Below are positions 1-64,000 of a stretch of DNA of 64,000 nt, in pieces (position 1 is the stretch's first letter; each line of letters opens with the position of its first letter). This DNA is from Anthoceros angustus (lineage: Eukaryota > Plantae > Anthocerotophyta): the NCBI GenBank assembly GCA_010909165.1, contig MU008153.1:682001-746000 (forward strand). Direction: 5' to 3'. The position numbers and the translations under genes are program-made. Below the pieces are notes generated by a model. It did not search any database, was not told where the DNA came from, and was given only the letters and a program-made list of their open reading frames with translations.

Positions 1-519
1 TCCTCTCCTCCTTCCACCAGCATGGCTGCCCCACCATCCTTCACACTTAGCCCTCGTGTCTTGCATCCACGAGGAGCAAAGCACTTATGAAACACTGTCA
101 GCCAGCGTGCGGTGGAATCGAAGCATGGCCGAGGCTCCGCGCTAGGCCGTCCCTGCGCCATCCCCCTCGGCGCCAGCGACATTCGATGTTCCTTTGTGCT
201 GAGGCGTAATCCCATGTTGTGGCTGTGATATCCTGTTGTGTCTCTATACCACTAGGATCCCATGGCTTTAGGATTTAGACTTGGGGACCCTATCCCTTTT
301 CTTGCTTGGAGACTTTGTTCCTTGCTTGGGCAAACTGTCTCTAGAATTGGGGGCTCTGTCCCTTCTTTTCTTTTGCATCTCGACCCATTCATTTGGACGC
401 ACTGGACTCCCTACGGCGAGTTCTACTGCGAGAGAGAACTTTTTGCACAATGGTAATGGTAATATATGCAATCCTTTAGAGTGGTATACTACCATGAATA
501 GCTCTACATCGCTAAATCT

Positions 520-800
520 TTTGCACACTGGAAACCATATATCATCAAGGCAAAAGATTACAATTGCGACAAGAATTACCATAAGTGTGAGAGTTAGAAC
601 CCCCAAAAGATTCAAAATGAACCCCAAAAAGATTACGTCAAGTAGTTGCGCCGGATAGGCAGACATGATCAAATATATTCAAAGTAAAAGATCGCAATTG
701 CAATGAGAATTATCATCCATGCGAAAGTTACATTCCTCAAAAAGATTCAAAACGAACCCCAACATGATTATGTCAAGCAACTGCGCCTTGGACTACGTCA
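520..800 (+). repeat. Imperfect ~135-bp tandem duplication, probably a fossil protein-coding repeat
   Basis: GATTCAAAA anchors at 609 and 744. Plus-frame translations KDYNCDKNYHKCES*NPQKIQNEPQKDYVK*LR and KDRNCNENYHPCESYIP(fs)KIQNEPQHDYVKQLR differ largely at third codon positions, and contain stops. Confidence 0.5.
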
Positions 801-1503
801 CATACCCTGCCTACCGACCGCGACTATCTATTTAATCCATTACGGGAATGAAGCTAAGGAATAACACACAGTAGTTTGGTATTCACCTGTAGACTATGGA
901 ATGTCTCAAACTGAAACGGTCTCACACTATAATTGGCTTATTGGCAAGTGTTTTGCTCACCGGAGCTTTTCCAACTGTTACTAGAATCACACACAAAATA
1001 GATTGTTGGATAGAGATTTGGCTGGAGAACTTTGATCATAAGATTTTAAATTTGAAAAAAAATTGAAAACTTAATTTAAAATAATATTTAAAAAATTATA
1101 CTTCTGAAAAACAGCCCGTGGTTCGGGGTTAAGAGTTCTGGGAGACGTCTAAAGGCGAGATCCGCATCCTATGAGTGAGCCATGTACATACCAAGCAAGG
1201 ATATGTATTGAGAGTTGGGAGGGTGGATAATAATAGTCAGGCGAAAGTTCTCAACGGCGAAAGCAACAGGCTTCGACGGCGGCGTAACTTCCACCAAATT
1301 GCAGAGAGGCGTAGACGTGATCAGGAGGAGGAGTGGAGGTGACGAAGTCGGGAGTAAGCGCTGTACGGCACGCGGGTTTGTGAACGTGAACACCCTTGAG
1401 CACCATTCCGATACGATACTTCGGCATATCACGTTCACCACACGTTGCGACTGGTGGATCTACCAACACTTCTGTTTGCCGCTGCGTCTACGCTGTTTGC
1501 GCG

Positions 1504-2891
1504 ATGTCTGCTTCTGGGATTCAGGGCCAGGTGCTCGAGCTCACGGGTAAGTGTTAGGCTATGCCGGCTGGATCATGTGTTCGTGCTGCTCGTGTCTCTG
1601 TGTTGCTCAGGTTTCCGTCTTGGTTAGCGGTGTGGGAAATGAGCAATTGGAGGAGGAAGCGAGGATGTGAAGGGGTGTTGCCGTGTTGTGGCAGTGGTTG
1701 GAGCGAGAAACCTGAGGGATAAAGAGTGGATCTCGCGGCAAGACCCCTACGTGATTGTCGAGTATGGCCACAACAGGTTTCGGACAAGGACTGATACAGG
1801 TGTGATGGCTTGCCTTTGTTTTGTTGCTCAGTGGCATATTGGAGGGACATGGAAGGTTTAAGTGAGCTGTGGTTTGGTCGTAAAATCAGATGGGGGAAAG
1901 AATCCATCGTTCAATGATAAGTTCGCGCTGCCGCTGATTGAGGGGCTCCGGGAGGTACATGTGCAAGTGTGGAACAGCAACATGACGTTCGACGACTTTA
2001 TTGGTTCTGGCAAGTAAGAGTTGCTGGATTGTAGGTTATGTGTTTGTTTATTTGTTTTGGCGTGGGGGTGAAGTTGTGGTGAGTGTGCTTGATGTGTATG
2101 CATTCGTGCAGGATATTGCTTGAGAAGGCGCTGTCAACGGGATATGACGACAGTGGCTGGAGTCTGTCGTCCAAGACAGGAAAGTGAGTGTCAGGGTTTG
2201 GAGTTTCGATTGCCTTGGCATTGAGGTGGTGAGGACGTGTCTGATTCGGGGGTAATTTTGGGTTTTGGTAGGCATGCGGGGGAGCTCTTGACGATCTTGC
2301 ACTTTTCAAATGCTGGAAAGGTTTGTTTTGTTGTGTGTTATTCTCTCGCTTGGTTATCTCAAGGTCCCGTGGTGTTTGACTTGTTGAAAGTTCGTGTAGT
2401 GAACCCTTGTTTTCTTCTTATTGGCCGCAGCAAGGGCAGAAAGTGAAGCCGGAGGCTTCACACTCCCAAGCAGCTGTATACTCTTATGTGCCACCTGCAC
2501 CGTACTATGCACCACCGCAGCCGGCATATGCTGGATATGCTCCTCCCTATGCTGCTCCTTCTGCCTATCCGGCTCCGAGCCCGTATGGTCCTCCCCCAGT
2601 CCAATATGCTGCAGTACCTCCTCCGCATATCCCCCCCCCTGTGCATGGTCCTCATGCCTATCCTTCAGGATACCCACAGCTACCAGGGTCGGGAGCAGCA
2701 TACTACGTTGCACCACCTCCAGCTGGGTACCCACCAGTATATCCAGGTGAGTTGCTTGTGTGTGTCGGTTTGAAGCCAACTGTAGATTTTGTTCTGTTGA
2801 ATGTCACTAATGGTAGTGTAAGTGAGTGGGGAGCTGCGTCTGAACCTGAAACTGTGGTCTGGCTTTGGCAGGTTACCCACCGCAACGGTAG
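1504..2891 (+). CDS. C2-domain (CaLB) protein with Pro/Tyr-rich C-terminal tail, 7 exons
   Basis: Spliced reading MSASGIQGQVLELT|VVGARNLRDKEWISRQDPYVIVEYG..|DGGKNPSFNDKF..VWNSN..DDFIGSGK|..|..YPPVYPG|YPPQR*. All introns are GT-AG. DPYV and NP.FN are C2 motifs. Confidence 0.9.
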
Positions 2892-4054
2892 AGGGCAGTG
2901 TGGGCTTCCGCAACAATATAGGTAAGGCTCAAAGCTCCTGAGTAGGCAAGGGGTCTTTTTCTTTCATGTGGAACCGCTCCACTCCACTACTGCCCTCTCC
3001 ATCATCATTGCATGTAAAGAAAGCTTGGCAGGCCTTCCTGGTCATTTAAGGAAATGAGATTGTGTTGGGTTGCAGATGTCCTGGTCATTGATACCAGATT
3101 CTCAAATTCGGCGATGCAGGACAGGTACGAAGTTGGAAAATTTCAGATTCCACCTTCAATCTATTGCACTGAATTTATGATCGCGAAAAACAGGCCTTAG
3201 GCGATATTGCAGTTGTCTTACATGTACAAGTCCTCAAGGTCGTTGGGAAGGGAAGGAGAGCAAAAGTTGAAAACGAAGAGAGCCCCTGATACGAATTGAA
3301 GGCCGATTGCAGTTAATTCAATGCAACATGATCTATGTAGAACGATATCGATATGATGCGCAGTGCGCAAGCCATTTGGCCAGCTTATTGTTAACGGTCT
3401 CCGTGTTGGCAGAGCATCTATCTTGTATGCTTATTCTTCTAAAAAAAATTTCGGTTTTGAATAGACCACGACAAGGCTGTGAGCTTCTCACCTCGCTCAA
3501 CTGGTCCTGACTATCTTTGAGTCAGGCCCTGACATCTCTCTGCTCTCAACTATTTCGGGAAATTATGGCGAGTGGAATCTGACTCTGATGACGAGATAGA
3601 TGGCACTGCAGTAGAGCAAGCTGCTGCGTGAGCAGCTCCAAGGACAATTTCAAAGGCAGGAAATGCACCCAAGGGCGAACTTGTCTACCGACGTCTTCAC
3701 GGTGCAGCAGTTAGACCTGTTGGCATGAACGAAAATGCTTCCCGATGCTGATTCCCAGTCTTCGAACTGCAAGACAAAAGAACCCTAGTCCCAGGTTGAG
3801 CATTCCTTAGTACCGGAAGCTCACACTCCATCACTTCATTGCCACAGTATCGACAACAGGGCTCAATGACAGGTTTGCATTATCTCTAAATTGCAAAGAT
3901 ATGTACAATTACAACTCTGTCGAGGAAAATGACGACACAACCCATGGTAGAGTCAGCGCCGGGTACTGAGGGGCACATTTGTCCCCCGTCGCAAAATAGT
4001 AGAGACGTATGTACAGGAGTAGTCATGTAATGTACATTGCCTTACAAGTTGGGT

Positions 4055-6664
4055 TCAGGAATGTACTCCTTCCTTAAAAGGACTGGCCTCCTCTCCTAGC
4101 TGTTGCAATGCCAGACCAACCTGCAAGAAACCGCTAGGACTGAGAGTCAGCACAGGGCTAGAATGGAATGCAGAAGTAGAATAAGACTGGCTTGCTTCGA
4201 ACTGACAAATGATGTAAGAAGGGATCCGAGCCTCACTTGTATGGTTTCCCGAGTGAGAAAGTCTGAAATTGCAGCTCGAAAGTCTACGTCTGTGATGAAG
4301 TGGGAGCTGTAGGTTGCAGTAGGAAGGTACCCACGTTGTATTTTGTGCTCCCCTTGCGCTCCAGCTTCTACGCTTTTAAGTCCCCACTCGATGGCTGCAT
4401 CTATTGCCTGGAGAAAGACGTGAGGGGACGGCTTGTGGCTCAGAGGTACTTATTCAGCGGTATAGCTACAAGTAGACATTAATCGGCAGGTAGTTGGACA
4501 AGTCATACATACCTGATAATAGCAGGTCTCAAAGTGAAGGTTGGGGTAATGGACGTAAGGACTGCAGCCCCAATTGCGTCCATAAATTGTATCACCACCA
4601 ACAAGGTTAAGAGCCCCGGCAACAAGCTGCCCTTCTTCTTCTGCTACTACAAGAAGTACACGATCTCCCAGACGAGAACCCAAGATATGAAAAAAATCCC
4701 GGGTAAGATATGCCTGTCCCCACCTGGCGCCATTCTATGCATGAGAGACCTTCACTGTCTGCTGATAACAGCAAGGATACTGAAAAGGAGATGTTTGTGC
4801 TTACTTGTTGTCAGTTGTGTTCCGATAGAATTTGTAAAAAGCATCCCAGTGGTATGGCTGGACATGACGACAGGCGTCAGATTCTGGAGTTCATTCTGGT
4901 CTGTACAAACATCCATGAGCCAATGTAGTCCCATTTGCTGCCCAGGTTGACTGACCTTGATATCGTCTCCCCGCAGTCTTTTCAGGGTGAGGTTTTGAGC
5001 TAAAATCTGTCACAATATCAAAACCACTCGACAGGTCCACGCAGTTCTCCTTGGTGTCATCAAGGAGTATGCATGACAGTAGAAATAGGCCAGTCCTACC
5101 TTCTTCCGTTCCTGACGTATGGCCTTTCTCTTACTTTGTTTAAGGTCCATCAGAAAATCATCAAAGCTGCGAACAAAAAAGAAGGCCAAACAAGTACGTT
5201 AGGAGAATGATCACCAAATCAATTGCTTTACTGCCATCAAAGAAGGACCAGAAGCAGCTACCTCTTGTAGTTCCGGTTCTTCCAGTGATACTGCATGCCA
5301 ATGCGCTTCAGGAACCCATGCTGACCCATCTTCTCCCAATCATCTTTTGTTGGGAACGTCACATGCAACGAAGACACGCCAAACTGGCCAGCGTACAGCT
5401 GTTAGTCGTGGCTGCATTGCTAGTCCCTCGTATAACCAGGCAGATACAGCTGAAGAAAGAGAGAACCAAAAACTCATTGTCCACAGTCTTACTTGCTCAG
5501 CTAGCTGTTGCATGGCTTTGCACAGACCACCAAAAACCATGTCCCTATTGGCCACACTGCGAATCAAGATACGAGGCCCCGTGGCAGGTGTGAAAGGCAC
5601 ACAAGACTGCAGCTTTGGGTAATATCTTCCCCCGTATCGAAGGTAGGCATTTGCCCACGAATGGTCAAAGACATACTCACCATACGAATGACTGAAACAA
5701 CAGAACGTAAAACATGTTTCAGCTTCCAATAATCACGCTGAATAAAGGGGCCCAACACTGTCACAACTGCTTAATGATCCTGGACGACAACACAGGAGCT
5801 GAATAAACAGAAGTACCTTTTCAAGTACATAGGTACAACTCCCAGTACATTTCCCTCATCATCACGTGCAACCAGATGTTGAGGAAGCCACCCTTCCTCC
5901 TGTATCAATGACGGTGGTTTTCAGAACTATCAAAGTCATCCAAACTGTGAAAAACTTGATGTGCCCAGACTCCTCCTTTTCAATTTCAGTCCTGCATCAA
6001 GTAAGGAGATACCTGCGAAACACTTTTGCTCTCCTCCAGGCTCAGCAAGAAGGCATGTGATATGAAGGGATTGGCTGCCTCCGCGCCTGTTGCACCCAAG
6101 GCGCATGCGTCCCACTCCTGCTCCGATATCAAGGCTATGGAAGATACTACCGACACTGTAATAGTAGAAGTCGCTTGTGCCACATCGGTTATCTGCTCTC
6201 GGGTGCCCTGCATAACATACGAGGTGGGCTCAATGTGACCAACACCCAATCCCGCTGGTGACTGCAAGTCCACTACAAAATACTATTGCAGTGAGAACAG
6301 ACGTAATCCGCTAGAGAAAACCAGTACGTCTGTACTTGATTGCGTAATCTGCTCGGAGCATATAATAAAATCCCGCTGAGGAGGTGCGCTCAACTGCCTG
6401 CTTCTGTTCCCACCCCAGAAGATAGCACGGATCCTGATTGCATTCTTCCTGTTCTTCAACCTCGTCGAATTGCCCTGAAACCCAATATCAGAATTCAATC
6501 TCTCGACTCCAGTAGCACCTCACCTTCGCCCACAAGGAATAAATGCTCACAGTCTGGTCGAGCCGGTGGAGTGCTGCAGAGGACAGGAATGGCGGGCTAC
6601 AGCAGGACTGCCAAGCAATAGCTGTGGGTGCAGAGGTGGAGAGGAGCTGAAGACCGCCCGCCAT
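4055..6664 (-). CDS. DUF482 / FemAB-like GNAT-fold protein (AT2G23390-like), N-terminus resembles an organelle transit peptide, multi-exon
   Basis: Exons encode ISEQEWDACA..NPFISHAFLLSLEES, LVAGALNLVGGDTIYGRNWGC..LHFETCYYQ and VEAGAQGEHKIQRGYLP. Last exon VGLALQQLGEEASPFKEGVHS* ends at 4055. Confidence 0.88.
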
Positions 6665-7021
6665 GGCTAGCTCCCCTACCACAGGGCGACGTCACCAAAC
6701 GCCTGCTGTAGGCCAAGGATGCGCCATGCGGAATGCCAACAATGCGTTCCTGCGGCCCTCAGTCCGGACAGAGGAACCTAGACAGAGAAGCGAGCAGACC
6801 AAAAGGCAAATGAATGTCTTTATTGAATTGGTGGCTGGGAATAAACATACACTGATGATTGAGAAAGCCATAGTTTATTTGGGAATACTCCTGTGTGATG
6901 CTCCTATACGCTTGTGTGAAAGTGGTGTGTGTGTGCTGTGCCCAGGTATGGGGACGAAGAATACCGCAGCTGAACATCTACCACCAAAAATTCGTTGAGA
7001 CCACAGGCTCGTTAACAGTCC

Positions 7022-8536
7022 TCAAGACGGTTGTGAGTTATCAGCTTGCCCGTCAAGGACTGATGAAGAGGATAGCTGGGAAGGCTCCAGAAGGGGCACT
7101 GCAAAGGGGATGTGGGTGTTGAAGAGTGTGATCACACCACCGTGGAGGGCATTACTGTTCAGCTCGGGTATACCTTTGTAGTAACCTTGTCTTCTCATCG
7201 CACTGTGTACCTTCCGCCTAACATGAAATAGAGGACAGGAGAGGTTCTTAGTTGCCGAAGTGGCAAATCAGGCAACTACAAGATGCTGGGAATTAAACCA
7301 CAGTGACCCCTGCTTACCAGTAACGAGTCGTGGAAAGATGGTGCCAAAACTGAGGACCTCCATTGTGAGTGCGCGCAAGAGTCTCGGAATCTCCGTACTC
7401 AAGGGCCCACGGACACCAGCGTAACCAATAGTTGATCACGGTGCGTTCTGCATACTCCACCTCCTCGCAATCAGCGTAATTGGCCAGATGACTGGCTTGC
7501 CACCAAGCATCCGTGTGATAAGGAGTGCTGAGGACCAACAGATGTGCTGCTATGCTTAGGATCGGTGAAGGAGGACAACCGTGATCAATGCAAACGAAAG
7601 CCGTGCGACCTAACCAGATTGCCCCGTCTTGGATCAAGGAGATCTTCACCTTATCTGCAAAGGACCGATGCTGAGACCTCCGTCTCCAACAGGAGCAGGC
7701 ATGATGAAGCTTGTCTCCACATGTCTCAAAGCGTTGAGTAAGATCCTGTACCGCTCCCGATAGTCATCGATGTCACTTGTCTCTGTACGCAAAAGAAGAC
7801 GAAGACAAGACATCAAGCACTGCAAAAAAAACATCTTCCGAATTGCATAGCCACAGATCGGCAGCAGCAAGACGCAGATCCTTCACAAAACCAGACCTTT
7901 CGGAGGAGGAAAGACGTCGAAGAACTTGGCGTTGGCGACAGCAGCTAATCCCTTGATTTTGGCCTTGACAGCCTTGAAATTCCAGCCCGGCCAGCGCCTC
8001 GGCACTTCCACTGCCTCTTCCGGAATCAGCAGACGGTCGCCGGGGTAGAGCACGTCCGGAACGCTGCCGTTCACCTCCTGCAGCTCCTCCACCGTGAGGC
8101 CGAAGCGCTCCGAGATCTCCCATGCCGAGTCGCCGGGCTCCACAACCACAGCCTTCGTCCGCCTGCAACGCGTGGGAGCTGCGGGTGGATCCGCGCTGCT
8201 GGGAGGCCCTAGAGCGGCTGCGGGAAGTGCCACGGGCTTGGCCAGCGACAATGCGACGGATGCAGCTGCCAATCCTGGTCCGGAAGACGCAAGAGTTGAG
8301 GCGAGCGAAGCGGGTGCGGCACAAGAGGAAGGCAGGCATGCAGAGGAGGAGGATGGCCGGGGTGGCACCTTGAGCACTTCGCCGGTGAAGATGAGGTCTG
8401 AGTGGAGGTTGTTCTCCAGCTGGAGATGGCGCCAGGGTACGCCCAGACGCTCCGCCAACGTCCACAGCGTGTCTCCTTCCTCAACCACGACAACCCCGCT
8501 GCCGGCGAACCTGTCGCCAGGCGACGCCATCGCCAT
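7022..8536 (-). CDS. Two LysM domains fused to an invertebrate-type (destabilase-like) lysozyme domain; exons 8536-7897, 7782-7650, 7527-7318, 7217-7022
   Basis: LysM1 VVVEEGDTLWTLAERLGVPWRHLQLENNLHSDLIFTGEVLKVP and LysM2 VVEPGDSAWEISERFGLTVEELQEVNG..LYPGDRLLIP. Phase-compatible GT-AG splicing then gives LLNALRHVETS..VGDGGLSIGPLQIS.PYHTDAW..YADCEEVEYAERTVINYW..LARTHNGGP..STTRYWRKV. Confidence 0.85.
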
Positions 8537-8747
8537 AGCCGTCGCACCTAACCTTCCTCCTCCTCTTCCTCCCCGCCAGATTGCATTATTGGTGCTCCTA
8601 AATGCTTTCACGCCAAAGACAGACGAACCGAAATAGCCATCTGCTGCACTAATGGCTGTCGTTGTAGTAACAGTCTTGCTCGACTATGTGAAACTTCGGA
8701 TAAAAGCATAACTAGGTGGACCACACGCAAGTTTTGTAAACTATAAC

Positions 8748-8819
8748 TAGACCCAACGTGAATCGAACACGCAACTTTCTGAGTTGGAGTCAGACGCGCT
8801 ACCATTGCGCGACGGAAAA
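8748..8819 (-). pseudogene. Degenerate tRNA-Trp(CCA) relic
   Basis: Minus strand has GCGCAATGGTAGCGC (D arm), TCTGA-CTCCAAC-TCAGA (anticodon arm, CCA) and GCGTG-TTCGATT-CACGT (T arm), matching plant cytosolic tRNA-Trp. The acceptor stem is broken (TTTTCCG versus TGGGTCT). Confidence 0.8.
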
Positions 8820-8967
8820 TTAATGTACATAAGTTGTATTACAAAGGGAATAAACTAACTAGCTATCCGGGCCTAGCTTCTCTTACCAAGTGGGTGGGCA
8901 CTGGGCAGGGATTAATAAAGAACACTGACGGCTTTATTTGTTTCGTCAAAACAAAACCCCTCAGAAA

Positions 8968-11900
8968 CTAGCTTGCAGCTGTGGGGAGAGGTGGGAAATC
9001 CCGGGGCTCCATAGAAAGTCTTACCCGCTGGCTGAACCTTGCCAAAATCTGGTCTATTTGATATTCTGCATTGTCCACTATGGACTGAGATCGCTCACCC
9101 AGGAAAAGTGGAGCTGGTGTCCATATCTCGAAAGGATCTGGGGCGCGAATGGCAGTAGTATCCTTAGCTTTGGCAAGTTCACCCTGGCTTACTTCTCGGT
9201 TTGGTGGCACTGCAGCAGTCCTGGGCCTGTTGCTGACGGCATACTGCTCAACAATGTTGTCCAACCTAGGTCTCTTGTAGAAGTACCCACCTGAGAAGGA
9301 ACTCTCCGTAGCATAAAGTCGCGCCTGAGCTGCAATGGTGGGATCTCTGGGAAATACATAGACTATAGGGGGCGGCTCACTGCACAGTAATGATAGTCGA
9401 GAGTGGAAGATTCTTCTGAAGACTTCAGGCCAGATGGGCACCACCGACGCTCCCCCAGACCCCAACCACTTGACTTCACAGCTGGTTTGCAGGATCTCTT
9501 CTACCTCTTCCTTCACCGCCATGTTGGCTTGTGCTCTGCCATCGAGCTGGCACAGGTATCGCTGCAAAACATGAGATGTTGCAGTTTTCTGTGCACTGAT
9601 GTCTTGAACCACGTCTACTGTTGTGGTTGGTGCGTGATGCTTCCTGGAACCCCCTTCCTTGGAATCCATCACAGGAAATGGAGGCAACACACAATACTGG
9701 AGCACCTGCAGCATTGGGTTGAGAGTCGCTGGTAGATTCCATCCATGTCTCGGGAAATTTTTGTGTTCATAGAACACGGACTTCACTTCTGGTGGAGGCC
9801 AATGCAAGGCGGAAGAACCGGCAGTCTTTGATATATCCATTGCTGCCTGCCACAAAGCTCGATTGAAAGAAAGAATACAGTCTTGGGGCGTGACTGGTGA
9901 GACGGACCTCAGAGACTTTGACTCAACTGCCAAGTGCTCTAACACAAGGTCTCGAAGGTGTAAGGGGCAGATATTTGGCTGCTTTGGGGACCGTTCAACC
10001 AGCCACCCCACACCATCCTGCAAAGCCTTGTCATCCAAAAATGCATTTTCAGACTTCTCCTCTCCTGCCTTGCCAATAAAGACAACAGCGAAATAAGCAA
10101 CCTGACTGCTGGGGAAGTCCTGAATTTGTAGAATACTTGCTAAAGCAGATTCAGCAGTCTCCCCTCCCAGTTCCTGCTTCTCCCAAGACTGTTGTCTCCA
10201 TCGGCTGGACGCAATCACGAGCAGAGGCAATCGGGCCCCAGGTGTTATTGACTCGACCAGAGCCCGCAGCCGTGTCCGCTCCTCAATTATAGGGACTGTG
10301 TCCACCAACAGAAACAAGACTCCAGAGGCTCCATAAAACGACTCCTTAGAGTCAACGCTATCTACACCAAGTCCTACATCTCTGGCAATATAACTGAGGA
10401 CCACACCGTTCAGCTCTGCAACCTCCACTGTGACGGAGCTGGCTTGATCTTGAAGGTCCACACTATTAGAGCTCTGCAGCTGTGTCTGGCTCTTCAAAGA
10501 ATGTGCTGTGACCTTGGTCCATAACCACCTCCCCAAGCGCCGCAACTGCTTCCCGTATAGGCCATTTTGGTCTCCCATATCCCTCACCCTGGAGCAGACA
10601 ACCAGCTTCCAGCAGATGCATGTTGCTGCAGGGTTGTTCTTAACCAAGGTGGCAGAAGTGAGCAACAGAATATCCAAACCTGCCCACATCTGTTCAAGAT
10701 TTTCCTTGCGAGTCTTGTACACCTGATTGAAATTGAGTTCTCTCAAGTCCAGCTCGTCGAAATTGAATACATCTTCAAAACTCTGAAACACCAAACCAAC
10801 TGAAAAAGTAAGGCCACCAATACACCCAAATTTACATTTGTCTGGACTAGCACACATTACAAGCTGTAAACTCACATTCTGCCCTCGCAAAGGCGGTCCA
10901 GCTGACAGTGACAGGAGGGCTGCCTGTGCCCTTTCTCTGCGACGCCGTTTCAGTTCCAGCGATGCTTTTGTCCTCGACTTCCATCTCTTCATCCAGAGTC
11001 GTGTCAATCCAAGATATGCTTCTTTTCTCTCTGCGGCTATCCTCAATTTCTGCTCTTCCTCCTCCTGCCTCTTCTTCTCAGCAGCAAAGGCTTCTAGCCT
11101 CCTGCGCTCATCGTCCTCAGCCTTCCTCTGCCGTGCAATTTCCTCGGCTCTCCTTTGAGCAGCTACTTGTTCCCTATAGTGGGCAGCTTCACGTTCTCTT
11201 TGTCGTTCAGCTTCTTCTGCTCTTACTTCAGCCCATATACGTGCAGCTTCTAGAGCCCTTTCCTGCGCTTGCCTTTCCAATTCCCTCCGATAGATCTCTT
11301 CATCCCTTTCTCGACCAGCAACTCCAGCCATGTCAACCTGTATCTGTTGCTCCTGTGGTTCCAGATCCCTACGGACCCTCCTAATTCTGTCACTCCCCAC
11401 TTCAACATCAGAATCACCTTTTCTTTTCGACCGCTGTGGACTTCGCTCATGTTCCACAACCATCTGAATCTCAGGGTGGCCTGCACTGCCTACTTGCTGC
11501 TCCTCTTCATAGTCCGGCATATCTTCTTCAGGGGCTGGAGAACTCGGTGATGGAAGAGGCAAACCAGGATCATACTTCCTCTCAACAACAGAATGCTTCG
11601 AAGGCATAATGTTGGATTGGAATCTGCCATAATTTTGCACATCTGCAACCACTGTAGTAGACCGCTTCTCTACAACCAATTGAGAACGTCGAGTGGGAAA
11701 GGGGGTCTCAGGGATCACGTAGGGACCTTCTTTAACCAGATATTTCTTTTCATAATCCTTGACAGCAAAGCCAACTGACTCGCTATACCCAATCAAAGTG
11801 TCTGGATTGTCCTCCTGCAAGAGCAGGAGGAGCACAAAGACATAATATCAGGGCCATCAAAACCAGAACAATCGCATGCAAGAATGCACCAAACCATGTG

Positions 11901-13741
11901 TTTCCTTCCAATTATGATGTACCTGTATACCAAGCCAGTCCACTACTTGAGACACAGGAATGCCTTGACTCTTCTGTAATCCACTGTGGAGAGAGGCTAG
12001 GGCTTGTACTCGCAGCTGGCACACATCAGTGAGAAGGTGTGTTGGTGTCACCAGATGACATACCATTTGCTACATCAGCAACATTGTACAGTGGTACTGC
12101 GACAGTCTGTACCCTCCCCCTGCAGGTTTGTTGTGACTCAAGCATACCTTGGAGAAGTGAGCATGCATAAGACAGGCCTGCAAGTACGTTGCTTTCCTTG
12201 CAAGCCTGAAGAAAGCGATGTAGTTGCCACTCCGGCTAGCTCTGCATTCATCCAAAACTACTGGTCAGCAGCAACAGAAAGCAGAGTGACTAATCCAATC
12301 CAGGAATCCTGCAGGTTGGAGGGGTGTAGACGAGAACCAACCTTGCAACCGCCCGCGCAAATAAAACTTCAGGAGCATTTCTCAGCTCCGGCGTCATCTT
12401 TGCAAGATCCAATGACAGCTCAGCTGGTTCAACCTGGCCACATACCACTTGCCCTTTGTTAGAGAAAACATTGCAGCAAATAGACATGACCCTCTGCTTG
12501 AGAGGAAAAAAAGCAAACATCCAGGAGGCATGGCCCACTGCTTGAGGGCTGAACGTCAGACATACCAGGTAACCAGGGTGCTTATCAAGCTTCAGCAATG
12601 CATAGTAACCTCTGAACTCAGGTTCAGACGCCACTGGCGTTCCTCGTCTACGATGATCCACATACATCTCAAACAGGTCCACAGAAGCTTTATTCATCTG
12701 CTCAATGTTAAGATGAGGATCAAACCCCTCATTAAACCCCTCCCCTTTAGCATACTCGCACAACTCATGCATAGCCGCAATGTGAAACCGTATCTGCACA
12801 AAAACAAGTCCCTCAGCAACCTGGTCGACACAACGCACCCTCCAACACCTACAGACAGAGTCATCTCTCACGAACCAGCAACTCAGCACTAAACAGTAAA
12901 TCACCCACACACACCATCTGTTCGTGCATCCGAATAGCCTCCAGATTAAAAATATGCTGCATCCTCAAATCCATGCGCACAGCTCTCATACGGTCCCACA
13001 AGAAGCTGTGCAAGCTGAGCAGCTCGTCATCATAAGGCCTATCCAGCAACCTGAGCAAATGATCCATGGTCTTCTGGAGGACCGGTAACGGCCGTATGAC
13101 CGATGCCTCTTTATCTGCAGTCCTCGTATACTGGAACATATACAACATCGAGATAAGCATCCATCCACCCCTGCGCACCCGGCGCTCCCACCGTCCCACA
13201 TCAGCCAAACCAGTTGCAAGCAAGAGAGCAGCGAGCCGCACAGCACCTTCTTCACTGCCAAGTGCACACTACTCTGATGCCTATCACCATCGAGCCGTTC
13301 AAACTTGTCCAAATCCCCCTTCCGCTCACGGGCCAGGCGTTCAACCTCAGCACACATGTCGGGACAAGTGCCCAAGATGGCGTCCCGCCCCTGCCAGTCC
13401 TGGTCTTCCACCATCTGCTCTCCCGGCCCCTCCACAGCTGCTGGGGCTACCATTTCAGCCTTCTCAGCTCCAAATCGCTGCAGCCTCCTGGCCTTGGCCT
13501 CCTCATCTCTGGCAGTATCAGGCGCCGGCCTGGCAATGCCGGAGCCCTTTCCCCTTGCCGTGGGCGGCGGGGGAGTAGGAGACCGCTCCGGCTGCGGCCT
13601 CGCCCTAGGAGGACTCGGAGAAGCTCCAAGCCTCCCTCCCGCTCCTGCTCCCGCTCCTGCTGCATTTGGAGCTCCTGCTCCCCGCCCAAACATCACAGCC
13701 TTGTTGGGCGGTACGATCGGCCCGCTGCTACTGAACGCCAT
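8968..13741 (-). CDS. SAC3B: SAC3/GANP family protein (TREX-2 scaffold, SAC3B-like)
   Basis: GTCPDMC..ER, AVKK|YTRTA, IRPLPVLQKTMDHLL, FLWDRMRAVRMDLRMQH, RFHIAAMHELC, NIEQMNK and EFRGYYALL motifs, followed by a large 3' exon (955-aa ORF 8968-11835). Confidence 0.92.
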
Positions 13742-14334
13742 CCCAGCTCCTACCAGCCTCGTTTGCGTTTGCGAGGCCTCCCTCGCAAATCAGCAGATGG
13801 TACCCAGCCTCTTCAATTTTGGGCTCCTGCGCACCGTCCTCAATTTTGGCCTCTGAGTTCACATGACTGAACATGCAAATTTGAAGACCCGCAGCTCACG
13901 TTCTGGCCACAGCCGATCTCTCGCCGTCCCCGTCCAGGCTACAGTCTGAACGTCTGAACGGGCAGTTGTGAACCCAAATGTACCATGTCCGGGGTATCTA
14001 GATACGTATGTATGCGTTTCATATACAAAATAGGTGATTGTACATAGGTACCGTAGAGCAGACTACGGTTGGGCTCCAGCCCCTTATTTTAAAATTTCAA
14101 ACTGGTTAGTCAGCATATTCTAGATACTTTTCATTTTAGGTTAAAAATTAATGCGCAATGGGGTCTCTCTATTTTTTGATCGGTGGATTATTGCGGATGT
14201 CGTCGGACAATATCCAGAACGCCATTTGTGAGCATGTCATTATCAACCCTTCAGACTAGGTGGCGAAGGATACGCAACTGCCAAGGTACACAAGTACACT
14301 CTTTTGTATGATGGCCATACCTTCATCCCGTCAC

Positions 14335-14398
14335 TTTTAAGACTCACAGGGATATGGGCAAAGATTTTAAGACTCACAGGGATATGGGCAAAGATTTT
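14335..14398. repeat. Perfect 30-bp tandem duplication
   Basis: TTTTAAGACTCACAGGGATATGGGCAAAGA occurs twice, followed by a partial third copy. Confidence 0.85.
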
Positions 14399-14685
14399 TC
14401 TCGGCTCATTAAGGATTGAGCTAAAGCTTACCGTTGGAACGGGGTGGGTCTCCCTCTTTTCTCGGTGGTGACTTTGTTTTGATAGTGGGTATCCATCGCC
14501 CTGCAGAGGACGCTGGGCAACGCTATTTATAGGATGACAACGAGCGCAGTATAGCATCATCGGCACCAACGCCAGCCATCTAATGTGAAACATCGAAAGA
14601 AAGATGTAAAATGCTACGCCTGTGACCTAAAGCCAGTGGCTCCACAGCAAGTGAAGTCAAAGCAATCGTACGGGCTATGACTTGA

Positions 14686-14700
14686 TTTTTTTTTTTTTTT
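14686..14700 (-). other. Genomic poly(A)15 tract about 245 nt downstream of the PPR stop codon
   Basis: 15 consecutive T on the plus strand, which is poly(A) in the PPR sense orientation. Confidence 0.7.
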
Positions 14701-14946
14701 GGGTTGTATAGTACCTAGTTGTTTTTGTCATTCATGTGAAGGTGGACAAAAGAAACTGCCAAGGCATTATTGAGTTGTGATTCTTTTGTATTGTCTTGCT
14801 ATGGTGAATGGTTTGAAGTGGATCCAGGCACTGGATGTGAAAGCCTTTTGGGAGTATTAAAGTGCACACAGGGACATGAGGCCGAATCTCAGTGGATCGT
14901 AGCATCAAGGCTACTTTGCTATGTACAAAAGAGTTCTTCATCGTTC

Positions 14947-17628
14947 TCACGGTCGACCCTTACAACTGCAAGAACCAGCTGCAAATCGATGCACACGGTA
15001 CCCATCCCTTACAACAATGTCTCTCTGTTCAAGCCTTGACATGATCTCAGTGGAACTATGGCAGTCACTGCACATGCGAAGGTTCTTCGTTACCACCAGG
15101 GGTGTCCCACTCGGAGTGTGCAAGAGACCAAACGCCAGAGCTAGTTTCTCAGCATGCCCACAAAGGGCATCTTCCTTTTCCTTCTCACACAGTGGCTGCA
15201 ACACCAGCTTTGTGTGAGGTACGTGGCCCCCTTCCTGCTTCAGACGTGAGTTCGTGGTCTCGACTTTAAGGGCGATATCCTGTCCCCTTTCCCCCACCAG
15301 AAATCTATGTACCTGCCTGTTCACCTCAATGCTGGCCACTGCAGGTTTCTTGTTAGCTCCTGCTACCATTCTCAGTGTTCCAATCCTGTCAACGTCGGTC
15401 CACCTACCTGCATCTGCATACGTATTGGCCATGAGGACGTATGCAGATGCATCTTGAGGGTCCAGCCTGACAATGCTTTCAAAACACCACATTGCCCTTG
15501 CTATGTCCCCGTGACTTCTGCAGGCATTTAACAAGGACGTCAAGCCCACAACATTACTTTGGCCCTCACATGATAGTAGCATTTTCTCTGCTTCATCTAA
15601 GTGGCCTGCACGCCCGAGGAGATCAATCATGCAAATGTGATGCTCGATAGTAGGTTTGATGCCGTGCTGTTCAGCCATGGAAGCAAAGTGCTTGCGGCCC
15701 TCGTGGACCAGTCCCTCATGACTGCATGCTGCTAAAAGGCAAGTAAATGTAGCATCGTTAGGCTGAATGCCGGCGACGAACATCTCCTCAAAGCAAGCTA
15801 GCGCCTTGTGACCTTCATCACAAGTACCATATCCAGATATCAGGGCCGTCCATGTCACCACATCCTTCGTGTTCATGCTGTCGAAAACCTGGCGTGCATC
15901 TTCCAGTTCACCACATTTTGCATACATGTCCACCAGGCAGGTGCCCAACATTAAGTTATCCAACAGTCCTCTTTCTACTATCTGTGAGTGCAGCTGCCTG
16001 CCCTTCTGTAAGGCACCACTGCTTCCACAGACCTTCAGAAGGCAAGCAAAAGTAACATGGTCAGCCAAAATGAGGCCCGCCTCCTCCATTTGTCCATGCA
16101 GAACAAGCGCCTTGGCCGAGTCCTTGCTGTGCATACCCAGCAATCAGGGCATTCCATGTCACCACATCCTTTGTGCTGTCAAAACCTGGTGTGCATCTTC
16201 CAGTTCACCACATTTTGCATACATGTCCACCAGGCAGGTGCCCACCACTACGTTATCCAGCAGTCCTCTTTCGACAATCTGCGAGTGCAGCTGCCTGCCC
16301 TTCTGTAAGGCACCAGCGCTTGCACAGGCTTTCAGAAGGCAGGCAAAAGTAACATGGTCAGCCAAAATGAGGCCCTCCGACTCCATTTGTCCATACAGAG
16401 CAAGCGCCTCATGTCCGAGCCCTTGCTGGGCATACCCAGCTATCAGGGCAGTCCATGTCATTACATTCTTTGCGTTCATGCTGTCAAAAACCTGGCGGGC
16501 ATCTCTCATTTCACCACATTTTGCGTATCCAGATATCAGTGCCGTCCATGTCACCACATCCTTTTTGGCCACGCTTTCAAAAACCTGGCGAGCATCATTC
16601 AGTTCCCCACATTTCGCATACATGTCCACCAGGGAGTTGCCAACAAACAAGTCAATAGGAGTGCCACTGTGCAACACATCACGGTGCACTTTTCTGCCAG
16701 AATCCAAGTCGGTGGCAAATGCGCAAGCCTGAAGGACTGCTACAAAGACGTGACTATTCGCCCTCACTCCTGACCCACTCATCTCATGGTACAGTTGTAT
16801 GGCCTCCTCAGGTTTCCCGTGCTTAGCATGTGCAGAGATGATGGAAAACCACATGAAGACATTTGGTTTGTCCACCCTGGTGAACACATCCATGGCCTCC
16901 TGCAGCCTACCTCCACATGCATACATGCGCAAGATATGGTTCCCCACGTATGCACTCGACTCATACCCAAGTTTGGCAGTTAGATCATGAACGCGTCGGC
17001 CCACAACCAAATCCTTCTTGGATGTACACAGTTTTAGCACAGTGTATACCAGAGACTGAGAAATAGCAGAATTTGTCTGGGCCAGAGATTCCAGGGCTCG
17101 AACGGCATCAGAAAGCTTCCCCTGCTGACATAACATGCTCACGGTTCCAGCAGTTACAACGCCCATTCCCGATCCTGCACGCCAGCCAGGTCTAGGCTTA
17201 TCCCGATAGCCCGACTTGGAAGGAAAGTCACCATGACCCATCTGCATATCCAAGGAAACGAGCTGCTCATCAACCCAAGCTGGCTCAACCAGGTTGTTTA
17301 ACCGCAGGACCTTGTCGGACCTCTTACGCCGGAAGTCAGGAGAACGGGAGCTCTTCTTTTCCCGTCTCTTGTCCCACCACATGGTGAGATCCAGAAAAAA
17401 TTGTTGCCACAAGTGCTCCTGGCAACGGCCATCGCTCGAAATCCCGTCCCCACCCACACATTTTCTCGGAGGTGTTATTGCTGGGCTCCTGACAGTGCTG
17501 CACCTGGAGGATTTGTTGGAAGATTTGTTTGCCAGATGGTCTCTCCCTGAATTGAGGTAAGCAGCAGTCCCTGTACACATGCCAATTTGTTGGGTCCAAG
17601 ACGGGTCCGGTTGCCATACTGTGGCCAT
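14947..17628 (-). CDS. PLS-class PPR protein with E1/E2 and DYW:KP domain (C-terminal GRP), with an N-terminal OSB-like PDF motif; interrupted by two compensating frameshifts near 16110-16180
   Basis: About 15 P/L/S motifs (MYAKCG, VVTWTALISGY, VTFACLLKAC), KKPAVASIEV in place of the PG box, HAEKLA, CSDCH and terminal SCSCKGRP*. The two ORFs (16159-17628 and 14947-16143) are in the same frame, separated by a short out-of-frame patch with two stops. Confidence 0.88.
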
Positions 17629-17649
17629 CGTTCAGTGACCGCTGTCGGA
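17591..17649. repeat. 59-bp element, inverted copy at 24221-24279
   Basis: The reverse complement of 17591-17649 matches 24221-24279 at 53/59 nt (manual count) and contains the PPR ORF start ATGGCCACAGTATGGCAACC. Confidence 0.85.
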
Positions 17650-18397
17650 TCATGAGTCTAACGGCAAACCACACATGGAAGGATGCCCAGGTACTGTTTA
17701 CGACCACACCATACGGGCTGGCTCCGATGAGCCGGAACCCGGAGCGCTTGAATGCAAACAAGACTGTACATATATGCAACCATGGAGGAAATGCAACAAC
17801 ATCGATAGATTATGTGCAATCAGAGAGGAAATCATGTGGGACACATTACGGTCACCCGCTTCCGACTTCCAACATCGCCGGCAGTAGCAGCACCAGTGAT
17901 GTCATCATAACTCAAGGAGAACCCCAAGAAAATTCTTGAGGACGATGTTCCCGGTGTTACAGTCTTGTTATCTGGGGCAGGAGCTCTCGGAGATGGACAC
18001 CATGTTAATATTGCTTACATTGATGAGCAACCACGTGAAGATCCACCTGCAAAGGTCTAGATTGACAAGACATCTTGGCAGACAAGATGCATTAATTCCC
18101 CTATTGTTTTCAACTCTCCAGGTGCATCTATTCCTACTGCTACGCCCACCTTTCTGCAGCAGGCTCCTGCCTCCTTGCCCCTCCACACTCCAGCTGCCTT
18201 CTCTTGAGAGGGAGGAGAACACAACAATTGAAAGCTGATAGGTGCACCTGATTGGAAGGCCGTCAGCCTTCTTAGAACATGCTACATCTCTGTGCAGGTC
18301 TGCAATGGAACAAAATTTTGTTATGGGCGGTGGGACTAGCCGAGCGTGGAGGACAACTGTTTCCAGCGCCCTGACCACCGCTCTGGTCAGAGGCTAG

Positions 18398-21300
18398 TTA
18401 CCGCATTCCATTGCCCCGGAGACACTGCGCAAACAAGTGGCCAAGATGAGATACATATAACCAAGCTGACGACATGGTTTCACATGAAGAAACGCAAAAC
18501 AAACATCAGCCAACATGGAAAAGACTGCTACCTTGTAGCAAACTATTGAGTTGTCTGGATAGCGGGCGAAGGGCTTAGTGCCAATTCGCGCATTGCAGGA
18601 TCCGCATGTGCTGTCCACTGTGATCTGTACACTCTGCGTGAGCGCTTCCACCTTTTGTACTCGGGCTTCCAGGTTACCAGCCCGGACAAGATGCCTCGCC
18701 AACTAGGAAAATCAGAACAAACAGGGTGCCAACAGGTCAGACAACTCACGCTGGCGGGATGCAATGTGCCTCTATTGTGGGATAAGTGTGTGTGGTACTA
18801 CCTGCCCTTGCACGTGCCTGTGAACTCGTTCACGCAGCAGACATGCAATTGTCCCGTATGCTGCTGAAAGAGGCATGTTGGAAGGAAGTGCCTGCGAGCC
18901 ATGGCATCTCAAAAACCTCAGAAGGGCAGGCACACCATGATCCAGGCAAATCAGAAAGCCCTGGGACTGAGCCTCCGGACACGGCAGTAATTGCAGGACA
19001 GATGAGAATGAGTAGCGCAAACCTCAAGAACGCGGAGACAATCCAATACTAGGCCGTGATGATGGAGAAGGCGAAGAGCTGCCCTGTGCATCCGCTCCTT
19101 TTGTGGACCAGGCTGGAAATACATTTCCAGCAATCTGTGCACATTCACCGGCTTCAGTGGAATCTCTGGAAGCAGCAGACTGTTTCTGATTCCACAAAAA
19201 GCCGAGTTCAAGACACTCACTGCATATACACATCTGGCCTCCCGAGCTCCTCACAGTATCGCTCTGCAGCCTCAAAGTCCTCCAGTTTTCTACAGACAGT
19301 AGGTACATGATAAGTGCCTCCCTAAACGCTTGAATTCTGCAAGAGCTTTGAGAGGAAAAGAGAGAGAGAAATCTCCAAATCTCTACAAAGAACCTACAAA
19401 GCTAGTATCCGAAGAGCAGACATTACATCTCCGAGTCTTTGATGGAGAATAACCTGCATCATACCAGCCAATACGTAGTCAGAAGGGGTCCCAAGCCGCA
19501 GACGTGCTGTTGAAGAGGTCGCCAGAACTAAACGAGAGACAAGTCCTTTCAAGTTACTACCTGCTCACGCCATAGCTCTGAACCCTGTATTTCCATCAAC
19601 ACGATGTCTGCTGAATATTTGTCAGAAGACACCAGAAATGACTGCAAAGTCTCCCTGAAGTACACAGTGCTATGATCTGATGAGACAGCACTTCCAGTTG
19701 AGCGATCTGAGTGATTACTTGTAGACTCGGAGCTCTGGGCCCCAAGCTTCACCCCATTAGCTTCCAGAATCTTGCCATTCCTATGATGTACGCCTCTAAC
19801 TACCACTTTTGAAACAGTGCTTTCATCCCTATGAGACACACCAGACCTGGTGCTTGTCTCGCTTAGAGAGGCTCTGGCAAGCAACAGAGCAAGTTGTGTG
19901 TGATGATATGGCTCTTCAGAACCCTGGTCCTGTACTAGCCACTGCAGATATCTGAAAGGATCAGAAAAGAACTTGAGTGAGTAGAGTGTGTAATCAGAGC
20001 CTTACCACAGGCTTCAAAATTGCCTATGCTTCTATTCTCGTCAATTACCTCCTCAGTATCGAGCTGTCTTCAACCTGTAAAAGCTTCAATACCCTCTCTG
20101 TGAGATATGCACACCCGCAAACTGATAAGCCTCCTCTTTGACCACGAGATAACCACTACGCACGTGGATTTGACCAGGCCATCCACAGCATGTACCATTT
20201 CGAGCATTAGCTTTGTCAGTTACCTGATGAAAGGACTTTGTCACGCCGCGTCGACGTCAACATACGAAGCGCGAGGTCTCCACTGATCTCCAAGATCTGT
20301 CATCAGCAGGTGAGCAATATGCTTTGAAAACGATTGGTATTGGATCTGTCTGTCCATCGATATATGTAGCTTGCATGTTGGTGGTTCCAGCCATGCAGCA
20401 CGACCGTGAACAATCTGGCTGCAAACAATAAAATTGGTAACTCACCCAGGGCATATGATGTAGAACCAAATCACTGTCGTTGGCAACCTCAAGAAGTCGT
20501 GCTGCTTGACTTGCAGCTTCCCTGCGAGAAAGGGTGCCCTCCGGTGCAGAGTCTGCAGAGCTCCTAACAGGTGCTCTTTTCCCTTGTGCTAAACGTTGCC
20601 AGACTTGCAAAGCAGACAGTGTTAATCCCTTGTTCTCGTAAAGAAGTGCTAGCACATGTAGCAGCTCCAACTCCAGCTTTGTGTATTCATGGTCTAGGGA
20701 TCGGGGTGAACGGTCCAACAAGCCCTCTACCTCCCCCTGCAGAGGCAATGTAAGCCACCACGTCACCCTGCCTGCAGGTCTCTGCCCTCAGCTTCCCTGC
20801 CTTGCAAGAAAGTCCGTTGTACTACTGCATTCCCAGCACCCAGAACCAATGCATGCACGCACTGACACTACTTAAAGCACCTGGCTATTGCTTAGGGCGC
20901 AACTCTCCAGCGTTTTTCAACACAAGGGAAACCGGAAAATGACTTTCACAAAATGACAACAGACCAGGCTGAGAACAATAACATAAAGAATTGACCCTAG
21001 GCTTGTGCCATCTCTTGAAAACTAATCGATGTCATGTCTCAATGCACTAGGGTCGCAATCCACAAACCATAATAACGCAGCCAGACCTTCATACTGTGCA
21101 GTTCACTCCCTACTCACAGCTCACTGCCTGACGAAACCACATACCACACAACTTGGACATATTCATACCAGGATGCAACTGTTTTCTGAAGAGGCAAGCT
21201 GCCTCAACTCAATGCTACTGCCAAGTTTGATATACAATTTCATCAGCAGCGTGTCCACACCTTCTTTTTCTTCACCGCTCATCATCCTTCCACGCACAGA

Positions 21301-23644
21301 TGAAAGATACCTACAACCCAAAGAGTTGGCAAAATGATAAAAGCACTCAAGCTACAGTTAACAGATATTTAAAGACCCCAGAGACAGAAAAAATGGCTAA
21401 CCGGGCAAAGTGCTTCACAGCCAGTAGTAAAAATTCCTCTTGTTTGGCAGAGAAATCTGTGTCTTTGGCATTGACACCCTGCCCATACATGCCTCTTCGC
21501 TCTTGCAGAGCATTTCTTATGACCGTTTCAATAGGCTGAGGAGGAGGATGTAGACCCCAGTATCTCTTTCGCGGTATCTGCACATTCGTGAACTTCAATT
21601 GAGACTGAAGGCGAGAGCTTCCTGCATCAAACGAAACTCAAACCACTCTAACAAGCAGATATGACAGGACAGAAGAAACATACCACAGACCGCCATCGAG
21701 TAGTCTCAGCTGGAAAAAATCGGAAAAGCTCAAATGGTTGTAATAAATCAGACTCCAAAAAGTGGTTAATAGCTTCCTCGAAGCATAAGTCACACAGAAG
21801 CAAGAACCCTGCCTCCACGTGAACAAACGCCAACCTTGCAACTGCGCCGCTGCCACCGGAATTTTCCAGACATTCTTTTGCTAACTGCACAGCTTCATTG
21901 TATTCCTTTTGCTTAAGCAGACCCTTTACCTGATCATCCGCTGACACTTGCTGCAAGCACCATACCTGAGGCATACAGTTTTCCAGTAAGCCCCTCAACC
22001 GAATTTTGCTTAAACAAGTAACGAAAGGAAATTTACCTTTGCGCCACTGGCTACAACAAGGAAACTTCCCTCCTCATCATCCACAATCAGAGAGGGGCCG
22101 TCTGCAGCGTCTGTCAAAACTGTCTGTATCTTTTTGCATGTTTTGCGGTGGTAAAGTTCAACTTGGCCACTTGTTGCTGCCGCCAGATAAGGGGTACTAA
22201 GCGCAAGGGTATCCGGAACGCTTTTGAATACCATACTGCCTGATCTAGGTTCTCCCTTTGTGTTCACAACAGTCCCCAGGGTATCAAGCATCAGAAGAAC
22301 TTCATAATCATGAGGAATGGGCTTCAACAAAGGAGGCCTCAGAGGATCCTGAGGAAGAGCCATAGAGAAAAGCGATTGCCCACTGGATACAGAAAACAGC
22401 GTGTACTCACGAAGTGAAGCTGCAAATATAACATTTCCCACCCAAGCCAACGTAACCACGCCTTCCAAACCCACCATTTCCTTCACCAACCTTGCCGAAG
22501 AGTTTTCCTTCATCCCATTTCTCACAGGATCAACCTTGTACAGCAGCAACTTTTTCTTCACAGCAACAACAAGCCTTCCGAATGCTCGTTCCCTTCCTGT
22601 CCGCCCAATAATGCCAGCATTTCCTCCCGACCCAAGTTGCCCTGGCTTGCTAAACCCGAAAACCCCTCGAATCTCACCAAATTTGCTCGAAATAGATCGT
22701 GCCTGTGTCGACCTCCTTCCCACAGACTGACCATCAGATTGCAAGCTCTCGAAAACATCCTCCGAACCTCCTCCCTGCTCCTGTGCAGCAAGAGAACCAG
22801 TCCGTCCAGCAGGCAAACTCTTTTGCGAGTCTGTGTCACGGGGATACCCACGAGCCATGGCTGAAGCTCCCTTTGTTGCACCCAGAACTTCAAGCGAGTC
22901 TAGAGTGTTACTCACCAAAGCAACCACTCCATCCCAAAGAACTGCCACCCGACCAGCCTCAGGAAGCACACAAATACTCTCCACAGGGCTCCTACTACCA
23001 AGTGACTTGTGAGCCCTCAGCTTCATCACGTACTCAGGTTCCCCGGCCCTGGACCTGGAATCCTCCACATCGCTGAGGTACAGCGGCGAAGAAGCTGACA
23101 AGTGCCCATACCCGAGTCCCTCGTCTCTATCATCATCTTGCGAAGGAGCTGCAGAAAGGGGAGGGGAGGGGGAGGGGCTGTACGCCGAAGCATACCCATC
23201 TCCTGCACCTGTAAATGCACCTGCCGACAAGACGGAATTGGATGCAGCCCGAGTCCTGGCAGTCCGAACTCTCGCAGAATCAAGAGCAGGATCCGATGCC
23301 CTTCCCGGCGACCACCCAGACCAGGATGACGCAAGTGCGGGCTGCTGTAGCGAGGGGAAGCTGAAGCCGGAAGCTGGGTCCTTGACAGGAGCAAGTTGCG
23401 GCTGTGCAGCAGCATCACTGTGAGCGTTGGAAGTCGAGGCTGTGGAAATGGTGAAGAGCAGCAGCTGCCCGGTGTCTGTGCCCAGGTAGAGCACACGTTG
23501 CCCGCCTTTGGTGCCTCTGAAGAGCGCAATCGATCTGAACCGGCAAGCAGGGATGGAAGCTTCTCGCAGCGGGTACGCCTCCAAGGCTACTCGGAGGACA
23601 ACCCTTTCCACCGTGCCTTCTCTCTCGTCGGTCTCCTCTTCCAT
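18398..23644 (-). CDS. VPS3: CORVET subunit VPS3 / TGFBRAP1-like (CNH domain, clathrin-like repeat, C-terminal zinc finger-like region), multi-exon
   Basis: N-terminus RFRSIAL..VLYLGTDTGQLLL fits VPS3 rather than VPS39. Other exons encode QQVSADDQVKGLLKQKEY, EAGFLLLCDLCFEEAINHF and CGSCNARIGTKPFARYPDNSIVCYK. The last exon and possible extra 5' exon (acceptor near 23670) are uncertain. Confidence 0.88.
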
Positions 23645-23718
23645 CTTCTCATGAAATCCAGATCCTGCTCAGGCACCAAGGCGCAGCCCAGCATCCCAGC
23701 TTCCCGCACAGTACCAAC

Positions 23719-23774
23719 AAACCAGCATGTCGCACGCTCTCATCACAAACCAACATGTCGCATGCTCTCATCAC
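23719..23774. repeat. 28-bp tandem duplication upstream of the VPS3 ATG
   Basis: AAACCAGCATGTCGCACGCTCTCATCAC followed by AAACCAACATGTCGCATGCTCTCATCAC. Confidence 0.7.
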
Positions 23775-25953
23775 CCACCAACACGATGCTATCGATGGTG
23801 CGAGTTCCTGCCAGCAAAAGCGCAGTTCAGTGCCGTGGTGTCACAAGCGAGTGACCGTGATGTGTATGTATCGCATATATTGTGTCATGTATGTATCTCT
23901 GTACACGTAGTTGCATACACATGTCTACCATCTCGTTTCCATTCAGGGCCTCCGGGTCCCTGCCCATCGGAGGCAGCTTCCATTCAAGTCCTCGGGATTC
24001 CATTGTAGTCTGTTGTTTGAAGAAGAAGTCTATCAGAGACCACCTGGCCGGAATTTTCCTGACCTGGGACTTGGTAGAACCAAGTCTACTTCACAACTTG
24101 TACCATGGTGTGCCTGAGCTACTTGCACAAAGGGCATCCACTCCCTCCAGGCACTCCATCCAAATGCCCATCTAAGCGCAGGATGCTTCATAACGGCGTT
24201 CTTATAATGTGTAATGTGTGTCCGACAGCGGTCCCTGAACGATGGCCACAGTATGGCAACCAGGCCGGTTGTGGACCCACTCTCATGTTGTGAAAAGAGG
24301 ACAGCACCCAGCTGGACAGACAGACGACTCAGATACCAGCCTGGAGAACCATGTTCAACAGCAAGTTGTCCTTGAGCTAAATTCTTCCTGAGCTTCGAGA
24401 ACCAGGAGATGTGGAACATGGGCGAGACGCAGCATTCGGGTGATTCACTGAGGAGCTGTGCATCAGAAAAATGCTCCATAACACTATGCACTACGCATTG
24501 GAATTGCAGCAGACCTGTTTAGCAACAAACAATCCAAGCTGCGGTCGACAATCTTCGAGGAATTCATACCCAATTCAGTTCTGGGCACCACCTGACTCAC
24601 ACGTCGCAGTACTACTACTACTAGAGGCTAGACAACTGACGATATCGAAAGGCTAGGTGGGCTCGATCTAGTAGTCTCGTTCGTCACATGATCGCAGCGC
24701 GCGCGGATTCTGTGGCCCGGGAGCAACACGCTGACATGACATGGTGGGAACATGGATCACACATGCGTCGTGGTGACATGGTGGTAGACGAATTCTTCCC
24801 GATATCGCACTCTGGAGTCTGCTGAACCAAGGACAGCTGTTATTAAAGCCCATTAGCACCGAAGATGCTGGAAGGAAAGAAACAAGGATTGTCCGCACAC
24901 GAACACCAATAGACTTCACCCCTTCACCTCCACAGAAGACACTGTACTTATGCCTCTGCCCAGCCAAAGAGATGTCACAAGTTTGTTTCACTTGACAATG
25001 TGTCCAGACAAATCAGCCCACCTTCCGCCCTTTCTAGTACTGCCTGTGCATGCAGGATCATGAGATTGGTGGTCACCAAACAAAGACTTACCCCCGTAAT
25101 TTCTCTGAGTAGAAGGTGCCACCATTCCTACAGGAGACGCCTACTTCTCTGGTGGTTTAGAGCCTGGCCATCCAGCTCAAAGAAATCAACCGGCATTCCT
25201 CGAGGGAACTTTCTGTCACAAACGGACAGCAATTGCTCAATGGTGCTGTTGAACTCTGATGGAGAAGAGATCAACTTACCAGAAGAGCTCCCATGGATGA
25301 TAGAATCATCCGAAGAAAGTCTGCTGTACGCTTTGCATACGGGCCTCGTTCCAGATGCACACCACACCTAGCTCTGGAGCAGAAGATGGGATCAGATACT
25401 CTGTCACCAGCTAATACCATGTGTAACATAGGGGAATCAGAACCCTTGCTGAAGATTTCTCCCCCGGGTTTGTTTTGATTTATTTTCAAAATACCCAAGA
25501 AACAAAAAACCAGCTCAGATCCACTTTGCCGAGCACAATGAACACCACCTTCAGAAACCCTGACAAACGCACCTGAAACTTGTACAAGACAGAGGGCCAG
25601 TAAGGTACATCAGGCTGGGATTCACCAATCCTAAGTGATATCCTGCAGTTTTGAGCACACATATTGTCCCAAAAGCCCTGCACACTGGAGCAACGGACTT
25701 GTAGAAGCTGCAACACAACTCTGTCAGAAATACCCCATCGTAATGAGCAACTGTGGTGGTTACCAGTGAAACCAAATTTCTCACAACACTAGTCCTGAAC
25801 CAAACAGGGCATTTGTCCTCCTGTTAGAACAAATGGGCAAACGTATCCGTTTTTTCCCAGTCGACTTAGCATGGCCGTTGCAGTGTTCGCACTCGCTGAT
25901 TGGAAGATACGTAGGTCTTTAATGTTTAAATGCAAAGCTGCACAATATTTTCA

Positions 25954-26451
25954 TGTAAGTAAAAAAACTGGCTTGAGTGCTTTGCAAGAAAGCTCCATGC
26001 AAAGACATGTTTAGAAGAGCAGTTTACTAAGAGCATGTTAAGCATGCAGCCCTAGGAAGTGTGGTAGTAAATAATAGCTTAAAGCTTAAGTAAGTAGTTA
26101 CTAAGATTGTAGCTAGGGCTTGAGTATAAAAGGAGACCTCGCCCTGGGCTAAAGGGAGGACAGAAGAGCCTTGAGAGCTCTTGATACTTGGGCTATGCCT
26201 TGAGAGCACTTGTTGCTTGGGCTGTAAGCACTTAAGGGGAGTGCTGTGAAGGAGCTTTGTGGAAGTCTCTAGCCCTCCAACTCTATATGTTCTTGTTGAC
26301 TCATGATTTGAGAATAAAGAGCAGCAAGAGTGTGTCATGAGTCCTCCTAGAAGAGGAGGGCTACTTGGAGGCCTAGTGCCGTGTCCGTGTTGATTTATTA
26401 CCCTAGTTTGCTTCTAATCGTGGTTTTCCCACCCCGCTGAGGGGTGTTACT
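25954..26451 (+). repeat. 5' LTR
   Basis: Starts TGTAAG, has TATAAAAGG inside, and is followed directly by the PBS. About 93% identical (about 17 differences in about 255 nt, manual count) to 30945-31217. Confidence 0.85.
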
Positions 26452-26453
26452 TG

Positions 26454-26465
26454 TGGTATCAGAGC
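26454..26465 (+). other. Primer-binding site complementary to initiator tRNA-Met
   Basis: TGGTATCAGAGC immediately after the LTR end. Confidence 0.9.
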
Positions 26466-29400
26466 ATAGGTTGAAGCATCTTTGACTAGTACGCTAGTGG
26501 AGATGGCGATCCCGCCGAGCCAAGTAGAGTGGAAAGGATACGCCGCCGGAAAGATAAGGCCCCGCTTACCGCTGTGGAAGAGCCACAGGCGAGTCCGCAA
26601 GTTGTGAGAACAATGGAGGAAGGAACTGGAGCAGGACCGCACCACCATAGAGGACCAGCTCCAAAAGATCATGAGGAGACTTGATGCCATGGATCGAGAT
26701 TAAAGGCAAAGCTCGCTTGAAGAAGAGCCAAGAAGTGGAGCTGAGCTCGAGAGCATCCAAAAGTATAAGAAGTTGAGGCTGAGCATACAGGCCCCAAAGA
26801 CTTACAAAGGCGAGCGTGACGAGAGAAAATCAGCCTTGGTTTTTCTTTGAAGCGCATTTCGAATCATGCGTGAGTGCCGAAGATGAGTACGTGAAGCACG
26901 CCACGAATTTCTTAGAGGATTATGCTCTTACTTGGTGGAGGACTTACGTTGAGAACGTAAGGCAAGGCAATCGCAGAGCCACAATCTTCACATGGGACTT
27001 CAAGCGCCGCAACTCGCTTTCCAACCCGCTAATGCAATGAGTTGCCAAGGATGCTCGACAATGTCAAGCATACCGGAACTTTGCGGAGTATGTGAGTGAG
27101 TTTAGCTCTATTGTCTTGCAATGTCCAGAGATGCATGAGCAGACAAACTCCACAAGTTTATCACCGGCCTTAAGAGATGGGCTCAAAATAGGATAGCTTT
27201 GACTAATCCTCAAACGCAAGAGGCCATGGCAGCAGATGCTATACCGGATATGTTTATTCAAGAGGCACCGTATCAAGAGGAAGATATCCTAGGTCTCGTG
27301 GTAGATCTAGAGGAGAGGACGAGCTACCACCACCGTGAATAGTGGAACCAATGAGACTACTGGCAAAGGCCGAGCTAGAGGAGATAACAGGGGTCGTGGA
27401 AGACGACAAAGGTTTAGCTGTGTGTGTGCTATGGAGAACAGGACACTTTGCTAGGAATTGTCCACATGTTGGAACTCCCAACTTGAATTTGGTTGCTGCC
27501 AATCCACCTGTTCCAAGAGCCAGGATTCAAGAACTTCCTGAGGAGCCCAGGTGACGCCAGGGGCCACATGTTGTGAAGACATGTGGTGAGTCATCTAGTG
27601 TCAAGGATGACACTATAATGAGGAAAGGTGGAGACCTCATGTATATATGTGGGAAGATGAATGGCTTAGATGTAGAGTTGTTGTTGGATTCTGCAGCCAC
27701 CCACAATTTTATAACTCCTAGTAAGGCAAGAGAGCTTGGTCTTGAATGGACTGAAACTTCCACGCCATATGGAATCAAGCAAGCTAAAGGGACTCTGCAA
27801 TTTCTGGGCGAATTGCATGGAGTAAAGCTGCAAGTTGAAGCATGGCAAGGAAATGTGAGTTTCACAGTCGTCGAGATGGACGACCATGATATCATCTTAG
27901 GCCTGGAGTGGATGAGATCCAATGAAGTGTATATGGATGTTAAGTCTCGCACTATTGAGATATCCAAGAAGCACAAGGTGAGTTGTGCTAGTGTTAGCCA
28001 GAAGCTTGAGACTCCATCAGTACAGCTGATTTCAAAAAGAGAGCTTAAGAAGGATCTCAGGAAAAAGAAGGAGCTATACTTAGTTGTACTCCAAGGACTA
28101 GAGGATGGTCTGGAAGAAGATTCCACAGAGGCGAAAGACATCCCAAACGAAGTACAAGCTGTACTGGATGAGTTCAAGGATTTGATGCCAGATGAGTTGC
28201 CACCGTTGTTGTCTCGCAGAGTAGTAGATCATGAGATTGAATTGAAGCCAAGGAGTACGCCTCCTTCAAGAGCACCGTATAGATTGTCACGGATGAGTTG
28301 CAAGAGCTCAAGCGACAACTATCCAACCTGTTAGCAAAGGGATATGTCGAGTTTCTAAGTCTCCTTTGGTGCGCTGTATTGTTCACGCAAAAGAATGGAG
28401 GACTCGATTGTCCGGATTACGAGCTGAATCGATTACAATCAAGAATGCATATCCTTTGCCTAGAATGGATGATATGTTCGAGTTGAAGGGTGCCAAGTAT
28501 TTCACCGTGGATCCGATGGCGGTACTATCGGATCAGGATTGCTGAGGGGCATGAGTACAAAACAACTTGTAGGACTAGGTATGGGGCTTTTGAATTTTTG
28601 GTCATGCCATTTGGACGTACTAATGCACCTGCCACATTTCGATACACTTATGAATACTATATTCATAGATCCGTGGACAAGTGTGTTGTAATCTATCCGG
28701 ATGACATTTTGATCTTTAGCCATACCTTGAGGAACATGTCAACACTTAAGAGAAGTGTTACAAAAGCTAAGAGAGAATTCTTTGTTCTTGGCAATCAAGA
28801 AGTGTGATTTCGCCAAGACAGTAGATTCCATTCTTAGGTTTTATTGTCTCTGTCGAGGGCATCAGGATGGATCCTGATAAAGTTAAAGCCATTCAAGATT
28901 GGCAGCCCCTAACATTCATGAGGTACGGAGCTTTATGGGTTTGGCTTCGTATGTGAGGTTTGTACATATGTTTGCTAAGATAGCCCCATAACGACCTCTT
29001 GAAGACATCAAAAGCTTGGAAGTGGGATGCCGATTGTCAAGCCTTTGAATACTTAAGAGAAGTTGAGTACTACTCCTGTTGGGAATGTATGACCCCAAGA
29101 AAGATGTAGAAGTGTATTGTGATGCCTCGACATGGCTATAGGTGGAGTTTTGATGCGTGACCAAAAGCCGTTAGCTTTTGAGTCAAGGAAGTTGCATCCT
29201 TATGAGATGAAGTATCCCACCTATGAGAAGGAAATGACCGCCATCCACCGCCTAAGGGCTTGGAGACACTATCTCTTGGGTAGGTCTTTTGTGTATACTG
29301 ATAATATCAGTACAACATACTTCTCCAACCAATTGAAGTTGAATGCGAGGCAAGCTAGATGGCGTGATTCCTAGCTATGTATGATGTGACTCAAATACAA

Positions 29401-30944
29401 ACCTGGAAAGGAGAATAAGGTTGCAGATCGTTGAGTCGCAAACAGAGTCAAGGACTGAAGGCAATGGCAAGTGTGATTGAGCCTGTGGATACTCACAAAG
29501 AGATTAAGGAAGCTTATCTGCAAGATCCTCGCAAAGATGATCAAGGATCGGATGAATGGGGTGGCGTAGAAAGGAAGCAAGTTCAAACTCGTAGATGGTT
29601 TGTTGATATACAAATGTAAGAGAGTTGTGATTCCTAACTCAGAGGCTTGAAGAAGAAGTTACTTGTCAATGTCATGATGTGCCAAGTGTTGGTCACTGGA
29701 GGTGATTCAACTTATGAGAAGTTGAAGAAGTCGCTTTATCGAGGAATGTATCAGGATACATTAGACTATGTCAAGGCGTGTGCTGTTTGTCAGCAGAATA
29801 AGGTAGAGCAGGCTAAACCAAGAGGTTTGTTACAGCTCCTACCTATTCCACGAGGGCCATGGAATAGTATTTCTATGGACTTCGTCATGCCTTTCCCTCC
29901 CAGTAATGGTTATACAGCTATCATGACAGTGGTGGATAGGTTCATCAGCGCACTTCATCCCTACCAAGAAGCGAGCGACTGCTTCCGAGGCAGCCAACTT
30001 GTTCAAGAAGTATGTGTACAAGTATCATGGCTTGCCCGCAGCAGAGTGATAGAGATCCAAGATTCACGGAGAATTTTGGCACACTTGATGAGAAGTTTGA
30101 ATGTGCGCTATGCATGAGTACTGCATACCATCCAGATACTGATGGGTTAACAGAGCGAGTCAACCGAATCCAAGAAGAATACTTGAGGCACTATGTGCAG
30201 ATTGATCAGAGAGATTGGGCTGATCATCTTGATGATGCGGAGTTTTGTTACAATAACACTGTACATAGCTCCCTGGGATATAGTCCCTTTGAGATGAGTG
30301 GAAACTCAGCGCTGGATGTAGTATCCATGCTAAACGCTGAAGTTTTCGATACTACCACTGGAGATCCACGCCAATTCGTTGAGCAGTTGAAGGCTAGGCA
30401 TGAGGTTGCCAAAAAGATATTAGCCAAGGCTCAAGCGTCAAAAGAGATATGCTGATAAGCACAGGAGAGAAACTGTCTTCAATGTTGGGGATAAGGTTTG
30501 GGTGAAATTGAAGCATTTCACACTGTCCCAGGGTTTGTCTCTAAAGTTGGGGCCGAAGTATGGAGGTCCTTATGTTGTCCTGAAGCGCATTGGAGAAGTG
30601 GCTTATAAGTTGGACTTGCCAGGATTGGATTTTTGCACACAATGTGTTTCATGTATCAGCTGAAGCCATTTGTGCGTGCAAGGAGAAAGAGGACATGGAT
30701 GAAGAAGTACAGATCCTCGCAAAGATGATCAAGGACTGCAGGAGATTGAAGAATTCCTTGCAAAAGGTAGCGTGCCACGAGACGTGGAACTCTACCACAA
30801 TGCATGGTGAAGTTGCATGGGATCTCAATACCAGTTTGGGTAACACTAGAGGATATCCAGAAAGGCTCCTGGATGGTTGCTCGCTACGCTGGTTATCACT
30901 CAGGGCAATGATTCTTGGCAATGATTCTTCCTAGTGGGGAGGAA

Positions 30945-31217
30945 ATAACAAAGCTGGCTTGAGTGCTTTGCAAGAAAGCTCCATGCATAGGCACGTTTAG
31001 AAGAGCAGCTTACTAAGAGCATGTTAAGCATGCAGCCCTGGGAAATGTGGTAGTAAATAACAGCTTAAAGCTTAAGTAAGTAATTACTAAGATTGTAGTT
31101 AGGGCTTGAGTATAAAAGGAGACCTCGCCCTGGGCTAAAGGTTCGACAGAAGAGCCTTGAAAGCACTTGATGCTTGGGCTACGCGTTGAGAGCACTTGTT
31201 GCTTGGGCTGTAAGCAC
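30945..31217 (+). repeat. Partial 3' LTR (about 270 of about 500 bp), preceded by polypurine tract AGTGGGGAGGAA (about 30933-30944)
   Basis: Aligns to the 5' LTR up to GGGCTGTAAGCAC, then diverges abruptly. Confidence 0.85.
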
Positions 31218-31393
31218 CTTTGTATACTAGGTATTTATACTTCTTCCCCACCCTGCAGATCAGTACCAGGAGTCGTGTCTGGTGTAGGGCTTTACAATTA
31301 GATGCCCAATGAACAAGATGTGTTATACTTCTACCGATCATTCCATGCAAGGCTGTTGTCCAAAGCAAATTTAGTACCCGGTGGAGGGAATGA

Positions 31394-34177
31394 TTAATCC
31401 TCTGTAGAAAGGTCTCTTGGAGGCCAGGCCGGGAAATATGAGGCCGGTGCGATGACGGAGGCTCTTCTCAGCGGCACAACTGAATCGTCCGGTACTAGCA
31501 GGTGCTTCAGCTCGTGGGTGAGCATGTAATGGACTCTCCGAACAAGCTGCGAAGACCAGCGTATCAGCAAATTCTACCCCACATTGATCTTGATTAAGGA
31601 GGAAGGATAACTGGGGTTCAGATGATAAGCACACAAACCTCGGTGACACCCTCTTCTGTCTTGACCGATATGCGAAATGATCCAGGAGGTCCAAGAAGAC
31701 TGTAACTGTCTTCCTCCTTCTCGGGTGGCGACAGGGGTGCTGGTGGCAGCAGATCAGCTTTTGATACTACATCTAACCAGGGCCGCTCTGAAAATCTGCT
31801 TTTCATCTCCTTGTATATATGCCACTAGAAATATGGAGACGTACTTAGCAACTTGCAAGATTTCGCACAGCATGGCAGAGATTATGGAAGTCACTTCTCT
31901 TACCTGATCCACAACCGAAGTTCCACAATCTCCAGTGAGATCATGTACATACAGGACTGCCGTTGGCAGGTGAGACAAGGCCGCGAGGGTCAGCCGCTCT
32001 ATGTTATTCCTTTTCTCTGCAAGCAGAAAAATAAGAGTCGTTCAGGGACCAAGATATTGGTACCAAGTCGTAGTTTCCACCATGCTGAATGGTCATACAT
32101 AATTGCTGAGTAGACTGCTTCAATAGCTGGACAATGTTACCATCTGGACGTTTGAGAAGCCCAGGTGTGTCTGTCACCTGCAAAGGACAGCAGAGAAAAC
32201 CACTTGAGCTTTTCAACATATCTAATCAAGTGCCAATGAACTCGGTTGCACTGTCAATGCAAGAGGGGTATCTGTAACTGTGGTACTGGAATGACCCTAC
32301 CTGGTAGGATTCGGAATCCAAAAAGATGTGACCCATCGAAATACCACGTGTGGTGAAGGGATAGTTACAAACCTGACACAGTACACTTGTATTTTTAGTG
32401 CACTATCGGAGCCGAAGCATTGAAGAGCACTCAGACAACTCCACACAAGGAAATGGTGGTCGGAAGTACCTCTGGCTTCCCAGAAGAAAGAATGCGAACA
32501 AGAGATGACTTGCCGACATTTGGAGCTCCTACTAAGCAGAGGGTCGGAGTCTCTGGGTGTACTACTGGCATGGCTCTCAGGATCTTACAATCGAGACGCG
32601 TCCAGCATTAGACAGGGGCCGACACGAGTGTCACCGAGAGTAACACCAATTTGAGACTGACCTTTGCAACCTCCTTCAAATTGTCCACAGAGCTCCCATA
32701 TGTCTTGAAGATGTTCTCCAGGCTGGTAAAACCCTATGGTCAATCAGGAGATCATTCACCCTATGGGAAGATAAAAGTCACCAGCATCAAGGTTGATTGT
32801 CGAAGGGAGATTTCTTGTACCAGTTCGATGTGTTCCTCTGCCTCCTTCTTTGTAGAAGACTGGATCAAGAAATTCAGTTGATGAGACTATACGGCAATGC
32901 CTATTTTCTAAACCAATACAACTGAGGACGGAGAGAGTAAGGACCTTAGCACATAATGATGCTCGATTCTTCCCCACATCAAGAACCTTCTTCCTGAGGA
33001 GGTCCACACTCTGAAGAGTCTGCAAGGAGCTGTGACACTTATTAGAATGAGTATCACAGTCAAGGGAGTTCACTAGACAGCAGTAGAGAGACAAAAAAAC
33101 AACTATTCACATAAGTCTGAAGTAGAGGGTACCTCTTCATACTTGCCGTCTCCAAGAGTCAGTTCAAGAAGGGCTTGTTCATAAGGATGAAAACGATGTA
33201 GCTCAGGAAACTTTTGCACATAATTTCTGAGAGGCACACATAATTCCTGGTCAAGGGTGACGAGGAGAACGATTGTCAGGCTACAAAAGATCATGTGGCC
33301 CTAAACAGGTTGTGAAATTGTCAGATAAGTCGTACTTTGGTGAGTGTGTCCAGCTGCTTGGCTCCACGATTACGCTCCCGTTTTGCCACGTTCATGATGC
33401 CTGTAAACATGAAACAAGAGGTGTAAAAAGCCTGAGGGATGCCTTCAGACCAACATGAAGAAGAGGCCATAAGACCATTAGACGTTTACAAAGGACGTGG
33501 CACCTTTGGTAGGTCGAACCATTTTGGCTCTCCTTATAGCTGTGCCGCAAATCTCAGATGAAGGAGACACGACCGGAAGCTGTTGAAACGCACCGACTCC
33601 AAGGCGTTTCCGAGTCTGAGCGGGAATAAATACAGGTTGAGACATGTTGAGCTCAGAGTGTCATAATCACGTGCTGCTTCATCCTGCGAACCCCAGCAGC
33701 AACCAGACGTCCAAACACCTCCACAAGGCAAAGCCAGCAGCATACCAAAGATACCACCGCAGAATTTTAGAAAATTTGACATACTTTCACAGGTTCCTCC
33801 ACACCTCCAGGTTGTAAAGCAACATCAGCAGCCCCTTCCAGATCGCCCGGATCCTCAGGCTTCTCGACTGCATTTTCCACTCTCCGATCCGCTGCACTCC
33901 TAAGTCGATCCAATGCACCTGCTGACCCTACTCTGCTTGTGTGGATCACGTCCATCTCGGCTGCATCCACCCACCAGTGCAATCTGAATTATCCTATCCG
34001 CATTCTCATCAGAGAACCGAAACAGGCATTGCAATCCGACATACCAGCGACAGAGCCGATGCCACATCTTGCCGACCTTAACACCGGGATCTGTGTCCTC
34101 GGGAAGCCCTTCAAGCTGCTAAGATGCAAGGACCGCTCCCATTTGGGCAGAAAACCCGTAGACACAGCCTGCAGCAT
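31394..34177 (-). CDS. NOG1-family GTPase, organellar type (AT1G80770/PDE318-like), multi-exon
   Basis: GAFQQLPVV, AKRERNRGAKQLD, HPYEQALLELTLGDGKYEE, LCLVGAPNVGKSSLV (G1), NYPFTT (G2), VTDTPGLL (G3), DLTGDCGTS and VSKADL (G4). The N-terminus resembles a transit peptide. Confidence 0.9.
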
Positions 34178-34474
34178 TGCTTTGTGCATGACTTGTCAGC
34201 ACCAGAGAGGATCCATAGCTACGGCCTTTCCACCCCTATCCCTCCTACATGCACGGCCCTGGCAGGCAGCAGAATGTCCCAAGGTGCACGGGAAGCTCTC
34301 AGATATGTGTCGCAGGGTTTAGGGTTTATCCGAATCCACATTAGGGGACCACGGACAGCCGAGCCGCCAGGGCATTCATTCGGGAAGTAATCAGGTTGGA
34401 GATCGACGTCACCGCGGTGCCCTCCTCCGTTTCACCTTGCCAGCCATTTCTTCCGCTGGCTCAAGGCATCGGCC

Positions 34475-34915
34475 ATGGATTCTTCTAACCTAAACACGGC
34501 TGAGTTTCAGCAATTCCTTGAGGTTCGTTTCCTACTGCTTTTGTCGTGCGAGGCCTGCAAGTAGCTGCGGGATGTCCGTGCTTGTTCTGTCTATCTTGCC
34601 TTGCAAATTCGTCTCTTGCTAGCGGCTAGCGGATTACATTTCCTCAAAGTTGCGTATCTGCCGGGAGGCGGCTGAGCGAAATCCGCGGTTTTTTGAGTGG
34701 AGAGTTTTGTGGTGTTGCAGCAAGAGAAGAACAGGGCCGCGCTGAACGAGCTGGTGGCAAAGCTGACAGATGTGTGCTGGGACAAATGCATCACCAGCAC
34801 TCCTTCCAGCAAATTCAGCTCGGGTGAATCCAGCTGCCTCACCAATTGCGCGCAACGGTATCTCGACACCAGCGCGCTCATCGTTCGGAGATTTCAGTCT
34901 ATGCAGCCGCGGTGA
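34475..34915 (+). CDS. TIM8: Mitochondrial intermembrane small Tim chaperone TIM8, 2 exons
   Basis: MDSSNLNTAEFQQFLE|QEKNRAALNELVAKLTDVCWDKC...CLTNCAQRYLDTS, with a twin CX3C motif. Confidence 0.92.
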
Positions 34916-35664
34916 TGGGGGCACGTTCTCACCGTCATTGTCATCTCCGATTGCCCCTCCTGTCTTTGAGGTAAACCTCCCGCCATTTGTACATTATTAT
35001 TACCGCACGATTGGCGACGTTGCTACTGGGGTTATATGTGGCTAAGTAACATGCTGCTTTTCTTTGTAGGGAGCAGGGACAAGGTTGGAGACGGCGATCA
35101 ATCTTTTTTTCTTTCCCGTAGTGGAGGCTACTTGTAGGAGAGTTGTACGAACACCGGCATTTGCATGCAGTAAGCTAAGCCGAAATTGTTTTTGAAGCGA
35201 GCCGTATGTTTTACAAGCTGGGGGCTGGGGCCTTGGGCTTCAAAACGCCTGCGACACATGACGTGAAAGTGCTCCAGCTACACGCTCAACAGTTCGTGCT
35301 CCGCCGTGCTCTGTAGTATTCTACTATTCGGTCCGGAAGCTGAGCCTATCGCCGAAGAGGAAGCTTGCTGTGTAACTAAGTTATTTCCCTACGGCGAAAT
35401 TAAAAGCAGTGGCAGGCAGAAAAGTGCGACTGGATATCACGGTCCACGCGACGGACGATGCCATTGGCCGCTGATTATCCTGGCTCGTATTTGTCTCTTC
35501 ATCCTGGCTCTTATTTGTCTCTCCAACCTCAGGCCGTGGTTCTTCCACGCAGGCCGAGGAGCTCAACAACGACACCAGGACAGGAGGAGGCCGCTCAATT
35601 CCGGTGGTAAACAAGACCAAGTTCTCCAGACTGTGTGGTTTGCAAGGTTACGCAGGGTGTTTCC

Positions 35665-36376
35665 ATGGCGTGCGCGCTGCAGGCCGGTGTGGCCTCGCAA
35701 TGCCAGGCAGTGGCTGGGCACGCTGCTTCCCTGAGCTCGGCGGAGAGTATGGGCCTGCCGGGTCTGTCTGTCCCTGCTGCTTCTCGATCTTCAGGAGTTG
35801 CCAGGAGGTCTCTCCAGGTTCTGGCCATGGCGCCCAAGAAGAAGGTAAGTGGCTGTCTCGCCTTACGGAGCTGTGAATTCATCGACCCCCGTCCCGGATC
35901 GAAGTTGTCTCACTACAGTCAGCCCCGTCTGGCAGGTGAACGCGTACGATGACTCATGGAGCAAGCAGTGGTTCGGGGCTGGGATCTTCGCCGAGAACAC
36001 AGAGGTAGCTCCGGTGAACATTGTGAAGAACCTGGAGAAGAAGAAGCTGTTGAGCCAGGTAGAGAAGGCGGGGCTGTTGTCCAAGGCCGAGAGCGCCGGC
36101 TTCACGCTCTCCCAAATTGAGAAGCTGGGTCTGCTGTCCAAGGCGGAGAGCCTGGGCCTGCTCAGTCTGGCGGAGAAGTTGGCTACAGCCAGCCCAGCTG
36201 CGCTGGCGTCCTTGTCGCTGCCCCTTGGTGTGGCAGCCATCGCGACCATTGTCCTCATCCCAGATGACACACAGGTGCTGGTGGTGGCTCAGACTGTTGT
36301 GGCTGGCTTGTTGACTCTCGGCGCTGGAGGGCTGTTTGTGGGATCCATCATCTTGAGCGGCCTGCAAGAGGACTAA
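35665..36376 (+). CDS. RIQ2: DUF1118 thylakoid grana protein, RIQ2-like, 2 exons
   Basis: Transit peptide ..VLAMAPKKK|VNAYDDSWSKQWFGAG, repeated EKAGLLSKAE, and two C-terminal TM helices with IPDD. Confidence 0.88.
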
Positions 36377-36681
36377 CCTAGGCTGTGACAGTGCCGCTCT
36401 CTCCTGATTTGTACACTAAAACATTCTACTTTGTATTTGCTTCTCGAACAGCCTAGTCTCCCTTTTCACACGGTGGTCACCATTTTTCGTCCTGCGTGCC
36501 ATGCGTACCTTTTTCGAGCTGCTGTACAGTTCATAGGAAGCCACTTGAGCTGAATTGAAAGTTCAGTGGTTGAGATAAGAGCAGTGTATTTACAAGAATG
36601 TCTTCCATCTGTCTGGTTTCTTGGTGGCATGCCTGTCTAGTACTACTGGCTTTCCTCCTGAATCCATGAAAGAAAAGGGTG

Positions 36682-39600
36682 TCAGCTGAAGAGATTGCTG
36701 AACCCTTCTACCCCGCCAACTTTGACAAGGGAAGGAAGAGCTGTATGAATTGTTACGGGCGACGCCAGGAACCGGCCAATTGTGAGTCGAGGAAATCTCA
36801 ACCAAATCAATCTTGGACGCCAGTCATCGTCAATTTCGGAGATTGTGCTCACCAGTATCTCTGCCATTTTGGCAACTTCAGGGTTGTAATCCTGAACCGC
36901 CAATGCCATCAGCAAGATACTACGGAAGCTTTCAGACAATCAGACTACGCGTCTGCCATATGTTGAATGCGAGCAACCACCTGAGATAGATCAACAATCC
37001 GAATCACCACCTGCACACAAGACGGATTGGGCACCTTTCAGTTGTGGGCCGGAACTTTGCAAGCAGTGCAGACGTCAGAAATCCCTCACACACAAGCAAC
37101 ATGCCTTGGGGTCGGCAGTAAGCAGATCCTTGGTTGTTGGCTCAGTAAGCAAGAATTGTCCGAAGGTGTAAAGCAGCTGCAGTTGGTGGAGATCACAGTC
37201 AACACAAAATAGTGGCGACAGGATAGCGGTCTTATGGAAGTGCGAGAAATTACAGGTTTTTATTTAGCGAAGTGAAACGACCAGGTCACCTGAAGAGCTA
37301 ATTCCGTGTCGTGCCGGTTTTCCAAGAAAACATTAGACAACTTATGCACCTGCAATGATAAAAGCTACAGTGAGGACGAATTTGGTTTCAGGTGACCCCG
37401 TTGCACAGATGAGGGAGGTTGACGCGAAACCTCACCAAGCCTCCGCGTGAGATTAGAAGAGCATTCTCCTCGGAACAGATTCCACCAACAAAAATCGCAA
37501 TCTGAAGAACAAGGGAACGTCAGATGATCGAAATATCTCTATCAGAGAATTTCAGATCCTACTTAGAAAATTCTGGCTTTGACACCTCAAGCAGGAAATC
37601 GTCCTCCTTATTGCCCAGTTCAATGCGAGAATGCAAGAAATGGATCAGGGCAGTCTCCGCCAGTACAGTGTCAAAGCTTCCTTTGAGAGAACTAATGTTG
37701 TTCAAAATCCCCAGTATCTCCACCTTCAACAGAAGAGGTATCTGTGTGTTTAGAGTTTAAAAGAAGTCCTGGTACGGTCTGTCCACCAATTTGAGAAGAA
37801 TTACAGCAATGAAAAGTACTGTTGCTGATACTACTCTCGGTGCTATCTCTTAAAAACTTGTTTAACTCTCGAGTCTTCACAAACCTGAAGAGAAATGCTG
37901 TCTTCAGCTCCCATGAGAAGGCTCACTAGAGCCGGTATGAAGCTGTAATCAGGACAGGTCACAGATTAGAGGCTCAGTTTGTAGCAGCGAGTTTCTAACA
38001 ACCGCAAAAACGTCGGCATGTCAGCTGAAGTGATCCGAAACCAAAGAAATAAGCAAGTAAGCACAGGCGAGAAACTAATGAAGCAAATCCAATCAATCTG
38101 CTGCATATTGCCGTAAGACGACCTGGAAAGCGTGCAGTTGGCTTACTCTAACATGTGCGACTTGACTTCTTCGTGTCCGCTGATATTCCTTACAACCTGT
38201 GCAGTTGCAGTAGGGTATCACAGGTCACGAGCACCCCGGGTAAAGTAAGGACGTGAAGACAAAGTGAAGGGAAGCTGACTTTCAGAAGAAGAGGATCGTT
38301 GAAACGCATTGCTCGCACGAGAAGCTGTTTCAGTTCATCGGGCTCGCAGCTAAACTGCAGTCAGAGAAAGGCATATCAGATTGGGGCACAGCGACAAGCT
38401 AAATCGTCCTCATACGGGGGTGAGGGGCCGTACGTCAGCTGATCGTGGAGCAGAAGTCAAGTTGAGTGACAGTGCAACCACCTCCCCGGGAATTGCTTTC
38501 ATTGGTTGTGCGACAATCAACTGTAAGGTAACCCAGCCTCTCAGAAGGGTCCATTACTTGTCAAGCTGCTAACAGTCATCGCATCACAAGAATAGGTTGA
38601 TGCAAGATGCAGAACGACAGCAGACCTGAGTGTCAGACCTTAAGTGCAATAGAAAGAATGTCTGTATCTGCAAACTTCACTCGAAATTCAACATCTGTTG
38701 ATAGGTTATAGAGCACTCCAAAAACCTGTACAGGTGAAATAACTGGTTCAGAGAAAGGCGAAGGAGATGTATTTGAGGGTCAAGCCTTCTACTTCCAGAG
38801 ACGAATTAATTTCAGGACTAAGATCATCCCCTGAGGGCCGTGCACAAGATGAAAAAGCTTCAACATAACAGAGGGATGTACCCACTAGGTGCTCGAGCTT
38901 CTTCTCCTTCAATACAGCTTCCAAAGTCTGGATGAACTTACATTTGATCTGCACAACAAGTCATGTCCACAATTTTCACAGCCGTGCCATGCCTTCATCA
39001 AAAGCTTAAACACAAACCACAGTTCTAATGGCCTTACCATATCGCTCCTTAGATCTGCATCAAACGACAAATTCCAGAGAAGTCTAAGCACAGCAGTGAG
39101 GAGAGCCTGTAAGGTGAAGTATATACAACGTGTTTGTGTCAACGTTAGCAAATAATGTGAACATAGGCCAAACATAATACGATAAACAGTCACGGTGCCT
39201 GCAAATACCTCATGTCTGCAAGGTAACATTGCAGAAAGTCTGTATATGATACCGCATTCCTTCATTTTTTCCTTGTTCTCTTCAAAGACGCTCAGTTTTT
39301 TCAGAAATTTCACTGTTCTGAATTTGTACAACCAGATCAAGAGGGTTTAGGGTCCATGTGCAAACACCACAACCTTTCCAGATGAATACTGCTATAAGTA
39401 GCAAAACAAAACAGTGGAGACAGCCAGCGTACATGCTCAGCAGGGAAACATTCTTCCTGTTGAGAAGCTTGCATAGGTTCTCCTGAGCCAGAAGTGCACG
39501 TGTTAGCTCTTGGATATCCTTTCTACCTGTTGCTTTATGGGAAGGTGGACCTTTCAGAGATGAGTTCGAGTGGACTTACCACAAGCTTGTGTTTCTTCAT

Positions 39601-40762
39601 CTTCTTCTCCACAATGATGTCTTCGGCAATGTTGAAGAGCAGGTGAACTGACATATACAGCAATCTCTCCTGCATTAGTTCCAACAACCTGATGTGCTTA
39701 CGACAATGAAGACTAACATTGGAGAGTTGTTAGGCCAATCTCTCGGATCAAAGGCACCACCAGAAACACAAGCTTCCAGAAAGCAGACAATCATACCTGC
39801 TTGCTCATTTGCGGAACGGACGCGGTAGCTGCTAGAGATCTCTCTCTTTTGGAGATAACAGGCTCAGACAGAGATAATGCTCCTTCAACCTGGCCAGAAA
39901 CAGTCAGCCGGCACGACCTGAAGAAATTCCGTACCAATCCCGACAAGCCTTGGGCTGAGACCTACCGTCAACTGCAACTCCGATCTCTGGACCTCCAAGG
40001 CCATCATAGTTAGCGTTGTCTTCCCAACCTTCTGCTCCAAGAGCATCTGCAAAACCAGCACGTACGTCACACCTAGAGGACAATCTCCACGCTACTCCCG
40101 AACCGTGCCAATCTAACGGCCCGAACGAAAAACCTCGCACCTGGTGAAACTTTTGAAAGAGCGAAAACATGAAGAATGTGGACAGAATGTTGAACCGAAG
40201 ACTGAAGCTTTTCCTTCCCTCCTCACGCAGCACTCTGGCTATGGCACCCTGCCAGGAACAACCCGACCAGAAAACGCCTCTCAGCCAGTGAAATCAAGCT
40301 TGCGTCCGCGCGTCTAGAATTCCACCACTCACCACAGCACTGCCGTGAGTGGCAAGCGTATTCAGCCACTCCGTCCTGGTGGCCAAGATGTAGACCAGCC
40401 CGGTAGCCCGGATCTGCCGAGCCGGACGCAGTAATCCGATCAGATGAATGCACATCACCTACTACCAGAAACCTCATCCACACATTCCCCTCACATCCCG
40501 CACCTTGGCATCAATTCCCTCATACAGATCCGCCAAATACACATCCAAATCTTTCATCGCCGAAAACGAGGAAGCATGCCCGTTCAACACCAGCCACGGA
40601 TAATCCTCATCAGACCTGCACTCTCTCACGCATCTCAACCATGCAATCCTCCACACAACAACCACAGATTCAAGAAACCACGCCAAATTCTAAATCGCTC
40701 CTCTAGAATTCGCACCCGGCGTTTTCGGACGAGACGTAGCGTGACCGCAGTCGATCTCCCAT
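36682..40762 (-). CDS. KAP3: Kinesin-II associated protein (KAP3/KIFAP3/FLA3 homolog, ARM repeats), multi-exon
   Basis: MKDLDVYLADLYEGIDAKVR, ARVLREEGRKS..FFMFS.F..FH, KFLKKLSVFEENK..M and LRLLWNLSFDADLRSDMV match KAP motifs, as does D.NPEVAKM....ISEIDDDW. The 5' exon (ATG 40762) is tentative. Confidence 0.82.
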
Positions 40763-41168
40763 TGCGATCACACTATCAAGCACTCCAAAATCGCATTGCA
40801 TGAGTCGAATCGGGAGACGCAGCAAGAACCGATTCCATCACGCCTGTCGAAAGACATCCGACTTCTGCCATATCTCGTTGCCGATGCCGCTGAAGGTTCA
40901 TTGGAACTCGGACTTTGCAGCTGAATAATAACTGCTGAAAAACGCGGCAAAGCCAGGTCGTTAACACCCGACCTAAAATAAAGCTCGGATATGCATTCTA
41001 GTTATGTTATGTAGATAATGCACGTACATACTGTATCTTGTCTGTTGAAGTCGAAGCCATCTGGTATCTGTAGGATATTTACAAGCAATCGGCTAAGGGG
41101 AGAAAAAGAACAAGGAAGCATAGATGCCGAGGAGCACGAGGTGAAGGAAGGGATTCATCATCTGGAGT

Positions 41169-41768
41169 ATGTCGATTGCTAGTTTAGCGTGCCCTTGCCA
41201 GGCATTTGTCTGCAAGGAAGCTTCCGTGTCCCTTCCCTTGGCAGAGACGGGAGGAAGGTGGGCAGGATGGGGGAATTCCAAGGCAGGGAGGAGGAGGATG
41301 GCTGTGTCGGCATTGCAGACTCCCAAGGGATTCGGGCCTGAGAAAAAGGAGAAATCGGGGGGTAAGAGGAGCCCGGGGGAGTTCGAGCGGAGCCAGGAGG
41401 ATGTTGAGAAGAAGAGGAATCAGCAGCAGGATGAGGAGGGAGATGATGAGTTGGATGCGGTGCCCGAGGTGGTGACCAACCGGATGATGAAGAGGATCGG
41501 GCTGACAGTGGGCGTCCCGACGCTGGTGGGGATTCTGGCATTCCCGCTCTACTATTACGTGAAGGTGGTGCAGAAGGTGGAGGTGCCCGAGTGGCTGCCG
41601 CTCATCACTTCCATGTTCACCTTCGGGACTGCGGGGTTGGGGATCTCGTACGGGATTCTGTCTGCCAGCTGGGATCCTCAACGGGAAGGGTCCCTGCTGG
41701 GATGGAAGGAGGCCCAAGCCAATTGGCCTGTTTTGTGGGAGAATGTGTCGGGCAAGGGGAAGAAGTAG
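41169..41768 (+). CDS. PAM68: PAM68, PSII assembly thylakoid protein, single exon
   Basis: Acidic patch then VPEVVTNRMMKRIG..VG.P, YYYVKV..VPEWLP and GISYGILSASWDPQREGSLLGWKEAQANWP. Confidence 0.92.
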   Translation: MSIASLACPCQAFVCKEASVSLPLAETGGRWAGWGNSKAGRRRMAVSALQTPKGFGPEKKEKSGGKRSPGEFERSQEDVEKKRNQQQDEEGDDELDAVPEVVTNRMMKRIGLTVGVPTLVGILAFPLYYYVKVVQKVEVPEWLPLITSMFTFGTAGLGISYGILSASWDPQREGSLLGWKEAQANWPVLWENVSGKGKK

Positions 41769-42386
41769 TTGTGGATGGCATGGGGGAAATGTAAAGGAAC
41801 TTCAGCCAGCAGCTGGAGATGGAGATGCATTGGAGATTCAATGACATGTGAAACCATCATCTTCTTGTTGCATTGTGGATTGGCTGCTCTGATTGTAGGT
41901 TTTGAATTTGTGGACATTTTCTTCTTAGTAGAGGCAGAGGCATCTCGGAGGGCATGTGATGAGACAGTCTCTGCTCAGCCCTTCTAGGCCGTTGTATTTG
42001 TACTCGTTGCAGAGATATGAAATAGATTGACACTACGGTGCTGTGCTGTCGCAAGTGCGGCATAGCATGAAAAGGTTGCAATCAGTTCCTGAAATGTAAG
42101 AAAGGCAGCATGGTACTCCCAGCACGACCATGCTGCCTACCCGATTTTACGATTCAAAGATGGGATTCGTCTAAGACGCATGACAGTGCAGCCCCTCTGA
42201 GTGCAAACAAACACAACGGCCTTGTCGAATGAGGCAGATCAAACGAGTAGAGAAGGGAGAAGGATCGAGGCTGGCACGGCCACGGCGTTGCAAGGACTTA
42301 GGCGGGTGCAGATTTTGCTGAGCCCTCAAAAAACCCTGTGGAAACAAGCGTAAACCCTGCGGCAAAACCTAGAGGCAGGGGGCACC

Positions 42387-43878
42387 ATGGCAGCGCGGGC
42401 GGCGGAGACCGTGACCCAGCAAGCGTTCAGGGAAGTGCTGCATCGAGTCCACCAGGCGACAGCGAGGGCTGGCAGGCCGCCACATTCGGTACCCACAATC
42501 TGGAATGACCCACCCGGCACTGCAGGAGGAACAGGAATCGCAGGAAGCGGCTGATGGGTTTTCGTGGGGTTTTTCCTGTTGCAGGTGAGGCTGGTTGCTG
42601 TGAGCCAGGCGAAGGCGCCTTCGCGAATCAGAGAGGTGTATGATCTAGGGCATAGGCAGTTCGGGGAGAAGTTCGCTCAAGAGCTTCTAGACAAGGCTCA
42701 GGCGGTAGGTTCTGGGGCTGGGATGAGTGAAGGAAAGTGTTTTCTGGAAGAAGGGATGAACAAGAGCATGCTTGTTTGTTTCATATGCTGTGCAGCTGCC
42801 AGAAGACATCCAATGGCACTACGTCGGGACACCGGTGAACCAGAAGCTGAAAGCTATGCTCTGTGAGTATTGCTGCAGATTCCTGCCATTGACGACCTGT
42901 GGAGTAGCTGCCATGTCGAATTATCTGGCCACTGATTAGCTCCTTCTTGAAATTGCATTTCAGCCGGTGTTCCCAACCTCTACATGGTGGAAGGTGTGGA
43001 CAGTCCCAGGGTGCGTGAGTGAGATCAAGCTATGTGACCATTTGGGTGGACGTGAAGAGCTGGGATACCTTCCCCTTTCTGACATAGCCTCATGTTTGCA
43101 GGTTGCAAACATGCTGAACTGGGCAGTGGGTGCGGTCGGGAGACATCCTCTGAAGGTGCTTGTGCAAGTGAACACGAGTGGGGTAAGGGGTAAGTGACAG
43201 TGGAATGCAGCCAACCTCAAATTTGTTGTTTGTTGAGTAGAATCCGGATTTCACCAAAGTACCCTGGCATGTTTCGGCAGCACGCTCTGGAGTCTCGCCA
43301 TCAGAATGTGTCTGGCTTGCTCGGCATGTGCGAATGCAATGTCCGAACTTAGAGTTTGCAGGCTTGATGACCCTTGGAATGCCTGAGTACAACGATACCT
43401 ACACAGCCACTCCCGAAAGTCTCCAGGTAAAGTGTAATCTCATGCTGAACCTTTTAGCTTGGGGGCTGTGTGCCTTTTGAGAAAGTGATGACATGTTTGT
43501 TTGTGACTCGATCTGCGATGCGTTCCATGTGTTGCCGTCGTTCTAACTTCCAATGTTGCTCGGCAGATGCTGATAAATTGCCGTGAAGCTGTTTGTCAAG
43601 CTCTGCGAATGCCCCGAGAGTACTGTGAGCTATCTATGGGCATGTCTGCAGACTTTGAGCACGCAGTAAGCTCTGTTATGCAAACTTGGTGGTGTCTTGT
43701 TTGTTTTTTTGTTTGTTTGGTCTTGTTTTCATCTTTTAATGTGCCTGCATCGTGAACATGTGGTCTAATCTTCCAGATAAGTATGGGCAGCACCGGTGTG
43801 AGAGTGGGATTCTCGATTTTTGGATCTCGTGAATATCCTCCGCTACCAGCCAAGTTCTTGCAATATTTCCAGCAGTAG
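42387..43878 (+). CDS. PLPBP/PROSC/YggS-family protein, divergent, lacking the canonical PLP-binding Lys, 8 exons
   Basis: Spliced VRLVAVSQAK..FGEKFAQE..LPEDIQWHYVG..LKVLVQVNTSG..GLMTLG..ELSMGMSADFEHA|ISMGSTGVRVGFSIFGSREY. All introns are GT-AG and phase-compatible. Confidence 0.88.
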
Positions 43879-44133
43879 CTGGCCACAATTTTATTGAGAG
43901 AAGTTGCGTGGGAAACATTTGGAAGCCCAACATCGATTGGGCTTAGCTATGAGACTGAATCTTGTCTGTTCGACGGTCATGTATGGATGGGACTACTAAG
44001 CTGGGGTCATCGATGTGGCTGCGACTATCTAGGGGAGTGTAGGCCTGCCTGGAAAACTTGTCTACTTCTCCTGTAATCTGGGTTCTACAACTGGAGTCGC
44101 AACATATCACAGGCCAAGCTGTCTGGGAGTTAG

Positions 44134-45752
44134 TCATGTGGGGAGGGCATTGCTCCACTCTTGTTCTCCGTCCTGGTTCCTGCTGAGCCACATGAGGGCC
44201 ACACAGGAGAGTACTGTGACACACAGCAGAAGGCACCACTTTCTATGTGAGAGGGGGGGATGTCGGGACGCTGGTGGTGATCGGATCTGTAACCGAAGCT
44301 CCTTTGTGAGGATCTGGAATGCAGTTTCCAGTATATCTGCCTCGTCCCGGCTTATGTTGGATAGCTGCTCTCTGGCTTCTTGCCGAGCAGTATCGATGAC
44401 TTGTGCTGCGGCTTCTGTGTCCCCTGAGACCAAGCTTACAACAAGTCGGACAACCTTCCTCTCAGTCTTTGTCTCATGTGGTTGCGGTTTCTCCATTTTG
44501 GAGATGTCGCCGCTGTTCTTTCCTTGTTCCTCAAGGTTCTGTAGAAAGGTAATGCAGCAGTCTTGTTACTCCGACTCCGACTGGCCCTACATGAAGTATA
44601 TAGCATGTTCACTTGAGCGCATGTATGGTACCTTAGTTGTTTCGTCTTTAACAGTCTTGGTCTCTATAATGTCTGTCGTGCAATGGTCTGCATCTGGATT
44701 GGCCTGATCGAACCAGTACATACATAGTTAAAAGGCTAAAAGTGGACGTGCATTCTATCAACACCTGTCCCAGAGCGGCGGAAAATCAGGGAACGCTCTC
44801 CGTACCTTGAGGAAGACGAAGTTTTCCATCTCTGGCGTGTGCCTGTAGACCTCATGGCCCTCGTTGGTTCCCTCCGTCTGTTAACAAGCATCCAGCTTTT
44901 AGAACTGTGCGTTTAGGCATCCGTTGAACGAACAGAACGGGTCGACTACACGTGTCCAGAGCACATCCAAACAGATTCGAGACGAACCTGGACCGAAGTA
45001 GAGTCAATCTCAAGCTTTTGACGACTCGTTTGAGCTTCACCAGACTGCAGAGGTAACTAGATTGAAGGACAGGGCATCGCATCATCGGTCTTTCCATAAT
45101 CTAGACGTGTCTGCGCTTCCGCAAATCGGAGCAGAGAATATTAGACCTACCTCCATTTCAATGTCGATTTGAGAAATTGCCTCGACGACTTTTGCAGAAA
45201 CTGTCTGGTCAAGTCGTTCCTCAAACAGATCCACTGTCGCAGCGGCGCGCTGCATCGACAAGAGAACCTCACGATCAGTGCAACAATTTTCAGGAGTATC
45301 CATCGGAATCAGCAAGATTGAACATGAGATGCTGACATTGCTGATCTTTGTGGATTGCGTGAGCAATTCTGGATCAGCAACATCGAAATTGAGATGCGAA
45401 CTGGAAATGCAATCCACGTACTACATGCATGCAATTCAAACGCAGCTTCAATTTTGCTCTGGACAGGTCTCAATTCTCAGGAATCAGTTCAACGTTCCTG
45501 CACAGCAAAACGGACCTGATTCGCAGTAGAGCAATCCTGCTCGTCCGCAGGAGCCTGCAATTTCGCCTTACCGCCGAGAACGTTAACCGGCAGGGTTTGC
45601 TCCAGCTCGCTACCTGGAGTCTGGCTCTTGCTCCCGGCAGCCTTAAGGCCAGAAACCTTGGTCGGCGTAGCGGCGTTCTTGCAAAAGGGAGGCGTGAGTC
45701 GATGATTCGCCTTCTTGCCGCTGTTCCTCAGATAATTGGTGGAGAAATCCAT
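44134..45752 (-). CDS. Orphan tail-anchored protein with C-terminal TM plus ALPT, candidate plant KASH protein, about 6 exons
   Basis: A consistent phase-0 GT-AG exon chain starts at MDFSTNYLRNSGKK and ends WCLLLCVTVLSCVALMWL-SRNQDGEQEWSNALPT*. Confidence 0.7.
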
Positions 45753-46097
45753 GTTGGTGGAACGGAAACGTGAACTGGAGTGGCGCGAAGCGAACGCTTA
45801 AGCGCGCCGTCGTCGTCGTCTTCATTTTTCACCAGCGCTTCCTCTACGGTCTAAAAATAGATTTAACCGGCGTCAAAATAAACATCTGACAGGCTGGAAG
45901 TGTGCTGCGCGACCATGTCGGATCCATTGTCTTGCTCCTCAAGCCTTGTGCGTCCCGATCCGATCTGCGTGCAAGAGCATAAATCGTGCAGGGAAAGCAG
46001 CGCTTCTGGAAGCTGGAGCTGGCTCGATCCATCCCGCGAGGAGGCAAGTGATTGCACTGCGAATTGAATCGAGTCCGGGAAGCTTGCATTCGGCGCA

Positions 46098-47530
46098 ATG
46101 AACCTGTTTGGCCTGGGCAGGTAGATCGCCGAGCTCCTGGATGCTGATTTCCAAGGCAGGTTTCATTTTGGATGATGATCAGGATCCTGTGATTTCTGGC
46201 TTGATTTCAATTGTGAGTGCGGCGTGAAAGGCATTCATTTTCATTTTCTCTTGAGAGTATGTCTCCGAGAAGGTGATGAGTCTCTGCGAGTGATTTGCTT
46301 GTGCAGGAATCAACGGACTTTCCGCCCTAAAAAGAGCGCTCCCACTGGAAGCAAGGTTGGTGTTGGTGGAGTGTAGGGTTGGCCACTCTCATATTGCTCA
46401 TTGCAGCATTGATCTGAGTTGTTTGCTGTTCTTTATTGAATCATGTTGTCAGAACCTTTGCTTCCTCGTTTGCCTGGCATCTTACTGCTGCAGCTGGCAA
46501 CAAATTTTTGCAGGGAGCGCAGCTTCGGAAGCACATCGATGCGACTCTTGGTAGTGGTAATTTAAGGGAAGCCGTGCGGCTTCCTCCAGGAGAAGACCAC
46601 TTCGAATGGCTTGCTGTGAATAGTGCGTCCTTTGTTCTCGACTCTCCTCAAGCTGCGGTTCTCTTTCTCTGTTGTCCAAGTTTACTGGCAACGATTCTGC
46701 AGTAGGATCCTGACCAAGATTCTTCTTGATCCGATTATGCGTTCTGCAGCTGTCGACTTCTTCAATCAGGTGAACATGCTGTTTGCCACTCTGACGGAAT
46801 TCTGCACTCCGGAGAATTGCCCCACCATGACTGCTGGACCTAAGTAAGTGCTGTAACATCATCTTACTGTTCCCCTCGCTATTTGATCAGAGTTCCAACA
46901 AGCAATAGCCGGCCAACGTATCATGTCCTGTCACGGTTTTCCGCAGATACGAATATCGATGGGCAGACGGTGTGACGATCAAGAAACCTTTGGAAGTTTC
47001 GGCTCCTAAATATGTCGAATATCTGATGGACTGGATCGAGGGCCAACTGGACAATGAGTCCATCTTCCCACAAAGACTAGGTCTCGGATGCTTCTATCTT
47101 CTTTCAACACCTGGAGGTGATCTGACAGTGCGGATGGAGAATCATCCAAGGTCTCTACTAACATATCCAGGTTCTGTTTTTCATCACCTGCAGGAGCCCC
47201 ATTCCCTTCAAACTTCGAGGATCTGGTGAAGAACATCTTCAAGCGGCTGTTCCGCGTGTATGCCCATATCTACCATTCACATTTCCAAAAAATCGTGAAT
47301 CTCAAAGAGGAGGCTCACCTCAACACCTGCTTCAAACATTTCATCCTTTTCAGTAGCGTGAGCATAGTTTCTGTCCTTCTCTCTTCCTCGTTCCGCTTTG
47401 AACAGCATTTCCTTCCCAATCTCTTCTCACGGGATGTATTTTCTTAATGCAGGAGTTCAAGCTGATTGACAAAAGGGAGCTTGCACCTTTGCAAGAGCTC
47501 ATCGACTCAATTTTCCTTCCAACATACTAA
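46098..47530 (+). CDS. MOB1: MOB kinase activator MOB1
   Basis: MNLFGLG|RNQRTFRPKKSAP..GAQLRKHIDATLGSGNLREAVRLPPGED..WLAVN, YRWADG, IFKRLFRVYAHIYHSHF and ELAPLQELIDSI. Confidence 0.95.
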
Positions 47531-47923
47531 CAGCCGAGCCTAGCAGCATTTTTCATTATTAGTACAGACCTTACTTGTCGGTTGGAGCTTTGCTAAGTTA
47601 TTGGTCGAGGTCTGAACGCTTTCCCATGGGATTCTTTTGGCTCATATCTGCGTAATGTATGTACAGTATGTGTATGTACTTGGAGTCTAAGTAGGATATG
47701 CCACATGGCTGCCTCCTAGGATAGGCTGGAAGTAGATATAGGCTCGCGCGAGATCTAGGTGCATAAAGAGGCAGCCTCTCTTGTGGTGTTGAGTGTCAGG
47801 CATAAACAATCAACGAGGCCCTTGCTCCAATGGTGAGTCTTTTCCGCCTCCACGTCCTGCGTAGAGACTGGAAGAGCCCGAAGTAGTCTCCCTGCTAACA
47901 GGGGCTCCGGCAGGCACTTGGGT

Positions 47924-50900
47924 ATGGCGTCCCTCACGTCGATCCTGAGGCGGCACCACGCGGCCCTGCCCGCGCCGTCCTCCTCCGCCTCCGGTACGCG
48001 ATCTCGGCGCCGCTTTTGCTCCCGCTCTCCCGAAGCTCCAGCTCCGTTGGCTTCCTGCGGCCTCATTCAGGCTCCTTGTCATGGCTGGTGCAATGTGCAG
48101 TCCCGCAGGCGGCAGCTGGCCCGCGGGCGCTCTTCGTCGGCCATGCGGTTCCAGGAAATGCAGGCTTGTGCGTGGCCCGTGTGCGAGGCAAGCGGAGTCG
48201 GACCATTGTCGCCACCTCGGATGTGGAGAGGCAGACTGAGCAGACTTCTACCTACATTGCGGCTCCGAGAAAGGACTCGGGGTCCGTGTGCTGCAAATTT
48301 GCAATTTTCTGCTGAAATGTTGCTGTTGGAGCTCTGTTTCGGTGAAGCAGTCGGAAGATTTCCGCCTGCGAGCATTGCGCTGTGCGATTTGTGGAGATGT
48401 TTGATGTGGAGATTGTTTCTCTGGACGCAGAGACAACCTGGATTCGCATTTCCAAGTTCCTAAGCTTCGAATGGATAACAATTCCATCAGAATGGAACGG
48501 GAGCAAGTGATTGCGGTTATGAAGTCGAAGCTTGTCCTCACTTTGGCGGACCTGATAGGTGCGATGAACTGGTTCTTGGTGCGAATGCTTATCAAGTGTG
48601 GTTCACAACTGCTGTAGTTATTGGCTCCACAAGTTTCCTCAACCCGACGTTTTAAAAAAGCAGAGAATGAAGGTGACCGAGAGGAGTTTTTCCAGTTTTG
48701 CAAGCGGGTGGAGTCAACAGTGCGGGCATGGTATTTCGTCCAGTTTGAGGAACTCATGGTTAGGATCTGTTCCCAAACTATGTTCTGTTACTGCATTTGA
48801 GCGGTGTGTGAGCGCGTTCACACCTCTGGTCTTCTTTTTCGAGATCTCTAGATGAAGGAGTGATTTGATCCAATTCCTGCGGTGCAGCAACTGTACTCCT
48901 TGTTCGAGCCAGGGTACGGGGCTGAGAAGCTGGCGCAGCAAAGGTTTACGACGGATCAAGTGGATGCATTGGAGCAACGTTTTTTGAGGATATTGTTCAA
49001 GGTGCCTGATGTTTTGCAGTAGCTGGTTTAGTGGTCAGCAGCCTTCTGTAAGGTATTAGCAACGAAACTGTCTGGTCTCCATGTCAGCAGCTGGTTGAGA
49101 AAAGCAATTTCAAACTGGTTAGTGATGAAGAGATAGAAGTAGCGGATTCCGACCAATACCTCGTCAACCTGAAAATCGAAGTTGATTCCGCTAAGGTAAG
49201 TCTCATCTGTAGTAGATGTCCTGCTGCTGAATGGACGTGTAAGTTCAAATTTTTTGATGTCTGTCAATGTGTACCATCGCAGCTGGACAACAAACTTCTG
49301 AGCAAGTACTTCACAGAGCATCCACAAGAAGGGCTGCCGAAGTTCTCAGAACAGGTACGTCAGCAATCTGTACAGGTGGGACCTGTCCAGCCTACATCAA
49401 CTCATCTTTTGTTGCTTCCTTTTCAGTATATTCTGTTCAGGCGGGGTATCGGGATTGACAAGACGACAGATTGGTTTCTCTTGCCCAAAGTTGACTCTAT
49501 ACTTTCACGGCTTTGGCATGGGTTGCTGCGAGCTTTGAAGTAATCACACTTTGCTACGGTCACATGTTTTATGCCAGAGCGGCTCCCAACTTTTGAGTTT
49601 GACTCCAGCTCTTCTCATTATGCCCAGCCAGGCTCGAAAAGTTCAGTGGGAGTGATGCCCCCACTGACCCAATAGACGATGATGATGAAGCTGCCGAAGC
49701 AGATGGCACCAGCCTCTACGTGAAGCGTACTCGGATAGAGAACATGAAACTGAGGCAAGTTCCTGGCCTTGCTTACAGGGTGGTGAACTCGGACTATAGA
49801 CTGGCTTCTGTAGCCTGCATTTGCTTGTCGTGATCGTCACTTCTCCCTTGGACTCTTATTCTGATCTCAATCTTGCTCAAGTTGTGAGAAGGAACTCTTG
49901 CCTGTAGAATTTTCCGGTGCAGAGCTGACTGTTGTCGAACTTTGTTTTGGGACAGCCTTCAAAATCTGATCTCGAAGACAACGATACAGGAACCAGCATT
50001 CCAGCGAATTATTCTTTTGTACAGGTGACTGTCTTTCTGAAAGATGGTCTGTCGTGCTCATATTGCGATTTTATCAGTTTCGTTCTTCTGAGAGATGGTC
50101 TGTCGTGCTCATATTGCGATTTTATCAGTTTCCTTCTTCCCTTGTGCATATTTAACGGTTTAGTTTGTCGCAGATTAGCAACTCCAAGCGGCAAGAAAGG
50201 AGAGGCTGCTCCTCCATTGGACCGAGCAATCCATGTGAAGCATTTCAGGAACATACCGATGGCAGACTTGGATGTTGTCTTGGTGAGTTATGATCTTGAA
50301 TCCAACCTGTGTGTTACGTTGCATAACATTGGCCTGAGATTTATTTCAGTCTTCAAGTCTCACATGTTCCCTGATATGGCAAAAAGGGGCTAACGTCTGT
50401 CCATGCCCGATTGCTTTCGCCTCCAACTGATCACTTTGCTCTGCTGCAGCCAGAAAAGAAGAACCCTAGCCTTACCACCTTGGATTATTCAAGGATCGCT
50501 ATATCCGCAATTGTTGGGTTGGTCAGTCAGCCTCTCTTTAACCTTTAAAGCGCTTGGCAAGCCACCAAAAATCCAGGATTGTCACTCATTGACGTCGTTT
50601 CTGAGACAGGGTGCCATTGTGGGGTCGCTAAAGACTGATATCGTGGACATCAGGGTGGGAGCAGCCGTTTTCAGTGGCTTTGTTGTGTACTGCGCGAGGA
50701 TTTACCTGAAGTATTCTCCAAATCATCACATCTGTTGCAGTCTCTTGACGCCGTAGAGAAAGCTTCAAGAGCTGTTTCAGATTCACTAATTAACCTTGCA
50801 ACCTGCAGCTTCAACCGGAGCCTCAGGGAATGCCAAAGTCTCATCACCAGATCCATGTATGACAAGCAACTGGACACGGGGAAAGGGACACTTCTCCATC

Positions 50901-51466
50901 TTTGTGACGATGTCATCCAACAAGAGGTAAAAATCTATCGTGCTGAAGGAAGAACCAGTATTCTTGTTCCATGCTTCATGACATCCTGTCGCTGTGCAGG
51001 TCAAAGAGGTTATCCTTGCATACTACATGCTGATGATGCATGGACAAGCAACAGAGCAGGTACAACTGATTCCAACTTCAGGCACGTTAGGTTCCTATGT
51101 CACCAGTATCCTAATTCTGTTCGCACTGTCTTGGACAGGAACTCGACTTGCTGGTGGAAAAGTTGCTACTTGAGAAATTCGTTGAAAACACTGACTTCGA
51201 GGTGGACGATGCTCTCCAAAAACTGGAGAAGTTAGGAATCGTTACGAAGGTAAGATAGTCTGTTTCAGCCGATTGAGCAAGTATTGACCGCATTTGTGGT
51301 ATCCTTGTTGCTCTAATGGTAGCTTTCAATTCTGGAGCAGGACTCAGAGGATAGGTACCGCGCTGAGCCCATTCGGCGGGCTAATGAAAAATTAGGGTTA
51401 GCCCCCGACACCTTCAACTTCGTCGATGAAGACGTTCTGAGTCTGAGACCAGCCGTCTTTGTGTAG
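47924..51466 (+). CDS. DUF3754 family protein (AT3G19340/AT5G13940-like) with transit-peptide-like N-terminus, multi-exon
   Basis: [69 protein letters not shown] and [16 protein letters not shown]. Confidence 0.9.
50037..50138. repeat. 51-bp intronic tandem duplication
   Basis: CTGA(A/G)AGATGGTCTGTCGTGCTCATATTGCGATTTTATCAGTTTC(G/C)TTCTT occurs twice. Confidence 0.85.
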
Positions 51467-51633
51467 GCGAGGTTGGTTATCTATGTAATAGTTCTATTTC
51501 TATCTATCTGGAGAGAAGCGGAAGCGGTTTGGTCTATGTGGAAACCTGAGCCGTGCACTGTTTTTATTGGAGAATCTTTTTTTTTTAAAGAGTCTGGGCC
51601 CTGCAATTCTGTTTGCCATTCCAGGAGGGCCTG

Positions 51634-51713
51634 CCATCCATTTCAAACCAATTGCAAACCAGATGGGATCTGTCCATCCATTTCAAATCATTTGCAAACC
51701 AGATGGGATCTGT
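51634..51713. repeat. 40-bp tandem duplication
   Basis: CCATCCATTTCAAACCAATTGCAAACCAGATGGGATCTGT occurs twice with 2 mismatches. Confidence 0.85.
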
Positions 51714-52160
51714 CAATTGGAAAATTGGAATGGTTGTACACTATTTATTATAGACCTACTAAGGAATCTCTTAATTGAAATAGAAGTTACTTAAATAGAT
51801 ATGATTGGACATATTTATGAATTAAATTAATAAATATAAATAGATATTTTTTATAGTTAAAATTATGAATTATATGTATTTCAGGTAATAGATATTAACA
51901 ATCTCAAGAATCTCTTACTCAACTATAAGGAATGAATCTAATGGTACAGAAACTGAAGTTATACGTAAATTAATATTGACAAGTCATAAAATGGGATGTA
52001 CAAGTTTGAGGCATTGGCTTGCCATAGAATGGATGCGTCATGGGACGGATATGAACATCTATAGTGGATAAACGAAGTGACACCCTAGCAATCTTGTTTT
52101 ATGGGCTATTATAGATTGATATTTAAGCACGTGTGTGTCTGGATCTATAAGTTTTCTAAA

Positions 52161-52405
52161 AGTTCAAATATTTCCAGTGCATCCATCTTATAAGAAGTGA
52201 TGGTATTCTATGCATTTCAACATTTAGATATAAGATATAATATATTTTTATTTTTGCGAGGCTAGTCCCCTTGGTATGGGGCCCTCCACTAGACTATTTA
52301 AAAACTTATAGTTCAAATATTTCCAGTGCATACATTTTATAAGAAGTGCTGGTATTCCATGCATTTCAATATTTAGATATAGAATATAATATATTTTATT
52401 TTTGC
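52161..52405. repeat. About 95-bp direct repeat pair (52161-52257 and 52310-52405) in an AT-rich island
   Basis: AGTTCAAATATTTCCAGTGCAT...TATTTTTGC is repeated about 150 bp apart. Confidence 0.75.
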
Positions 52406-52682
52406 TCCACTAAGCTATTTCTCACCCCCTTGGTGTAAATGAGACTTCCCATCTTTGCACATTTATAAAGTCTTTTGTTTTCTTTTGATATACGAAATAT
52501 ATATAATAAGTATGTAACTTTTAAAAATATTATATCAATTTACAAATATAATTTAAATAAACCTAAATAATATCTTAAAATATAGGAAAGTACTTTGGAT
52601 ATGTCGTTGTATTCAAATTTTTTTAGCACTTTGAAAAAACAAAATGAGCAAAGATGAAAGTTTTCAAAATAAGAGCTAGGTT

Positions 52683-53114
52683 TCAAAAAGGAGGCGCAGG
52701 ACAAAAATCACTACGAGACGATCTACTAAACAGATAACTTACATAACAATCATTTAAGTAAAACCATGCACTAATACTAGATGCACAAAGTGTATTTAGA
52801 GCTTCTTCTAGAAAATTTAAACAATCTTCACAAGTTCGCTTGTTGATTTGAGTCGATGTCTTAAAACAATCAATCCAGCCTTCGAAGGGATATTCCTTCA
52901 TGTTATAGATTATTCCCGGAAATGGCTGGTTTCTTCTAGTTTCAAATAATCGCTTGACGTTCTGCTTGAGTACAAGATACTCATCTAAATCTTGAAATTG
53001 TACAGGATTGCACCAATGATTGACATACTCTAAATTTGCCCTCGCGACAACATGGCTAATATTCCAAAGGATTATTATTAACAAAATTTGGATTTTGATC
53101 TCAATTGCATTCAT
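52683..53114 (-). CDS. Secreted single-domain Gnk2/DUF26 (stress-antifungal)-like Cys-rich protein, divergent
   Basis: Signal peptide MNAIEIKIQILLIIILWNISHVVARA, then HWCN and DC-X11-C-X2-C, then LCASSISAWFYLNDCYVSY, paralleling ginkbilobin-2 ICNNAIGARVQLVDCFIQY. Confidence 0.75.
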   Translation of the reverse strand: MNAIEIKIQILLIIILWNISHVVARANLEYVNHWCNPVQFQDLDEYLVLKQNVKRLFETRRNQPFPGIIYNMKEYPFEGWIDCFKTSTQINKRTCEDCLNFLEEALNTLCASSISAWFYLNDCYVSYLFSRSSRSDFCPAPPF

Positions 53115-54446
53115 TATTGCAAAGTTGAAATTCCACTTTGTAAATTCACTGCTATATATCAAAAATTTAAAACATCAAAAGTTATTAAAGTAATAATACA
53201 CATAACTACTAGTCACTTATTTATTATAAAATAAAATATCAAAAACCATTTCTTCATATTTGATGTGAAAATTTCATATTTAAAGATTATGAAATGAAAA
53301 GATCTAGGCGAAAGTATTCTCTTACATAGTTATATTCTTGCACTACAAATATCAAGATATTCCATATCTTTGTAACTTTCACATTGATTTGATTTTTAGG
53401 TTTTAATTATTCAGGAAGAAAAGAATTCACATAGAATACCTACTTTGATCACTGGCTATTTACTGCATATATAACACGCCCATCAATAGAATTTTTATAT
53501 TATCTAATTTAATAAATTCACTCTTCACGTCACGGCCAATCCATCAAACACTCTTTGATGGTCACTTCGGAGGGCCATGATAGTAGGATATGCCCACAAG
53601 GGCATGGGGGGTCCGAGCTCTACGTTTGTACAAGTTGGTGTACGAGAGGAAGGCATGGCTGTGACATTTGTGCTATTTGTGTCTCTCTTGCAGGCATGTG
53701 CTAGTGGGTTACACATGGGGCAGTAGCTTAATATGCAGATCAGAAAAGCGGGACATGAAGGTGATGTGTTCGTGGTCAGCAATTAGTGAAAATATTTATG
53801 CAAAGTGTGGGAGGTTGGAAGGCGCTCATAGGCTGTTTGATGGAGCTGGGAAAAGAAATTTGGTGTCATAGGTGAATGGATCTCCTTGGTGGTGCTGGTT
53901 AATAGCTTTGGTAAGGGAAGCAGCTAGAGCAAAGCTAGTAGACTGACAAGGAGGGACTGATGCATAGTTTTTGGTTGGGAATGAGAAGCATCCCCAGAGC
54001 GCACCAAGGGTATATACACAGCAGGTGGATGCGCAGCTCGCTGCTCAGGATAGTGTGATGGCCCGTCACCCCCTGCCTCCTAGAAGTGCTACTTCATGAC
54101 AAAGCATTCGTCCTCCGAAGAATACATGGTGGAAACAAAAGACAAAGACGGAAATAGATCAAGCACGAAGGTTAGAAGTGTTCACAGTTCACGAATATCG
54201 AGAATGACCTCGTCAAGAAAAACGACGTCCTATTGTTGCTCCATAAAAAAGTATTGATTAACTTCAAGAACATAAAAAAGAAGGAGTAAATTGTTGTATG
54301 AAATATTCAAGGCCCACTCACAAGGTTTTGTAGGTCATTTTAACAGTACAAAAAAGGGGAAATACACCTAAACTTTCAGTCATTTACTTTTATGTAGCAA
54401 ACACACTTGTTGATATATTTTCATCACCTTGGTTTATAAAATTTTC
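52918..54446. repeat. Segment A (~1.5 kb), duplicated at 55564-57068
   Basis: Near-identical sequence, differing mostly by small and homopolymer indels. It includes the 5' half of the Gnk2-like gene and the PPR fragment. Confidence 0.92.
53570..53930 (+). pseudogene. PLS-PPR gene fragment (second copy at about 56205-56550)
   Basis: MIVGYAHKG..ALRLY, VLFVSLLQACAS and IYAKCGRLEGAHRLFDG..RNLVS*, with in-frame stops and frameshifts. Confidence 0.75.
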
Positions 54447-54952
54447 GTCGTGGTCACGCTCATTTCTGGAGTGGTTGGGATAGCAGCGCTGTTGGCTGCC
54501 AACGCCCATCAAAGAATGGAGCTCCGGTGGCCTGGCAGGCGCCGACGGTGCCACTATTCTTATTGACCTTCTCCTCTCCTTCCTGGCTCTCGGGTATGAT
54601 ATTCTGCCGGCCAGCACAAAGGTGACCCTTGCAAGACCTTGGAAGTTTAGCGCTCAGCCTATTTATTGTCCTCCAACAGGTATGCTTGCAAGGAGATCGA
54701 CGACGAAAACAATAGACCACCTCATCACCGGGACGGACGAGTTGTGAGTGACTGACCTTGTTCGCTCATGCTGTAACAGTTCTCTTCAGTCTCCGGTTTC
54801 TTTGAACACAAACTTTCTTGTAGACGACTGATCCAAGATCTGTGACAAACTCGCAGCAAACGCTGGAGGCTTTTGTGATCATCATCGCCGCCTTCAAGCT
54901 GTTCAAACTGGTGACCTTGCACACAAACCTCACAGACAGGATTTTCACTTAA
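54440..54952 (+). pseudogene. 5'-truncated AWPM-19 copy (exons 2-4 only)
   Basis: Copy of 60531-61048 lacking exon 1 and the promoter, with indels (GCTGCCAACGCCC versus GCTGCTAGCAACGCC). Confidence 0.8.
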
Positions 54953-54969
54953 GACGCTGTCTGTGTTAG

Positions 54970-55125
54970 TGATACATTGTTGTACTCATCTTTTGATTGG
55001 GGAACATGTCACCGAGTGACATTGTTGTACTCATCTTTTGATTCTGGAAAATGTCACCGAGTGACATTGTTGTACTCATCTTTTGATTCTGGAACGTGTC
55101 ACCGAGTGACATTGTTGTACTCATC
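54970..55125. repeat. 45-bp tandem array (about 3.5 units); further copies at 58532-58683 and 61067-61221
   Basis: Unit GTGACATTGTTGTACTCATCTTTTGATTCTGGAAAATGTCACCGA, with the junction palindrome ATGTCAC-CGA-GTGACAT. There are no unique spacers. Confidence 0.9.
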
Positions 55126-55287
55126 GTGTGATTCGGAAGGATTCAATTGGGAGAATAAAGTACTCTGCTATCGGCATGATCATATTCAGTGGTTGGCACC
55201 ATGTTCTGTCATAACGAAGCAACGTGCAGCTCCTGACCATCTTTTGCATCACGGAGCTCACCATTAGTGTCAATTCGTAGCCTCATG

Positions 55288-55571
55288 ACTGCACATTGGA
55301 TAAGGCGTTGGTCTTGAGATTTTGGGATCAATTCTTTTGATTGAAATTTTGGGATTGATTCTTTTGATCGATTTTGGGATTGGGTGTGTAAAAACCCAGG
55401 TCATGGAATTTGCATCCACAACAAGGTGAGTACAAGGTAATGAAGGAGTTTTTGTACCACGGAGCAAGCTAACACACATCATGTTCATTGGATGAGACGA
55501 TGGTCCTTGAATCTTGAGATTTTGGGATCAATTCTTTGTTTGAGATTAGTTCTAGAAAACTTCGGAAATGG
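55288..55571. repeat. Segment D copy of 57107-57388
   Basis: ACTGCACATTGGATAAGGCGTTGG...TTCTAGAAAAC is present in both places and contains internal GATTTTGGGAT subrepeats. Confidence 0.9.
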
Positions 55572-57599
55572 CTGGTTTCTTCTAGTTTTCAAATAATCGC
55601 TGACGCTCGCTTGAGTACAAGATACTCATCTAAATCTTGAAATTGTACAGATTGCACCAATGATTGACATACTCTAAATTTGCCCTCGCGACAACATGGC
55701 TAATATTCCAAAGGATTATTATTAACAAAATTTGGATTTTGATCTCAATTGCATTCATTATTGCAAAGTTGAAATTCCACTTTGTAAATTCACTGCTATA
55801 TATCAAAAATTTAAAACATCAAAAGTTATTAAAGTAATAATACACATAACTACTAGTCACTTATTATTATAAAATAAAATATCAAAACCATTTCTTCATA
55901 TTTGATGTGAAAATTTCATATTTAAAGATTATGAAATGAAAAGATCTAGGCGAAAGTATTCTCTTACATAGTTATATTCTTGCACTACAAATATCAAGAT
56001 ATTCCATATCTTTGTAACTTTCACATTGATTTGATTTTTAGGTTTTAATTATTCAGGAAGAAAAGAATTCACATAGAATACCTACTTTGATCACGGCTAT
56101 TTCGCATATATAACACGCCCATCAATAGAATTTTATATTATCTAATTTAATAAATTCACTCTTCACACGCCAATCCATCAAACACTCTTTGATGGTCACT
56201 TGAGGGCCATGATAGTAGGATATGCCCACAAGGGCATGGGGTCCGAGCTCACGTTTGTACAAGTTGGTGTACGAGAGGAAGGCATGGCTGTGACATTTGT
56301 GCTATTTGTGTCTCTCTTGCAGGCATGTGCTAGTGGGTTACACATGGGGCAGTAGCTTAATATGCAGATCAGAAAAGCGGGACATGAAGGTGATGTGTTC
56401 GTGGTCAGCAATTAGTGAAAATATTTATGCAAAGTGTGGGAGGTTGGAAGGCGCTCATAGGCTGTTTGATGGGTAGGAAAAGAAATTTTGGTGTCATAGG
56501 TGAATGGATCTCCTTGGTGGTCTTGGTTAATAGCTTTGGTAAGGGAAGCTAGAGCAAAGCTAGTAGACTGACAAGGAGGGATGCATAGTTTTGGTTGGGA
56601 ATGAGAAGCATCCCCAGAGCGCACCAAGGGTATATACACAGCAGGTGGATGCGCAGCTCGCTGCTCAGGATAGTGTGATGGCCCGTCACCCCCTGCCTCC
56701 TAGAAGTGCTACTTCATGACAAAGCATTCGTCCTCCGAAGAATACATGGTGGAAACAAAAGACAAAAGGCGGAAATAGATCAAGCACGAAGGTTAGAAGT
56801 GTTCACAGTTCACGAATATCGAGAATGACCTCGTCAAGAAAAACGACGTCCTATTGTTGCTCCATAAAAAAGTATTGATTAACTTCAAGAACATAAAAAA
56901 GAAGGAGTAAATTGTTGTATGAAATATTCAAGGCCCACTCACAAGGTTTTGTAGGTCATTTTAACAGTACAAAAAAGGGGAAATACACCTAAACTTTCAG
57001 TCATTTACTTTTATGTAGCAAACACACTTGTTGATATATTTTCATCACCTTGGTTTATAAAAATTTTCAGGGTGCAAGACACATACATCACACAGACTTA
57101 AATCACACTGCACATTGGATAAGGCGTTGGTCTTGAGATTTTGGGATCAATTCTTTGATTGAAATTTTGGGATTGATTCTTTGATCGATTTTGGGATTGG
57201 GTGTGTAAAAACCCAGGTCATGGAATTTGCATCCACAACAAGGTGAGTACAAGGTAATGAAGGAGTTTTTGTACCACGGAGCAAGCTAACACACATCATG
57301 TTCATTGGATGAGACGATGGTCCTTGAATCTTGAGATTTTGGGATCAATTCTTTGTTTGAGATTAGTTCTAGAAAACTCAGGAAATGGAGTTTGCATCCA
57401 CAAAAAGGTGAGTATAAGGTAATGCAGGAGTTTCCGTACCATGCAGCACACTAATACACATCATGTTCATTCCTAATTGGTAGCTTTGAACAAAGAACTC
57501 TGGGTGGCATAGAAAACTATGCAAAGGAAAGGCGACAATTTGAATCGGCAATATACCATATGTACTGGAAAAGGGTCTTGGCTGTCCGTAGTTATTTAT

Positions 57600-58047
57600 G
57601 TACCAATTAGTGAAACAATATATAGTTTACCCAGCAAAACCAACACACATTGTCGTACTCCCTATGTTTATGACGTTTAAATACAAAGGTCATAGTTTTC
57701 ACATCGCACCAACCACCTTCACTACTGCGATGCGATTCCGTCTGGGCCTGCTCCAGCCTGTGGCTTCTTCGCTCCTTACTTGCGAGTGCGGCTCTGCCCT
57801 CGATGATTCTGGGGTACACCTTGCTCGTTGTCCCTACGGGTCATCGCATTGCCACTCACGACGCCATCCGCGATGTCATGTTCGCCATCGCCGCGAAAGC
57901 GCTACATGGCATGGAGGGAGCGGATGTATACTCCGCTGTCGTTCAATCCGGTGACTGCACCTTGTCCGTGGCGACCGTGTTTCGGGCGATGTGGTGGTTA
58001 CCGATCCTACACGAGATACCATCTCCGCCAGTCATCACTAACCGTCC
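57600..58047 (+). mobile_element. 3' fragment of a non-LTR retrotransposon with restriction-like endonuclease (CRE-like)
   Basis: AMRFRLGL..CECG..LD..G.HL.RC..G(fs)HRIATHDAIRDVMFAIA is a CCHC knuckle region, followed by DVVVTDPTR (RLE motif) in another frame. Confidence 0.7.
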
Positions 58048-59564
58048 GTTGGCTGCTAGCAACGCCATCAAAGAATGGAGCTCCGGTGGCCTGGCAGGCG
58101 CCGACGGTGCCACTATTCTTATTGACCTTCTCCTCTCCTTCCTGGCTCTCGGGTATGATATTCTGCCGGCCAGCACAAAGGTGACCCTTGCAAGACCTTG
58201 GAAGTTTAGCGCTCAGCCTATTTATTGTCCCTCCAACAGGTATGCTTGCAAGGAGATCGACGACGAAAACAATAGACCACCTCATCACCGGGACGGACGA
58301 GTTGTGAGTGACTGACTCCTTGTTCGCTCATGCTGTAACAGTTCTCTTCAGTCTCCGGTTTCTTTGAACACAAACTTTCTTGTAGACGACTGATCCAAGA
58401 TCTGTGACAAACTCGCAGCAAACGCTGGAGGCTTTGTGATCATCATCGCCGCCTTCAAGCTGTTCAAACTGGTGACCTTGCACACAAACCTCACAGACAG
58501 GATTTTCACTTAAGACGCTGTCTGTGTTAGGGTGACATTGTTGTACTCATCTTTGATTGGGGAACATGTCACCGAGTGACATTGTTGTACTCATCTTTGA
58601 TTCTGGAAAATGTCACCGAGTGACATTGTTGTACTCATCTTTGATTCTGGAACGTGTCACCGAGTGACATTGTTGTACTCATCGTGTGATTCGGAAGGAT
58701 TCAATTGGGAGAATAAAGTACTCTGCTATCGGCATGATCATATTCAGTGGTTGGCACCATGTTCTGTCATAACGAAGCAACGTGTGCAGCTCCTGACCAT
58801 CTTTTGCATCACGGAGCTCACCATTAGTGTCAATTCGTAGCCTCATGACTGCACATGGAACTCACAACAACAACTTGGATGTACTGTAGGGTGGAGAAGG
58901 ATTGTTTCATCAGTGGAGAAAGAAAGAAAGACGATGTTATCACCACTGCAACGTACAGGCTGAACTCCCCGGCCCTCAGCCTTGATCGGATCAATTTGCT
59001 CTGCTGTCCCGGAGCTTGGGCGGCCATGGGCCAGCTGCTAAACTGAGAACTGAGTTACCAAAGAGTCAAGCTGCCGCCGGCAATTTGCATGCAAGCGGAC
59101 ATCGCATTTCCCTTCTGTAGGAGTGGGGCCGGCCCTGCTCCAGCTACGCCCAGGTGATGTATTATCCTCTACGTCTTTGATTTATCCGATGGTTTGTCTT
59201 CACCAACACTCTGGACAGCATGCCACCCTTCTTATTATGGCAGGTGGAGCGCGTCTCCCAGTGCTCCTCTCCCTGTGTTCCACGAGGCTTCAGCGAATCT
59301 GAGGCTGCTTCAGCCTTACACTTAAGTGAGGATTTTGATCAGGAGAACAAGCATGGTGAGGCTACCTAGGACGGTGTTTTCTCGAACTTTGATCCATTTC
59401 GTGGACATCCAGGGTCGTGAGTCGTGAGATTGATGTGATAAAAATAAGACTGTTGCCCACTGAAATTGATGCTCAGGGGACGACTCCGCAGCCTGCTCAG
59501 GAGGCTTCTCCCAGTTCCACCTCACATGCTGCCACCCCGGTGTCTGAACAGGGTGATCTTCCTC
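58048..59564 (+). repeat. About 1.5-kb duplicate of 60582-62107 (partial AWPM-19 exons 2-4, 45-bp array and 5' region of the second AWPM-19)
   Basis: Near-identical sequence from GTTGGCTGCTAGCAACGCC to GGTGATCTTCCTC. Confidence 0.92.
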
Positions 59565-60269
59565 TACCTCCGTGGTTTGCAGGCCGTTTATTCTTCCCGT
59601 GATATGACATTGTGGGTGCGAGGGTGACTTTAGGTAGGGAGCTTATTTGCTCCTCTTCACCTTGACCCCTGGTCCTCTTTGGTTGTCCCCTCCTAGATGG
59701 GCTTTTCCCATCGTTTTTCACCTCAATAAAATATTTCCCGTTTTCCTATGATATGTGTGAGTACCAAAGTTTATATCTTTTTATAAAAGCTAGCTATATT
59801 GTAAACCTATATGATGTACAGGTCGTAGATAGTAGGGAATAGGGACATATACAAATTGCAGTCGTTGTTAATATGTGAGCTTATGTATATTGAGATGGAA
59901 CGATTGAACTCGGTGCTAATAGGCGAGCGTGTAGAATGCGACGCTGCTGCATAGAACGGACGGGAAGAGAAAGCTGAAAGAGACAAAAAGGAGCACGGAA
60001 CATAGCTGCTCCCGCAAGCCACAAGTGTCTCCGTCTTGGAGCCGGCCTTCGTCCTGTGCCAGCAATGGCACTGTCGCATAGTGGAGTTCAAACACTCCCG
60101 CCAGGTTCCTGGCTCCAGGAGTCCAGTCCTTTCACACTCTTCAAACACAGCGCACATCTCGCACGAAGCTTGGTTTCAAGTTGGCCGAAGCAGCGCGAGC
60201 CGCGATCAGCACAGACCAGAGATTGAGGCAAAAGTGCCGTGAAATCTCATCTCTGCGACGTCATCCACA

Positions 60270-61048
60270 ATGGCTGTGACCATTTCGAAATCCACGTTTC
60301 TAGCAGTTCTCGTGTTCCTCATTGCTACAATGACCTTCATCGAGGTGGCCCTTGCTTCTTGGCTACAAGACCGACTCCTCGGACCCGACGTCGCTCCCTC
60401 CGGTATACGTGCCTTGGCTGCAGGAGAGAGCAAGCTTTATGACATTTTTGCTGAGCATGCTCGCAGATCTGGCGACTTGAGACCTCTTCGCTGTTGTCAA
60501 ATTCTCCACAGGGACCGACGCCGTCACACCAATTTTCGTCGTGGTCACGCTCATTTCTGGAGTGGTTGGGATAGCAGCGCTGTTGGCTGCTAGCAACGCC
60601 ATCAAAGAATGGAGCTCCGGTGGCCTGGCAGGCGCCGACGGTGCCACTATTCTTATTGACCTTCTCCTCTCCTTCCTGGCTCTCGGGTATGATATTCTGC
60701 CGGCCAGCACAAAGGTGACCCTTGCAAGACCTTGGAAGTTTAGCGCTCAGCCTATTTATTGTCCCTCCAACAGGTATGCTTGCAAGGAGATCGACGACGA
60801 AAACAATAGACCACCTCATCACCGGGACGGACGAGTTGTGAGTGACTGACTCCTTGTTCGCTCATGCTGTAACAGTTCTCTTCAGTCTCCGGTTTCTTTG
60901 AACACAAACTTTCTTGTAGACGACTGATCCAAGATCTGTGACAAACTCGCAGCAAACGCTGGAGGCTTTTGTGATCATCATCGCCGCCTTCAAGCTGTTC
61001 AAACTGGTGACCTTGCACACAAACCTCACAGACAGGATTTTCACTTAA
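60270..61048 (+). CDS. AWPM-19 (PM19) family membrane protein, 4 exons
   Basis: MAVTISKSTFLAVLVFLIATM..|GTDAVTPIFVVVTLISGVVGIAA..W..GLAGA..LALG|YACKEI..|QTLEAFVII..*, matching the AWPM-19 GNxAT, AGVVG, LACKEI and LEAF motifs. Confidence 0.85.
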
Positions 61049-61995
61049 GACGCTGTCTGTGTTAGGGTGACATTGTTGTACTCATCTTTTGATTGGGGAA
61101 CATGTCACCGAGTGACATTGTTGTACTCATCTTTTGATTCTGGAAAATGTCACCGAGTGACATTGTTGTACTCATCTTTTGATTCTGGAACGTGTCACCG
61201 AGTGACATTGTTGTACTCATCGTGTGATTCGGAAGGATTCAATTGGGAGAATAAAGTACTCTGCTATCGGCATGATCATATTCAGTGGTTGGCACCATGT
61301 TCTGTCATAACGAAGCAACGTGTGCAGCTCCTGACCATCTTTTGCATCACGGAGCTCACCATTAGTGTCAATTCGTAGCCTCATGACTGCACATGGAACT
61401 CACAACAACAACTTGGATGTACTGTAGGGTGGAGAGAAGGATTGTTTCATCAGTGGAGAAAGAAAGAAAGACGATGTTATCACCACTGCAACGTACAGGC
61501 TGAACTCCCCGGCCCTCAGCCTTGATCGGATCAATTTGCTCTGCTGTCCCGGAGCTTGGGCGGCCATGGGCCAGCTGCTAAACTGAGAACTGAGTTACCA
61601 AAGAGTCAAGCTGCCGCCGGCAATTTGCATGCAAGCGGACATCGCATTTCCTTCTGTAGGAGTGGGGCCGGCCCTGCTCCAGCTACGCCCAGGTGATGTA
61701 TTATCCTCTACGTCTTTGATTTATCCGATGGTTTGTCTTCACCAACACTCTGGACAGCATGCCACCCTTCTTATTATGGCAGGTGGAGCCGCGTCTCCCA
61801 GTGCTCCTCTCCCTGTGTTCCACGAGGCTTCAGCGAATCTGAGGCTGCTTCAGCCTTACACTTAAGTGAGGATTTTGATCAGGGAGAACAAGCATGGTGA
61901 GGGCTACCTAGGACGGTGTTTTCTCGAACTTTGATCCATTTCGTGGACATCCAGGGTCGTGAGTCGTGAGATTGATGTGATAAAAAATAAGACTG

Positions 61996-62972
61996 TTGCC
62001 CACTGAAATTGATGCTCAGGGGACGACTCCGCGGCCTGCTCAGGAGGCTTCTCCCAGTTCCACCTCACATGCTGCCACCCCGGTGTCTGAACAGGGTGAT
62101 CTTCCTCCGAGGCCTCCTGCCCTGACCATCAATCTCGACTGGAGTAGACTTCTAATCAGTCCGGTGGTTCTTCTCCCAGCTCTCTTGCTTTGGCTACAAT
62201 TTGTGTTTACAATTGTGGCCTTGGGATTGGCTGCGGCGGTCATCAACAAATTGATTGATGGTTCTTCTGAGGGTATGTTTCATGTGGCTTGTTTCCTCCG
62301 TCGGCAGACGTTTTCAATCTGATGGTGGTTTGAGCACAGATATGACGTGTCCGCAGGGAACAATGCCACATCCGCCTTTGTTCTGGTAACTCTGATATCT
62401 GAGACAGTAGGACTAGCAGCAATCGCAATTGCAGCTCAGCACTTGTGGCAGAGAACGCCCACAAGCTTGGCATCTGATGCGCTTATCACTTTGGTGGACT
62501 TGGCCTTGTCCGGGTTGGCTTTCGGGTATGCAGTCCTTCAGCACATTGATGCCTTGCTCACGAATGCATCATTGACGTAACCTGGTGACATAGCTTGAAA
62601 CTGAGAAGTGATCTCTGCTCGTTTCTCGACAGTTTTGCTTGCAAGGAGGCAGATGTTGGGGATAAGACGGTGGACGTGTCCTACGGCTTTGTGAATGCAG
62701 AGGAAACATTCTCAAGAGGCCCGAGACTGGTGAGCACACTCACGGTTACTGTAGACGTCCTGTACAACGGAGCTGGTCTGAGCTCGCGAGATTGCTGCGA
62801 TCCCAGTTCACGAATTTCGGACCATGTGCACTGTACTGTGCAGAAAGGCCTGGAGGGCATTGTCATCCTTCTTTTCCTACTCAAGCTGTTGAAGGTGGTG
62901 GGCATCTTCGTCGTGGACATTTTCGGACTGCAGACAACGACTAAGGCCGACCCCCCAGCCCCTGAAATCTGA
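61996..62972 (+). CDS. Second, diverged AWPM-19 paralog with acidic/Pro-rich N-terminal extension; start uncertain
   Basis: LQFVFTIVALGLAAAVINKLIDG|GNNATSAFVLVTLISETVGLAA..LASDA..LAFG|FACKEA..|KGLEGIVILL. The upstream frame is disturbed by homopolymer indels. Confidence 0.78.
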
Positions 62973-63273
62973 GCTCCTCCGACATCCACCGGAAGTCCTG
63001 GCCAACCGGATAGCAGGAGGCAAGTGTTGTAAACGTGTTGTACGTACCATATCCAGAATCTGTTGGAGATGCTCGTGGTGGGGCATTCATTCTGTGATAT
63101 TCAGATGTGAACAAAATTCCGACCGCCTAGAGATTCTGTATAACAGCAGTCCGCACCGAATTTGTGCTCTGGCAGTGAATTATCAAATTTGGGAGACAGT
63201 TTGGACCGATCAGCTGAGTTGCGGTTATTTGTTGTAGCCCTATCCCTGGCCCTGGCCGGGAGCCTTCCAATTC

Positions 63274-64000
63274 ATGCAATCTCCCATGGCTTTGAGTGTT
63301 GGGAGCAGGGTCATTCCCGGAACTTTGCTTAGCTCCAGGAACATTAGCTTGGAACCAGAGCTTTCTGCCTGCAGGGTTCTTGGAGGAATACATTTGTCGT
63401 CTTGCAAATTTTCCAGCAGTCAGAAGAACGGATCACCTTGTAGAGATGCTTCCGTGATCTGCTTGTCACTGGGTAGCAGGGAAGAGGGGTTTGCTCCAGC
63501 ATTCACCGAAGAGTTTCGGACAAGGACGAGTGGTGATGAGGTATGAAACATATTGCTTGACGTTGTCAGCATTCAGCAGCTCAAAAATGCCTGGACGCGT
63601 GTGGGATGTTTTGGGTCAGGTCCGGAAGGAGATCCTCAAGTGCTATGACCTTGTTCACAAGCTTGGAAGGGGAGCCGTATACTTGGGTTCAGCACGAACC
63701 AAGGTCGGGCACGCTCATTATGACCAGGCCATGGAGCTTGGGCGTGAAGTAAGACCCAACACTCCACGGATGCTGTCGCTGTACCGCAATAGCAGCATCA
63801 TGATATCAAGCGGCTGTTGCTTGCAGGTGGCTCTCCTGCTTAACTGCACATCCTGGACTGGTGTTGGGCCCGGACTGATGGATGCAGTGGTCAGAGGAGC
63901 CATGGAAGCCCGCAAACCTGTCGCTGGTTTCAAGATTTACATGGAGGCCGGCGAATGGACCAACTCCAACACACACCCCTACTTGTCCAGTGACACTTAC
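63274..64000 (+). CDS. LOG/lysine-decarboxylase-like protein (AT1G50575/LOGL10-like), truncated by the window end
   Basis: Transit-like exon ..RTSGDE|VRKEILKCYDLVHKLGRGAVYLGSAR..AMELGRE|VALLLNCTSWTGVGPGLMDAV..KPVAGFKI..EAGEW..HPYL. Confidence 0.85.

What the first reader, a model, noticed from the sequence alone, without database searches (positions are those of the whole stretch)
7022..8536. Plant LysM-LysM + invertebrate-type (destabilase-like) lysozyme hidden across four exons
Seen in sequence: the ORF track splits this gene into unrelated pieces, but phase-compatible GT-AG splicing gives 2x LysM followed by LLNALRHV-E-TS-x7-G-D-GGLSIGPLQI...Y.D...YAERTV.NY..R...LART-HNGGP...T.RYWRKV. Established knowledge: E...D near the N-terminus, G.(F/L)QI, AR(I)HNGGP and T..YW.KV are hallmarks of i-type lysozymes/destabilase. 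The Glu (codon 7715-7717) and Asp are muramidase residues and the HNGGP His is linked to isopeptidase activity. LysM binds peptidoglycan or chitin. Inference: the low cysteine count looks more like bacterial i-type-like proteins than animal ones, suggesting an old horizontal acquisition that later gained introns. Known plant lysozyme activity comes from GH18/GH19 chitinases, and I know of no characterised plant LysM + i-type lysozyme. Possible roles are plastid peptidoglycan remodelling (seed-free plants keep plastid PG) or control of bacteria or cyanobionts.
Basis: partly seen in the sequence, partly recalled or inferred. Interest (0 to 1): 0.9.

Follow-up and report, generated by a model that had tools for sequence, protein, structure and literature searches.

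The report
Plant LysM-plus-lysozyme gene, uncharacterised
This is a real, expressed four-exon plant gene that joins two sugar-binding LysM modules to a lysozyme of the "invertebrate/destabilase" type; seed-free plants and green algae share it, databases name it "lysozyme" automatically, and I found no study of it.

Summary
A minus-strand gene (CDS 8536..7022, four exons, 392 aa) encodes two LysM domains and a C-terminal destabilase/i-type-lysozyme-like domain. RNA contigs confirm all three GT-AG introns exactly.

Single plant sequences fall below Pfam's Destabilase cut-off. A family profile, however, matches solved i-type lysozymes at E 4e-21. An AlphaFold model matches them best (Z about 13). 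The catalytic Glu and Asp, and the Ser and His of the proposed isopeptidase site, are conserved.

Orthologs with the same architecture and intron positions occur in mosses, liverworts, lycophytes, streptophyte algae and some prasinophytes. None was found in seed plants. The nearest non-plant relatives found are secreted proteins of Planctomycetota/Verrucomicrobiota (PVC) bacteria; a feature search also pointed to phage clusters. Animal enzymes are more distant.

The plant protein has no signal or transit peptide and few cysteines. UniProt auto-names the orthologs "lysozyme". I found no experimental paper, and this scan had not noted the family before.

It is most likely an active, LysM-guided, non-secreted muramidase. 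Its substrate is unknown; plastid peptidoglycan is the best guess, and the phyletic pattern is the main argument for it.

This is a new member of a known kind, and a good candidate for plastid-peptidoglycan research.

The parts
7897..8536 (-). Exon 1 (codons 1-213 plus 1 nt). It starts at ATG 8536-8534 and encodes two LysM domains joined by a Ser/Ala/Pro-rich linker.
   Evidence: Pfam LysM E 7.6e-24, 2 stretches. RNA contigs cover it. The first in-frame ATG follows an in-frame stop at 8686-8684 (read).
8363..8488 (-). LysM 1 (about residues 17-58). Only 16 residues precede it, which leaves no room for a signal or transit peptide.
   Evidence: residues 17-58 align to LysM of the orthologs. Alignment A4.
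8021..8146 (-). LysM 2 (residues 131-172).
   Evidence: Best Pfam LysM stretch 131-172, profile positions 2-43 of 43.
7783..7896 (-). Intron 1 (114 nt, GT..AG, phase 1).
   Evidence: Joint 7782/7897 seen in all 4 runs. Model. Position conserved in the Marchantia and Physcomitrium genes.
7650..7782 (-). Exon 2: start of the lysozyme-like domain. It holds catalytic Glu236 (7717-7715), Asp247 (7684-7682) and Ser251 (7672-7670) in the GDGGLSIGPLQI motif.
7528..7649 (-). Intron 2 (122 nt, GT..AG, phase 2). It splits the codon for the Ser of PLQI|S.
   Evidence: Joint 7527/7650 seen in all 4 runs. Conserved position.
7318..7527 (-). Exon 3: core of the lysozyme-like domain, including YAERTVINYWLRWCPWALE and LARTHNGGP (His312 at 7367-7365).
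   Evidence: All 4 listed substitutions in this exon against related organisms are synonymous.
7218..7317 (-). Intron 3 (100 nt, GT..AG, phase 2). It splits the Trp codon of RYW|RKV.
   Evidence: Joint in all 4 runs. Conserved position.
7022..7217 (-). Exon 4: the last helix of the domain (RKVHSAMRR) and a tail that carries the bryophyte-conserved motif LFNTHIPFxxPLLE. Stop codon at 7024-7022.
   Evidence: The tail motif is conserved in alignments A1 and A4. The tail is modelled at low confidence.
8275..8368 (-). Alternative 94-nt GT..AG intron inside the LysM1-LysM2 linker. Removing it shifts the frame and gives LysM1 plus 21 residues, ending at a stop at 8211-8209.
   Evidence: Joint seen in runs X1, X2 and X12 but not X3. 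The frame consequence was read from the sequence.
6900..7021 (-). 3' UTR (at least this far).
   Evidence: X1 record 1 covers 6900-7216 without mismatches.

Best explanation
This is a nuclear, vertically inherited Viridiplantae gene for a non-secreted glycan hydrolase. Two N-terminal LysM modules bind GlcNAc-containing glycan (peptidoglycan or chitin-like). They present it to a C-terminal lysozyme domain of the destabilase/i-type family, which cleaves beta-1,4 MurNAc-GlcNAc bonds using Glu236 as acid/base and Asp247 as second carboxylate.

Shown: the gene model and its expression; the LysM domains; homology and fold; conservation of the catalytic residues; purifying selection; the phyletic spread; and bacterial-type rather than animal-type affinity.

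Inferred: that it is catalytically active, and that it stays outside the secretory pathway. The latter rests on the absent signal or transit peptide and on 2 Cys in the domain, against 14 in destabilase.

Inferred, and weakest (about 1 in 3): that its physiological substrate is the plant's own plastid peptidoglycan or fragments released from it. In that case it would complement the LysM-M23 endopeptidase DipM.
For: - Gene model: spliced ORF, with all three joints in RNA contigs.
- LysM: E 7.6e-24.
- Destabilase Pfam: sub-threshold hits in single orthologs (19-20 bits). However, 66 of 72 family members match PF05497, best 9.4e-13, and most listed bacterial homologs carry PF05497.
- Profile against PDB: only i-type lysozymes pass E 0.001, at 4e-21 to 1.5e-17, with Glu, Asp, Ser and His aligned.
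- AF2 model: pLDDT 86.9. The best matches are i-type lysozymes, Foldseek TM 0.70-0.73, Swiss-Prot invertebrate lysozymes and VIA Z 12.8-13.4, against 10.9 or less for lytic transglycosylases.
- Conservation: Glu, Asp, Ser and His are invariant in 17 streptophyte orthologs.
- Selection: 6 of 6 listed substitutions in the catalytic core are synonymous.
- Orthologs occur in mosses, liverworts, lycophytes, Zygnematophyceae, Mesostigma, Chlorokybus and Picocystis. No seed plant was found.
- Intron positions are shared with Marchantia and Physcomitrium.
- Plastid-PG context: PG surrounds the plastids of these same lineages (PMC9434261 abstract). A LysM-M23 hydrolase, DipM, acts in moss chloroplast division (PMC4015805).
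Against: - No plant member reaches Pfam's gathering score, and the window's exon pieces alone gave no hit.
- No enzyme assay exists for any plant or PVC-bacterial member.
- A protein without a transit peptide cannot obviously reach peptidoglycan, which lies between the two plastid envelope membranes.
- From the title of Utsunomiya et al. 2021 (cited in PMC12681378; the paper is not held) and my own recollection, the moss glycan-cleaving role is already assigned to an MltB-type lytic transglycosylase.
- The phyletic co-distribution with plastid PG was judged from named hits only, not from a systematic survey.
- A sister family in streptophytes carries the same domain on long, apparently cytosolic proteins. 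This hints at a cytosolic substrate unrelated to the plastid wall.
Confidence: 0.75

Rival explanations
1. It is an antibacterial or symbiont-control enzyme. The protein attacks the peptidoglycan of foreign bacteria (pathogens, endophytes, cyanobionts), either inside the cell or after unconventional release. Animal i-type lysozymes play this kind of role in immunity and symbiosis.
For: The catalytic machinery and LysM targeting are the same as for any peptidoglycan substrate. Animal relatives are antibacterial (PMC10126035). Atlas look-alike clusters by sequence features are phage proteins with Destabilase/SLT domains, which I take to be wall-degrading enzymes.
Against: There is no signal peptide. 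The protein is cysteine-poor, unlike secreted i-type lysozymes (PMC10126035). It appears as a conserved orthologous lineage with strong purifying selection, with no sign of the lineage-specific expansion typical of immune effectors. It is also present in unicellular algae.
Confidence: 0.2
2. It is a cytosolic hydrolase for non-peptidoglycan GlcNAc glycans, such as chitin oligomers or the chitobiose cores of free N-glycans. The LysM modules bind GlcNAc chains, and the domain works as a chitinase-like enzyme.
For: A title in the reference list of PMC10126035 mentions chitinase activity of Tapes japonica lysozyme. LysM binding to chitin oligomers is stated in the abstract of PMC2728734. The protein lacks targeting signals. 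Non-secreted LysM proteins are a recognised plant class (PMC2728734). A sister family looks cytosolic.
Against: The nearest relatives are periplasmic or secreted bacterial proteins of a peptidoglycan-lytic family; phage Destabilase/SLT clusters are also look-alikes by sequence features. No seed-plant ortholog was found, and that apparent loss is not explained, because seed plants keep N-glycans and meet chitin.
Confidence: 0.12
3. It is not a glycosidase in vivo. It could be an isopeptidase using the Ser251-His312-Glu236 triad proposed for destabilase, or a catalytically silent glycan-binding or regulatory protein.
For: Counterparts of Ser51, His112 and Glu34 are all conserved. A destabilase isopeptidase triad has been proposed (PMC10126035).
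Against: The isopeptidase mechanism is itself unsettled. The invariant Glu and Asp and the GPLQI sugar-binding motif are conserved from bacteria to plants, which fits a glycosidase.
Confidence: 0.08
4. It is an artefact: bacterial contamination, a pseudogene, or a chance ORF chain.
For: None beyond the bacterial affinity of the domain.
Against: Spliceosomal introns are confirmed by RNA. Intron positions are shared with the moss and liverwort genes. Substitutions in the core are synonymous. The tree follows plant phylogeny.
Confidence: 0.01

Closest known systems
Invertebrate (i-type) lysozymes / destabilase (Pfam PF05497). Examples: Hirudo medicinalis destabilase 8BBU/8BBW, Meretrix lusoria 3AB6, Tapes japonica 2DQA.
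   Same: Same fold (Z 12.8-13.4, about 114 of 122 residues aligned). There is significant profile homology (E 4e-21). The catalytic Glu and Asp, the GP(L/Y/F)QI and HNGGP motifs, and the C-terminal YW.KV helix are conserved.
   Different: Identity is only 24-30%. The domain has 2 cysteines where destabilase has 14, all of them disulfide-bonded in destabilase. There is no signal peptide. It is fused to two LysM domains and carries a conserved C-terminal tail. Single sequences fall below Pfam's gathering score.
Uncharacterised Destabilase-domain proteins of Planctomycetota, Verrucomicrobiota and Lentisphaerota, plus phage look-alike clusters from the Atlas feature search.
   Same: These bacterial proteins are the closest non-plant sequences found: 40-50% identity, 90-117 bits with the plant profile. 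They are cysteine-poor and share the VE(T/S), GDxG.SIGPxQI and ARxHNGGP motifs.
   Different: The bacterial proteins are short (130-200 aa), usually have an N-terminal signal peptide, and lack LysM. In the tree they form the opposite side of a 98%-supported branch from all green-lineage sequences.
DipM (LysM repeats plus M23/LytM endopeptidase), the plastid peptidoglycan hydrolase of Cyanophora and Physcomitrium (PMC4015805).
   Same: LysM-guided peptidoglycan hydrolase architecture in plants. The phyletic range is similar: moss, Selaginella and charophytes, with none in seed plants.
   Different: The catalytic domain differs: a peptide-bond metallopeptidase rather than a glycosidase. DipM is of cyanobacterial descent and is thought to be imported into the intermembrane space, whereas this protein has no recognisable targeting signal.
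Lytic transglycosylases (SLT/GH23: MltC, MltE, Slt70).
   Same: Related lysozyme-like fold (Z 10-11). Four of 72 family members also touch Pfam SLT.
   Different: Scores are lower than for i-type lysozymes. As I recall, lytic transglycosylases work with a single catalytic Glu. This family keeps a near-invariant Asp at the position of the lysozyme Asp.
Streptophyte 'type B' paralogs: the same domain at the N-terminus of 500-1350-aa proteins (Selaginella, ferns, Closterium, Spirogloea) or of short proteins (Mesostigma, Chlorokybus).
   Same: Same catalytic domain and motifs. They sit on the green-lineage side of the tree.
   Different: They have no LysM. They carry long low-complexity tails, some with IQ-like motifs. 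They form a separate clade.

Membership tests
LysM domain proteins (PF01476) | Pfam LysM match above the gathering score | tested here: met
   83.8 bits against a cut-off of 20.9, two stretches.
i-type lysozyme / Destabilase (PF05497) | Pfam Destabilase match above the gathering score (26.2 bits) | tested here: not met
   The window's exon pieces gave no hit. Full-length orthologs score 19-20 bits, E about 1e-3. The spliced window protein itself could not be submitted. Bacterial homologs of the same family do pass.
i-type lysozyme / Destabilase (PF05497) | Significant sequence homology to experimentally solved i-type lysozymes | tested here: met
   Plant-only profile E 1.7e-8. Family profile E 4e-21 over the whole domain, and the only PDB hits at E 0.001 or better are i-type lysozymes.
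i-type lysozyme / Destabilase (PF05497) | Lysozyme-like fold closest to i-type structures | tested here: met
   AF2 model of the Sphagnum ortholog, which is 79% identical to the window domain. Foldseek top six hits are i-type lysozymes. VIA Z 12.8-13.4.
i-type lysozyme / Destabilase (PF05497) | Catalytic Glu and Asp (destabilase Glu34/Asp46) | tested here: met
   Both align. They correspond to window Glu236 and Asp247 and are invariant in the orthologs.
i-type lysozyme / Destabilase (PF05497) | Disulfide-rich secreted protein (14 Cys in destabilase; signal peptide) | tested here: not met
   Two Cys in the domain and five in the whole protein. LysM1 starts at residue 17. The destabilase cysteine count comes from PMC10126035.
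i-type lysozyme / Destabilase (PF05497) | Muramidase (and, in some members, isopeptidase) activity | not testable with these tools
   Needs recombinant protein and lysis, zymogram and isopeptide assays.
Plastid peptidoglycan hydrolases (DipM-type) | M23/LytM domain and localisation in the plastid envelope | tested here: not met
   No M23 match. No N-terminal extension before LysM1, and an in-frame stop lies upstream at 8686-8684. Localisation itself is not testable here.
Lytic transglycosylase (SLT, PF01464) | SLT profile match and a single catalytic Glu without the lysozyme Asp | tested here: not met
   No plant member hit SLT at E 10 or better. Only 4 of 72 family members match SLT. The Asp is nearly invariant.

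The most novel reading that the evidence does not exclude
The LysM-destabilase protein is the glycan-strand hydrolase of the plastid peptidoglycan wall, or of muropeptides released from it. The ancestor of green plants would have acquired it from a PVC-type bacterium. It would reach its substrate by a non-canonical route, work alongside DipM in plastid division, and have been lost together with the wall in seed plants.
Probability: 0.22. Interest if true: 0.75.

Novelty: new member of a known kind. Interest (0 to 1): 0.55.

Why it matters
An i-type (destabilase-family) lysozyme conserved from prasinophytes to lycophytes is not discussed in the literature I could search. It exists only as an automatic UniProt name.

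Its lineage distribution overlaps with lineages reported to retain plastid peptidoglycan. That makes it a concrete, easily testable candidate for the poorly known degradative side of that wall, through knock-out, localisation and zymogram experiments in Marchantia, Physcomitrium or a hornwort.

The family also offers a cysteine-poor, probably cytosol-compatible lysozyme scaffold. It is also a case of a plant enzyme that is closer to PVC-bacterial proteins than to animal ones.

Tried and rejected
- Pfam on the separate exon translations of the lysozyme part gave nothing, because the domain is split three ways. The spliced protein could not be passed by reference and I did not type it in, so orthologs stood in for it.
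- The search for related loci with the 72-sequence alignment failed for lack of a conserved stretch. It was redone with 11 sequences.
- The full-length AF2 model built on a 17-sequence alignment was poor (pLDDT 52.9; only the LysM domains were confident). It says nothing about domain packing or the C-terminal tail.
- Animal i-type lysozymes could not be brought into the tree. None was among the listed hits, and I did not type sequences in. The plant/bacteria/animal branching order is therefore untested, and the tree is unrooted and short (119 columns).
- Two fern type-B rows were badly extracted in the tree (24% filled) and should be ignored.
- Literature searches for destabilase or i-type lysozyme together with plants, for Mp6g09090, and for bacterial destabilase found no relevant study. 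Utsunomiya et al. 2021 is not held.
- ARAGORN found no tRNA near the gene. The neighbouring 955-aa ORF has no Pfam match.
- Contamination and pseudogene readings are rejected.

Full report
**Observation**

The finding lies on the minus strand. Joining 8536-7897, 7782-7650, 7527-7318 and 7217-7022 gives an uninterrupted 1179-nt CDS of 392 aa. Its three GT..AG introns are 114, 122 and 100 nt long, in phases 1, 2 and 2. The Glu codon is at 7715-7717.

Public RNA runs settle the splicing. All four runs I laid on 6900-8700 show exactly these three joints, with CT..AC ends on the plus strand. In run X1 a single 1076-nt contig with no mismatch runs from the 3' UTR through all three joints into exon 1. 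The LysM exon is therefore joined to the lysozyme exons in real transcripts. Two related organisms (coded B and C, about 95% identical) use the same joints.

**Start codon and targeting**

ATG 8536 is the first in-frame ATG after an in-frame stop at 8686-8684 (read). A relative's contig runs straight through the leader without another joint. Only 16 residues precede the first LysM domain, so there is no room for a signal or transit peptide. The orthologs show the same short N-terminus (alignment A4).

**Domains**

- Exon 1 scores LysM at E 7.6e-24 with two stretches.
- The lysozyme part is split over three exons, and the pieces alone hit nothing.
- I could not submit a spliced protein by reference, so I found orthologs with the exon-1 ORF. 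They are Physcomitrium A9STB5, Sphagnum, Marchantia Mp6g09090, Riccia, Diphasiastrum and Selaginella.
- Their annotated proteins read straight across my exon junctions, which confirms the model independently. The window's C-terminal domain is 79% identical to Sphagnum, 77% to Marchantia, 76% to Physcomitrium and 64% to Selaginella.
- That near-equal distance to mosses and liverworts would fit a third bryophyte lineage such as a hornwort. The organism is coded, so I cannot name it.

**Is the C-terminus an i-type lysozyme?**

- Single orthologs reach only 19-20 bits on Pfam Destabilase, below the cut-off of 26.2. By Pfam's own rule they are not members.
- A profile of seven plant domains hits only i-type lysozymes among solved structures, led by destabilase 8BBU at E 1.7e-8, then Meretrix and Tapes.
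- An exhaustive profile search found 1799 relatives, 732 of them at E 1e-10 or better.
- A 72-sequence family profile raises the PDB hits to E 4e-21 through 1.5e-17 over the full domain.
- In that alignment the family's VE(T/S) Glu pairs with destabilase Glu34. The GD Asp pairs with Asp46, the Ser of LSIGP with Ser51, and the His of HNGGP with His112. Residue roles are taken from PMC10126035.
- 66 of the 72 members match PF05497, best 9.4e-13.
- An AlphaFold model of the Sphagnum domain (pLDDT 86.9) has i-type lysozymes as its six best PDB matches (TM by target 0.69-0.73). Invertebrate lysozymes are also its best Swiss-Prot matches.
- VIA-align gives Z 12.8-13.4 over about 114 of 122 residues. 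Lytic transglycosylases follow at Z 10.9 or less.

The homology and fold claims hold. The family is a divergent branch of the destabilase family.

**Relatives and history**

The same LysM-plus-domain architecture ("type A") occurs in these groups:
- mosses, liverworts and lycophytes;
- Zygnematophyceae (Closterium, Mesotaenium);
- Mesostigma and Chlorokybus;
- the prasinophyte Picocystis;
- marine metagenomic proteins of the same architecture, which are probably picoeukaryotic.

A second family ("type B") carries the domain without LysM at the head of long proteins. It occurs in ferns, Selaginella, Closterium and Spirogloea, and in short form in Mesostigma and Chlorokybus. No seed-plant protein appeared in any list.

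Outside plants, the nearest sequences found are short, signal-peptide-bearing proteins. They come overwhelmingly from Planctomycetota, Verrucomicrobiota, Lentisphaerota and Kiritimatiellota (43 loci), and most of those listed carry PF05497. A protein-feature search also points to phage clusters with Destabilase/SLT domains.

The plant profile scores 90-117 bits on the bacterial proteins and 27-37 bits on animal enzymes.

A maximum-likelihood tree of 95 rows and 119 columns separates 34 green-lineage sequences from 61 bacterial ones by one branch with 98% SH-aLRT support. The window falls inside a land-plant clade of type A, with streptophyte algae outside it. This looks like vertical descent within Viridiplantae.

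The tree is unrooted and lacks animals. A transfer between a PVC-like bacterium and the green ancestor is plausible, but it is not demonstrated and has no direction.

The three intron positions coincide, within tblastn resolution, with those of the Marchantia and Physcomitrium genes. The introns therefore predate the split of the bryophyte lineages.

**Constraint**

Glu, Asp, Ser and His are invariant in 17 streptophyte orthologs. Of the listed substitutions between the window and organisms B and C, all six in the catalytic core are synonymous. The linker and the tail carry many replacements. Only 40 of 79 differences were listed, so this is indicative only.

**Mechanism**

What is shown supports a LysM-guided retaining glycosidase acting on GlcNAc/MurNAc glycan. 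The protein differs from animal i-type lysozymes in ways that point to a non-secretory life:
- it has no signal peptide;
- it has two cysteines in the domain, against 14 disulfide-bonded cysteines in destabilase.

The physiological substrate is not shown. I favour the plant's own plastid peptidoglycan or its fragments, at about one chance in three, for three reasons:
- the lineages that keep the gene overlap with those reported to keep a plastid wall (PMC9434261 abstract);
- the LysM-M23 hydrolase DipM has a similar distribution and acts in moss chloroplast division (PMC4015805);
- earlier notes of this scan report a LysM-M23 gene and another LysM gene in this same genome (unchecked leads).

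Three points count against it:
- the wall lies between the envelope membranes, and this protein has no visible import signal;
- a lytic transglycosylase is already implicated in moss (reference title seen; the paper is not held);
- the type-B proteins look cytosolic.

The rivals are defence against bacteria, hydrolysis of chitin or N-glycan-core glycans in the cytosol, and an isopeptidase or non-catalytic role.

**Novelty**

UniRef names the Physcomitrium, Sphagnum, Marchantia, Riccia, Selaginella and Picocystis proteins "lysozyme". I take this to be automatic annotation. NCBI calls them hypothetical or uncharacterised.

Reviews of plant LysM genes and lectins do not mention a lysozyme partner. 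One notes only that GH-plus-LysM combinations are restricted to bryophytes.

Searches for destabilase or i-type lysozyme with plants, and for Mp6g09090, found no study. The destabilase structure paper explicitly discarded the bacterial and viral branch of PF05497.

The gene is therefore a new member of a known enzyme kind in an uncharacterised, database-visible plant family. It is not a new kind of system.

**Other observations**

- A 94-nt GT..AG intron (8368..8275) inside the LysM1-LysM2 linker is removed in a sizeable share of contigs in three of four runs. Its removal shifts the frame, giving LysM1 plus 21 residues and a stop at 8211-8209 (sequence).
- The leader holds two short upstream ORFs.
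- A truncated tRNA-like element lies at 8753-8815 on the minus strand.
- Run X1 also holds diverged contigs over the LysM/linker region.

Noticed in passing
window 8275-8368 (-): An alternative 94-nt GT..AG intron lies in the LysM1-LysM2 linker. It is removed in contigs of runs X1, X2 and X12 but not X3. Removal shifts the frame and predicts a 77-aa product with LysM1 only (stop at 8211-8209), which may be an NMD target.
   Followed up: partly
window 8608-8640 (-) and 8548-8586 (-): Two short upstream ORFs (10 and 12 codons) sit in the 5' leader before ATG 8536. The distal one lies at the edge of the RNA coverage.
   Followed up: no
window 8753-8815 (-): A truncated tRNA-like element: Rfam tRNA 44.8 bits, model positions 5-66 of 71. 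ARAGORN calls no gene. By eye it resembles a nuclear tRNA-Trp. It could be a pseudogene or a SINE remnant about 220 nt upstream of the gene.
   Followed up: partly
window 8968-11835 (-): The neighbouring uninterrupted 955-aa ORF has a Glu/Arg-rich middle. It has no Pfam match at E 0.01 or better.
   Followed up: partly
window 7984-8615, run X1 records 2 and 5: The same RNA sample holds diverged contigs (about 91-94% identical; depths 111 and 46 against 26 for the exact copy) over the LysM/linker region. They have loose ends and a 'goes back 153' joint (8495 to 8343). This could be a second copy, an allele or a related organism in the sample.
   Followed up: no
proteins P0053, P0055-P0058, P0064, P0086, P0105 (Closterium, Selaginella, Spirogloea, Pteridium, Ceratopteris, Adiantum): A sister 'type B' family carries the same destabilase-like domain, without LysM, at the N-terminus of 500-1350-aa proteins. 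These have low-complexity tails and IQ-like motifs, and some start with MG(C), which may be acylation sites. UniRef also names them 'lysozyme'.
   Followed up: partly
window exon 4, about 7060-7110 (-); alignment A4 columns about 425-445: A C-terminal motif, LF(N/S)(T/A)HIPFxxP(I/L)(L/F)E, is conserved in bryophytes. A different conserved tail motif (VPLEARTLFA.D) occurs in chlorophyte-like homologs. Its function is unknown, and it is modelled at low confidence.
   Followed up: no
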